This document shows positions 1-64,000 of a stretch of 64,000 bases of DNA, piece by piece. This DNA comes from Hyphochytrium catenoides (taxonomy: Eukaryota > Protista > Hyphochytriomycota). How positions within the stretch are numbered: the first letter of the stretch is position 1; each line of letters opens with the position of its first letter. The notes under the pieces are model-generated. The model was not told where the DNA came from and searched no databases. It saw nothing but the letters and a program-made list of their open reading frames with translations. Position numbers and translations under genes: made by a program. The stretch lies in NCBI GenBank assembly GCA_900088475.1, contig FLMG01000988.1, positions 62,001 to 126,000 of the forward strand. The letters are read 5' to 3'.

Positions 1-3000
1 CACACTGCTATCTCCGTAGATACCATCTCTGCCGGCGAAACAAGACATTCCAAGGATGCCCTCTTGTAATGATAACGCTTGGTCTGGGCCAGACCTCACG
101 GGCAAAGCATTAAAAGGTATGGGAGGAGAGGAACAGATGGCGTCTTCGGGTCTGTCAAAGTGCCGGTTCGGGTAGGAAAAGAAAAGAGTCCGGAGGTCTA
201 TTCCCAGAGAGAAAGATCCACCCGCAATGCCAGCTTCAGAGGAAGTATGGATTTTCATCTTGAATCTATCATCTGGGACACGGACAGTAATTTCCTGAGA
301 TTCTCCCCTGAGATTTCCTTCTTCCCCAATCCTTCTCCGACCCACCACATAGAGGCGACCAAGATCTTCCATTACGCTCTCTAGAGAGCCAAACACATCA
401 ATTGTGCTCGCATTGCATTGTAAGGCGGCTGTAGTTGACTGGTGAGGAGGAGCCTCACAAAGAATATCGGTTCCTGCTTCCAACCGCACCTACAAGAACA
501 AAAAAGACATGAGAAACGACGGCTGGAATATGTATACCCAACACTACTGAACATACCCGGAAAAGCTCGGAACTCCTTCCAAACTTACTAGACAGGGAGA
601 GAGAAGACAGAGAAATCAGGGTGTTTTCTTGGCCAAACATCATTCCAGGACCGAACAATACAGGGATGACGGGAGCTGAGGTCATCATAACGTGTAAGCC
701 AACCGTGGAAATCTGCTTTCCTGGAAGTTGCAAACTAACATTCACCAATCCTATTAGTGGCTCTTGCCGAGCTAGTTCGCTGTTTCGTACAGGTAACAGC
801 TCCAGGGAGGCCAGTGTTCGATTAAGATCAAGGGCCGTTCCTTCGACTGTGAGCGTAGTCCATAAAGGATCTACGGCAAAACTTAGACCCATCTCCTCAA
901 TCTTTTCCCATCGTAGCTGACTCAAAGAGAAAGGACAGTGGCTCTGAAATATCACCTCTGCGTACTCTGAATCCCTTAGCTCCACGAATGAGAACTCGCG
1001 CTCGGCACGTTCCCCAAGGACAGAGCCGCATATGGGCACCATGCTATCCCTGATCATTCTAGCAACCACTTCCACTGAATTAGCGGTGGGATCTTCTAGT
1101 CTAAGAAGCCCTGCCTGGACCAATGGAGTCTTCTCGGAAGGTGGTGTTATCATCAAAGAGAGCCCGTTCCCGCCGACCTTCTTCCAAGCCTCAGACAAAA
1201 TGAGGCCATCAGCCGGTGTCCTGACTACGAAGTATATCCTAAACGTCGATTGGGCCTCCTCAGATTTTGCCCCTTCCATTCTTACGAACGCCTGTTCCGA
1301 GCCCAGCGTTTGATCCAGGACTTCTTGCAATTCTGCAAGGGTAGCGTCAATGCTGAGAGGGGGAGACACGATTGGCTCCCTCCCTCTGTGCAAAATCTGT
1401 AAAGCAAACTGTCCGAAAGGAGGACTGGAACCATCGGCAACGGAGCGCACATGCAATCTGGCGCTTTGAGGTTGAGACAGGGAGAGCTTTGAAACATGTA
1501 ACAGGGGTACATCACTACAATGGTTGACGAGCGTAGTGGGAGGAAATGGTAAGCAGTAGAAAGGTCAAATAAGAAGAACGTGATTGGGAGAGGGAAAAAG
1601 TTAGCTCGTTCTGATTTGGGGTGGGTCCTCATCTTTCGTACCCGCGCTTTGATAGGAAGGTAACGGTCCAAGAATGGAACCCTTCCCTGGTGGTGCTTCG
1701 CTCTACGGATACTCTTCCAGTGTTTGGAAGATTCTCCAGCGCAGCTCGCAACTCATGCGAGGATGCTTCCAAGGAAATTGGAGTGGTGACTGCAGACTCC
1801 TCCCAAGGGTAACAGGGAAACTGCAGCTGGAATGTGCCCCAAGGCTTCACTGATCCCATGGAGATCACCTCGGTCGTGCTTTCCAGTGAGCCTGTCGTTT
1901 GATGATTACCCAATTAATCTCAGAGATGAGCTCAAGATACTAATCACTTCAAGTACGCGGGACCGAGACCAAAGATTACAATAAAGGACAACACTAAACG
2001 TACCTGGAGGATCAACCGCTCTACAGAGCTTGCAAGAGAACGGAGAAGAGTGCTGCCAGACCATCTCTGCGATCAATGGGCCCCTTAAGGTGAGGAAGGT
2101 AACGTCCAAAACGGTACCACCGTCTTCAGATAAGTCTCGGCTAACTTGTACCTTCCCTACACCTCTCAGACTTTCTAGAGCTGTCTGGACTTCAACGGCT
2201 GAGGAGTCGTAGTTGAGCGGAGAGGAGATCACATAGAAGGCAGGTGAGTGTTCTTTATCGGTGTAGGAGCCAATGGTGTTCATTCTGAAAGCATACTGTC
2301 CACCGTTGATGGTTACGCTGCCAAGAGTTTCAATTCTATATCTCAGGACCATGGGTGAGAGATTTCCTGCTTGTACAGCGTGCACAGGAATTTCCATAAC
2401 CGGAAGGCCATCGAAAGTATAGGGGAAGCTAAGAGGAGTCACCGACAGAAGAGGGACTGGACCTAAGAGAAGGACCGAATAAGGGAACTATCCGTCAATA
2501 TGCATGTTTTTGTTGACGTCAATGGAGAGGCTTACCTGTTACCGATAGGAAAGTCACTGTCCAGCTGCAACCTCCCGAACTGTCAGGATCAGAACGGGAG
2601 ACTCTTACCCTTCCAATATTTGGGAGGGAGTTCAGCGCCTCCTCGACTGCCGTCGATGTGCCTGCGAGAGAGCACAGAAGCCTTGAATAGAGGGATAACG
2701 CCAAGTCGCCTCTTCCAGAATTAGAGGAATTGTGGTCGCACAAGCAGCACTCAAGGACAGGTCGCAGCCAAAGCACGATAGATTAAGTACAGTTGTACTA
2801 AGGAAGGGCCACACCTTCTGTACTTGTCAGAGAGGTCGAAACTGTCGACAACTGGCCACCGTAGTTAAATGATATGAGAAAATCTGCTGTGTTTATGCTC
2901 TGATCCTTATCAACCTTGGTCTGAAAGATCTGGACACCGTACTCGTAGGAGATTAAAGTTGACAGCTCCTGAATCTCAGGAGTTGCAGCGGCGACAGCTG

Positions 3001-6000
3001 CACCTATACGTAGATAAGACACAAGTTGACAATATCAGAGCGGAGAAGTCACCATAGGGGAGTGACCAGATGCCCAGAAAAAGGGAGAAGGAGGAAACTG
3101 AGTAATTCTGGTCCTATTCTCCGCCCATACACCGTAATTACAGTTCCAGTAGACCATTCCCTGTTACCTTGGATAGAGACCTCCTGATAGTACATGTGGG
3201 GGTAATAATTGGTCTCCTTTAGGTCGACACGAAAGGCTCCCAAGGCTAGTTCATCACGAGAAGGGGAAGAGGTTGAGCAAAAAAACACGGGCTCGGATGA
3301 AGAGTCAAACTGAACCTCTACGATCTTACAGGTGGAAAATGAAGCAAGTCCAAGAGCGGCATTATCTGGCTTTGCTGCAGACAGTGTCAGGTTCAAGAAC
3401 ACCTTCACATTCTCCTCTACCTTCACAAGGTAGACGCTGTCAGCTGTCGTCGGCGGAGTTAGCAAGGTAAGGTTGGTAAGCGGTGCGGAGAGGGAGAGCA
3501 AGGGGGCAACATCCTGCTGCAATATATCAATTCTAATTCTGCTTTCAGTCTGGATGGCATTGCCCTTGCCAGTGTGATCATGGTCCATTGCGATTACAAA
3601 TATCTCGGCTGTCAATTTACTTTCCTCCGCAAGAAAGACAAGGCCCTTCAGTTGCTGGTTGATCTGATTTTCGGTGCCATGGAGATTCAGCTCTTGTTTC
3701 CATTGAGCAGAAGGGGAAAGAAGCATCCTTCGTGTACCGGAGAGGCTTAATGAACCATTCAACGTCTGCAAGACGATGGAAAGTCTTGCGCCGGGACTCT
3801 CGGCCAGGTCAACGTCGGACACGTAAATAGGTATGGCCAGAGGGCTACCCCGAACATACTGCAACGTAGATGGCGCAGTAATTGTGGGTGGGTCATTAAC
3901 TGGCTCGATAGCAAGCCAACAGAGACCTGAGGTCAACGTTGAACCAGATGAACCTACAACCTGGGAAATATTTGGAAAGAGGATTGAGATATGAAGATCG
4001 CAGGATCAGTCAGACAGTGCTCTGGACTACTGAACCACGGATTGCCCGCTGCCCTACTTGTCCTTCTATTTCCTGACGTACCTCTATCTGGAGGCTTTCA
4101 GCCCCATACTGCCCATAAGTTCCTAGCAGGGACTTGATGGACGGCGGTCCACCGAGGGGACAGTTGAAATTCTTAAGGGGATGATAGGTAAGACTCTCCA
4201 AGGCTTCTTCGACGTCCTTCAAAGCCCCTCTTACTGATATGGAGGAGCTAGCCAATTCCGCCACCGAGCCCTCCTGCTCAGCCGCTACTAGCAGCTGTAC
4301 CTTATCGCGTACGTTTGCTAGGGAGAGATTACCGTACTTAACCTCTGCTCTGACAATGACCACATCTTCAATTTCTGTCTTTCCAAAGATACTCTTGCCT
4401 AGAATGAGATATTGGTCTTCTTGTCCGCGCCATATACAAGGACCAGGCTGAAAGACTGTGATTGCCTTATCCCGGGGTGTCAGAAGAAGAACGACTGGGT
4501 GAAAAACAGAGAGAGCGGGACCGCTTCCGACACTGCCATTATCGTCCAACCCGATAAGAAGGCGGTCCTCATCATCTGCAAAGATGTCGGAAGAAGGAGT
4601 TAACACCGACTGCATACTTAACTCAGACCATGAAGAGCTGCAACCGGCTGCAGCCATGTAGATGCTAGGGAAGTGACTTTCGAACAATGGAGAACATGGA
4701 TAACATAAAATAGGAGAATCAGTAGAAACTCATAAGACCATATTTATAGACAGCGCCCTCGGTTCTACGAAGGCTCGCAAAGTTTGTACAGTCCTAAATT
4801 CCTTCTGGCAGTCCTGGCACTATAGAAGCTTCTTACCGGTACCTTCAGCAGAATAGTACAAGGCTGACAGGAAAAAATTGAGTCCTGGCACACTCCCAGA
4901 GACCCTAACCCTTTTACTTCGCCCTGCGAGGTCCCCCTCCTCCAGATGCAAGTTTTGCAAATGTTCCGTAGAGAAACCTAGCAGACCCTTCTCAACTTCA
5001 AGTGTGAGAGTCCAGCTCATCTGTGAGTTCCAGTAGCCGAAACGGAGATCCGTTTGCGCAGTGAAGTCCGGATCGTCAATCCTAAGCCCAGGGAGCCAAT
5101 GGCCCCGCCCGGATACAGATGGGGGGATAGATATATTCCTGGGTGCCAGTATTTGTGGAGGATCGTTGACAGGCTCAACAAACATATGAACAGTGAGAAG
5201 TGCTTTGTCTGTAACCCCTCCATCCTCATTGTGTGTCTTTTCTTTTGTCCAAGGAGTTAGTGTAAAGAAGATAGAATCTCTGCCATGGAAGTTAGAAGGG
5301 GGCTCATACATCAAACTCGCTATCTCAGCTTGGAGCTCTGGAAGAGTACCCACAAGTGTTAGTCCTTGTTTTGAGCTGCTTTCCAGGGATCTTTCAGAGG
5401 AGGCGAGAACCCCTGCCTCGGCTCGAACGTTCAATTCGTGCAATGAAGAACCTCGCACGTCTTGCCCTCTCCATTGTATACCCAGACCCGAAAGACGATA
5501 CGGCGGTGAGTCCTCTTTCATAGTGAGGATCATCTTCTCTGCCTCCAGCCGGAGGACGCTCTCATGGCTCATTACGGCAACAGGAATGCCACAGCTCCAA
5601 GTTTCAAGAGCCGTGAAAGGAGCCTATCAATGTAAAGTGTCAGGTCGGCAGTGGTATGATAAAGGTGTGAGGAGTTCTAGCTCTTCGTACCTTCATCATT
5701 ATCTCTATCCGGTCCGCCCCGGACGGATTTGGCTCGGAGATGTAGTGAAGGGATCCAAGACAGTGCAAAATGTCTCTTTTATCTCCATTGAGATTAACCA
5801 CCTTGCCCTTTCCCCCAATTCTCTCGTAAACGTGGCAGCTGTCTTTGTTCCCTGCCAGATTCCCCCTCTGAACAGTCAAGGACACGCTCACGCGGTCTGT
5901 CTCTTCGAACGTCCGAAGAATGTGGTCCAATCCTAACGCAGAGAGTGGAGTCGAAGACCCTTCAAAGACACTGACTCCCATAGCGGAACGTGCCAAACAG

Positions 6001-9000
6001 TCCGGAGAGTACCGTCGTTCCCGGTGTCCTAGCGTAATGTGTAGCTCTTCACTTGAAAAACTCGCACTTGATATGGAACCGCACTCGTCGAAACGGACTT
6101 CCCGGCCGTCGTGAGCGCAGACAGTAATTACGTCAGTTGAAGGGCCCGATGATCTCGAGTAGGATATGGATGAATGGTACTGTAGGGTCTTAAGAACCCT
6201 GTTGATCACATCCACTGCACCATGCACTTGTAACGCGGTTTGTGATTTACTAATGGTCACGCCTGGCGACAAAACATAAGCAGTCAGGGTGGGATAAGTT
6301 GTGCGAAATGAAGGACCCGGTCGTATGATCAATCAACAAGTAGAGGTAGCTTTGACTCGAAGATAGGCCCCAGAAGTCTATAGAGTAGATTCAAGATAGT
6401 AAAGTTGCGGTAGGTCATGGACCTAGCGGCGAAGAAAATCAGGAAGCTCTAGGGCATTTCGACAACTATGCTCACCATCAATATGTTCTTCAAGGGTGAA
6501 TTGGCCATGGGTGGCTTGAATTGTGACAAAAATTAAGGCAGAATCTACGTCCGTGATGTCCAATGGAAGGCTCACGACATTCTCAGACGGTTTCAAGGAA
6601 GTTGACAAGAAGGGAAGAATTATCTTGGGAGCATCATTCACAGGGAGAATTGACACCGCAACGGATTTGTCAATCTGAAAGTGTTGGTCCCCCAAGCTCT
6701 GTATATGAAAATCTACCGTGGTAACTCCATGCCAGTCTTCCATACCTATGCATTCAGCATTTCATCAGCAAGTTAGACGTAAAGTGGGTCTAGCCAGCAT
6801 CCCCAAGGGCGATAAGCACCAATAGGGATGGAGAACTGAAGAGGCGTCCAACCTACCGCGATACGAAAGAGATTGAAGTGCTGCCTCGATGTCCGCAAGT
6901 TGGCCTACAACCGTTAAACTCTGGCAACCTGCAACCAAACATTCCTCAGGTTGCTCCATTGCAAGACCTGCAGATGATAGTAATGCAGTTAACGCACGGG
7001 TGGAGAGTGGCTCTGTCGCAGATACTGTCTACCTTCGGTCTGGCTGGTCATCAAAGTGCCACTTTGGACAGTAATAGTAGCTTTAAAGTCTCCCCTCTGT
7101 CTATCGGGGCGTAGGATCTGCATAGGAGGAAGTTGAAGCTCCTCGTCCTCCCTCCCAGTTACCTCAAGAGAAGCGAATGACAGGGAGATGGGATGGGTTC
7201 TTGCCTGAGCGAGAACAGCTAGCCCAGCTTCCAAATGGAAGTCTGCGTGGACAGAAAGTAAATAACGCAGCTATGTATAGCTCAATAGGTGGTTCCCTCC
7301 TACCTGGATCTAAGGTACTTTGCAGGCTTAAAAGCACTTCATCAACTTCATCTCGTTCGAGGTCGCCGACAGCTCGATATTCAAGCAGCTTTATACATTC
7401 AGACAGGTCCGAAAGAAAGCCAGTTAATATCACTGCCTGTCCAACAGCGGAGGTAGAGACTCCAATGGGAAGCGTCGAGGAGTCCTGAAACTCTACCAAG
7501 CCAAACGTAGTTTGCACCTCCAGTGTGTATAGACTTTTGCCGGGGCAGGCCGAGGTCAGCTCTATCCAATCAGATAGAGGTGCGACAGTATCTTCCAAAA
7601 TTGTCACTGCTTGGCTATCCAGTATCCATCGAACGCCGCCATGGGGTTTCGCGTTTACGCGAAAGGCAAGAGGAAGCTCTTGGGTCTTAACTCCCCAACT
7701 TCCGTATACCGTGGCCTCCAACCTCAGCTCCTCTGGCCCGGAATAGCAATCCTCGGCAAGATAGGTGAAACCCAAGAACTGCTGAGGGAGGAGGGACAAG
7801 TGTGTAGCAATAGAGAGGTTTCTTTTCCAAGTTCCCGCAGCGCCACTTCCATCCCTTAGGGTAATATACCCTGCTTCCGACTTGACAGTGACGTGGACAG
7901 TGTGATCAACTGGACTGCAGTCCATATTGACGGTTGGAGCTATTTATCGTCATGAGCAAAAGGTGAGAACACAATCATGGTCTGCTTGTTCATCTTACTC
8001 TTTTACCTGGGACAGGGGTCTCATGACCGCTTGTAATATTGTCGTAATCTGGCTGCTCCCAGCTTAAGACTAGAGAACAATCTTCCTCTATTTGGTTTGA
8101 TATGTGAAGAACTGTAGCCGTATTTGGTACGTTTCCCCCAGCTACAATGAAAATAGCATCAGCACAGGATTCGGAGGTATGAATAGGTAGGCATCAACAG
8201 GAGAACGGATTAACAAGAGGTAGACAGCACAAGATCGCACACATCAGTATGTTTCCGGTAAGAATTCAAAGCAAGTGACCTCATTCCACGTACCGGCAGA
8301 AGTGACGGAGAGCGAAAGCGTATCAGAGGATGCCCCAGGAAGGTATTGCATTGTCTCTAGTGCCCCATTGAGGTCCCGGACTCGACCGACTAGTGAGACA
8401 GCCATGCTCCCTAGCTCATTGACGATCAAGCGCTGAGTGTTCGTATCATTCCAGATTAGACCACCCGAACCGACCGAGAGATGTAGGGCGAGAGTCTCCA
8501 TCTGTAAAGACTGATAGTCTTCTGAAAGCTGGATGACGGGTGGGCGATTGCGCAAGGGTTACAGTGGAAGACATAGCATGCGAGAGGATATGGGCAAAAC
8601 GTTTCAAACCTTGATGGGCGGAATTGTAGTGGGACCGGCACTCGTAAGGTTCCATAAGTGGTAGGGAAGAATGATCGCTGGTGGTTTGTGCTTGGGCTCA
8701 ACAGTTATAACAAAGCTTCTGTTATCACTATTGACTGTAGCATCTGCCTTCATTGGATACGACTCCGAAATGGAAACTTTAAGGAGATCGTCCCCTACCC
8801 AGTTGTTCGGGAACACGCATCGCAAGCCACTCAGAGCAGCGTTGAGGGCAGGTAATGAACCCTGAAGCTCTAGAAGCACCTCCCCTTCACCTGTTCTATT
8901 TGAACGTAGCCAGATCCCTAAAATGCGGAACTGTTAGGTTAAATTGCCAAAGCTCTAGCTGTTGCTAACACGGAAAGAGGGGTCCGTGTTGGTAACCCGC

Positions 9001-11000
9001 CCAGCAATCGCTAAAAGGAGGACTCTTCCAACGCGAAGGAAGCGCAATGTAATAGGGACCTTCACCAAGGATAAGCTCACCTTCTAAGGCAAGACTGTAA
9101 GCGCACCGTTGAGCGCTAAGCTCCAGTCTGAAGCTGCCATCCAATCTGTCTTCAAGATCTCCATCGTAAACACTTATCCCGTGTATTGCGACGGGCTTCC
9201 CTTCTTCGCCTTGAAATTTTTCTACAGTCCATTGGATAACTGGAGGATCATCCACGGGTCTTACATTCACCACTGCGAACCCTTTGAAATCTTCAACGCC
9301 ATTTCGTTTGAAGTCTAGAGTGATCAAGACGGGGCCCCCGTCACGGGAGTTGAAGTCTTTAGGAGGGGTATAATGAAGCGCCAAGAGCTTCCCGTTAACA
9401 GCCCGAGCAGATCCCGATAGAGGGATGCTTTTCACCTCTTGTGCTCCACCAAGAGACAGACTACCTTTACTCGTAGTGACGGTCCCTTCAATGTATCCAT
9501 CCAGCTGACTAAGCGCTATGTCATGCAGGATAAGAGGTTCATCCTCAAGAGTAACTAAAGGGATTGAGGGCAGATGCAACTTGGAGGTTGACAAAGGAAA
9601 TTGGCGTGTTATAGCAACGGTCTTGGCAACTAAAACGTCTTGAGGTTCTCCTTCCGAATTTGTCCCTACTCGTTGGACTCGGATGGTGAGCTCATCTTCA
9701 GAGCTCTTTCCTGTGAATAGAAGTATCACATAGACCGTCTTGGGAGGAAGTAGCTTGAGAAGTTCACATTACCTTGATACGTAACCGTAGCTAACCTGCG
9801 TCTGATATGGGACAATCCTCCCTTAAGGGCAAGGCTAGAGCCACTAATCGCTTCAGTCGAGGCTGTTTGGGGCCATAGAAAAGTCAGATGATTGCACTTT
9901 ATGGCTGTAGATCCCACTTACCACCGCTATCTGGCAATAGTATTGTCCCTTCTTGAACGGTAAGTTCAACTTCATACGCCATCTGATCTTCCAGTTCATA
10001 GTCAGGGTCCACCAAGCTAAGACCATACAAGACGGCGGGAGAGGGAGCCCGACCAAAAAGATCTATCCTTTCTGGAGCAATGATCTTCAAGGGATGGAGC
10101 CGTGGTGCCACTGCAATGGCAACGTAACATGACCCTAACACAGAAGACGAAGGGAAGTTGGCAATGAGGAACATTTTCAAGACCAGAGATTCGTGTGCTT
10201 GGTGCATGCTTACAGGGAAGCTCGCCCTTGATCCCCAGCAGGAGCTCAGCAGTTGCTAGCAGCCCCTTTTTAGAGTTGAAACTCTCGTCGGGAACGAAAG
10301 ACAAGTTCTCGAAGAAGGCAGAGAGCTGGTCAACTGTGCCATTGATATTCAGTCTTCTAATACCGTCGAAGGAACGGTTGACAACTTCTAAGATACCGAA
10401 TGAGAGAATATCGGGGACATGTAGCTGCCCGAGAGTAGAAATGATCTGTAAGCTGGCTGGGAGGGAGGCATCAACCACTCGCAATGCTACGGGTGCGACG
10501 CGTAACGGCCGGCCCTGTACACCGCTAAGAGAAGAAGGACATTTGAGGGGCGGAGTGTAAGCCTTATAACTATCTACCGCTATTGGTATATGGGCAGCTC
10601 TTGCGAGCCCTAGCGAGCCATAGCTATATTCCTCCTGTGGGGCCATATTAGCATCTGATACAAGGAAGGAATGAAATTTTCTCAGAAACCTTACCTTGAT
10701 CGACAACTTGAGATAAATGTAAGAGTTTCCTAGCCATTGCGAGCGAAATGCTAGCCCTTGCAAGGCCTTGTTGATGTTTGTTAGCGAGCCGCTGAAACTC
10801 GAGTACGAAACCCACGCATTCTCGTTGAGCGGTTTGCCCCATGTATCAGTCAGGCCAGCAACGCTTGAAAGGCGGAACTGACCGATGTGGCCAACCGTAA
10901 CCTCCAGCTCAAGCTGCGCGTTACCTGCGATAGATCCACCCTCCACCTCCTCCACCAACACGTCTAAAGCGCGGAAAGGAAGTTCAGTTGGAACCCTGGG
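1..11000 (-). CDS. Giant multi-exon repeat protein, adhesin-like: many bacterial-type Ig/cadherin-like repeats followed by 'DAS..EL..ALE.L...G.V.V.R...W.VTF' repeats. The 3' end runs off the window; the 5' end is uncertain (possibly up to the ATG at 11880).
   Basis: Consecutive minus-strand ORFs share recurring motifs: (P)VNDPP/VNDAP/VDDPP linkers (~3900, ~5160, ~6630, ~9250), 'G.L..IN.AL..L.Y.P..NF.G.D' cores and 'EDEPL/EDTV' starts. Downstream exons (1629-2776, <490) carry 'SLEASSHELRAALENLPNTGRVSVERS...WTVTF' and 'YDSSAVEVQTALESLRGVGKVQVSR'. A frame from ~490 appears to stay open to base 1. Frame changes mostly coincide with plausible GT..AG introns, but not all junctions were resolved. 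Confidence 0.75.
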
Positions 11001-12273
11001 TAAGCAGAAGGAATAGAGCTAATTTATACCTTCAATTGGTAGCACACGGTCTATCAGTCCCCTAACGGTGTAGCTAGGCACGCGCAGAATATAGGGGTAA
11101 CCAGCTGCATGGTGGAGTAGGAGAACAAGCACTGCCACAAGGCAGCGCCACCTTGAGTTAATACCATGCATGTGACTGATACCTGTAGCGGCACCGCAAG
11201 GGCGATTTTAGCGAGGGTTTCCCATCCTGCTGCCAATCATGGAGATCAGAGCTTAGTGGAGACAGACCATCTGCCGCCAGGATGTTTGCGAAGACAATGT
11301 CTCTTCTCCGCTTGCTCGCCTTGCGGTACAGGAGTATCGCCGATTGCGGTTGGCGCTCCGATAGGTACAATAACCTTCTTGGAGGCGCAATGAGGCAATG
11401 AAGAGGACCGAGATGAGCTGAAGATTGAAGGTGAAAGAAGATGTTTCGATGGTTCTACATTTTGTTGCTCTTCGCAAGGTTTCATGAAATATTTGGTTTG
11501 AAAGGGAAAACAAACTTCACGTTACATTACAATATAACTGCTGTAACATGCTCGAAGAATTAATTGTAACTCGTAGAAGTTTTCCACTTGAAGAGACACA
11601 AAGGCACCTCACTTCGCGGGATCTCATAAAAACCAATCATCATTGTTTCTTGGTTCAAAAGTGGACAGCACTTGAGCACTGAACTCCGAACCCTCCCTTT
11701 GCCACATATCATCGCCTTGGGACACGGGAGAGTGATAAGGGCTCCTAGATATACAGATGGGCTCCTGGAGTCTCGCGGGCGGTCAGAGGCATTAGCATTC
11801 TGCATGTCTGAGAAGACTCTACTCGTGTAAAATATGCTGTACAAGGAAGTAAGAAGACGTGGAGGTAGGAAGGAAGCCATGTATTAATCACGCATAATGA
11901 ACATGAAATTTCTTAGCCTCAAGTCTGCACTCCCTCACGACGTCATCATCACAAGGACGAAGTGGTGTCTTGGAAGCATTGGCAGACGCTTGCTCTCACA
12001 CCAGAGCTACAAGACTAACTTGTCTGGCGGCCCTGAAAGGCCACCTTCCATCTCTAAAAAGTTGCTCATCATATCTACAAAATGCGGGTATAAACATGAC
12101 AAAACCTTGTACGCCATTATAAGTTAATCATAGTGTCATTGACTCCGAACGCTTCCTGCGTCTCTTTCTGGACAAGCGCAGAAGCGACTTTCTGATCGCC
12201 GTCCGAAGTGATCTTTTCATAAAAAGCACCAGTGAACTTTACGTGCCAGCAAGTTGTATGCCCAAATACAAGC

Positions 12274-13167
12274 TTAAAATTGCTCTTCGGGACGACCCAT
12301 GAGGTCCGTTTGGTAGCACTTTCCGAAGACTTCATCTACCAGCCTCTTCGCTGTAGCAGGGGGATAAAAGTTCTTGGGCCATTTTTAACAAGCGGCAACC
12401 GGTCAGGACAAATTAGAGATTTCGGCCCGAGACGACACCTACCGAGACAGAGGTAATAGCCGTGGACTTCACGCAGCGCTCCCTGGTCCACTGGAACCAC
12501 GAGGAGGAGCATTCGGCATACTTGGCAGCGCGGACTTCACTGAGTATATTGGTCAGTAGTTCCGTACCATCGAAGGCCACAGAAAACTTCCTAACCTGCA
12601 GGCTAAGCTCTTGCCCTCCTGGAAGTTAAAATTTTGTATCCGATGCTGGTGGAGGGAGCGTTACACTTGAGCTCATAAACGTGGTGCGGCAAAGGCTCGT
12701 GCTTACATCGACAGCATGAACTAGTTCATGAGTGAGTGCCTCCCGGAGCTCCTCTTGGTTCTGGAGACGGTTGGCGCATAACCCAACCTGGAGGGGGTTC
12801 TCCATGAGAAAGGCCCTGGCTTGCCCTTCGGGACCTTCGTATGTGCCTTTAGATAAGCTCCTCCACATGCATGAGAGGGATCGGCTCCTCCGTACCTTGG
12901 TGTCTACACACTCGGCACTCGATAAAGGAGCTTACGAACTGGCGAAAGTCTGTCGCAGTTTGGCCTGGCTCATTGTTCTGCATGTAACCGGTGATAATCA
13001 GGTCCTTACTGAGCAGAGAGATGCACATATACCTCCGATCTGTGGAGTTCTCGTAGCAGAGTATGAAGTGCTTGAGCTTTCTCAGAGTTCGTGCCCTTCT
13101 CCTCTATCAAGGACTGTTTTCCCAAACTCAGAAGGAAATCGCTGCATTGCTCTTCGTTAATGACCAT
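12274..13167 (-). CDS. ATP23: Mitochondrial inner-membrane metalloprotease ATP23 (peptidase M76), multi-exon; start approximate
   Basis: Exon 'ARAFLMENPLQVGLCANRLQNQEELREALTHELVHAVD' has the HExxH motif. Later exons read 'SEVRAAKYAEC...RERCVKSTAITSV' and 'AKRLVDEVFGKCYQTDLMGRPEEQF*' (stop 12274-12276), matching the ATP23 C-terminus. Confidence 0.85.
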
Positions 13168-13599
13168 CTTGGCACGCTGGACTTCCCCAAAGGTGCTGTA
13201 GAGGGGTCTTTACTGGACACACGGGTTGATGACGGCGGCAGACCTCATACCCGTCCTTCTCTACTGAGCGCCATCGCTAATTTAGTTACGACTTTAGAGC
13301 GAGGTTTGAACGAAGTACCATAAAGTACGAACCTCAAACGATTTGACTGAGAACCGCCCCGCCACTCGGCACCTGTAAGGGGTGCTCGTGACGAGCGACG
13401 AGGAGGATGCTTTACTAGTCCCTAACCTCTTCATCAGCGGGGGGAGAACCCTAATTCCGCTTGATCGTTTGATGTTGATGATGAGCAAGAAAGCTGCTTC
13501 CAAGATCTTGTACAAGGCAGGAAAAAGCTAGAGTTTCATCTGTTGTCTACAGTACATGTACCCGTATTGTAGCCCTCTGGCCTATCGTGAATAAGCCAC

Positions 13600-13648
13600 G
13601 AATAATATATGTTATTCGGAACCGAAACGCAAATAATATATGTTATTC
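13600..13648. repeat. 17-bp direct repeat AATAATATATGTTATTC (13601-13617, 13632-13648), each copy a near-palindrome, in the divergent ATP23/TRAPPC6B spacer
   Basis: Exact duplicate read directly from the sequence. The first copy with its preceding G reads GAATAA-TATATG-TTATTC, with inverted arms. Confidence 0.8.
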
Positions 13649-13901
13649 AGAATTAGCTTTGATTATGGGGACTGAAGAGTGATCTTCTCTATTCAGCAGT
13701 TTCTACAGGCACGGCAAGATTAGAATATCATCATCAGAAGGGACACGGCAGCTTCTACGATGCACCTCGTACGAAGGTGAAGAGCCGACCACTGCGTCAC
13801 TGACATTCGGGCGGGCTCGGTGGGACTAGCTCTTGGAGCGAGCTAGGTGGGAGTCGTTATTTGAGCTTACTGAGTTCAAGAAGATTGATAAACCAGTGAG
13901 G

Positions 13902-14891
13902 ATGACGGAGAAGGAGGTGGCAGAGACATCCCTAGATCTATTGACGTCGGAGATGGTTGAAGCCTTCGTAAGTCTGCCTTGAGGCGAACATTCTCTTGAA
14001 GATATACACAATGTCCTACCATTTTGCTGTGCGTTCAATTGCTCCACCTCGCTCACGAATACGTTTTCTAGCTCCGGCATGACGCGAAACGGAACGTTGC
14101 TCTGGAAGACACCCACGTAAAGCTTGAGGCCCTAGGCTATGATGTCGGCTTCAGATTTGTTGAGAGGTACTTGTGACAGTGGTCTGAATCGGATGACAAA
14201 CATACTCAAAAGCAGTTGCCTTCACGTTAACCATCAGGTGCACGAAGGAGCGAGCTCGTATGAGTGAGCCTCTAGACATTATCAAGTTCCTGTGCAAGGA
14301 GTTCTGGTTGAGGATATTCCGAAAGCAAATTGATAAGCTACAGACCAACCACCGGGTAAGTGACCACACTGCTGTGGACTCTTCCCGAAAAAGACACTGA
14401 TATCGCTTGATGTATGGGCTGATGGGCGTGAACTCTCAGGGGGTATATGTGCTCCAGGACTTCAACTTCAGAATGTTAACAAGATTCTCTGCCGCCACCG
14501 ATGAAGCTACCAAAGAGGAGGCATTGAAGTATCTCATATTTCCCTGTGGACTGATTCGAGGTGCATTAGCTAACCTGGGCCTGCTCTGCGCTGTCAACGC
14601 CGATATCACCACCGCTCCAGCATGTAAGCTAATCGCTACCCTCGATCTCAGCTTTCTCTCTACTAAATGGTCTCTGTAGAGGCTAGAAGTTCATAGTTTG
14701 AAATCGACTTGTTCATATCTTATCCTACTAATGTACCCAATTCTTTCTTCCCTGGAGCGTTCTTTATCATCAAGCTATTGCTCCTGGCTTCTCTTGGGCT
14801 ATCGCGACTCCTTTTCTCGCCGGCTTACTCTGCAAACTGCTCTAACGTAACGTCACTTCCAGGCTTATTTAATGTTAAAATAAAGACGTAG
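13902..14891 (+). CDS. TRAPPC6B: TRAPP complex subunit 6B / Trs33, multi-exon
   Basis: Spliced exons read MTEKEVAETSLDLLTSEMVEAF / KLEALGYDVGFRFVER / EPLDIIKFLCKEFWLRIFRKQIDKLQTNHR / GVYVLQDFNF...FPCGLIRGALANLG / LFNVKIKT*. These are hallmark Bet3-family Trs33 motifs with GT-AG junctions. Confidence 0.95.
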
Positions 14892-14998
14892 CGATAGCAC
14901 TATTTTATGACCTTGCCGGCTTCACCTGGTCTATGGTACACAGAAGTCTTAGCCTGTGAGTCAGCTTCGAGCCAATGACAACCTAGGTTCGCATCGCT

Positions 14999-17848
14999 TC
15001 ATTCCACCTCGAAGAGTCCGTTCAGCTCTAGTTCTCGGAGGCGGGCTACCTCTTTTGAAAGCAGCGATTCGTCCTTGTTAGCCAGCAAAATTGTGCCAGG
15101 GCATGTGAAAATATCCCTTGTCTTCTTGAGCTCATCTCCTGGTTTAAGATAGATAGCTTTATGCACAATGGACTCCATGGCATCGATTTCTTTTAGTCCT
15201 GGCATAGACTTCAAGATCCCTTCCTGATAGGAAACCAGCATTGCCTCGATGGCCTCACTCTTTAGCTCTCGGCAAGCGTCAGGAAGCTTGTTAAAGGCTT
15301 CTCGGTCGAGGTATGCGTCGATGCTAACTCCAACCTGGTCGTAGCCCACTGCCACGTCTGTCAACATGCACCATTGTCCTTCCCCACCATGGCATCTCGC
15401 ACCAACCTCCACTAGACAAGGGCTGCCGCGGCAAAGCTTTACCTCACCATGTCCTGGACCGTTTACAAACCCCAGAGCATCCAGCACCTTCTTATGATAG
15501 GCGATAATCTGCTCTATGAGTTGGCCCCTGCATGGTACTAAGCGCACAGTGAAGTAGACGAAAGCTGCATCGTTCACTGGCCGCTTGTCATATTTCCAGA
15601 CGGCAGTCACCTTGTGCACTCCATCTCGGCTAACAGTATCAACAACATATTCATCGCCATCCAGGTACTCTTGCACCAGAACTGTCTCGTTGGCAATGCC
15701 CAAGCCGTTGATCTTGCCAATAATCCGATGGAAGGCCTGCTCAAGCTCACCCCTAGAGTTACAGAGGGTCACGTCATCACTACCGGCACTGTCCACAGGC
15801 TTGATGACAACCTTGAATGGTACGGGGTGGTACCGGTTCAAGAAGTCTTCCACATCACTCCATTCTTTACATCGTTTTTGCTCCACAGCTCTAAGACCGG
15901 CGGCACGAACGGTCTCACCCATTATGTATTTGTCCCGTCTTGCAGTAGATGTTTGAAGAGGGTTCGCCCGCACCCCAAGTGCATTAGCTAGGAGATCTGC
16001 CACAAGGACACCAGTTTCCGCACCAGGGATGACAGCCAAAATCTGGGGACTAATGTCGCGGAGCTTTCTGCAAAGGTCATCCATGTTCCCTCGGTAGTCC
16101 ACCGTAGCCTCGAAAGTTAGCTCCAGGCCTGGTGGGACGAGCCCTGCCACATGCTCCATGGATTCGAGGCTATCACTATACACGCAAACACAGCGGTACC
16201 CTCGGTCGCTGACTCTCTTGGCGAGCACAGCTCCGGTGCTGAAGGGATCGACCACCACAACAATTCCGGTCACTTTCTCGTCCTCCATAGCCTCGGGGCG
16301 CGCGATCTCATACATGCCGCTCTTGCACAGCTGGTGGAATCGGTCGAAGTCCCGGTCAAGCTGCTCCTTTGACTCGTTGGACATCATAAGGCTCATTGGA
16401 GACGTGAATAGATCTACCGTAGGCACGATCAGGTGACCAACCTCCACCTTCACCTCGCAAGTACGGAATGACGACATTTTCCTCACTTCCTCTAAGCCGG
16501 GATAGCCCTTCAGAATTCCTCTCTGGTAGCAGACACCATCAATCTCCATGGCGTACTTTTGGAGCTTCATGGGTCTTTCCGGAAGAGCAGCGAACTTATC
16601 TGGTTCCAGGTAAGCGTCCACTGTCACTGACACCTGGTTGTAGCCCACGCATTCATCAGCCAGTGGAACGAAACCGCCTCCACCTCCGTGGCACCTGGCG
16701 CCCACCTCTACCAGGCAGGGCTCATCTCTAACGAACTTTATTTCTCCATGTGTAGGGCCGTGACGAATGCCGAGCGCCTTGATGACCTGTAACTGATAGT
16801 CAATGACCTTCTGAATGACGGGATCATCCGCAGAGCGAATTCTAGAGTTGAAGTATACGAAGGGTGCACCATTAACAGCCCTCTTGTCATACTGCCATAC
16901 CGCCACGACCTTGTGGTTACCATCGCGGCCGACGGTGTCAACAACATATTCCGTTCCGTCCAGAAATTCCTGTACCAGCACATGCTTATTCTCCAGACCG
17001 AGAGTGTTGATTTTCCCCATAATATTTCCGAAGGCTTTCTTCACTTCCTCTTCAGAGTGGCATTTGTAGACATCGTCACTCCCGGCCGAGTCGACAGGCT
17101 TGACTACGCAGACAAAGGGTCTCGGGTTCCATGAGGCCAAGAACTCACTAATCTCGCTCCATTGACTGCACATGCGTTGCTGCACAGCACGAAGACCAAC
17201 CTCACGAATTCTCTCCCCCATGGCATACTTATTCCGGCGAGCCTCAGAGAGTTTCGTGCCATTGCCCATCAAATTCAGCCTCTCAGCTACAATGCCTGTC
17301 AGCATGACTCCAGTCTCGGCGCCTGCAAGAACTGCCACTATGCGAAAAGGTAGGCTCTTCAGGGAATTTATGGTAGTACTAGTTGCTTCATCGGCCGGTG
17401 CCCCTCCATCATGGTAGACAACGGCCCCGTAGGGCACTCGAATCTCAGAATGAGACAGACTCTCAAGCAGGGAGGCCATCTTGTCCAGGGTGTCACTGTA
17501 GAGACACACAACTGTGTAGCCTCGTTTATGGACTTCGTGGGCGACATTAAGGCCAGTTGTGAAAGGATCTACAACCACCACCGCTTCTTTCTCCACCACT
17601 TCAGCTTGGATGACCGACGGTTTGCGCGAACGCTTTTCCTTCACGTTGAAGTAGCGCCGGTAAAGAACCTCATTATACTTCATGCCCCTGCGAACTTGAT
17701 AATTAGAGGCGTTTCCAGCAAATGTTGAGGCTCTGACAAGCGGATTGAAACCCTCGCCCAAAACATCGTTCCTAGTTATGAACCGCGGATCATATGTCGT
17801 TGACCTAGAAGCTGCAGTCAGCGGTTTAAAGTCTCCGAAATGTGACAT
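14999..17848 (-). CDS. Intronless tandem double ATP-grasp ligase (L-amino-acid ligase / DdaF-NikS-like family), 949 aa from the first ATG
   Basis: One uninterrupted ORF with two homologous ~430-aa modules, each with VVVVDPF(T/S)TG, GAETGV, ARR.KY.MGE, V(V/I)KPVDSAGSDDV, LVQE(F/Y)LDG.EYVVDTV, GP.HGE(I/V)K and CLVEVGARCHGG. The first ATG is at 17848; the track start at 17944 is a GTG. Confidence 0.92.
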   Translation of the reverse strand: MSHFGDFKPLTAASRSTTYDPRFITRNDVLGEGFNPLVRASTFAGNASNYQVRRGMKYNEVLYRRYFNVKEKRSRKPSVIQAEVVEKEAVVVVDPFTTGLNVAHEVHKRGYTVVCLYSDTLDKMASLLESLSHSEIRVPYGAVVYHDGGAPADEATSTTINSLKSLPFRIVAVLAGAETGVMLTGIVAERLNLMGNGTKLSEARRNKYAMGERIREVGLRAVQQRMCSQWSEISEFLASWNPRPFVCVVKPVDSAGSDDVYKCHSEEEVKKAFGNIMGKINTLGLENKHVLVQEFLDGTEYVVDTVGRDGNHKVVAVWQYDKRAVNGAPFVYFNSRIRSADDPVIQKVIDYQLQVIKALGIRHGPTHGEIKFVRDEPCLVEVGARCHGGGGGFVPLADECVGYNQVSVTVDAYLEPDKFAALPERPMKLQKYAMEIDGVCYQRGILKGYPGLEEVRKMSSFRTCEVKVEVGHLIVPTVDLFTSPMSLMMSNESKEQLDRDFDRFHQLCKSGMYEIARPEAMEDEKVTGIVVVVDPFSTGAVLAKRVSDRGYRCVCVYSDSLESMEHVAGLVPPGLELTFEATVDYRGNMDDLCRKLRDISPQILAVIPGAETGVLVADLLANALGVRANPLQTSTARRDKYIMGETVRAAGLRAVEQKRCKEWSDVEDFLNRYHPVPFKVVIKPVDSAGSDDVTLCNSRGELEQAFHRIIGKINGLGIANETVLVQEYLDGDEYVVDTVSRDGVHKVTAVWKYDKRPVNDAAFVYFTVRLVPCRGQLIEQIIAYHKKVLDALGFVNGPGHGEVKLCRGSPCLVEVGARCHGGEGQWCMLTDVAVGYDQVGVSIDAYLDREAFNKLPDACRELKSEAIEAMLVSYQEGILKSMPGLKEIDAMESIVHKAIYLKPGDELKKTRDIFTCPGTILLANKDESLLSKEVARLRELELNGLFEVE

Positions 17849-19359
17849 TGTTCCCGAAACCAGATCCACGAGGGGCAGACTACTCTTATCTCTAACGCAG
17901 CACTCAATGAGAAGTAAATGAGAAGTATTGGATCGCGCGGTCACCGAAGTCAGTAGCCGAGCTATGCTATGAATAGGCTACGACGCTTTTTGGAGGCACG
18001 ACCTGGCTGAGAGATGCGTCTAGAGACCCACAGACTGAAGCCTGTGGCGAGGTGGGAGAGATGTTATAGGTACCAGTACAGGTGCAGAGTCTCACTTGCA
18101 GCTAGGAAAAGTCATTCGGGCTTGCATTCAGCGGGCAAAAGGATGAGAGGTTCGCTCTCAAGGACGAAAGACTCGCCTCACACAGCCGCAGACTATGACC
18201 AAGATCTTCACTACTGGGATAAAGAGTATGAAAGAGATGCTTTCCTGATGAGAGAAAAGACTGAATATTGAAGCGACTGAGGGAGAAAGGTAAGAGATCT
18301 ATCAGTAGTAATATCTCGTAACGACAAAGAAAGCTGGTGTAAGGATATATATATGGTCATAGTAGTAGTTTCTCGTGTTAACAAGAGCATCACTACCGAA
18401 GAACGCTGTCAGCCCTTCAACCTCTTGTACGTTTCCGCCAGCAGCGCATAGTTTCTTTCTTTCTTTCCCCTTGGCCTGTTATTTTGTTCCTTGAAAGATT
18501 CAATAATGAAAGCTATCTGTATCCTTCAGAACACATTGTGTGTTGAGATGATGAGATGATGGCGGTGGGTGGCAAGCAGACATTGGTGATTCGCCAACGA
18601 GAGCGCATCAGCAGGGTGGCATCTACCAGTCAATGCCCATCACACATCAACACCACCAATCCTCTGCCTCATCATCAGCCTTTCAAACCCACACTAGAAG
18701 TATAACGCCTGCAACTTCGTTCCAGCATCAAACCCACTTTCTACACCTCCAACTCAGTCAGCCCCACTTTTTGTCAGCAAGTCTGCTGAGTGGTGAGTCA
18801 ATGGTGATACTACGACAGCAGACTACCAAGTCCATCACCACCAGTTGACAAACACCTGGAGCAAGATACTTGAGAAGGGGCAGGTCTTTTGTTGGTCTGT
18901 CTCTCCGACTGGTTCAACATCGTATTTGTGTGGTTGCTGAGGTCATCGCCTTGGACATACACTGTACACATTTCAATCTGGTAGGAACTATGCCGTTCTG
19001 CCTAAACCCTTGCTGAGGCCGCGCATGATCGATCGCGAAGGAGGTCAAAGGGAATTCAGGGGGCGGGAGGTCTTGATAATACAGCTCCTCAGTGTTGCGG
19101 TGGTGAGTCGTAAGATCACATATCCTTCTCTATAGGGTCTGCCATGGACTCGTTTAACAGAGACGTCTAGTGACCTCAAGCGCCCACAAGCCAAATGACC
19201 TAACAGCAGATGCCAGTGAAGAAGAGCTGGGACAATTACTAGTCCAATAGTGACATTCCTCAAACTGATTGCATGATAATAAAATGTCACTTTTCCGATA
19301 AATAAGGTATGCTTTATATTATATAGCAATGAGAATAGGAAAGTAATAATTTTCAAAAG

Positions 19360-20751
19360 CTAGAACATATACGACGATCCAGCAGTCTCCTTGCGCTGTT
19401 GCTTGACAAAGTCAATATCTATCTCTCCATCGCTCAGAAAGGTGCTCTTGTTCTCGTTAGTCCTGTTCTCTGAGACCTCTGTGGGGAACTCGCTAGGTGT
19501 GTACGAATTGCGCAGTTCCGGAGGGGGAACTGAGGGCCGCACCAGAGTGTACGGCTTTGGTGAGGCTCGGTGGGACTCGAAACTGTGCCATGTTTCTTCA
19601 TTAGTTGCTGTCCGGCGATCTTCTGCGCTGTCGGAGTTGTTGCTTGTAGTGTTACGAGCGATCTCTATGGCCCCAGCAGTAAGAGGATTGAAACATTTTG
19701 AGCAATAGCTGATTTCACCTCTGACCCTGTTCTCCGTAGAGCAGCGAGGGCAATTAACAAGCATCATGAACGAGAGATGGGAACCTTTGGCAAAGGTACT
19801 AGCGGGGACAGCAGGGGCATTTGATGTCTCCTGAGGCTCTTGCTCGCCACCATTCCAACTCATGGATGTAATGGGAGTCTTCACATCTACGTAATAGTCC
19901 GACTGCAGCTCAACATCGCGGTACAGCCCCTCATTCTCTTCTTGAATTCGCCTATTGCGCACCATATAGAGTCCAATGACAATAAGAGCAATCAGGACGC
20001 TTCCGCCTCCTACGATTCCTAGAATAAGGGGAAGCTTCTTGTTTTCGTTCTTACTACTGCTGCCATTTTGTGGCTGCGAGCTTGACGGATCGACTCCGAC
20101 ACCTTCATCGTTATTAGATCCATCTTCTGATGCACTATCCCCGTTCTCTACCTGAGGCCGAGCTCCACCTGTAGCAGGTCGAGATTCTGTGCTTTGATCT
20201 ACGGAAGTCTTCGATGCCACTGTGTCTGTCTGGCTACCATTTGTGGGGTCCGAGTTGGTAACCGAAGGAGAAGGTGAATTGCCATCGTTAGACGATGAAG
20301 ATGGACTGGGAGCGCTACCACTATTTAGTTCTGACGATGGAGATTGATCAGGTACAGCAGCGGGTGCCGCAGCTGTGGATGGCGAGGCGGCAGATGGAGA
20401 CTGTGATGGCGGCGAAGGGGTAGGAGATGGGGTTGGAGCTGGTGGTGACTGCGATGGGGAGCTTGGTGGTGGGCTTGGTGGTGAGGGTCCTGACGGAACG
20501 GGTGTTGGAGAAGGAGAGGGAGGAGGCTGTGGAGGTCTGGTTGGTGGAGGTGGTGACGCTGAAGGCACCGGAGGAGGGGTTGGGCTTGGATTTGGTACTG
20601 GCTGGACCGTGGGACTTGGGGAGGGAATGTCCGGGCTTGGTGGAGGAACACTAGGTGAAGGTGCTACTACATCTGTCTGCGCGAGCGCAACGTCATGCAT
20701 CAAAGCCAGGGCAAGAGACGTGGCCCATAAACTTAAGCAGATAAGTCTCAT
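19360..20751 (-). CDS. Intronless single-pass type I membrane protein: signal peptide, Pro/Ser-rich ectodomain, TM helix, cytoplasmic CxxC-x13-CxxC zinc ribbon
   Basis: 463-aa ORF: MRLICLSLWATSLALALMHDVALA (signal-like), PSPSP/PPP repeats, LPLILGIVGGGSVLIALIVIGLYMV followed by RNRR (positive-inside), then CPRCSTENRVRGEISYCSKC. Confidence 0.85.
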   Translation of the reverse strand: MRLICLSLWATSLALALMHDVALAQTDVVAPSPSVPPPSPDIPSPSPTVQPVPNPSPTPPPVPSASPPPPTRPPQPPPSPSPTPVPSGPSPPSPPPSSPSQSPPAPTPSPTPSPPSQSPSAASPSTAAAPAAVPDQSPSSELNSGSAPSPSSSSNDGNSPSPSVTNSDPTNGSQTDTVASKTSVDQSTESRPATGGARPQVENGDSASEDGSNNDEGVGVDPSSSQPQNGSSSKNENKKLPLILGIVGGGSVLIALIVIGLYMVRNRRIQEENEGLYRDVELQSDYYVDVKTPITSMSWNGGEQEPQETSNAPAVPASTFAKGSHLSFMMLVNCPRCSTENRVRGEISYCSKCFNPLTAGAIEIARNTTSNNSDSAEDRRTATNEETWHSFESHRASPKPYTLVRPSVPPPELRNSYTPSEFPTEVSENRTNENKSTFLSDGEIDIDFVKQQRKETAGSSYMF

Positions 20752-22712
20752 ATCTCACGAGTTCTGGTAGCGACCTAGTAGATGGAGTGTGCTGTAGCAA
20801 CGTCTTCAGTAAATGTCAGGCCGGCAGAGTCAAGCTTTTACTTGGTCTACCGCCATAGATTAAAGAAAAAGGGAGTGAAAGTGGTCCGAGATAGAAGTAG
20901 ATCTCTAAGGAAATGAGCGGAAGTGACAAAGGTTTCAGACGTAGGCAGGTGTGGGAACCTTTAAAAATGATAACGTCATTATTGAGCTCGTTTTGTCTGT
21001 TTCGAGCTCTATCCAGCTCATAGCAGAGAAGCCCAGAATCTGTTATAGTTCTATTGAGCGCTATTGTTTACTCCTCACATACTGGTTAACACTGTGGAGT
21101 AAGACCTTCCACACATCAAGCGGCCTTTGAGCCACCATCATCACACTCTTTGCTGAGGTCCAAAGCAGCCCACCAAGCAAGCTTCCTGACAGCACCTATG
21201 ATGTTATCGGAGCTCTTTTATTCAGAGGCTTTCTTCTAGGTTCTGTCAGTTCTGTCTCTCCTCCACTCATGGTCTAAGAGAGGCGTCATGGGTCATGAAG
21301 CGGATGTTGTGGAGAGAGGGGCCAAGGTAAGTAAGGCCTTGTTGTGCCATCGCCCTTCCCTGAAGGGGCAATAGAAAATATTCATTCCCTTACCTTTCCT
21401 CCGTCTCTTTTCCTTTCCGTCCATCACCTTTGTACGAGCTAATAGGTAAAGCAGGGTGAGGGACCGCATGTATAGGGGCATCTGGGAGAGAGAGGAGGCA
21501 AGATATTTGGCCTATACTTGCTAGTAAAGGAAGGGAGACAGAATTGAGGTATGTGAAGGATAAGTGTCAAGCTGAGATATGATTCTCTTTAGGTTAAACG
21601 GGAGTAGAGGATGAGACAGAGCGAGGCGGAAATACCAGTAGGGAGGAGGAGAGATATAGACCAGCGTGATCGAAGGGATGAGGGAATGTAGCTGAGGGTT
21701 AGAAAGAGGGAGGAAAGAGGACAAAAGGCCCGTCATTACATGCACAGACGGAATATTTAGAGGTAGGAAGAGAAGAGGTGTCAGCGCTTCATTCCCTGTA
21801 CTCTAAACACTTTGGCGCCTTTCGTGCTGCTGACGACAGATGGTGTCCAACTTATCTGACGACCTACTAAAATACCAAATAATGGCACTTAGTAATTGAG
21901 AACCAAGGATGTTTTGTGGCCGAGCATTTGGAATTTAACCGACTGGTAGATGGTGGTTCTTGGCCTGCTCCATCCGTGCAGGAGAGACAGGACTCCGCCG
22001 CTCCCTGACGCGACATCGCGGGAACTGATGGCCAAGAAGGATCTTCACTCCTCCTCCGTTGCTGATCGGCCCAGGCCAGTGCCGTACCTACACTTCTTAG
22101 TAGAACTCGAGAACTATGTCTGCATTCAATGGCCAGTGATGATGATGCTGCCCAGCGAAAGGTCACAACATTGGCTGCGTGCTGAGATATCTTCTGGGAC
22201 GACTAGTTTGTTGCCTTTCCTTGTTCTTGTCTGAGGGAAGGGCCGGATATGTCAAAAAGCATCAGATGCTTTGACTTGAAGGAGCAGCTCCATCAGCCTT
22301 TCTCCACTTTGTAGTCAAAAGGGTATATAAGGATGGAAAGCCATGTGACCAACAAGTACTCGCAATAGGTGTCCTTGACGGCCGCCGGAGATCATCAGCC
22401 ATTGGACTAATGTTATTTACAGTTTTACTCCTAGAGGAGCGTCTGATGGTGGCAGTAGAACTAAGTAGTACCATGCCAATTGCGGGGAAGCAATAGATGA
22501 AGCAGAGAGAGAAGTACGCATTGTCATCTTGATACTTCAACTACGGTTATTTATTATCTCAATTACGTCGATATCAGCTATCTTAGCGCGTGCTTGGCTA
22601 CGAACAGCCTTTTGGATAAAGAAGATCGACGACCAAGATGCACACAAAGATATCCTTATCGCTACATGGATGGAGATGACTGCCATCTTGTGGCTGTCAG
22701 ATAACTTGCAAG

Positions 22713-24364
22713 TTACTGACCCTGGAGCTTAGCAAGGTCTGCCTGAACCTCAGCCTTCACTTTCTGAATGTCCGCCTCAATCTCGGCCTTCACATCTGCC
22801 AAAGCAAGCTTACGGTTTCCTTGAAGGACAGGTTGATCCTTAATTTTCGCTATATCAGCTTGAACCTCTGCTTCCGCAGCTGCTACTTCATCCTTCACCT
22901 TTTGAACATCGGCCTGAATCTCGGCTTTGATAGCGTCCAGAGCAGCCAGTCTTCTGTTACGTCTTTGACCCTTCAATTTGGCGATATCAGCTTGGACCTC
23001 GGCCTCGATCGCTGCTTCAGCTGCTGCCACCTCGTCCTTGACTTTCTGCACATCAGCCTGGATTTCAGCTTTGATGGCATCCAAGGCGGCCAACCTTCTG
23101 TTACGTCTTTGACCCTTCAGTTTGGCGATGTCAGCTTGGACTTCGGCTTCGATGGCCGCTTCAGCTGCCGCAACCTCGTCCTTGACCTTCTGCACATCTG
23201 CCTGGATTTCGGCTTTGATTGCATCAAGAGCAGCCAGATTTCTGCGACCACGAAGAGCGCGAGCCTTAGCCTGTTTCTGCTTTTTCTTCTTGGCTGCAGC
23301 GGTTGTGGGTGCGTTGGTCGGAGCAGCCGAAGTGATTGCAGCTTGGGCGGCCTGAACCTGCATCGCGGTGGCGAATCCAGCCGCCAGAGCAGGATCCATT
23401 GCAGGATTAATGGGTAGCGGGGTCGCTGAGGTGACGGGTTGCGCAGTGCCTGCTGCAGCTGTTGCGCCAGCAGTAGGGGTGGCTTGGGTCTGTGCGTTCT
23501 TTGCCTTCGCAGCTTTAGTGGTTGGCGTCGCTTGCGTCTTCGCGTTCTTTTTTGCCTTTGCAGCTTTGGTGGTCGGCGTGGCCTGCGTTTTAGCTGCTTT
23601 CTGCTTCTTCGCTGCCTGTTTGGCACCATTCTGGGCTGCAGCCCCGTTAGCTGCTGCTGCATTCCCCGCCCCTGCACCTCCAGCGGNNNNNNNNNNNNNN
23701 NNNNNNNNNNNNNNNNNNNNNNNNNTACCGTCGGAGCCACATTTGCAGCAGGAGCTGCAGCTGCCCCACCAGCAGGCATGAGCGTTACTTGCTGCAGGAT
23801 GGCATACGGAGTTCTCGTCGTTCCGACCGAGACGACGCAGGTGACGGTGACCGGTCCCACATCTTGCGCCGGAGCTGTCCATGTAAAGGTCGTTGGTGTT
23901 CCGGGTGTATTCTTAGTCGTGGCATCCGCCTGAGTTATTGTTGACTCAGGTGCGTCGTTGACGACATTGGCCGTGTTACAAGCGCCAGCACTCTGGGCTC
24001 GATATCCTTGGTCAATTGTGAACTGGCCAACGTGGTTGGGACGGTTGGTGTCCGCATTCGCATCCGCACCGAAATCGTGCGCAGCACCCTGCGCTACGTA
24101 CATGAGAACGCCTTGCCACTTGGAGTCACTGTTTATCATAATCTGCATTGCCTGGCCAGGGGTGTAGGTTGGGCTGGAAGTGGTGACGGTCATTCCCAGC
24201 GTAGCCGGATCAGTAGATCCCTGAACCTTGTGGCCTTTGGTAATGACTGGAGGATTCACAATGCACTTGGGAGCCCCATTAGGAAGCGCATTCGTCTCCC
24301 AGGTGCATGCAAGAGCAATGAAGGAAGCAATGAGAAGATTTGTGGACCTCATGGCTTGATTCAC
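22713..24364 (-). CDS. Secreted Reeler-domain precursor with an Ala/Lys/Thr-rich linker and C-terminal repeated amphipathic peptides delimited by R-x-L motifs; reading frame broken only across the N gap
   Basis: N-terminal frame: signal peptide (MRSTNLLIASFIALACTWETNA), then LPNGAPKC...H...TYTPGQ...WQGVLMYV...VGQF...C...ITQ...TFTWTAP..DVGPVT, a Reeler-like pattern. The C-terminal frame after the gap (22713-23686) has TQATPT repeats and four AEIQADVQKVK-type units. The frame switch lies within the 39-N gap. Confidence 0.85.
22716..23240 (-). repeat. Coding tandem repeat with a 144-bp (48-aa) period: two full copies plus two shorter derived units
   Basis: CTTCTGTTACGTCTTTGACC occurs at 22951 and 23095 (period 144). 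The unit is AALDAIKAEIQADVQKVKDEVAAAEAAIEAEVQADIAKLKGQRRNRRL. Confidence 0.95.
23687..23725. other. Assembly gap (39 N) inside the Reeler precursor gene
   Basis: Run of N in the sequence. Confidence 1.
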
Positions 24365-26566
24365 AATAGCGATGGCTGCTAGCCCTATTTGGCTCTTCCT
24401 GGGCCGGCGAGGGAGTGGTATAAGTGACAGAGAGTCCTAGGTCTTACTAAGATGGGATGGAGACTGTGGGTGTGTCTCCAGGTCCCTTTAAAGGTGCAGG
24501 CAGGCAAACCCAGACGAGGAAGGTCTAGTCTGGCTTTCCAAGTTGAGCTTCTGCTGGGTAAATGGAAATTCCAAGAATGAGAATGTGCAGGTGCGACGAG
24601 CTAGAAGACAGCCTCGTCAACAGAGGCCCAGGTCCTCTGAGCTCAGTAAGTGGCCCCGGCCCCCCTCTCCCCCCAACTCCTGTAAGGATGGCGGGATCAT
24701 CAGTGCCACTGTGGAGTTTAGTAGCACTGACTAAAGGGTTTACATTTATCTTGCCTACATTCAAAGCGAGATGCGTGCATTTCCATTGACTCCACATGAT
24801 GACGAATCCCTTCGCGTCCAACGTCACGTAGACTCTGCCAAGAGCAGAGCGTAAGAGAGGCAATGAGTCTCGTGGTCTTGAATGAAGCACAATCAGCCTA
24901 CCCTCACTTCCCGCCGGCGCCACTCTTGCGATAACACCAATCAGAGGAATTCATCATTGTAGAACTATCGGCATCATTCATGCACGCGGAAAGAGGCGTG
25001 AAGCTGTGTCACTGCGCCACCGAAGACCGAAGATGTTCTGATCGAGTTATTTACATCCGACAGGGGACTGTCTATCAGAAGCATAGCATGGCCAACAAGA
25101 AGTGTTGACTATGACGAAGTGATGGCCCCTTGCTAATAAGAATAAGAATAGGAAAGCTCCTACAGCACAATTCGTCGGCCGTCTATCAAATTTAGAACAA
25201 GAACTGGTAGTAGAACAACTGTGGGTTTCTTTTGACTAGGAGAGTTGCTTTTTTATACCTATAAACCGCTAAACCGTCCCGCTATTCTGTTTATGGTGTA
25301 ATCTAGCCCATCTGTAGTTGCATGGACTAAGATTTAGCAGCTTGTTTAGGTGACAAGGGCTACAGTGTCCCGTGCAAGGTGGTGTTGGTGCTCCAAATGA
25401 AGTTCTTCAAGCATCAAAAAAAGCTGGCTGGTATGCGGACGAACAGCGATTACATCAGCTCTTTCTCATCAGTCCAAAGCTGTCTCTTGCACCACAGCTC
25501 TTGTTCTTCCAATTCAGGGCGACTAAGAGGTCGTTGGTCTCATTTCCAGTGTTGACAAGCAATTGTTGTTGACTCCTCCAGTCATCGACATCATCTGCTT
25601 GGTGACCTTACTAATCCCTCTTGCTGCCTCTACAGCAGAGAGGAACAAGTTGGCCTTGATGTTTAGATGCTGTCTTTTCAATGCTTTCCTAACAAGTGGG
25701 CAGCTTCACCGCAGAACAGTATGCCTCAGTAGGAAAAGGCATAAGGTATGACGTTGGAGACCTTTCCTTTGTGACAGAAGACGCATCTGTCATCTCCTAG
25801 CTATGTAATGATTGGTGCTCTTCTGAGTTCGCTCTTTTTGAACTTACTTCTGTTCTTGCGCTAGCTACTCACCTCTCTAGACTGGCCAAAGGATGTTGTT
25901 ATGAAGATCCTTGATAGTGTGACAGTTTACTGCGTGCGACAGACATTTGTAGTCTTGCATGCAAAATAGGACATTGGTAGTGCAACAGCAAGAGTTTTGA
26001 CAGATATCGGTGGCGATCTAACATCATCACTCACAAACCCAACCTCAAGTGGTGTCTCCTAGCAACGTGAAGTGTTTCGTTGCAGCTTTTCCTGCAGGAA
26101 AGCGTAACAAGGGTGAAGAAGACGTCAATACGGTGATGTCGCCATTGGATGTATGATGCAACAAAACGCTCGGACCGATTGGGCATCTTGCTAATACACA
26201 GTGATTCCCGGCCGCCTCAAAAGAGTTCCAGAGGCGATGGATCGTTACTATGTGCAAAATACCGAGTACCACGGTATCTGTACTCGCTATAGCTCTGGTC
26301 CATAGGCCCACACTATCCGCGATCGGTCATTACTTTCTGCTGCCGTCGCGCAGTCTCTGTCCTCCACTGCCATCGTGACCAGATTGTATCGAGGAGACGC
26401 AAGAGAGTTGCTTCTTTGGGCCCAACCAAGTGAAAGGCTCAGCCTTCCATCAGCCACGCCGCGCAAGAAAGGCAGGCATACCAGCATCGTGTCGCGACGT
26501 TGGATAGAGCTGATGCCACATTAGCGGAAAGCAACACTGATAGTGCTATGCTAGTTGTGCAATAAG

Positions 26567-26723
26567 CATTAGTGGCATTATGTAATGAGAAAGGACTATT
26601 GACTTGTGCGCTTCTTCCTCCACGCGGTGAGAAGAGGGAACGCTGACATTAGCCATTATGTAATGAGAAAGACTATTGACTCGTGCGCTTCTTCCTCCGC
26701 GCGGTGAGAAGAGGGAACGCTGA
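26567..26723. repeat. Two-copy tandem repeat of ~78 bp (26567-26646, 26647-26723), non-coding
   Basis: CATTATGTAATGAGAAAG(G)ACTATTGACT(T/C)GTGCGCTTCTTCCTCC(A/G)CGCGGTGAGAAGAGGGAACGCTGA occurs twice with only a few substitutions/indels. Confidence 0.92.
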
Positions 26724-28107
26724 TGAGCGTACGTATGGCTGTTACTCCTGCACACTTGACATCAGCCCTCAAGTTCGAGTAGGGCTATTTTGCATAGTCC
26801 TTACGTAAGTGAGCAGAAGCATAAGAGAGAAGAATCGCTAAGGAAGATGCTGAACAATAGAACTGTAACTATTCGACGCGACTTCTTTATATGTTCACGT
26901 GAGGTATTGACACCATAGAAAACTGATAAAGACAGCCAGTGCGGTGCTAGTACCAAGGTAAATAGTAAAGCGTGTGTCCCTTTCTTCTCATGTTGTCTTC
27001 TATAAAAAGCAACCACCCCTTCCCCCGCCCCTAAAGTAGGAGAAAGGTTTATATGTCAACGAACAGCTTATCTAGTGAGGAGACCTCCGATGTAAGGTAG
27101 TGATGTGCTGTTATTTACTATGCATGGGCAATTCCATGTACGAAGCCGCCACGATAGGGTTCAAGACTTCCAAGCAAGTGCGGCAGCGACAAGAAGGATA
27201 GGGACCAGTACCATCCCGCGCGAGCCCACGACGAGTCGCCTACTGTACTAGGGTTAGGTGGCTTTGGAGCTTCCTAACTCAATGGACAGTATACAGAAGA
27301 GTAATTGATCTGCGTCAGATAACAAGGCGCAAACGATCTTTGATCGGTTCCGTTGGATTGTCGGTACAAGAATCAAGGTGTTGACGCCGAATCTCCCAGA
27401 GTAGCAGCAAGGCAGGGCAGCAGTTCAAGGCAAAATATAGTACTATCGACGGACTCGTACTTATAGGAAAGTACTCGTGCCACTAACCACCAATACATGC
27501 AGAGAGATTGTGGACAGCTCCCGGAAGATCGCGCGCTTGAATGAGATTGCTTGAAAGAAGTAACTATTCCGCTTCTCTTGAGGAGGATGGAATTCACGGT
27601 GCATGTGATCATGGCGGCGATACACAGTACTAGCCTGACCAGAGACTCAACTGAATCGAAGCTCATGTTGGCTAGCCTTGGACTTCCCTTGTCTTCACAG
27701 CCTCGCCCACGCATTGTGCAAGTGGTAGAACAGGAAGCTGTACATGAAGTCACCAGACAGCTCTTGCCGTTCCTGACACCCGTTCTGAGCAACTCCTGCT
27801 TTCTCTTTGCCTATTTGGCTGGCAGCTCGTATAGAACTCTATATCAGCACTCTAGGTTTAGCTAGTCGTTTGCGGTCACCTTTGTGAGCATTCTGAAGAT
27901 TTCTGAAAGTGCAACATTGATTTACAGGGTTGATAAACGTGAATGCATCCAAGCTTTTCTGCAAGCGTTTTTTACGAATTGAATATCCATTAGAGCTCCA
28001 AAGAGGTTGCTGAGATTGGAAGCACTGTGCGGTAGCACTATAACAAAGCTGAATCATCCGTCTCTGGCAGAGGTGAAGCAACTGTTCGTCTATTGAGCAG
28101 CCTGGAG

Positions 28108-31100
28108 ATGGATAGCGCTAAGGACGAAGAGGTTCATCCTTCGATGGTCCTTTCTGAAGACAGCTCAACCTCTGATGATGAAAGCGTAGAAGAGGCCAAT
28201 AACAATTTGGCTGAAATAGCAGTCCTCCTCCAAGCCACACAGGGTAACCCCCGTGACTACGATGGGCATGTCAGGCTCATTGAGGCGCTGCGTTCACATG
28301 GAGATCTAGGTCTTGTACGAATAGCGAGGGAGGCGTTTCACGCCCAGTTTCCTCTTACGAAAGGTAACCCATACTTCTTTGTGCTCCATTCGCCGCGACA
28401 TCATTTAACCTTACAGTACATAGAGTTATGGTTTGAATGGATTGAGGACGAGCAGCGTGTCGCGCTTGGAAAGGACAATCTCGACGAGATTGCTTCTTTG
28501 TTTGAGCAAGCCATTCAGGACTATCCAGAAGTTGAAACGTGGCTGAAGTACATCGAGTTCTCCAAAAATCGTCTCCAGGAGGTATGGACTTGGAGAAACC
28601 TTCCAGCTACATAACCTAAGGTGTAAAATGCGTCTAGGACGAGGACACTGTTACCGCAGATGATGTCAGGGCTCTCTATGAAAGGGCAGTCAACTCTGTC
28701 GGGGCCTATCTAGTCCAAGGTCCGGACCTGTGGGCGTCATACCGAGGGTTCGAGANNNNNNNNNNNNNNNNNNNNNNNNNNNNNNNNNNNNNNNNNNNNN
28801 NNNNNNNCGCATCCGGGATCTCTACAAGCGGCAGTTATCTATTCCCTTTCCAAGCTACGACTCGGTAAGTCAATGAGCCATTCCCTAAGCAGATACGTCA
28901 ACTCATGTAGTACATACAGGTATTGGCGGAGTTTAACAATTGGAACGAGCATAATACTGTCGTGCCTAAGCACGATAAAGAAAAGATTATTACTTTTGTG
29001 AATACAAAGGCCAAGGAGCTACGCGAAGCTACTCAGGTCCCGCTCGTCGTTTGCAAACACTTCCTTATACAACAATAACCCCCCCATCACAGAGATGCAC
29101 CGCCTTCAAAGTCCAATTGGAAGCTTCCAAGGAGCTGAGTCAGACTGCGTCTTTATGGAGGGAATATCTCACCGAGGAAGCAAGACATAAGCCAGATCCC
29201 TCCAGACTATTTTGTTTGTATGAAGAGGCCTTGTGTAGGACGTGTTTAAGCATTGAGCTCTGGCGGGATTACGTAGAAGCGGTTCTCCAGACTGTAAACG
29301 ACTACAAATTTGCTGAGAGGATCCTAAGGAGAGCTCTGAGGTTTGCGGCTTTATTCACCTACTTATTAGCCAACCCTTCGCTAACATGCAGTCCGGACAG
29401 GAATACTCCATGGTCCGGCTCTCTTTGGGCAACAATGCTCCAATGCCGTGAAGTTGTTGGTGCAGAGCATGAAGAAATGCTTGCCCTGGTTGATGAAGCC
29501 CTTGGGCAAACTCTTCAAAGTGCGACGGATTACCTCGAGGTCCTCTTCGAGAATGTCTATCACCACCGTAGAAAAGCCATAAGGGATCTGGGCAGTGACG
29601 AGAATGAGCCTGACTTTCCTGAGAAAGTTAGGCTTCTCGAAGGCGCGATAGAGAAACTTTTCGCTTTTCTGGAGCAGTACTATCCAGAATGGACTGAGGC
29701 CTGGTAAGTAGTTCACAGTCCAAAGAGGTGTTAAGCAGGTCTTAGTTGGATACCACAGGTGTACGGCTTCGTTAATAGCAGCCCGTCTTGAGCTGGACGC
29801 GTGTGAGAATGAAGAAAGGTACTTGAAATACTCAGAAATTTTTCTGAAGCACGGCGGTCGCAGCTGGGAAAACTGGGTCAAAGTTATTCATATTGACAGA
29901 GGGAGACAAGACTGGAAGCGTTGCAGGTGTGAATTAATTTCTTGTTCGGGCTCATACTGGCCTGGTTTCTTTCTGGTCCGTCAATACACCTCAAAGTAGT
30001 CGCCGTAGTGCCCTTGACCCCTGGCCCACCTCTAGAGCTATTGGACAAAGCTTCATCCTTACTATATCAAGGCAAGCTGGACCTCGGTTTGCATTGACCC
30101 ATCCGGCTTGCTTTTCTCAGGAGCCTCTATAAACGAGCTGTCCAGGTAGTCACAGACTTCCCTGTGCAAATTGGTCTTGCATGGGTGCAGTTTGAGAGGG
30201 AGACTGGTAGTCTGGAGTCACTTCGTGAGGCAAAGAGACGGATAAGCGCTAGAGTATCGAATTTCGAGGATTATCTCAGCAGCTATGCCCTTACCAGCGC
30301 TCCTCAAGGAGAACAGCCAGGCTTAGGTCCTTTCGATCTGCCTCTTCTCTTTACACAGCATGTCTCGTAACCTTAACTTTTATTGTCAAACACTCCTCCT
30401 ACCTTGACAGCGACCAAGAAGTACGGAAAGCGAGGAAAGGACGACTTTGCTGACCAGCAGCATTCGAAGAAGCGGAAGCTGGAGCACGGTGGTGCTGAGA
30501 CGTCATATCCGAAGGAAAACACAGTGTTTGTACGGAATATAGCATTTGAATCGACCGATGAGGAGATCAGACAGCTGCTATCTCAGGTATACAGTCACTT
30601 ACTGGAAGTCTAAACCTAAGCACAAGCTGACGTGATGCTGTCGGCAGCGTGCTGAACCCGTGGATATTTCGCGAGTGCGAGGGATGGCTTTCGTCCAGTA
30701 TAAGTCTCAGGTTTGAACCTTTCGAACCTCTAGGACTGCTGCTTTGCCATTCCGTAACCCCTTACCGACCGTCTCTTTCTAGAAAGATGCTTTGGAGACA
30801 ACTAAGCTAAGTGGAACGGAACTTCACGGTCGAGAGATCACTATAGAACTTTACAAGAGCAAGCCTGAGGTCGGTCAGCGAGACAAAAAGCAGAACAGAA
30901 AGGGAAAAGAAGAAAAGAAAAGGTAAGACACTCGTGCAGCTTAAAGAAGTGGCTGATCACCTTCATGCTTGATTGAGCCAAGCCTGACCGACCTCGGGTT
31001 ACCATTGTTTGCTCTCAATAGTGCTCTTCAAGCAGATGCCGAACCAGTCCGGGAGGGAGGATGGAAAGTTCTTCCTACAACCATATATGTCGGTGGTCTG

Positions 31101-31896
31101 GCGGAAGGACTTTCCACTGAGGACTTAAAAAGTACATTTACTCATGTAAGCGACCGATTGAGCGGAGGGTAGCCCACGTGTCTAACTCCGTTGTGTCTTC
31201 CCGAAGATTGGAACAGTGGTAAACTGCGCCCTCGCGTACAATCCCAAAGGTAAATTTAAAGGATATGGCTTGCTGGAGTTTGAGGTTGAGGTAAGGCTAT
31301 ACGTGGGGAAGTAGATGCTAGACAATTCCCAGACCAAGTATTTGTCACGTTTGCAGGACGATGTCAACAGGGCAGTCGAGATGCACGGCCACAGCCCGAT
31401 AACGATTGCCGACTCTCCTGTGGTCATCAGGAGGTCTCGCTTCCCAGTATCATCTATTACTGGCCCAGTTCGAGCTGCATCGCAGCAGCTCTCAAGAGAT
31501 GAGGAGCTCAAGCACACAAAGCAAAATGACCGTGCCAACCAGAAGGTGAAGAACAAATACCTTGAGGGTAGTGCAGGCCAGAAGCAGGGAAATCGCCCGA
31601 CAGCAAAAACAGCCAGGTCAGTTTTGTACTATGTGATATGCCGCCCGCCATCTTATCCTCATTTCTCTGCCGGTGTGACGCTTCCGGCGTCAAAACTACA
31701 CAGTCATCGCCACACACAGCTCTCGCTAGTTCCCCAGTCAGTGGCCCGTAAGGCTGCAGGCGGGAAGAAGACGAACAAAAATGCGGGGCCAACCGTAAAG
31801 ACATCCCCCACACTGCAGATGGCCTCGGGCGGCAGCAGTGCAAGTATTGAAGGAAGAAAGACAAACGAGGAATTTCGACAAATGCTAGGACTATAA
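28108..31896 (+). CDS. SART3: SART3/Prp24 U4/U6 snRNP recycling factor (HAT repeats, RRMs, C-terminal Lsm-interaction motif), multi-exon
   Basis: HAT-type exons (NPRDYDGHVRLIEALR..., LWFEWIEDE, RLFCLYEEAL, LRRALRNTPWSGSLW, AWVQFERETGSLE), RRMs (NTVFVRNIAF, TTIYVGGL, KFKGYGLLEF) and the terminal KTNEEFRQML motif. Confidence 0.92.
28756..28807. other. Assembly gap (52 N) within SART3
   Basis: Run of N in the sequence. Confidence 1.
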
Positions 31897-32106
31897 GACC
31901 TTTTGCTGGTTATTACATTGAAAGGCCAACCTAACCCGGTTCTATGGAAACAGTGGTCTTTAAATAGGCAGGATGAAAGTTCATTGTATAGGGCGGGACA
32001 CTAAATTTCCCTCCGACTCTGAGGTGTACCCATCCCTCCTTAGTCTCATTGAGAACGGCTTGGGCGCGATACGCCTCTCCTTCTTCCTAAGCAGTGCAGG
32101 AGCAGA

Positions 32107-35100
32107 TCATCTTCTCCAAGAGCCACCATCGTCCTCGCTCCTTTCCTTTGGAGGTCCCCTCCTCGCCGGGAATCCGCCCTCATTACGACGAGAGCCAAAG
32201 TCACGGCGAGGTCCACCGAAGCTGCCCTCCTCGTTGGTTCCTTCTTCTCGTGCACCTCCTCTTCGCCAAGGCCTTTCCTTATCACCGTCACGGTCGCTAT
32301 CACCGAAAGCACGTCCTGAAACAGGGAGCGCACAGGTTATGTCATTCAGAAAAGCTCGATCGTTCCATAGAGGTTATCTTTGACTTACTCTCTCCGCCTC
32401 TCCATCCTTGTTCATCGCGAGGGCGGTCGCCACGAGAGAAGCCGCCTTCCCTATCGCCTCTCCTGTCCCCACCGCGTGAGGGGAAAGCACCCTCCCTCTC
32501 CCCACGAGGGAACCTTTCTCCCCTATACATAATAAAGCAATAGGCAAGAGTCAGCTTTGCTAAGAGTTCCACATTTGATCACTACCATCATCCAATTACC
32601 TTGGCGCAGACTCCGGCGGAGGTCCGGAGCGCCTCCAAGTTGAGCTCTCCTCGGCCGCAGATGGGGCCGCAGGCCGGCTGGTACGACATATACTCTTAGT
32701 ATATCAATCCCCAAGTTGGGTGGCGAAGGAAGAGGAATAGGCTCGCTACGAGCACATTTGCCGTCGAGAATATGTTCGTAGTGATTTTACTTACCTCGGT
32801 TCTGCCGCACTGCCTCCACGCCTCCAATTATCGGCACTCTCGGCAGCACTATCCTCAAAGCGCCTTCTAGGAGGGCCAGCATCTGCACCGCTATCTTCAA
32901 AGCGTCTTCTAGGAGGACCGGCATCGGCACCGCTGTCTTCGAAACGTCTTCTTGGTGGACCCGCATCAGCGTCGCCCTCCTCAAAGCGCTTTCTAGGGGG
33001 CACAGGGGGAGCTTCTCTGCGGCCTCTCCAGTCTGGAAAATAGGACATATCAAAAGGATAAATCGTTTGTTTCAGAGATGGCAAGAGTCCATCATCGAGC
33101 CTACCTTCTGCTTCTTCACTGGGCGCCGGCCTTGCCGCTCTAAGCGGTCTGCTGTCTCTTTCATCTGGGGGTCCAAAACCTTGGTTTAGTCGATCTCAAG
33201 AACGTTGCGCAAATTTAGAACATACAGATATAGATAAAAGGATCCAAACAGAGCGCAGGAAATAGCAGGAGAAAGTCCCCGACTTTCATCCGCACCTCAG
33301 GTATTCATAGGGTAAGACATGTTGCAAATGGTATGGGACGCATCTTAGCTTCACCGTGTTCACTTACCGCGCATGCCCCCAAACCCTCTCTCTCCACCCC
33401 TCCACTTGTCCGGGGAGGGCGCTCTCCTATCGGGCGGCGAGGAATATCTGTCGCGTCCCTCTCTTTGCGGAGAAGGTGGACCGCGTCGCCATTCCCTATC
33501 CTCCTCCTCAGGAGGTGGACCACGGCGGTAACGGTCACCCACGTCTTCACGAGGAGGTGGAGATACCATGTCAGGGAGAGGAGGAGTTAGGTCGGTGAGA
33601 TTGAAGGGTGTATGAAGCGGTGTACCTGATGCCCCGGGTCTGCGCCATTCTCTCTCTTCCTCCATTGGGGGTGGTACCGCTCTGGCTTTCGCAGCTTCCA
33701 TCTCTTCACGGAGGCGGCGATCTTCCTCGGCGGCCTTAAGAGCGATCTGCTCCGCCTGACAAAAAGCAGCATGTCAACACAGGGCTTATTCAACAACATC
33801 AACGCGAACAGCAAGAGGATAGGTATAATTGTCTGCGCAGAGGAATAAGGCCGCACCTCTTCAGCTTCTCTTCTAATCCTTTCCTCTTCGGCACGCTCTG
33901 CCTCCTCTTGTTGCCGTTGTCTTTCTCTCTCCTCCTCCTCTCTTCTGAGCTCCTCTTCGTGCTCCTCCCTCCGCTGGTATGCGCGTTCGAGCTTCTTTTG
34001 CAACCTTTCAATGCGGAGCTTTGCCGCGTGCTCTGCTGCCTTGGCCTCATACTCTGTAAGTTCTGTTAGACTATCATTTTGTCTTTCGTACGTCTCTCAA
34101 CACTTTGTTTGGCCAAGAACTAGCTATCAAGCTCAGCACCCACTCTTGGGTTCACTGCCATTTGTTCTTTCAACATCTCCCGGTTCTCTCATGTTGACCT
34201 CAGTGCTGCTTATCCAGGTCAAACTCACCTGCTCTCCGCCTCTCGAGTCTTGCTGCTTCAAAATCTCCTCTGAAGGCCACCATCTTGGCAAGCCTCTTCT
34301 TTTCCTCCTTGCCGTGCTGCCACTCTTCTCGATGCTGCTTAAGGAATGCAGACTGCGCCGCTTCAAATTCAGCTCTGTCTTTAGCCCTTTGCTCTTCGAA
34401 GCGCTGATAGAGTAGAAGCAAGCATTGAGAATGGGACTTCTTGCGATAGACTACAGAGAGCGAACTCCAAGCACGAAGTATAGATGAGAGCAGAACACCT
34501 AAAGAGGTGGGTGCTTGTTAAAGCTGTTGAAGCGCGGAAGAAAGTGAAAAAGCGGCTGGATACAAAGCTTGTCAGTCAACTATTGTCCTGTCTACCTTGA
34601 TGAGAATGGGTCTTTCTTCTTCTCTGGTGGCACGGGTGATGTAATCGAGTCGCTTGGCTTGGTCCCTGACCTTCCTTGCCGCCTCTTCGCGAGCTCTCTT
34701 TGCTTTTTCCCGTGATTCTCTTAGGAGAGCAACCTAAACATCGGCGATCAGCGGAGATTCATGAGATGGTCATATGTAGCAGTTAACATTGCCGGTGCAA
34801 CTTTACCTTGTCAACTGCCTCCAGATCCTCGTCTCCCATGGTGTCCACCGCCTTGCCAAGCCCCTTCAACATCTTCTTGGTCTAGTCCATGACAACTCCT
34901 TTCAGATGAGACTCGATTTAAGAAGCTAAGTGCTGGGATTTACCTCTTTCATTGCAATCTCAGCCTTGATGGCCTGAAGCTTCTCCCTCTCACGCATCCT
35001 TGCCTCTTTCTCGAGCCTTTGCTTCTCTTGTTCCTATTTCAGCACGCATAGCGATGAGACGCAAAATGAAAAGGAACATGCATGAAAAGTTCCTTTCGCA

Positions 35101-37882
35101 CCCTTCTGTATTGTTCCAGCTCCGCCAAGCGCCTAGCTTCAGCCTTCGCTCTTTCCTGCTGCAGCCTCTCCAACTCTTCTTTCCTCTTTTCAATAATCTC
35201 CTTCCGGCTTCTCGCCCTGGCATGCTCTTCGTCAAGGTCATCCCTGACTGCAGTGAACAGCTGTCGACGCTCGGCGTCCTTCTTGGCCATGGCGGCTGAT
35301 CCCTCGGGTGCAATAACTGCAACGACCTTCAGCAGGCGACGACCAAGCTGCAACGGGAATGTCGGGAGTGTTAGAGGAATGATACGGCTAAGATTGTAAT
35401 TGAGCGCTGTTACCTCGCTAAGCTGATCCTTCATCGCAGCGCTTTCGAGCACATCTGCACCAAAGTGCAAGCACCTTGAGCGATGGTCAATTCTCACTCT
35501 CATTCTCCTTCCCTTCACGCTGCCGACAATCAGCTTTTCGACGTCGTGGAATTCAACGTGGAGCTCCTTCAGGAGGCTCTCGAGACGGTCGATGCGCACA
35601 GAGTCATAAACGGTGGCCAGCTGATGGAGCAATTGCTGGACAAGAAGCTTCTCAAGCGATTGGACGTACTGAACCAATGCAGACTGCTTCCTCAGGAATG
35701 CCAAGCCTATATTAAAGGCGGTATATGATTGTGAGAACTTCAATTGCTACTCAATTCTTCGTCTGAGACGCTCTGATCATGAAGACCATAACAAAACGTA
35801 AATACATAGAGTGATGAGGATGCTAAAGAGGTACAACTATAACAACTATAAAAACGAGAAAAAGCCTTGGTACACCAGCCGAGCCCTGTGATCCGCTTTC
35901 AATATTTCTCACTTACCTGGCTTGACCGCTTCCACAATGTTCAGAGGGTGGAACTTGACAGCTAGCTGATGGTAGAGCTCCTGAACCTCTGGGAGTGCTT
36001 GCTCCAGAATATTCTTCGTCACAAGTTCATTAAGCAGGTGCTCACGCTTAGGCAGGTTTGTGAGGCCCAGGAGTGTCATCATACGACGGTTCTTCTCCTT
36101 GTCGATGTCATCCAGTTCGAGGAGCTTTCCATCATCCTGAACGGCCAAAAGGGTTAGAAGTTGCCAGAAATCACCCGTCGTAGACTCAAGCACATACTCC
36201 AAGGGAAAGGACCAAGTAGTTAATAGTCCAAGGAAGCTTAACGCAACGCAATGAGAAGACAATTCGGACTTAGAAGGGTTGCCAACGCACCTTCTGATCC
36301 TGAGAAACTGGGATTGAAAGAGTGGCCAGCACCACAGCTGATGACATCGTGCGGAGCTTCTCTTGAGTGAGCTTGGTGTTATGGCTGCGCGATAGCAGAT
36401 AGAACTTGAACCAGGCATAGGCGTGGAACACATAGTTCTCGCTAACCCAGAAGATCTACCATTAAGGAGCGCCAAGAGTGCATCGTAAGTATCCCAAGCT
36501 GTTTTCCTCTCTGAGGGCTTAAGGAATGAATCCCGCTCCAGTATAAGCATAAAGGTATCTCTGAGCGGTAGTGAGTCTCACCTGGGTCAATCTCTCGTAG
36601 TACGTGGCCATGAGAGAAATCTTAGGGCTCTTCCTTGTCATTCCCATAATACCATGAATGTCCTCAATGGTGCGGAACCCCTCCGTCCATAACTCCATTT
36701 CTGTGGCGACCTGAGTGCACGTATTGCATTTAGTTAAACGAAAGCAAGATATCGACAAGTACCTATCTGTTCTCTCAGCGATCGCATCAGTGAGAGATGG
36801 AGATCTAAGACCATTACGGCTGAATCATATAATTAGAAGTTTCCATGTTTCCTCACCTCAAGCTGAGTGAAACGGGTCTGGAGATGGAGCTCAATGGCTT
36901 CCGTAGTCCAGCCTTCCCAACCTCTCAACGGCCGCACATTGGTTCCTAGACGTTATGAGAGTGTTAGGACATGGTAGAAAATAGTGGCCGCAGTACCGCT
37001 ATCACTCTCTGCGTCAAGCTCACCTGCTGCCACCTGATTGGCATAGTTCTGGAGGTGGGTCAAATGCGTGCGCAGGATGTCGCACAAACGGCGAAACTCC
37101 GTTCTTCGGTGGTAGGTGCGACAGAAGTTAAAGGCCTTGACGCAAGTCTGATGGTATAGGTGGTCCAGCTATCGAAGACACACAAGGTCAGTTAGAATTG
37201 ATGCGTCCCCAAGAGGCCGTCCAAGGTCACTATTGGGTGCCTACCTTGCTATTATTCTTAAGAATTTCGAGCACAGTCCTGTAAGTTTCCCACAGGAACT
37301 TCAGCCAAGGTACAAGCATTTCACGGGAGATCCTGTCACTCTGTGCATCATCGGTGATTGTTGAAAGCATGATGCTCTCAGGGGTTTGCGAGGCCTCCAG
37401 ATCATCCACAATCTCAGCGGCAGCCAGGGAAACCTGAGTGGAAGCCTTGTTGGCACGAGAAACCCGATTTTCGGCCAACTTGATGAGATGGTTGATAACC
37501 ACTTCCAGGGATCCTGGGTTTTGCTATATAAATATTTACGACGAGCGATTTGAGAGAAGACACCGCATTATTAGTACCGCCTTTGATGGCAGAATCTCAA
37601 CAACAATATTGGGTTCACCTGCTGGCTGATGTTCCTGTATTGGTGCAGCCCATCCTTCGCCTCAAGGCTGAGTTGGAGCTCCACACAGATTTCGAGGTAG
37701 AGGAGCATAACATCTTCATGGGTCTTTTGCCAAATGACCTTCTTCCTTGACTCCAGCACATCGTGGAGAAGCTGCAGCGCAGCTCTCTTATTCCGCTTCC
37801 GAATTACCTCTTCATTCGTGGGAATGTTGATAATATCCCTGGCCCTTTTAAGGACATTCTCGGGCTTTGCCTGCATGGACAT
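32107..37882 (-). CDS. EIF3A: Eukaryotic translation initiation factor 3 subunit A, multi-exon
   Basis: MSMQAKPENVLKRA..., AKDGLHQYRNISQQ, PWLKFLWETYRTVLEILKNNSK, ELWTEGFRTIEDIHG, a PCI-region segment (QLATVYDSVRI...VRIDH), a charged coiled coil and an R/D/G/P-rich tail ending DDGGSWRR* (stop 32107-32109). Confidence 0.96.
32845..33000 (-). repeat. Coding 42-bp (14-aa) repeat PPRRRFEDSGADAG, about four copies, in the eIF3a tail
   Basis: Translation reads PPRKRFEEGDADAG PPRRRFEDSGADAG PPRRRFEDSGADAG PPRRRFEDSAA. Confidence 0.9.
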
Positions 37883-38619
37883 GGTGCCAAGTATGGAACC
37901 TACTCACTGCGCTGTCCTCAGCAGAGAGCCACGTGAGTCTTTAACCTAGCCCGCTGAATCTGCAAGGCCAAATCTGTGTCTGTCTCTCAGGACAGAGATC
38001 GCGATTGAGGAACTATTGCGCGGCGCCGCAAGTTAGCGGCCAGCCCCACGTTTTCTTCTAAAGCAATGGCTGGAGAGCAGCCTCCCTCTCCTGGAGGGTC
38101 GAGATCTTCGACCACTATCAAAGTACAAAGGCAATTACCCTTTTGAAGGGTCGAAAGGTCTCAATAAAGGATCTTGGGGGATAAAATTTCCCTCTATTGA
38201 AAGATTCACGGAGTAATTGAATAATTTGAAATATTGTCGGAAACCTTCAAATGCAGCCACGTCGGTATGGATCCGGCGTGTTGTCCTTCCATGGCGTCAT
38301 CCCACTCATCACTCTCTGCCTCCCTCTGCTGGTCCAAAGTGTCTACGAGGACAGTTCAGAGTTCAGACAGCTCTTCGGACTGATTTTTCTTACTTCTGTC
38401 TGGTTCCTGGGCTCTAGATAACCGGTAGTGCCCTTGCGGTGCTATCTGGGTCATGAGAAAGTGACCCATGGAATAGAGTCTCAAAGATTCAGCCTCGCAT
38501 TTAACCAATTGCCTGGTGAAGGCTAGTAACAGATCCAAGAAGTTGCTATTTAACTTTTACGGAGCGAGCCTCACCTGACCTAAGGAGCTCCAACGTAGAA
38601 GAAGTGGCCGAGAGGAAAC

Positions 38620-39912
38620 ATGGTTCTATCAGCACCAATAGCAGTTGTAAATACGGAGGCAATAGAGTTCTCGTCGATGGTGAAGGAACTTGTTCAGCAC
38701 CCTTCCGATTGCATTGCCCTCGAGGTACAGCATAAGCACAGAAGTGTCAACAACCGCTTGGAAGTTGAGGAAGGGGTATTTATAGAATATGATGTCTACG
38801 GGCCTGACAATGCCAAAGAGAAGATCGTCTGGGTGATGGGGTACGTACGGAAAGGTTGATGCAGTGCTCCTACTTGACCGCTCCATCTAACCAGTAGGCT
38901 TCGTATGTACCTTCAGGTTCCTGGCCTCCCGGTCGTTGTGGTTCTCCTTCATTAATGGTCTGCTACGATCAGATCCCATCTTTGAAGATAATTTTCAGAT
39001 GCTGCTGGTGGACAATCGCGGAATGGGTGGGAGTTCAGCTCCAGCAGGAAGGTAGTTTCCTAAGAGCCAGCTTTGTCCCATGCTTCGCGAAGGTCTACAA
39101 CTTCTTTGTCCCCTATAATAGGTACCGAACGGACCAAATGGCTGAGGACGCGCTCAAAATTGTTGATCATCTAAAGTGGGAGGAGTTCCACCTCGTCGGG
39201 CTATCGATGGGTGGCATGATCTCCCAGGAGCTGGCACTTAAAGCCAAAGACCGCGTTCGCTCGCTGGCTCTCCTCGTTACACATGCTGGAGGCCCTCGAG
39301 CTTTACCTGCTCCACGACAGCTAGGTGGCTACATGTCAATGGCGAAAACGGTCCTATTTTCCAGGACACCTCAGCAATTTGTTGAAGGTTTCGTCTCCAG
39401 CCTTTACACACAGGAGTATCTCGAAGGTAAGGCGGTTCACTTGCATGACTCTTACTACTGGTTAACTACTTCTTGTATATGCCTTTTTCTTTATGTCATC
39501 TAATTGACACCAATCAGCTATCGCTCCTGATGGAAGTGGGAGGACGAACAAGCAGAAGTCCGTTGACACTGCACTGGCCCGCACGGCCATTGCACGGCAA
39601 GCGGGAAAGGAGCTTCAGCTGGCGGGAATATTAGGTCAACTTTCAGCCACTCAGACACATCGTGTCCCAAAGGCCCGATTGCAAGGACTACTTGCTTATA
39701 AGTACCCTATTCTTCTTGTTGGGGCCAAGAAGGACAGGCTGATTCATCATCGAAATGCTGCCGCCATGTACAAAGCGCTGGACTCTCCTCAAACAAAGCA
39801 TATCGAGGTGGAAGGCGGACATGGAGTCCTACTTGAGGATCAAGAAGTGGTTCTTCCTCATGTTATCGACAACATTATGAGAGGAATCCACGGCCCAAGC
39901 CACCCGATATGA
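38620..39912 (+). CDS. Alpha/beta hydrolase, paralog 1 (4 exons)
   Basis: IEYDVYGPDNAKEKIVWVMG / DNRGMGGS / VGLSMGGMISQELA (nucleophile Ser) / KKDRLI (Asp) / EGGHG (His). Confidence 0.92.
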
Positions 39913-40480
39913 GACAGGTCAGCTCACTGAGGAAGCAAGTTACGCCTGGCCTGCAGCATAATAGGGGCGGCTTACATTCTGATATCTCAAGGTTCTATAA
40001 CCTGCTTCTACTATGAATGAGAGGCAGGAGTTTGTAGGATCTTTGTGTTGCATACAATCAATAAAACATAGTGCTGGTTGACTAAGAAAGGTTAGTTTCT
40101 AGGGCTTTTTAAAGTAACTAAAAAAGGGAAAGTATGAAACCTTGGAGCTTCGATATCTTTCAACACTTCTGAATAGGTTACCGTGCCTGTCGAGATGACT
40201 CAGAACTGTCCAAAGCTTTATCGCATCTTTCCTCCTCCTCTCTCATAGAGACACACTCATCATCTGGTGGTCCTCTCCTTCTCATGTCGCTCCACATCTC
40301 CAATCACTATCCTTGGGGCCGAGCTCAAAAAACTCGTTTGCGGGCACCGAGACAGCCCAGTGGAGCCCAACTGATCTGCAATTCTCCCTGTCCCGGCCGC
40401 GGTGAGGCCATCAGCACCGATTAGGTGTGTTTTTAGAGTAGTGACTCCCTTAACCAATCAGCCGGAGTCTTTGCGCCATA

Positions 40481-41829
40481 ATGACGAATAATGGCGATGG
40501 TAAAGAGAAGTTGGAGCTGGGTGATTACTCTCCTCTCGTGAAGGACTGTTGTAAGTTCCCTGAAGACTATCCCGACTGCGAGATCGTCCATCCCTACCGA
40601 AGACTTGACAACATAGTGGAGCTTGAGGATGGGGCGAGGATTGAGTACGATGTCTTCGGCCCGGACTCTGCCCCGGAAAAGATTGTGTGGATAATGGGGT
40701 ATGTTGAGCTTCCTCTTTGCGCACGATGGTGCCTATTGCACTGCCACTGATACTGAGCTTTGCCCTGTTCAATCTCTATTCTAGGTTTATGGCATCAAGA
40801 ACGCTTTGGTGTTCTTTCATTAGCAAGTTTCTGCGGTTAAACCCTGCCTTTTATGAAAGGTACCAGATGCTGACCTTCGATAATCGAGGCGTGGGGGGCA
40901 CTTCCGCGCCAAGTGGCAGGTAAGCGCGGGCATGGATGCCTAATTGTAGTGCCTAGTGTGTCTGGATAGGGGCTAAAACCCAAACTCTCTAATGCAATAG
41001 GTACACCAACAAGCAGATGGCCTCTGATACCTTGCAGGTCGTCAATCACCTCAATTGGGAGAAATTTCACGTGGTGGGGATATCAATGGGAGGGATGATT
41101 GCCCAGGAGCTGTCCATCTTGGCAGACTATCGGATAATCTCGCTTTCCTTGTTAGTGACGCATAGTGGAGGACATCGTTCATACCCGGGGTTGCAGCAAC
41201 TTGGAGGGCACTTGGCTATGGCCAAGACGATATTTCTGGCTAGAACGGCAGAAGATTGGGCAAAGGGTATTGTCCCCACGTTGTACTCTAAGAAGTTTAT
41301 GGATGGTAAGGATATGCCATTCATGTTGTCAAGTGCCACAAGCGGATACTTTATCCCTTCTCTTCTCTCCTAATTTTCCTATTTTTCCACTAACCTAAAC
41401 CCTCTGCGATAATCAGCCCCAGCGGATGATGGGACCGGTAGAACGAATGGCCAGAAGTATATTGACATCTTCGTGTCCCGAGCAATGCTTGGGCGGAAGA
41501 AAGGCAAGGCGACTACCCTCAAGGGCATTCTGGGCCAAATGGCAGCTATCCAGACGCACAGAGTCGCTGACAAGAGAATCAAAGAGATTCTTGCGCACTC
41601 ATATCCCATCCTCCTAGTAGGTGCCAGACGTGATCGGCTGATTCACCACAGCAATGCAGCCGCAATGTACCAGGCACTTGCCTCAGATCACACGCGGCAT
41701 ATAGAGGTGGATGGTGGTCATGGACTTCTAATTGAGGACTACGAAGACGCCGCTGCAGCTCTAGTTGACACTTTTAACCGAGGCACCATTCAGCTTGAGA
41801 TCAGGGAGCCTACTATGAGTAAATACTGA
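40481..41829 (+). CDS. Alpha/beta hydrolase, paralog 2 (4 exons), tandem duplicate
   Basis: IEYDVFGPDSAPEKIVWIMG / DNRGVGGT / VGISMGGMIAQEL / RRDRLI / DGGHG, with the same three intron positions as paralog 1. Confidence 0.92.
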
Positions 41830-41981
41830 TAGGCTGATAAGGCCGTAATGCTATGCAGGTGGATTTTGTAACTCATTTGCCACTAATCATCTCTGACACT
41901 CTAATTCGTTTGCGACCCTCGTCAATTTTAAGGCAGCCCGAAGTGTTTTTATCACGTTATGCCAATGTGCAGAGCCATCAG

Positions 41982-43032
41982 TTACCGTCCAGCGCCTAAG
42001 ACGTTGCCTCTACCCCATTGATGGCCCTGAGGGCGGGGTGCTCGGACAGGCGCCCCTGTTTGACCAAAGGTCTGGGTGGTGGTCCGTGAGTCCACAAAGG
42101 ATTGTCTATCAACAAACGATAGGGATTAGTATCAGGAGCTTGTCAAGGAAGAGAGAAGCCTATACATACATCGTCTGAGGTGTTTTTAATGCCGTAATAC
42201 CCTGCGTATTGGGTAGAACATCCGCCAGAAAGTAGTAGACATGGCCCACGGCAATGCCAATCAGATCAGGCACAGGGCTGCCACCCATTAAGATCGTCAG
42301 CACAACTATCGCCCAAGGCAAGTAGATGCCCTGCACCGGTACACCTAGATCGGTACGAGAACCCATGGTTCAGTGCATATCCGACAAGGTTTTTCAATGA
42401 TTCAGAAAGCCGTTACCATATATACTAATCACAGAGGAGGCATTCTTCCGACTCCAAAGGTAGGTGACGACCATCACTAGGGAGTCGTTATAAAAATAAA
42501 GCTCAAGCAAAGTGCTTATCACCTGCGCCAGCAAGGGTTAAATGCGGACCGTACTCATCAGCTTGAAAAAACCTACATTGAGTACGCCAAAGGCTATCAC
42601 CAGCATGAAGAGGTAGTCTGCTGACTCTGATCCTCCTGTCCTAAATGGAGCCATCTCATAGCGCTGCGAGTACATTACTCTGCGGCTCCTATCAGAATAG
42701 TCATCTAAGGAATTCGCAGAAGCTTAAACTTACAGAAGATATGCCTTGAAGAGAAAGGACATTGAGAACTTGCCCAAGAACAGCCCAGGAGTGACCAGGC
42801 GCCAGATCTAGCGTTCAGGGAATGAATTGATTAGTACTCCGCCAGACAAAGGAGATAGGGCCCAACTCACCTGAAACTTTGTCCAGATGGGTTTCCAGGC
42901 ATAGTACAGATACTCCATGTTCAACAGCCCCATGTTGGCCATCACAGTCATGGCAAAAGAAGCGCCGAAAAGGTACTTGGTGACAAAGGGCAAGCCCTGG
43001 AACCATGCTTGAGGACTACCAGCATCCGACAT
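41982..43032 (-). CDS. Derlin (ERAD rhomboid-like membrane protein), multi-exon
   Basis: [40 protein letters not shown]...[15 protein letters not shown] and a C-terminal SHP-box-like [10 protein letters not shown]; stop at 41982-41984. Confidence 0.95.
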
Positions 43033-45084
43033 CGTCTATCCAGTAAACCTAGCTAGCGACCGGTGTCGCACGCAATGCAGCCTCTTTGTCTCTTCTGGCC
43101 AAGACGGCGATAGAAGACCCTCTGCTGCACAAACTTTGGCTAACACAGGCTCTGTGTGACTGTATTGAAGAGCTGCAGAGGAGCTTTGAGCTTTTCTATA
43201 ATGTGGCTGATCGGTGCCAGCAGAGCCAGCAGAGACGCCTGTTGAAGCTCTTCTGGTACAGTACCTTTACAACCAGATGTGTGCCTCATCACTACTCACT
43301 CCAGCGCTTTGTCTTTTGTCGCAACTAGTGCGTAGTAGTAGTACAAAGATTCTGGCACAGAGGGTTTGGTTCTTGAGATACCCTTTATAATAAACGCAAG
43401 GCTTTCGTAGTAGTTCCGCAAAGCAGAGAACAAGAGAGGTTGACTCCTATTTATGAATGGGCGATGCAATAATAATGTCAAGGAGGCGATGAAAGGGCTT
43501 CCTTTCTGAAGGAAATCCTGGGGAGATAGTTTCTACTTCTCTCCCCTCTCATCAGCTGGCATGACGCTGTGCGATCTCCTTTGGAACAGGTAGCTCTATG
43601 AAGCCTTATTATGAGGCTCAGTATTCGTAGAGTCTCTCACCCCCGTGGGTCTCCTATAGAGCTTATGTCTTCTGATAAAGTCTCACCCCTCTAAGTGAGC
43701 CTTATCGGTCCCCTGATATTGTACACTGCTTTCAGGTTATTGGCAGATTGGATAGCTTATTGACAATTTCATCGAATTCGTCCTTTGACTTTTGACTACT
43801 ATTGCTTTATCTATTCTTAGCTCTCTGACTTCTTCAGTTTCGTGGCGCTGCCCATCAGTATGTCTAGTGGTACCACTACTGGGGCGTCCACCACGAAGGG
43901 TAGTGTTGTCACTAGTGGTGATGGTAGTGAAAGTGCAAAAGTCTACTAGTAACATGAAGATAACGCTGGAGGTATTTGGACTCTCAATGTATGTCTTCAC
44001 TCCTGGACTAGCCGACTGTCACCTTTAGTGAATGATCTTTGGGCTGTTCTGGAGCCCTATGAACCCACTGAGGGAACTGTAAGGTCGGGACCACTAACTC
44101 CCAAGTGAGGTGACCGTGATTGACTGGTACTTCCTTCAAACTCTCCTACATTAGACGCTATGATGACTCCGCTCGGCGACTATGACAAGAAGATCCCTGC
44201 AGCATCTAGGGACAGACCCGTTGAATGGATCGACAGGATCGACGTGAACGCGACGAAGAGCAAGCCTGAGCAACTAACTGAGGCCGGTGTACCAAAACGG
44301 ACACATTCTTCTTGGATGACCACATCCGCATACTCAGTGCACTGCTGACGGAACTGGCACGGCGGAGTAATGACTTTACTTTCTTTCTATCATGGCCCAC
44401 CCTGATCAACAATGTTGGGATACACGCACAGTATGTGGTTTATCTAAAGCCGTCTCACTGGGAAAGGAGATGAGCTGGAACAATGCTCTGGACACAGACC
44501 TGGGGAAAGTGGACCATATACTGTGAGTGTCTGCGAAGGCAGGTGACAAGGAGGGGCCCATGGTAGAAAGGAAGGTAAAGCAACTACGCGCCCTGCCAGT
44601 TCCGCAAGCAGTGCACTATATAGGGGTGTGTGGTCAACAAAGAACGTGCCCGATTGGTACACCAGCCCAGTTTGTTGCTCAAGCTTGCGCAGGGTCGCAC
44701 TTACGTCGGCGCCGATGTACGACAAACAGTGCAGCGAGTTGATGCTGAGGTTGCTTCTCGGGACAGACCTTCTCTCCCTCCTTCTCCATCTAACACGACT
44801 GCTTCTACTTCGTTTGACTTGTTGCATCGTGCGATGAGAGCTGCTATGGCGCACAGAGATGTTCGTGTGTGCTTTTAAATTGCAGGAATGTGGGCCATCA
44901 TGTTCCACAATGCCCTGATAATGATAGAGATAGCTGGCAAGTAGCCGGGAGGGTCCTCCCGACATACTATACTGTAGCAATTTTGACTTATGCTCAGCCT
45001 GGTGAGTCTTTATCGCCTGCTGCTTGGATGGGAGCGTGTCAAATCTGAGCACTTTTTCCTCTTCCTCGTCTTCTCGTAGCACCT

Positions 45085-45180
45085 CACCAGCAGGACTGGG
45101 ACCCTAATTTGACTCTGTGGATGAGGGGTTTCGTTTCGAACCGAATGCCGTCATACACAAATCGAAGCCCTACCTCCTAA
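45085..45180 (+). mobile_element. Possible degenerate Ty3/Gypsy integrase fragment
   Basis: Translation HQQDWDPNLTLWMRGFVSNRMPSYTNRSPTS* loosely follows the integrase pattern 'HQ.DWD..L....FAY....S.T..SP'. The surrounding 43.7-47.2 kb has only stop-riddled frames. No LTRs or RT were seen. Confidence 0.3.
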
Positions 45181-47421
45181 CTTCCCTACGCTTGTTTAGA
45201 GCGATGGTCATCTGATTTCCACAATAAAGGGGCCGCGGCACCGCTCGGTTTCAACTCTCTGTCCTGTGGAGCTCCGCGAAGCCTACTACTACTACGTTCC
45301 TGGTCTGGCCACTGGACTTGTCTCTGCTAGTCGTCTCAAAGATGAGGATCTTAGTGGTTCGTATTGGTGGTTATGCAGCCATCCTGACTGCAGATGGCCC
45401 TGCGGAGCATGCCATTGGCACTAGAGAGCATGGACTTTATGGCCTTCACTGTGAGTTGCCTACCAAATAAATAGCCCTAGTGTCGATCACCCTGTCCTCT
45501 TTTCCAGATTCTCGGCTACGTTTGGTGCTACCTTGACGTCCGTCGCCGCTTGGCTTCGCCGTTTAGGGCACGTACTTTAGCTAATACTGCGCGATCTTGC
45601 CAGTGGTACTACGGTTCGTGAAATTGCTCTGGCGGTTATTACCCAGGTGATTCACGATTTGCGGATTGCGTCTTAGGCAAACTGACTCGCTGTCCGCTGG
45701 ACGCTGACATCATTCCCCAGGCGACCAGCCAATTGATTGGGGCCTTTTCTTAAGAGGAAAAAGAGAATTTGCTTTCCTTCAAGTAGTGGTTTCCTGTTCG
45801 GACTATTTTTCCTTTTCCTCGTCTTCATGCTCTTTGACTTCCTCTCCGTTTATCCAGTGATGTTGGGGGCGGTTTTCTCGCCAGATTCGGTACGTCGTCG
45901 CCAAGAATGGGGTTGCTTATACTCTGGTATGCGCTTTGACCTTAATGGAGAAGGCAGCGGTTGAGCGCTGGAATAGGAATTTCATGCATATCGCGTTAGC
46001 CGCATAATAGATCCATTATGCGTCATGACTCTGGACTCCCTGTGTCCTTGTGAGCTGAGACTGTGCTGTCTCTACTGCAGCCTATATGCGCAGCCGTGCT
46101 TCTTTATCTCCAATGCTATCCGGACACCTCCCCCTACTGACTACCCAATTTTGAACTCCTCCCCCTCCCAGCGACCACCTCTTCTCTTTGTTTTGGTGAT
46201 CCTTTTTCGGCTTCGGCTGCACCCTACTCTAGAACTTCTCTCTCCCAGAGCTTCCCCTTGCGGTCCCCTCTGCGCTGCTGCTAGTGGTCCTGACGTCTCT
46301 TCTGGCCCGTGGGAGTCCCAGTGTCACTCCCTTTCCTTGGACCTGGTGAAACCTTAGACCTATCCTTGCGACTGCGGGTACGCAGTTGAATTCTCCGGAT
46401 CAAGGTTTATGTTCCTCCTCTGCCTCTCAATCACACTCCTCTCCTCCTTCTCAAGGTGACTCATCGCCGCCTCCTTCCTGGTTCTCCTCTCCCGCCTCCC
46501 CTCCTCTTACTTCTTTTTCTTGTTCTCTGCTCCACCTATTCCTCCTCTTGCTCGACGTACTCCTCGTCGCTCTCCGTGTGGGCTTTTCTCCTAAACGTTC
46601 TATCACTGCTACCATATCGGATGGGTCCCTGGACACGAAGCTTGCGCAAACGACCTTTCACTTCACTTTGTTGACCCTCCTCCTACCTAAAAAGCTACCA
46701 GCTTTGATGGCCCTTTGTGGCGTTCTGCAATGGAGGCTTAACTCTTCTCTCTCGCTGTTTGATACGTGCTCTTACCGTCTCTCCATGCTTCACACGGGAC
46801 ACTGGACGTAAGGCCCTTTTGGTATAGTATGATAAAATGATGGCCTTCATTGCAACAAATGACGCCCTAAAGGTGACGAAACGGTAATCGTTTTATCGCT
46901 TCAGCAATCCACTGGCGTCGTTCCGGTCCTTGTCCGCGGAAGGCTCTCTGCAAGTATCCCTCAGCTTTATCTTATTTGTGTAGAATTTGCCGCTGGGCTG
47001 CGAGCTTATTCCCCCTGGTGTTTCTTTACATTCACCAGGAGATGCTCTTCCGTCCTGCATGTGTAGCGAGGGATTTGTCTGGAGTCTGCCCTTTCGGGTC
47101 CTGCCTTGCCATCTAAGGTCATCGCCACGGAGACCCCATATTGTCGGCTAACTGCCCAAAAGTCAGTCGACTCACGGTGTGTTCCGTCATACTAACCCCA
47201 AATGTATCTGTTTCTTAGAATGCCAAGAGTGACCGATAGTATAAGCTTCAATCCTTTTCAGCTGGCTTCCGCATATTTCTAAAGAGCAGGGCGGGAGTGA
47301 AAGTGCCGTCCAGCTACTGCTGCTGCGGTAGGGGGTGAACCTCCCGTTTCTGTGTGATAAATAGTGGGCTCGCTGCTGCGTAGGCATTGTCTAGTTGCCG
47401 TCCCTAATAGATAGCATCAAT

Positions 47422-48745
47422 TCACCGCCCTGCGGCTGGTGTCACCGGCTCCCGACAACTTGGACAGTCGAGCGTTCTCTCAAGCCACTCCACTAGGCAT
47501 ACGCGATGAAATGTATGTCCACAAAGCAGTCTAACGACGTCGGTTAGGTCTCCATCGTCCAAGCAAATCTGGCAAAGATCCACATCCACTTCCCTAAGCT
47601 TTTTCGCCTCCTCCTCTGTCACTGGCTGGACCCTGCTCATGGCTTCTGTTAACTTGGCGGATTGGGATGTTGTAAGCGTCTGCAATGGCACTTGCGTCAG
47701 CAAGGGCATCGTGAAGGAGAAACACAAAAATGGGTAACTTCCCGCCAGTGTCCGTGTTCTCTTCAGCGAGCTTCTAATCCTAAGCTAACCAACCTTTTTT
47801 TTATCCGCAAATATCTCTCCCTTTGCCCTTCTATATTAGATCCAATTCTAGCTATTCCAAAGGTGACAATGCCAAGCTTCGCTAGACTAGGATCTGCCAG
47901 CTGCCTTCATATTTTGATAAATGAAGCTTTAACTTCCTTCATCCTTCTCCAAAAGTCTCTTTGCCCTTTCTCTTCCTTTCCATATGCTTGCCTACCTGAT
48001 CTGCGTTTAGAAACTTTTCTATAATACCCAGAACGTTAGTTTCCAGCACGTATGCACAATTTTTGAAAAGTATGCCGTTGGTGCAATCCAGGAGCTGGCA
48101 AATGAAGGCCATCAGTGCTTGTGTGCGGTGCTGCACTACTCTCAAGGTTCTGTGGAAGAACAGGAATCATAGGAATGAGAATGGACTCTGACAAAGAACG
48201 AAAGTTGAAGGTTGACCTTGAGGTCAGAAGCCTCTTTCGAGGAAAGTTGAAGGTGATGGCGATGCGTGCAGTTCCACAGCAGCCAGTGCAGTCGTGCTCC
48301 ACGCTAAGAATTGCAAGGAGCTGCTCTCGAAGCATGAAGAACTCGTTGTAACGTCGGGATACCTCCCATACGTGTCCAGCGTCATCTCCTACCTATAATG
48401 GCAGACATCAAGGGAAGAAGTAAGCTAGTATGGCAGGGTCATAGCACTCTCGGTCCATAGTAGACAGAGGCCAGTCTCTTGTCTCTCGCATTTATCTGTC
48501 ATCTGGATAGAAGTGCCATATCTACTTAGTCCTTTCCTTCGCCAAGGGCCCGTACCGTCATAATGTACCGAGTAGGAGTTCTGCTGGTGTCAGCGACCAC
48601 CCCGTCCACTGACAAGGTCTTGTTGATCGCGTCGTTTGCCATGCCTGCTCTGAGGAGACTGGTCCCAGCCGCCCTCGGCGGCAACGAAGTTTCGCCGACT
48701 CCCTCCAAGAGGTCAAAGGTCTGCCAAAATCTGTCTCGGCGCTTC
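47422..48745 (-). CDS. PX-domain plus RING-H2 protein (putative phosphoinositide-binding E3 ligase), multi-exon; start uncertain (ATG at 48642 or an upstream exon)
   Basis: Exons TRYIMTVRA / WEVSRRYNEFFMLREQL...FPRKRLL / VVQHRTQALMAFICQLL form a PX domain. The last exon has CQICLDD...LLCGHTFHRVCLVEWL...CPSCR (C3H2C3). Confidence 0.85.
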
Positions 48746-49502
48746 TAGAGGGCTTAGCTCCTAGATGCACCCCATTGATGAGCCTTCGTGAAGCCTTCCA
48801 GGGACATTCCTCTCAGGCTGTCTCGCGTCCCGGAACAATATCTGTCCGCATTGATCTCCTCCAGGCGATATGCCCTGCTAATACATGCCCAAGGTCCAGT
48901 TTGGTGGGAATCTGCCTCCCTGCGCTCTGAGACTAGTGCTGCTGTCGCCTGATGGGTTTGCCCATCATCTCTCTCCCTCTCGCTCTTTTTAGCGATGCCT
49001 CGTCATATCTCTGTAGTTCTCTGTCTCTCTTACATTACCCCGTTATCAGAAAAGACACACGGCATCTCTTTCTTCTCTGTCTCCTTTGCTACAGCTTAAT
49101 CCTTCATAACCACGAGAAAGAATCGCACAGGGTTATTACAAGGCTACAACGTTCCAATTATGACTGGGAGCCCATTAACGGCATGCAGGACACGCACCAA
49201 CGAGCGCACAATTGTCATTTCGCAATATTCTTTATAGAAAGAGTACTCTGAAAGGTTGTCATGTGCAACCTTTAGGTCTCGATGAATGACCCAGGTTGCA
49301 CTACAGTACGGATAAAGCAAATGTAGATAGGAGATACCTTACTAACAAGATGTTGTTATTGATCAGGAGAAATCTTCCTTGTCGTTGATGAAAGCCGATG
49401 AAGGCCAATGGTGGTTGTTGTTGCTTGCCTCGTAGAAGGAAAATTGAATTCTGATTGAGTGGGAGCTCATCGAATGATGAAGCTCCTTAAGCTAAAGTCG
49501 TA

Positions 49503-50695
49503 GCTGGCGACTGGTTAGGACGCAGAGTCACGATGATTGCTACTTGTACCCTACTGATTGTTGGCGGACTGCTATGTGTCGTAGCCTATGGAGGCAGCCC
49601 GACGGGTACTCTGTGGTTTTTAGTGGTGGCGAGGGGCATCCTGGGCTTTGGCATCGGTGGAGAGTATCCTTTGGCCGCCTCATCGACCGCAGAGGACTCG
49701 ACAAGTGTCAAGTCGGGAAACAGGAGCGTTGCGTTGACTTTCTCCCTTCAGGGAGTAGGATTTATGACCGCAGCTCTTGCTGGAAACATTTGAGTGCAGC
49801 TTCTGGTGGCCAACAATCCAGAGGGCGAGAACGATCCTGTTCACCTGGAGATCATTTGGCGTACACTTTTTGGTCTGAGCGTACTTCCAGCTCTGGTGAT
49901 TGTCAACTTCCGCGTTACCGCTGAAGAACCAGAGCTTTACCGGCAGGCCCAGGAGCGTAACATTGCGTCTGCTGCCACACACTCAAAGACAAGACCCCTT
50001 TTCATCCTTAGACACCATTACAAAAACCTGATCGGTACAGCTGGAACCTGCTTTCTCTTTGACATTGTGTTCTCTGCGCAGAACATCTTTTCAGCCTCTA
50101 TACCGAATGTCATTGGCGGAGAAGGGTATGAGAAGAGCGCTTCTCTTCAAATCGTAACCCTGCAGAATCTTTGCGTCTCGTTATTGGCTCTACCAGGCTA
50201 TTACGTGGCAGTGGCCTTCATCAACAGGTTAGGCAGAAAGAATATTATGCTCGAGGGATTTGTCTTCATGACAATTATCGTCCTTGTCCTTGCCATCTTT
50301 TGGGACAATTGAGCGAGAACGCTGCGGCTTTTGTCGTTCTCTACGGCCTCGCTCTATTTTTCTCGAATTTGGGACCCAACACTTCCACCTTCGTCATGCC
50401 AACAGAAATGTTCCCAACGGCGGTTCGTTCTACATGCCACGGCTTCTCCGCTGCGATGGGCAAGGTGGGTGCTTCCTTGGGGACCTATGCGTTCGCCTTA
50501 TTAACAAAGAGCAGCATCGGCTACAGTGGTGTCTTCTACCTCTTCGCGGGGATCTGTGTGATCTCTCTACCCATAACATGGTTCTTTACGTTTGATAATG
50601 ACAAGGGACTGGATGAGATGGATGCACAGTTTGAAGAGAAGCTTCAAATTGCTGCGCTGCAACTCGGGGTTCTTTCTCCTCGAACCACCATCTGA
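49503..50695 (+). pseudogene. Pht1/Pho84-type MFS phosphate transporter, 5'-truncated, with an in-frame stop and a frameshift
   Basis: GDWLGRR, RGILGFGIGGEYPLAAS, TFSLQGVG, FLFDIVF, GYYVAV, NLGPNTSTFVMPTEMFPTAVRSTCHGFSAAMGKVG. There is a TGA at 49791-49793 and a 1-nt loss at ~50310 (gacaatt-gagc). No upstream TM1-2 region and no introns were found. Confidence 0.85.
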
Positions 50696-51199
50696 CACCA
50701 GGCTTCAAGGAGTCTGCTACGCCAAGGGCCCATTTACTGACCCATTAAGTAAAACCTCGCGGTCGAAGGAGGAGTTACCTCCTCATGATGTCGCCTCTGT
50801 GTAATATACTCATTACGTCGCAAGTTTTGACGTGCGGCCATTGTGCCATTTCTCCTGCAAGCTATCATAAGCAATCAAATAATACGTACTTCATTGCCTC
50901 CTGAAGAGTTAGCTCTGATACAGCTTGATGTCTTCGGAAGGTATGATAGATCTCATGACCTTGGCATAAAAATCGTTTGCACGCAGGCCAAAGGCGCATC
51001 TTCCTGCCTTCAGTGCTACGCTCCCCCAACTCCTCAGGCCACCACCATTCCTTAGCAAACCTTTGATCGGCCAACATACCTTTGCCAACAACATTGCGAT
51101 CCTTTCATTTGTGATCAAAGAGCTCCTTTATTTACATAGCTCACTCAGATGGCCCACGGCCCCCGGAGCCATCCAAGCCTACTGTCTGACTATAGAAGT

Positions 51200-54100
51200 C
51201 TAGATGGTAACAACGTTGTCGTCCTGTCGATCATCAAAGAGGAAAGACTCAAAAGGAGGCAGCGGGAGCGATGACTGGAAGGTGCTGCGTAGAGAAGCTG
51301 AACTAGCTAAAGAGCTTAGGTGTCTCCCACGATCAGAGTCTTTCTCCGTCCACTCCATTATCACGCGAAAGATGCATTCCGTCAGTGCGTCCTGCATGTT
51401 ATAATAGACTCAGACTTTCCGAGCAGCGAAATGGCAGTGAAGGCAACAAGACTAGAACAGGATGAAGACGAAGCCAGAGGCAGCAGGGCAGAGGGAGACA
51501 GTTTACCTTATCGACCTCACTGACGCAGGAAAGGAACCATTCCGTCCTGGTGCCGTTAAGTCGATAGCCGCACACCTTGATGGTATGGGGAAGAACCTGA
51601 ACCCGACAACGTTAGTAGATCACTAGCAGGCGTCAGCCCGTTCGCTTTGCGTCACTTGCAATACCTCGTCTACCCGCTCTCCTGTCTATGTCTCATACAT
51701 TTTCTACCCACTACTCCGCTGCCGTGCCATATTCGCCTCTCTCTCCCTACTCCTCCTTACATCTGAGGGCCCCGACACGGGGCTGAAGTCTTTGACGGTA
51801 TCTTCAGCGCTGAGATGGAGAGTATTCTCCTCAGAAGCCACGAACTTCTCGTCGCCGAAGCTTTCAGGGTTCTGCACCACAGTGGAGACTTGATTTAGAA
51901 GGGTCAAGAAGAACGACGATCTAGGATCACAAGCCATCGACACACAAAGCAGCAATATTTGCCCAGTCGGAGCAAAACAGCAAGCAGGTGGCCGAAGATA
52001 GGAAACAAATAATCACGCCTACCTTCGCCAGTAACAGTGCAGGTTTTCCATCATAGGTCGGCTCTTTCGTTCGCAACAATAGCACTCCAGGAGCCCATTC
52101 CTCCTTCTTACTCAATAAAGACATACCCTTGTCCAACTTCTAATGTGCAGCAGGAAAAGAGCCCCAGAGGGAAGAAGTCAGAGTGAGGAACATTGCTTTA
52201 CAAATTAAAGTATGGGGAGCCGGGCTTGGAATCTTACCTTGACAGGCGCCATGAAAACGGCATCAGGAGCTATCTCCCGAAGCTTTGTCTGCAGCCTTAC
52301 GGTGTATTCATTGCGGTCTCGCATTCTCTTGTGCATCTCTCTGAGATCTTTGTCATTCGGCGTGCTCTGTATAAGCTTCAGCAAGGGAGTATTCCTTTGC
52401 GCTCGGGGGAATATCAAGCGCTTGAAGAACTGCAAAATAGGCAATGCGTCAGAAGTGCAACTCCAGGGATTATTTTAGAAAGCAGGTGCACGTAGGAGCT
52501 GGAACCCTTCATTGCTGTTAAACCCCCGATCAGCTGCTTTTGTCTTTCTGTCAGATTCTCAAGCCCTTAACCCTTCCAGTACTTGTACGTACTCTATATG
52601 TCCCTGCAATGAAGATGACTAAGTAGGTTGGCACAAGGAGTGCGATGAGAAGGGTGGCCAATGCTGCCACCAGCACAAGCTGAGTCTTCCATGGATGAGT
52701 CCAGTTAAATAGATTCTTGGTACTTTCAATGTCAGAGCAAATAGAACCTGCGTGCACATACAGGGCTCGTCAGAGATACATAGCCTTTTCTATTTCTGTC
52801 AACCTCCAGAGCAGTCTTCTGCAGTTCTGTACAAACAACATGGCTCACGGGCCCGGCTTCCACTCGGTCTCTTTCTTATCAGGCCTACCTAGCGTATTCT
52901 GCACATTCCTGGACACAATCTTGATTTGTCTGTAGGTGTCCAGCAGGCTGTTCTGGGATTTGGCAGCAGTCTCATCTCTAGAAGGTTGAAAAAGACGTTC
53001 CTCTTCCTCCTCTGTCAACAAAAAGGGAAGATGTATGTTAACGGAGTGACTCACTTGTAAACGTCCTGAACCTCTACTGCCACGGTACGGATGCAGAACA
53101 AGCAGCACAACATAGACAGCAGACAACAGTCTCTTTTGGAGGAGGGCTACCTTCGTCATCATGGTGAGGATAGAGTTCAGCTTCCCTTGACCAAAGCCTC
53201 AGTTGCATACGAACCAGCAATTTTCCTCTGCTTGGGGGTGGGTAAACACTCTGCAGCCCAGAAAATGGAGATTAACATAGCCAATTTTCTCCTCCATATG
53301 ACCCCATCAGATATTCTTCAAGCAAACATCCATGACGGCCAGGTATTCCATTTGTCTTTTGCGTTTGCGCTCCCCGAACACGCCGCAACGACAAATGATG
53401 AGAAACCCATCCACTTCCAATCTCTCCGAGAATATCACTCTCCGACATACCTGTGCACTATCGCCAGAGTCCACAATGTCTATCCAGCGGTGAAAGATAC
53501 CCTGATCACCTCCGAGGTGCTCATGAGTAACAAGTTCACTTAACCTCACTAAACATGGTGTCGTTAGGCTCCAAGCAATGAATCAAATGGTCGCGAAGAC
53601 AGGCAGGAACACGCATAGACTAACATAGCGTCAAGGGAGAAGTCGATTCCCTCAAGACTATGGGCGACATCTGAGCTAGTGATCTAGAGCCAAATGCGGG
53701 GTCGGGGACACAGGACTACGAATACTTCGGAACTCGTAGGATAGGAAGTATGCTTCCAGAAAAAGGAAGTAGAAGACAGATTAGAGCACGCCAGCGGCAA
53801 GGTGTGGGATAACAGCTAGAAGAGATCGGCGCTTCTACATTGCGCAACCAACAAGCGGATAATATAAGTGAGCGGCGACGCAAAGAATGCACTTTTTAAC
53901 GGTCGCTGCTGCACTTACCAACAGAGTGTCCAACATTGCCGTTTCTTTCCCCCATCAATGTGAACTTCAATTCCGCCACCGATTCCGCCCAAGGCACTAA
54001 CTCTGGCGTTCCCTGAATCACCTTTGACGGCTGAGGGATGACGAACTTGAAAGTGTGGGGGTTAAGCAAGCCGTCGCCTTGATCCCAGGTCTGTGATGGA

Positions 54101-57100
54101 TGGCAAGAAGCGTTAATCCAAAGGAAAGTGTTGAACCCGATACAAGGCAAGATGTTGATACAGCATATCTCGAGCTGTTGATAGCTTCCCTACTAAGCCA
54201 TCAACGTTTAGAAATTGCCACCCTACTCTTGGAGACAGCCAAGAAAGCAGATCATCTAGGAATGCCCACCTGGAGAGACACTTTGTTCCCGGTTTTGAAA
54301 GACGAGTTCCACATTTTCTGGACTAACGCAGCCGGTCTTAGCTGTTGAAAGATGGAGGTTCGGCGCAAGCTTGTGCTGCTTTCTGCTGCCTCATTATGGG
54401 AGATTGTTGAACTCACAGCCAGAGCCAATTTCTCGTTCTCATATTGGTCGCTTTCCCCTTCATCCGTAGCTGACACATCGGCTGCTGATGGCTTCCTTGA
54501 GCCGCTCTCCTTTACATCGTCAAGCAGTGTTAAATTAGGCTCAACCTTGTCTCCTCGTTCACTGTCTTCTTCCTTGGCAGCCCCATTTCGGTCAACTGTA
54601 TCTTCCGCTAAAATGGGGGGAAGAACTTCCCAGCTCACACAACGGCCTACAACAGGCTGTGCGCTCGTCCTCCCGATGAAGTGCTGGTCCCACATCATCC
54701 CGTGGCCAATGGTCCGCGGGAGGTAGTCTAGGTGGACGAAAAGTGTCGAAGGCAGACTGATGCCCTCACCACTTTCCTGGCCTGATTCGAAGGTATTGGG
54801 AAGAGCAAAGATGGAGAGACATCGAAGGCAGAGAGCAGATTGTCAGGAAGTGAGTGAAATGGCATCCTTAATAACCTATTAGGCGCAGCCTTGTCAACCG
54901 ACGGCTGATGACTTCAGTAAATAGAGGACAGATATCATCATATAGTAGAGTACGGACCAACACCTACTTTAGGCGCGGTTGACGACAAGTTAGAGGGAAG
55001 GAGAACTCTGCTGCGCAGAGACTGTACGGCTCATACGTATACTGACCTCCAAATTCAGCCCTTAGCACGAGGACTTTCAACTTGGCAAACTTGCTCTTTT
55101 CTTCTGCATCCACGCTCATCCAATAGCGCGAGAAGGCTCCACTCTTTCTTTGCTGATAGAAGTAGAGGAGGAGGACAAGGCAAGCGAGAGCAGGCACCAC
55201 CAGAACCTTGCTATAGTCAAAGTAAAGGCAGAAGTAAGCAAAGAGGAAGTAGAGAAATAGCGTCAAAGGCTTGTTCTCCCATCTCCACACGGAGACGACA
55301 AAGGTCTGTGCCTCCTTGATATATCCAGTAAGCCGTAGGAACCTGTACAGACATGCGAGCCATACATTCTAGTCAGCACAATCCAATTCTTCCCATTGGG
55401 TTTTTATAATTGTCAATGGGCCAAACGATGGTCCAATGAAGAGGATATTATAGTGATTAGTTGCACGGTAATGCGAAGGAAGGCCCTTGATCAGGAAGGA
55501 TCGCGAAGGTGGCAGTTTAGTCTTCAAGTACCTCGCCAAATTGGTTCTCATCTCTTCCAGACTGAAATTTGGTTCTTCTCTGGCTTTAGTCTGGGGCTGG
55601 AAAAAATGCTTCACATTGCTACTAAAAAATGCCTTCAACTGAATAAATCCTGTAGGGCCCTTGCCATTAGGTGGCGTGGATAGCAGGAGCCATTCCCCAC
55701 CGGGATCTGGTCGATCTTGGAAGGGCCCTGTCAAAGGGAACAAAGTTAGCGGCTGAGAGTAGCATTGTTGACACTAGTATCTGAGAACACGATGGTCCCA
55801 GAGAAGAGAATTATAGGAGTGTTAGGTAGCAGGACCGACTACTGGGGCCAATCCATAATAATTTGAAGAAGCCGGTGACATGTCACGTTACTTGAAAAGT
55901 AGCGCAGGTCGAAAGACACCACCAAGAAAGGACGTAAGGTTTTATGACAAACATGTCCTCAGGAAGAAAACACTGTTAGGGGAAATCCAAGAAACGGCAG
56001 AGGGTTTGGAGGGCTTAACGACCCTTGAGCCTCTTTATGTACCTGGAACTCCCGCTGGAAGGTTTCCCATGTACATGTTGGCCTGCGCCTCAAGGATATC
56101 GTATAGAGGTAGCTCTGCAAAGCCAATTGCCCGATGTGTCTGTTTGCTTCGCACCTCCACTCTGACCACCGAGTTCGTAGGACGCCGGACATAGAAAGCA
56201 ACCTAAATGAATCAGGGAGAATTGGGGGGAGGGGTGGGTGGTAAGGACAAGTCTATAGCCCAAGTAAGCAAGGAACACGTGTTGTGAGTACGGCATTTCG
56301 CTTTCGAGCTGCCAAGCCCAAAAGTGACAGTGAGAAATGCGGCAAGGTTGAGTTTCCTCACCTGGCAATTTAGGTTTGGCCTGCCATCATTGTAGCATCC
56401 TGGCGTCTTAAGTGCATGATCCTCAAATTCTGTAAAGATTGAGAAGGGGCAGTCAGTGTGTGGTGTCTCACGGTAGCGATCTACAAGCGGAGACTCCTCT
56501 ATGACCCTACTATATGCGGAGTAACTTATTTTAGCTTCAGCTAGTTTCTCTTTGCTATCCAATGCAATGGTTATCTCTCATTGCCCAGTCTCACCTATTA
56601 CGGCATAAACTTCTTCCTTCTTATCCCCTCGAGCATGAAAGAGACTGTGACAGCTGTCGGTGCATCGATGGATGCCCTTTAACACTAGATAGAGCACTCC
56701 TACGTGTGTGCTGTCCTTATTTCGCGGCATCCCCCTATCGGAAGGAGTTAAAGTTAGCTAGTGCCAACATTAAGCAAATATATATAAGGACAATCGCGTA
56801 GAGAGGTATCGTAGACTGTAGAGATTTTCTATTGGATTCGAAGGCAGGTGGTATCACTGGACAGTAACATTGGGGTGTGTGGATTAGCTTCACGGGATGG
56901 GGACAGGGGGACAGGCAATAGAAGGAGCGCACACGAGGAAATCAGATGGGAGTGAATTGACTACAATGAAACCATGAGTATGGAAACAACGAAAGTAGTC
57001 TCACTGAACCTTATTATTCTAGGCCGGCAAGAAAAGTCTCTTTCGGCTGCCAATCGACACCAAATGTGGCAATGGATGTGGCAGATTGAGCAGCGAAACC

Positions 57101-59291
57101 CTTGAGAAACCTGGATACCCTGCTTCTCCACTGATAAGAGCTCCCCGCAGGCGTTGCAGTACAAGTGATTTGAAGAAAAAGGTGTATGAAAGGAAGGAAG
57201 AAAAGAGTGAATCGAAGGAACCGAGTAGAATGTTTTAAGGGAGAGAGAATGTGTTGTCCAGTCACAGCCCACAAGGTCCTTGGCCCTCTGGTACATTATG
57301 TCTAAAAATATATACCCTGCAACCCGGCAAAACACAGAGAGGCGTAAGCCTATCTGAGCGAGCTTTCACGGCCATGAGATAGATTAAGTGAGAAAACCTG
57401 ATTCCTCGAGTAAAGGTCAAGAGTAAGAAGGAGACGCAAGGGGTTGACGTGACGTAGGGAAAGAAAAGCAGGCCAAAATAAGGCGCATCATTACCGGCAT
57501 CTTCCCCATCCTCTCCCAACGTCGTGCGAAGCTTGTGCCACCTCGATAGGGCTGTGGACGGATGGAGAAGAGCTGGTAGAAGGTCGATAGCTACACTGCC
57601 CAAGCGCGTATCCGATAGCAGGTTGCTATTCCACACTTCCACCACCAGTTCGTAGGGTTGAATGCTGACTGACGACTGGATGGGAAGCTGCAGGCCCAAT
57701 GTATTCCTTTCCATGCGGCCCCAGACAGGATTTTTGCCACCCGCAATTTGAGGCTTTGTCCTAACCTTATCCAACTGACCAGGGAGGATTGAAAGGGTAA
57801 CACAGGGGTCCTGTGTGCCTATGTCCCACTTGCCCACCTAATAGAAGTTATAGTACAAAAGAGGTAAGTCAAAGGACTTAGGACTGAGCCTTGAAAATCA
57901 AGCAGATAGACAAAAGTACTTTGAGGTCCTTCGCCCTATGCGCAGTGACTATAATAGTGCCAAAGAAGGCACGATAGTCCACCTCGCGGATGGTTCGACG
58001 TGTATTCTGAGACCACGAGAGAGAGAGACTTGTCAGTATACAATGAAATACACTGGTGACTAGAGTTAGTCACATACCACAAGTAGCGGTTGACCACTAG
58101 GGCCAATAGCACGAAGAGAGAGCAGCAGGCGAGAGGAGACTACGAAACAAAGAGAGGCAAGAGAGTCATATGAAACGGAGGCAAGGTGCCCAGAAAGAGA
58201 TAGAGGTACGACGAACCTCATGTAAAACTTCCTTGTTTAGTGCCTCTATCGTCCTAGTACAAGGTGCTGCCGTGCTCGCCATCAGCTTGCAGGAGCGATG
58301 AAACTCCTTAAAGCAATGAGAGCAGCTGTAACCTACAGGATACCTTCCTTCTCGATACTGCGCTTTGTTGCCCCAGAGGTTGAAGCAGCCATAGCACAAC
58401 TCCACTGGAGCCTCCATTAGCCTTGAAAGTGAAGGTTAGTTTTAACATAACAATGTGAGTTCAAGCCAAAACATAACATTATAGCAAAGTGAGAGATAGG
58501 CAGTCAATGGAGCTTATCTTACTGATGGCCAGAGGCAGGTAAAGCAGGCAGCATAGCACTATCCCGCCTTTGTGAGTCACTCTCTTCGCTCATCCCATCT
58601 TTACTCTCTTCAGTCAGCGCCTTAGGCGCGGTAATATTCGAAACCCAGCCTCGCATGGGCACGACGGATTGAAGGTCCACCGTGTTATTTTGAAGTCTAA
58701 AAAACTCCGAGGGTTGCATAGTCTCATGAGCCGTAGAGACGGTCATTTGTTGAGAGTTAGATTCCCTCTTATGCGGACTTGATTGCCGTCGGCGTTGCAC
58801 GGTACGTAGAATGCAATAGTCACATACTCGCACCAAATAGTCAAAGCCTTCTACGACGGCGGACTGGGAGGTACACTTTGCACAAAAGATTTTGCCGCAA
58901 GCTCTGAGGATAACGAAGACATGCCAAGAAGATAAGACTTAGGGCTAATCGGGGTCACGGATTGAAAAGGCTCGAAGGTAACAGTAAAAAGAGTTGTATA
59001 GAAAGAGAAGGACAAATTGAATTCACAACGTACCAGTCAACCTGGCGATACAGATAGTTTCCGATAGGAGGATAGTTTAAGCAGCCAACGCACACCATAC
59101 CTGCAGTGGTGCCGTCGGATGAACAGGTCAAACTCCACATTGCAGGCGTTGCAGTTAGAGATATCCTTGTCATCCTGCCACTGATGGTCTGTAGGTATAG
59201 AGCCTATATTGACATCCGGATCCGAAGCCGATGAGGCGGTCTTCCTGAAAGAGCGCTGACGAAGACCTTCTGAGCCATCTAAACCGGCCAT
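51200..59291 (-). CDS. Large MCTP-like multidomain protein: FYVE, C1, C2, C1, C2, TM segment, C2-like, PRT_C TM hairpin, PH-like tail; many exons; may start further upstream at the ATG at 60077
   Basis: FYVE: WQDD...CNAC..EF.LFIRRHHCR/ACGKIFC..C...VRVCDYC. C1-like: CYGC...YSCSHC..FHRSC and CNACG...GFRCSIC..HCH..C. C2: TQDPCVTL...RTKP..GGKNPVW...VEVWN. MCTP-type segments: FSLEEMRTNLAR, WRWENKPLT + hydrophobic stretch, VQNTLG, NLFNWTHPWKT + TM, PNDKDL. Confidence 0.8.
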
Positions 59292-60266
59292 TGTCTTCTC
59301 GGGAGATATTCTTGCGCGCGAGCCACACTATGGAATATGCACCAACCCAAATGGCTCCTCGGCCTACGAACCCATAGAGTTGGATTGAGATGGATGCTAT
59401 GTTTAGCTGAAAGGCCACGCGCTGGGCAGAGTCCCTATTATTAACAAGATGCAACAATACTGACGGCGTATATATACGGCCCAGTGGGAGTAACCTCTCG
59501 TAGCGTTGTTGGATGTCCACCTCTGCTTGTCATGGCTCTCGGTTGGAGGAAGCGGGAGTGAGAACACAGAGGCACAAGGTCCTGGCCAAGGCAGAAGCGC
59601 GGCACGGGCGCTCTGCGAAGTCAAGAAGAAAACTGCTTCGCATCTTTTTGTCTTTGTTCCTCCTCCTGCCCTTCTCTGTACTTACAGAAGGATTCTGAAC
59701 TACACATACCCCTTCACCTTCAGAACCATGTAAATTCACAACCTCCCCCAAATTTAACGTTTAGACAGTGTAACAAGGGAATAAAGTTCCTACTGTAAAT
59801 TTACGGTTGGAGGACACAGCTGTCACGTTACGCTTACCTAGACTGTCAAGAAAGAAATTGGCAGTAAATGTTGGTCATTCAGTGCAAGCTGTTCAGAGCT
59901 ATCATTGTCAAATATGTGGCATTGCTTGTCAGTTCTACTGTCAAGAAAGGGTGGAGCTTGAGCCAAACCTGCAGATTTGATGGAAGAGACTTCTTCCTCA
60001 CAGATTATTGGTAAAGTCTCTGGAGCTGCCTCTCGCTTATCAGAATATGAGTCAGGATCTACTTCCACGGCTGTCATCGCAGATTAAAGACTGAAGCCTT
60101 ACGAGTCTGAAAAGTCTTACTACTCTGCAACTCCATGCGGGCTAGTCAGGGAAGAGAGTCCATCGCAGAGATGGGATATACGCGAAGCCTGAGCCCTTAG
60201 AACGAGGAGGTCCCCTACTCTAGAGCAGTATGAACTGGTTCTCGATCGAGTGCAGGTAGCCTTGAC

Positions 60267-63103
60267 ATGGCGCTTCAGATAGTTCAGCGGGCCGGTGGCC
60301 GCAGCTATCGCCGCGCCCGTAGGCTGTCGGGCAGTTTGGTCTTCCTGAGTGAGAAATTGTCTCCCTCACGCAGCTTGATTCTCACCAATACGAGACGGTC
60401 TCAGCTACTGGGCCATCGCGGCTTGGCCACCCCAGCAGCAACACAAACTCAGGCAACTACCTCCAATGCCACAGGTTCAGAAAAGACAACTCTTTCGTTT
60501 ACCAAGGACCCCGGTGCTAGCATAGACCTTCTTACTCACTGGAAAGGGATGAAATCGCTTCCGTTCGTTCAACCCGAATTCGGTAGATTGGTCAACTCGC
60601 CGGTGCCTGGCACTAGACGCTCCCTGATAGGTCTTGGACGGGCACTGATGGCGTCCGTTGCTCGTCGTGACAACGAGAAGATATATGGCTTGCTCGAGAA
60701 ATTTCGTGCGGAGGAACTGATGAAGTATTCTTGGATACAGGAAGCAGTCTGCTTCTACTTCTGTAACCAGCAGAAGGAGAGGGAAGCCGACCAACTGTTT
60801 CTAGGTTTGGAAGAGCAAGGAATTAGATGTGAGGATGGTCTTATCTCAGCCTGGCTGCTCATGAAACTTTCTCTTGGTAAAGTTGACGAGGTGGCAGTGA
60901 AGCTGAAGCACTACTTATCCCACTCTTACCAGCCTCCAATGAAAGTCTTGATGGTGGCAATCCCCGCGCTGACCAAACGCACCCACGCGCTTCCTAACGG
61001 AGAAGAACGGCGGCAGCTAGGGGACGAGCTGTTGGATCTACTAGCAAAAGGATTGGACAAGTCCCAGCTGAACAGGTAAGGAGCAAACAACACATGAGCC
61101 ACTTGAACTGGGACTTATGACCTGGACTACTTAGGATTCCCGTCCATTGCGTCTACTTTGAGTATCTATGGGCTAGGGAATTCCAACCCGCCGAAAAATT
61201 GCTGGTCAAGATGCAAGAGTGGGTTCCTATCGAACGTAGACGTAAGTTCATTAGCTCCTCCTGACCTAGGCAAGGGTGATTTGGGCTTAAGGTGTTATGT
61301 CCGTTCAATAGACTGGAATGCCCTCCTCCGATGCTACAACCGTCTGGCTCTGCCAACAGACTTCGTGACTGTGAAATCGCGGCTAGAGGACTTGGGCTTC
61401 GACTTCAAGAAAGAGAATGCGTTACCAGCCTTGGTGACGCATTATGCTGAAGAGGTAAACATTGTCCTCACTCCGTCAACAGATGCCATCTGTGCTAACA
61501 GTCTGGGCTCTTTAATCGCCTATTACGGAACAGGGCCACCTGGAAGAAGCTATTTATGTACTCAAGATGCATCCCGAGGCGAAAACCGGGGAGGTTCTCT
61601 CATTTTTTAGGGAAGCGTATGCACGGCTTGGAGAGCCCGGGCTGGTGGACGAGATTTTATGGGAAGCTGCTGCTCTCGATGGAAAGAAATATTCCGCTGC
61701 GGGGGACTTCTTGAGGGTTATCGCGGTGCATTGCACTGATGGCGACTGGCATACTGCGGTATCACTGTACGAAAAGATGAAGAGGAGGTATGGCACCACC
61801 GGAAAGCAGTCCGACGCAGGTATGTGTAGTATGACCTTCTAGGTTATTTTGAGGACCCTGTAAGTAGCCTCTACTATTCCCACCATAGATATGATCCTTG
61901 CGGCGGAGGTGGAGATGAAGGCCGCAAGAGGTGAATTCGATGCGGCGTACAAGCTGTTAGCCGAAAGCGGCTGGCCGATCCTCGTCATGCAGCAGTTTTT
62001 GAGCATCTGTCGACGGCATGGACAACCGACGTGGGCGGAGATGGCGGCTGAAAGCTACTGCAAGCAAGGCCGTAAGCTCGATGATGTCATGTGGAAGTAC
62101 TTGATGATCCTGTACATGCGGTTCGGGCAGGAGGACAAGATGATTTCGCTTGTAGACAAACTGAAGGATAAGAAATTGCCCCTCAACTATAAAACTGCGC
62201 AATTCTTAGTAAGGTTTATGTCACGTTGTGGCGAGTTTGACCGAGGTAAGATTTCCTCTATCTAATATTCATTAGCGTGATCTCTCAACCCGCGACCACA
62301 CCATACTTACCAGTCCGACCTCAGTCCTTGCTGTCATCCAGGAGTGCAAGAAGCAGGGCTTTCCCTTGCCAAGGGGAAGTCTTAACGGCTATGTTCGAGA
62401 GCGTATCGGACTTCATATAAATCCGGCAGCGGTTGCTTCTAATCTCGCTATTGTTGAGAACTTCGTGAGCAATGATTTAAAGGAAGCCGCTACGCAGGTA
62501 AGATTCTCTTCGCGGATAGCAGTACTCTGGTCTTACTGAGGATTGCTTCGCAAGCGTATGTACGAGCTCTTGATGCAGGCGGCGTGCTTTTGCAATGATT
62601 CCGTTAAGGCTCATAAACTCTATGAGAAAGTTGAGAGCTTGGGGCCACCGTCCAGGAAAAGTTTGACCTTTCTGCTAGTCCAAGACCTGCTCAACGGCGA
62701 CACGGAGGCTGCTAAGCGCTACGACCATGAGCTGTATGCGCTAGGCCTGCGCTCTCGTAACCTGATCACAAAGACTTTGTGCTTGTTCACCAAGGGTCAC
62801 GTGATGCATGGGTTTGAGAGGAATGCGGCGGACATCATCAGCTATATGGATATGTTGAAGCTCACAGCATCCAAAGCCTTCCTTCTAGAGACCGAGCTCC
62901 TGCCTTTCTTCATCATGGCTGGACGAGAGGACGACGCTGAGTTTATCAGGCAGTACGTGGCCAATGCAAACGAAGCTAAGCTTGCTCGAAGACAGCAGCA
63001 GGAGGAATGGGCTGCTTCAGGGTTAGGGCAAGGAGGTTGTCAGAACAGCCCTTTTGATAACAACCTGTGGATAGACACATATACCTCACATAATCCACAG
63101 TAA
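60267..63103 (+). CDS. Pentatricopeptide-repeat-like helical protein with a probable mitochondrial presequence, multi-exon
   Basis: Arg/Ser-rich, nearly acid-free N-terminus (MALQIVQRAGGRSYRRARRLS...RGLAT) and PPR-like helices (GDWHTAVSLYEKMKRR, LDDVMWKYLMILYMRFGQEDKMISLVDKL, YELLMQAACFCNDSVKAHKLYEKV). Confidence 0.7.
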
Positions 63104-63362
63104 ATTCTAAATGTAAAGCTGTTTATTATCTTTGCTGTCTGCTGGCAATCTGTAGGACCTGCTCTGTATGCTCCACTCAATAGAAGCATCACATGAATTG
63201 AGAGTATTTGACGGATTGTGTAGATAAGCTTATTTCACTCACTGACATTGTACAACCTGGATTGCTGACCTCAAACAATGAGAATCGACAGCAGGAGAGG
63301 CTGCGACTGTTTCCACGCTTATGAAAGCAGGGCTCTGTAGCAAGCTTGGCGCTCAGGCACCG

Positions 63363-63383
63363 CATGACTCATGACTCATGACC
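63363..63383. repeat. 7-bp micro-tandem CATGACT x3 containing two adjacent TGACTCA motifs
   Basis: CATGACTCATGACTCATGACC read directly from the sequence. Confidence 0.6.
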
Positions 63384-64000
63384 CTTGTTCTGATCAAACG
63401 GCCGGGATGGGCCTCCATGATCCATGACCAAGCGGAACTGCCTCGATATGCCTGTTGCTGACACCTAGTGCTAGGAAACTTGTCAACATTCGGAGAAGGG
63501 ATGGCTGACATATCCTTCCTCGGGCGGCTGAGTTAGGGCTTCTTGAGTGGAGGATATAGACCATCACACCTTAACATCCAGTGACTGCGATGACGAGTCA
63601 ACTGGTTCGGCCCGTGAAGCGAAGATCGCATGGTCTAATCAGGCGCTTGTCCAACACATGCACTCCCTCTTCTTCCTATTCATGGCATTCTAGTACTAAG
63701 AATGTTATCCTGTCACCCCCTGCACTAAGAGAGTTCCCTCCTTCGGCGGCGGATGATAGAGTCCCCGTGCCGCAAACCTCTCTGGAGGAGAGAAGTTCTG
63801 CCTTGAAGTTGAAGACAAGTTGGACCAGACAGGAGTCGATACCTTTGCATGATTCTACTCTAGAGACACCAGTGCAGTCCCCGGTCGCCGGAACTCCTGC
63901 GTCGGTGATTGGACGAGGGAGGAGCCTGATGATAGCCGTGGCTAAATCTGACTGGCAAGACGCGAATCGGCTGGTCCGCCGGTTCCAAAGAGATAACTTC

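Follow-up and report, generated by a model that had tools for sequence, protein, structure and literature searches.

The window, that is, the whole stretch of 64,000 nucleotides analysed here (Hyphochytrium catenoides assembly GCA_900088475.1, contig FLMG01000988.1, positions 62,001 to 126,000), carries on its minus strand what is very probably one gene, running from an ATG at 24352 to a stop codon at 22713-22715 and interrupted by an assembly gap at 23687-23725. Its features, from start to stop, are as follows.

24287..24352, minus strand: start codon and predicted signal peptide, residues 1-22 (translation; alignment of 12 relatives)
23768..24286, minus strand: Reeler domain, residues 23-195 (Pfam PF02014; AlphaFold/PDB matches; 28 invariant columns)
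23726..23767, minus strand: start of the linker, Ala/Gly-rich, frame open to the gap without a stop
23687..23725, no strand: assembly gap of 39 N; in-frame joining needs a true length of 3k+1 bases
23268..23684, minus strand: linker of 139 residues, rich in Ala, Thr, Lys, Gln and Pro (translation)
23235..23267, minus strand: junction 1, KARALRGRRNL, with R-x-L twice and R-G-R-R
23109..23234, minus strand: unit 1, predicted 42-residue amphipathic helix, net charge -4, ending KLKGQ (AlphaFold; periodicity analysis)
23091..23108, minus strand: junction 2, RRNRRL; codon differences from junction 3 all silent
22965..23090, minus strand: unit 2, identical in protein to unit 1 (codon comparison)
22947..22964, minus strand: junction 3, RRNRRL
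22818..22946, minus strand: unit 3, a 43-residue variant with six helix residues absent and the end altered to KIKDQPVLQG
22806..22817, minus strand: junction 4, NRKL, degenerate; R-x-L retained, dibasic pair RK
22716..22805, minus strand: unit 4, 30 residues, equal to a unit minus its central ~11 residues; its end, KLQGQ, abuts the stop

The frame before the gap encodes 209 residues and the frame after it, from 23684 to the stop, encodes 323. The layout given in the initial annotation (head, linker, KARALRGRRNL, units separated by RRNRRL, RRNRRL and NRKL, and a stop) is borne out on the minus strand. Tandem Repeats Finder reports the array in the tail DNA as a 144-nt period with 2.6 copies and 83% matches. 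The linker contains 18 Lys and no Arg, and includes an internal duplication of about 15 residues (AKTQATPTTKAAKAK). No paralogue of the gene was found within the 64-kb window, and an Rfam search of the whole window gave no match. Elsewhere in the window, an intronless ORF of 949 residues (15002-17848, minus strand) encodes two ATP-grasp domains and an L-amino-acid-ligase C-terminal domain, with Pfam matches to ATP-grasp_4 (6e-30), ATP-grasp_3 (1e-14) and LAL_C2 (4e-9). The next ORF downstream of the gene (19363-20751, minus strand; 463 residues) reaches the threshold for no family and matches only DUF7577, weakly. A second assembly gap, of 52 N, lies at 28756-28807.

The N-terminus, judged by eye and from the alignment of relatives, has a basic start and a hydrophobic core ending in T-N-A within residues 1-22, followed by LPNGAPKC. 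The signal peptide is expected to be cut after T-N-A, directly before LPNGAPKC, and all 12 aligned relatives begin their conserved domain at A-L-P-x-G-A-P-K-C. Pfam PF02014 (Reeler) matches residues 40-174 (profile positions 7-122 of 131) at 34.6 bits, above its cut-off of 21, and 28 columns are invariant across the 13 aligned Reeler sequences. When the Reeler alignment was run as a profile against PDB sequences, only chance matches came back, and recognition of a structural relative required a fold search. With an AlphaFold model of the head built from the alignment with the 12 relatives (pTM 0.69, mean pLDDT 68), the top eight PDB matches are all chains of the human F-spondin reeler domain (2zou, 2zot and 3coo; E-values of 4e-8 to 7e-6, target TM 0.61-0.66). 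The signal peptide prediction, the Pfam score above its cut-off and the F-spondin reeler matches together confirm the secreted Reeler-domain head that had first been proposed from the letters alone, for which a Pfam check had been advised.

Repeat units and arginine junctions

The 42-residue units that had been described as identical are the same at the protein level, while their DNA is not. Between unit 1 with its spacer and unit 2 with its spacer, 18 of the 144 nucleotides differ, in 17 codons, without a single amino-acid change. Silent sites make up about 23%, so 18 silent differences out of 18 would arise by chance with a probability of about 3e-12. Unit 3 likewise shares its first 26 residues with units 1 and 2, although 16 and 18 of these 26 codons differ silently from theirs; 15.9 differing codons would be expected were codons drawn at random from the gene's own usage. 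Identical residues encoded by such divergent codons imply that the copies are old, that their silent sites are saturated and that the peptide itself has stayed unchanged. Gene conversion would have made the DNA alike too, so it does not explain the identity. The pattern is like that of polyubiquitin or of neuropeptide precursors, an analogy by which each unit may work on its own, and it supports selection acting on the peptide sequence of the unit.

Arginine and lysine are distributed very differently in the tail. All 13 Arg among the 323 residues after the gap sit in the four junctions, whereas of the 39 Lys all but two, which are in junctions, belong to the linker or the units. This split has a probability of 1e-7 over all basic residues of the tail, or 3e-4 when duplicated parts are counted once. 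As the initial annotation had noted, every unit begins directly after an R-x-L motif (RNL, RRL, RRL and RKL at the four unit starts), and the sole residues invariant over these starts are an Arg at -3 and a Leu at -1. Expressed as putative cleavage sites, all four have Arg at P3 and Leu at P1, with Arg at P2, which ASP5 also requires, in two and Asn and Lys in one each; the sites are predicted to be helical. A fifth R-x-L (RAL) occurs seven residues before unit 1, and there are no others elsewhere in the protein. Junctions 1-3 also match the furin/kexin-type pattern R-x-R-R (as R-G-R-R or R-N-R-R), while junction 4 has only R-K. The units all end in L-x-G-x, namely KLKGQ, KLKGQ, VLQGN and KLQGQ, and the final one stops there with no basic spacer, an indirect hint that the units may be released. 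The ALRG followed by RRNL ahead of unit 1 looks like a worn unit end and its spacer. Confinement of Arg to the junctions is as expected of recognition sites, and the junctions fit putative sites of this kind placed between independent units.

The repeated amphipathic helices of the initial annotation reappear in structure prediction. In a single-sequence AlphaFold model of the tail (mean pLDDT 82, pTM 0.36), one helix spans tail residues 2-143, passing continuously through junctions 1-3, and after a break at DQPVLQGN a second helix spans residues 152-183. Each unit is predicted to present a stripe of Ile, Val and Leu with Ala opposite, one acidic flank and one basic or polar flank. Folding as a four-helix bundle was considered and set aside on this model, which is extended (pTM 0.36), although a monomer model leaves bundles and oligomers possible. 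Hydrophobicity is periodic over 11 residues, peaking at 11/5 and 11/3, and the signal is coherent across units, reaching 0.20 at 11/3 versus 0.05 at 3.5, or about 2.8 SD above shuffled sequences. A unit has a net charge of -4, and a unit with its spacer a net charge of 0. The 48-residue period is approximately 4x11+4, which keeps the stripe almost in register through the junctions, where two Arg would fall within it. The region of junction 4 has gained Pro and Gly, which implies that a continuous helix across the junctions is dispensable.

Relatives of the head and searches with the tail

A search with the Reeler head, which allowed proteins of 226-719 residues and a limited number of candidates, listed 12 matches (P0001-P0012), and among these matches all are hypothetical proteins of chytrid fungi, with identities of 38-46% and E-values of 5e-37 to 3e-20. 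Their C-termini fall into three types, four proteins to each: a GPI-like hydrophobic end (P0001, P0003, P0005 and P0007), a poly-acidic end (P0002, P0004, P0010 and P0011) and an amphipathic-helix end (P0006, P0008, P0009 and P0012). The interchange of these ends suggests that they are alternative ways to hold a Reeler head at the cell surface. Lys-rich Ala/Thr linkers similar to the one described here occur in P0004, P0009, P0010 and P0011; the linker, for its part, is only superficially like the Lys clusters of diatom silica-targeting proteins.

Several relatives also share elements of the tail. To illustrate, P0008 has, directly after its Reeler domain, the sequence ADIAKIK, a 7-mer in common with unit 3, followed by LTRRS, a Lys-rich linker and helical tail repeats without basic sites. 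In P0006 and P0009 the C-terminus consists of a Lys cluster, a single helix and LRRR. The similarity of the P0008 and P0009 tails to the tail studied here is weak, with single-comparison E-values of 0.001-0.005. A helix with an Arg cluster behind it has probably long been a feature of the Reeler family, while the tandem 48-residue array is, to judge from these sequences, specific to this gene. The initial annotation had proposed looking for homologues that keep the R-x-L spacers; the searches found no relative of the array, and the tail-bearing chytrid proteins have a helix and then RR or RRR rather than R-x-L. Since the listed relatives of the head are chytrid only while the host is a stramenopile, the question arises of gene sharing between chytrids and hyphochytrids, and the Reeler gene could have been shared in this way.

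Searches with the tail itself were largely empty. The linker plus tail, and the tail alone, found no relatives in a word-indexed collection of 5.8 billion proteins, in which low-complexity words probably swamped the candidates. A full HMMER scan of 1.84 billion representatives gave 16 weak matches to the tail, which were rejected as homologues; all are generic coiled coils, the short ones being CCDC90-like tail-anchored proteins. Scanning metagenomes, whether with the tail or with the Reeler alignment, gave no confirmed match. In the collections searched, then, nothing matched the fusion of a Reeler domain to a series of identical helical units under strong constraint. The tail is an orphan, and the constraint on its array is unusually strict.

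Fate of the tail

The reading that we tentatively prefer is that cleavage of the protein yields a Reeler head together with acidic helical peptides, three or four in number, that would self-assemble. One gene would encode a secreted protein composed of a signal peptide, a Reeler-type beta-sandwich head, an Ala/Thr/Lys linker, probably glycosylated, and four acidic amphipathic helical modules. The arginine junctions would be cut in the secretory pathway, either after the Leu of R-x-L, by analogy with the silaffin and silacidin precursors of diatoms, the RXLR proteins of oomycetes and the RRL proteins of Toxoplasma, or after R-x-R-R by a kexin/furin-type protease, with subsequent trimming of the basic remnants. 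R-x-L accounts for four sites and for uniform N-termini, while R-x-R-R accounts for three sites and for the RR kept in chytrid relatives. The products would be the Reeler head and peptides of 30-43 residues, each ending in L-x-G-x, which might come together as coiled coils at the surface or wall of the cell, akin to fungal repellent peptides. That the tail may be such a multi-peptide precursor is plausible from the Arg junctions and the constraint on the units.

Among the alternatives, a tail that is never cut is a strong rival, which we rate only somewhat below cleavage. The tail would then be a hendecad-type coiled-coil stalk, or an assembly or attachment module, that oligomerises Reeler heads or holds them at the wall or membrane; its clusters of Arg would make contacts with anionic wall polymers or lipids, and it would replace the GPI-type anchor of paralogous family members. 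Several observations count against cleavage or for this alternative. The modelled helix runs through junctions 1-3 at pLDDT 82 and is continuous over tail residues 2-143, and RXLR-type sites within structured regions have been reported to remain uncut (PMC11754927). The 11/3 signal that is coherent across units, some 2.8 SD above shuffles, and the phase of the stripe would also fit an uncut rod, and the oppositely charged helix flanks are as in coiled-coil interfaces. Chytrid relatives have a GPI-like, acidic or amphipathic-helix end at the same position, and the amphipathic tails of P0006, P0008 and P0009 lack sites between repeats, those of P0008 and P0009 being weakly similar to the tail itself. 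Nevertheless, two Arg per junction would land on core positions of the stripe, the helix is broken at junction 4, and so strict a separation of junction Arg from unit Lys would not be expected were charge all that mattered. Perfect identity at saturated silent divergence would also be unusual for a stalk, as generic coiled coils tolerate exchanges of Ile with Val, Asp with Glu and Lys with Arg. If the tail stays uncut, the product would simply be a surface protein confined to its lineage, whose coiled-coil tail is unusual.

A second alternative concerns the gap, which the initial annotation had flagged and which is real, in that the 39 N break the frame as written. The coding frame before the gap ends flush with it and the one after begins two bases beyond, so the halves are out of frame as written and would join only if the true gap were 3k+1 bases long. 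The halves might thus not form one protein, either through a wrong scaffold join or through a stop codon, frameshift or gene boundary hidden in the gap, leaving separate genes or a broken gene; the published H. catenoides assembly consists of short-read scaffolds of a heterozygous diploid, with which N gaps are in keeping (PMC5795050). The frame shift is no evidence against continuity, because scaffolder gap sizes are mere estimates, and no overlap between the two flanks, such as a negative gap would leave, was found. Neither frame meets a stop before reaching the gap, and both flanks share an Ala/Gly-rich composition. In the half beyond it, which lacks its own signal peptide and is under strong purifying selection, no Met occurs ahead of residue 96. 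P0004, P0006, P0008, P0009 and P0010, moreover, carry a Reeler domain, an Ala-rich stretch, a Lys-rich linker and a tail in this order on a single chain. On these grounds one gene is favoured: we infer that head and tail are very probably continuous, and regard separate or broken genes as improbable.

Release of the units as membrane-active or antimicrobial peptides, in the manner of Candida Ece1/candidalysin, is the least credible alternative: membrane activity had been suggested earlier, and the units are predicted amphipathic helices of 30-43 residues behind basic processing-type sites, but they are acidic (net charge -4 each) and unlike cationic lytic peptides, with low mean hydrophobicity, a hydrophobic moment of only ~0.25 at 100 degrees and an apolar stripe one residue wide facing an Ala face, such that a cationic antimicrobial reading was rejected on charge and hydrophobic moment. 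The modelled profile of the units would suit coiled-coil self-association rather than membrane lysis, making self-assembly the more plausible activity.

Comparison with known systems

The best library matches of the tail are CCDC90-like (PF07798) proteins, P0020 (E-value of 4.5e-5) and P0027 (7e-4), which have similar periodic helices of the form AE-[ILV]-K/Q-AD-[IV], a likeness that is generic to coiled coils. Both match the PF07798 profile, whereas the tail gives no match to it at E-values up to 1; unlike them, it has Arg junctions and no membrane anchor. The chytrid Reeler proteins P0001-P0012 resemble the present protein in their LPxGAPKC start, two conserved Cys and Ala-rich plus Lys-rich linker, yet none has tandem 48-residue units or repeated Arg junctions, and many end in GPI-like or poly-acidic sequences.

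Cleavage at related motifs is known from proteins matured at R-x-L by aspartic proteases of the plasmepsin V/ASP5 type (PEXEL, TEXEL and oomycete RXLR). Oomycete RXLR is cut after the Leu before secretion (PMC11754927), and Toxoplasma ASP5 cuts RRL followed by Ala or Ser, also at sites far from the N-terminus and near the C-terminus (PMC4764566). Junctions 2 and 3 here read RRL followed by Ala, which is the ASP5 consensus. In contrast, PEXEL and RXLR sites lie near the signal peptide, in disordered sequence and once per protein, while the four sites here are more than 350 residues in and are predicted to be helical.

Among fungal precursors, the Kex2-processed Rep1 of Ustilago maydis is the nearest in kind, being a secreted precursor that yields amphipathic wall peptides (PMC6339444), surface peptides similar in size to the units here. 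The published rule for Kex2-processed repeat proteins calls for a secreted protein without a membrane span that gives at least four fragments at KR or RR with repeated cores (PMC6339444). In line with this rule, in-silico cutting of the tail at its five RR positions gives six fragments, of which two have identical cores and a third a near-identical one, and no hydrophobic span was seen by eye after the predicted signal peptide. The differences from Rep1 are that the host is probably not a fungus, that there are only two or three near-identical cores, that a large folded domain precedes them and that the peptides are predicted to be helical and acidic, whereas Rep1 peptides form amyloid-like fibrils.

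A close parallel in layout comes from diatoms, whose silaffin, silacidin, cingulin and frustulin precursors undergo RXL-type cutting: cleavage at RRIL, RRNL or RXL between repeats leaves mature peptides without the motif (PMC4557024, PMC5525289), and the protease that removes RXL motifs from diatom wall proteins is still unknown (PMC5525289). Sil1p silaffins (Cylindrotheca) and silacidins (Thalassiosira) have a signal peptide and a non-repeat N-terminal part followed by tandem units, each with RRxL behind it. The present protein likewise has a predicted signal peptide and then tandem units, all four of which start directly after R-x-L; junction 1 is literally RRNL, as in Sil1p, and both hosts are stramenopiles. 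Its units, however, are predicted Ser-free amphipathic helices, not Lys/Ser-rich or phospho-acidic peptides, its N-terminal part is a folded Reeler domain, and there is no sequence relationship. H. catenoides is not known to make silica.

A broader version of the cleavage reading would hold that a free-living, non-silicifying stramenopile pseudofungus uses R-x-L secretory cleavage to make identical self-assembling wall peptides from a Reeler carrier, convergently with the fungal repellents. We rate this as unlikely. If it were true, diatom RXL, oomycete RXLR and apicomplexan RRL cutting would be one ancestral, general-purpose maturation pathway, and the protein would offer a simple multi-site substrate for finding the diatom-type protease. 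Should the junctions be cut at all, the gene would provide a compact, natural four-site substrate in a heterotroph that can be cultured, and R-x-L processing would no longer be confined to silica proteins and host-targeted effectors.
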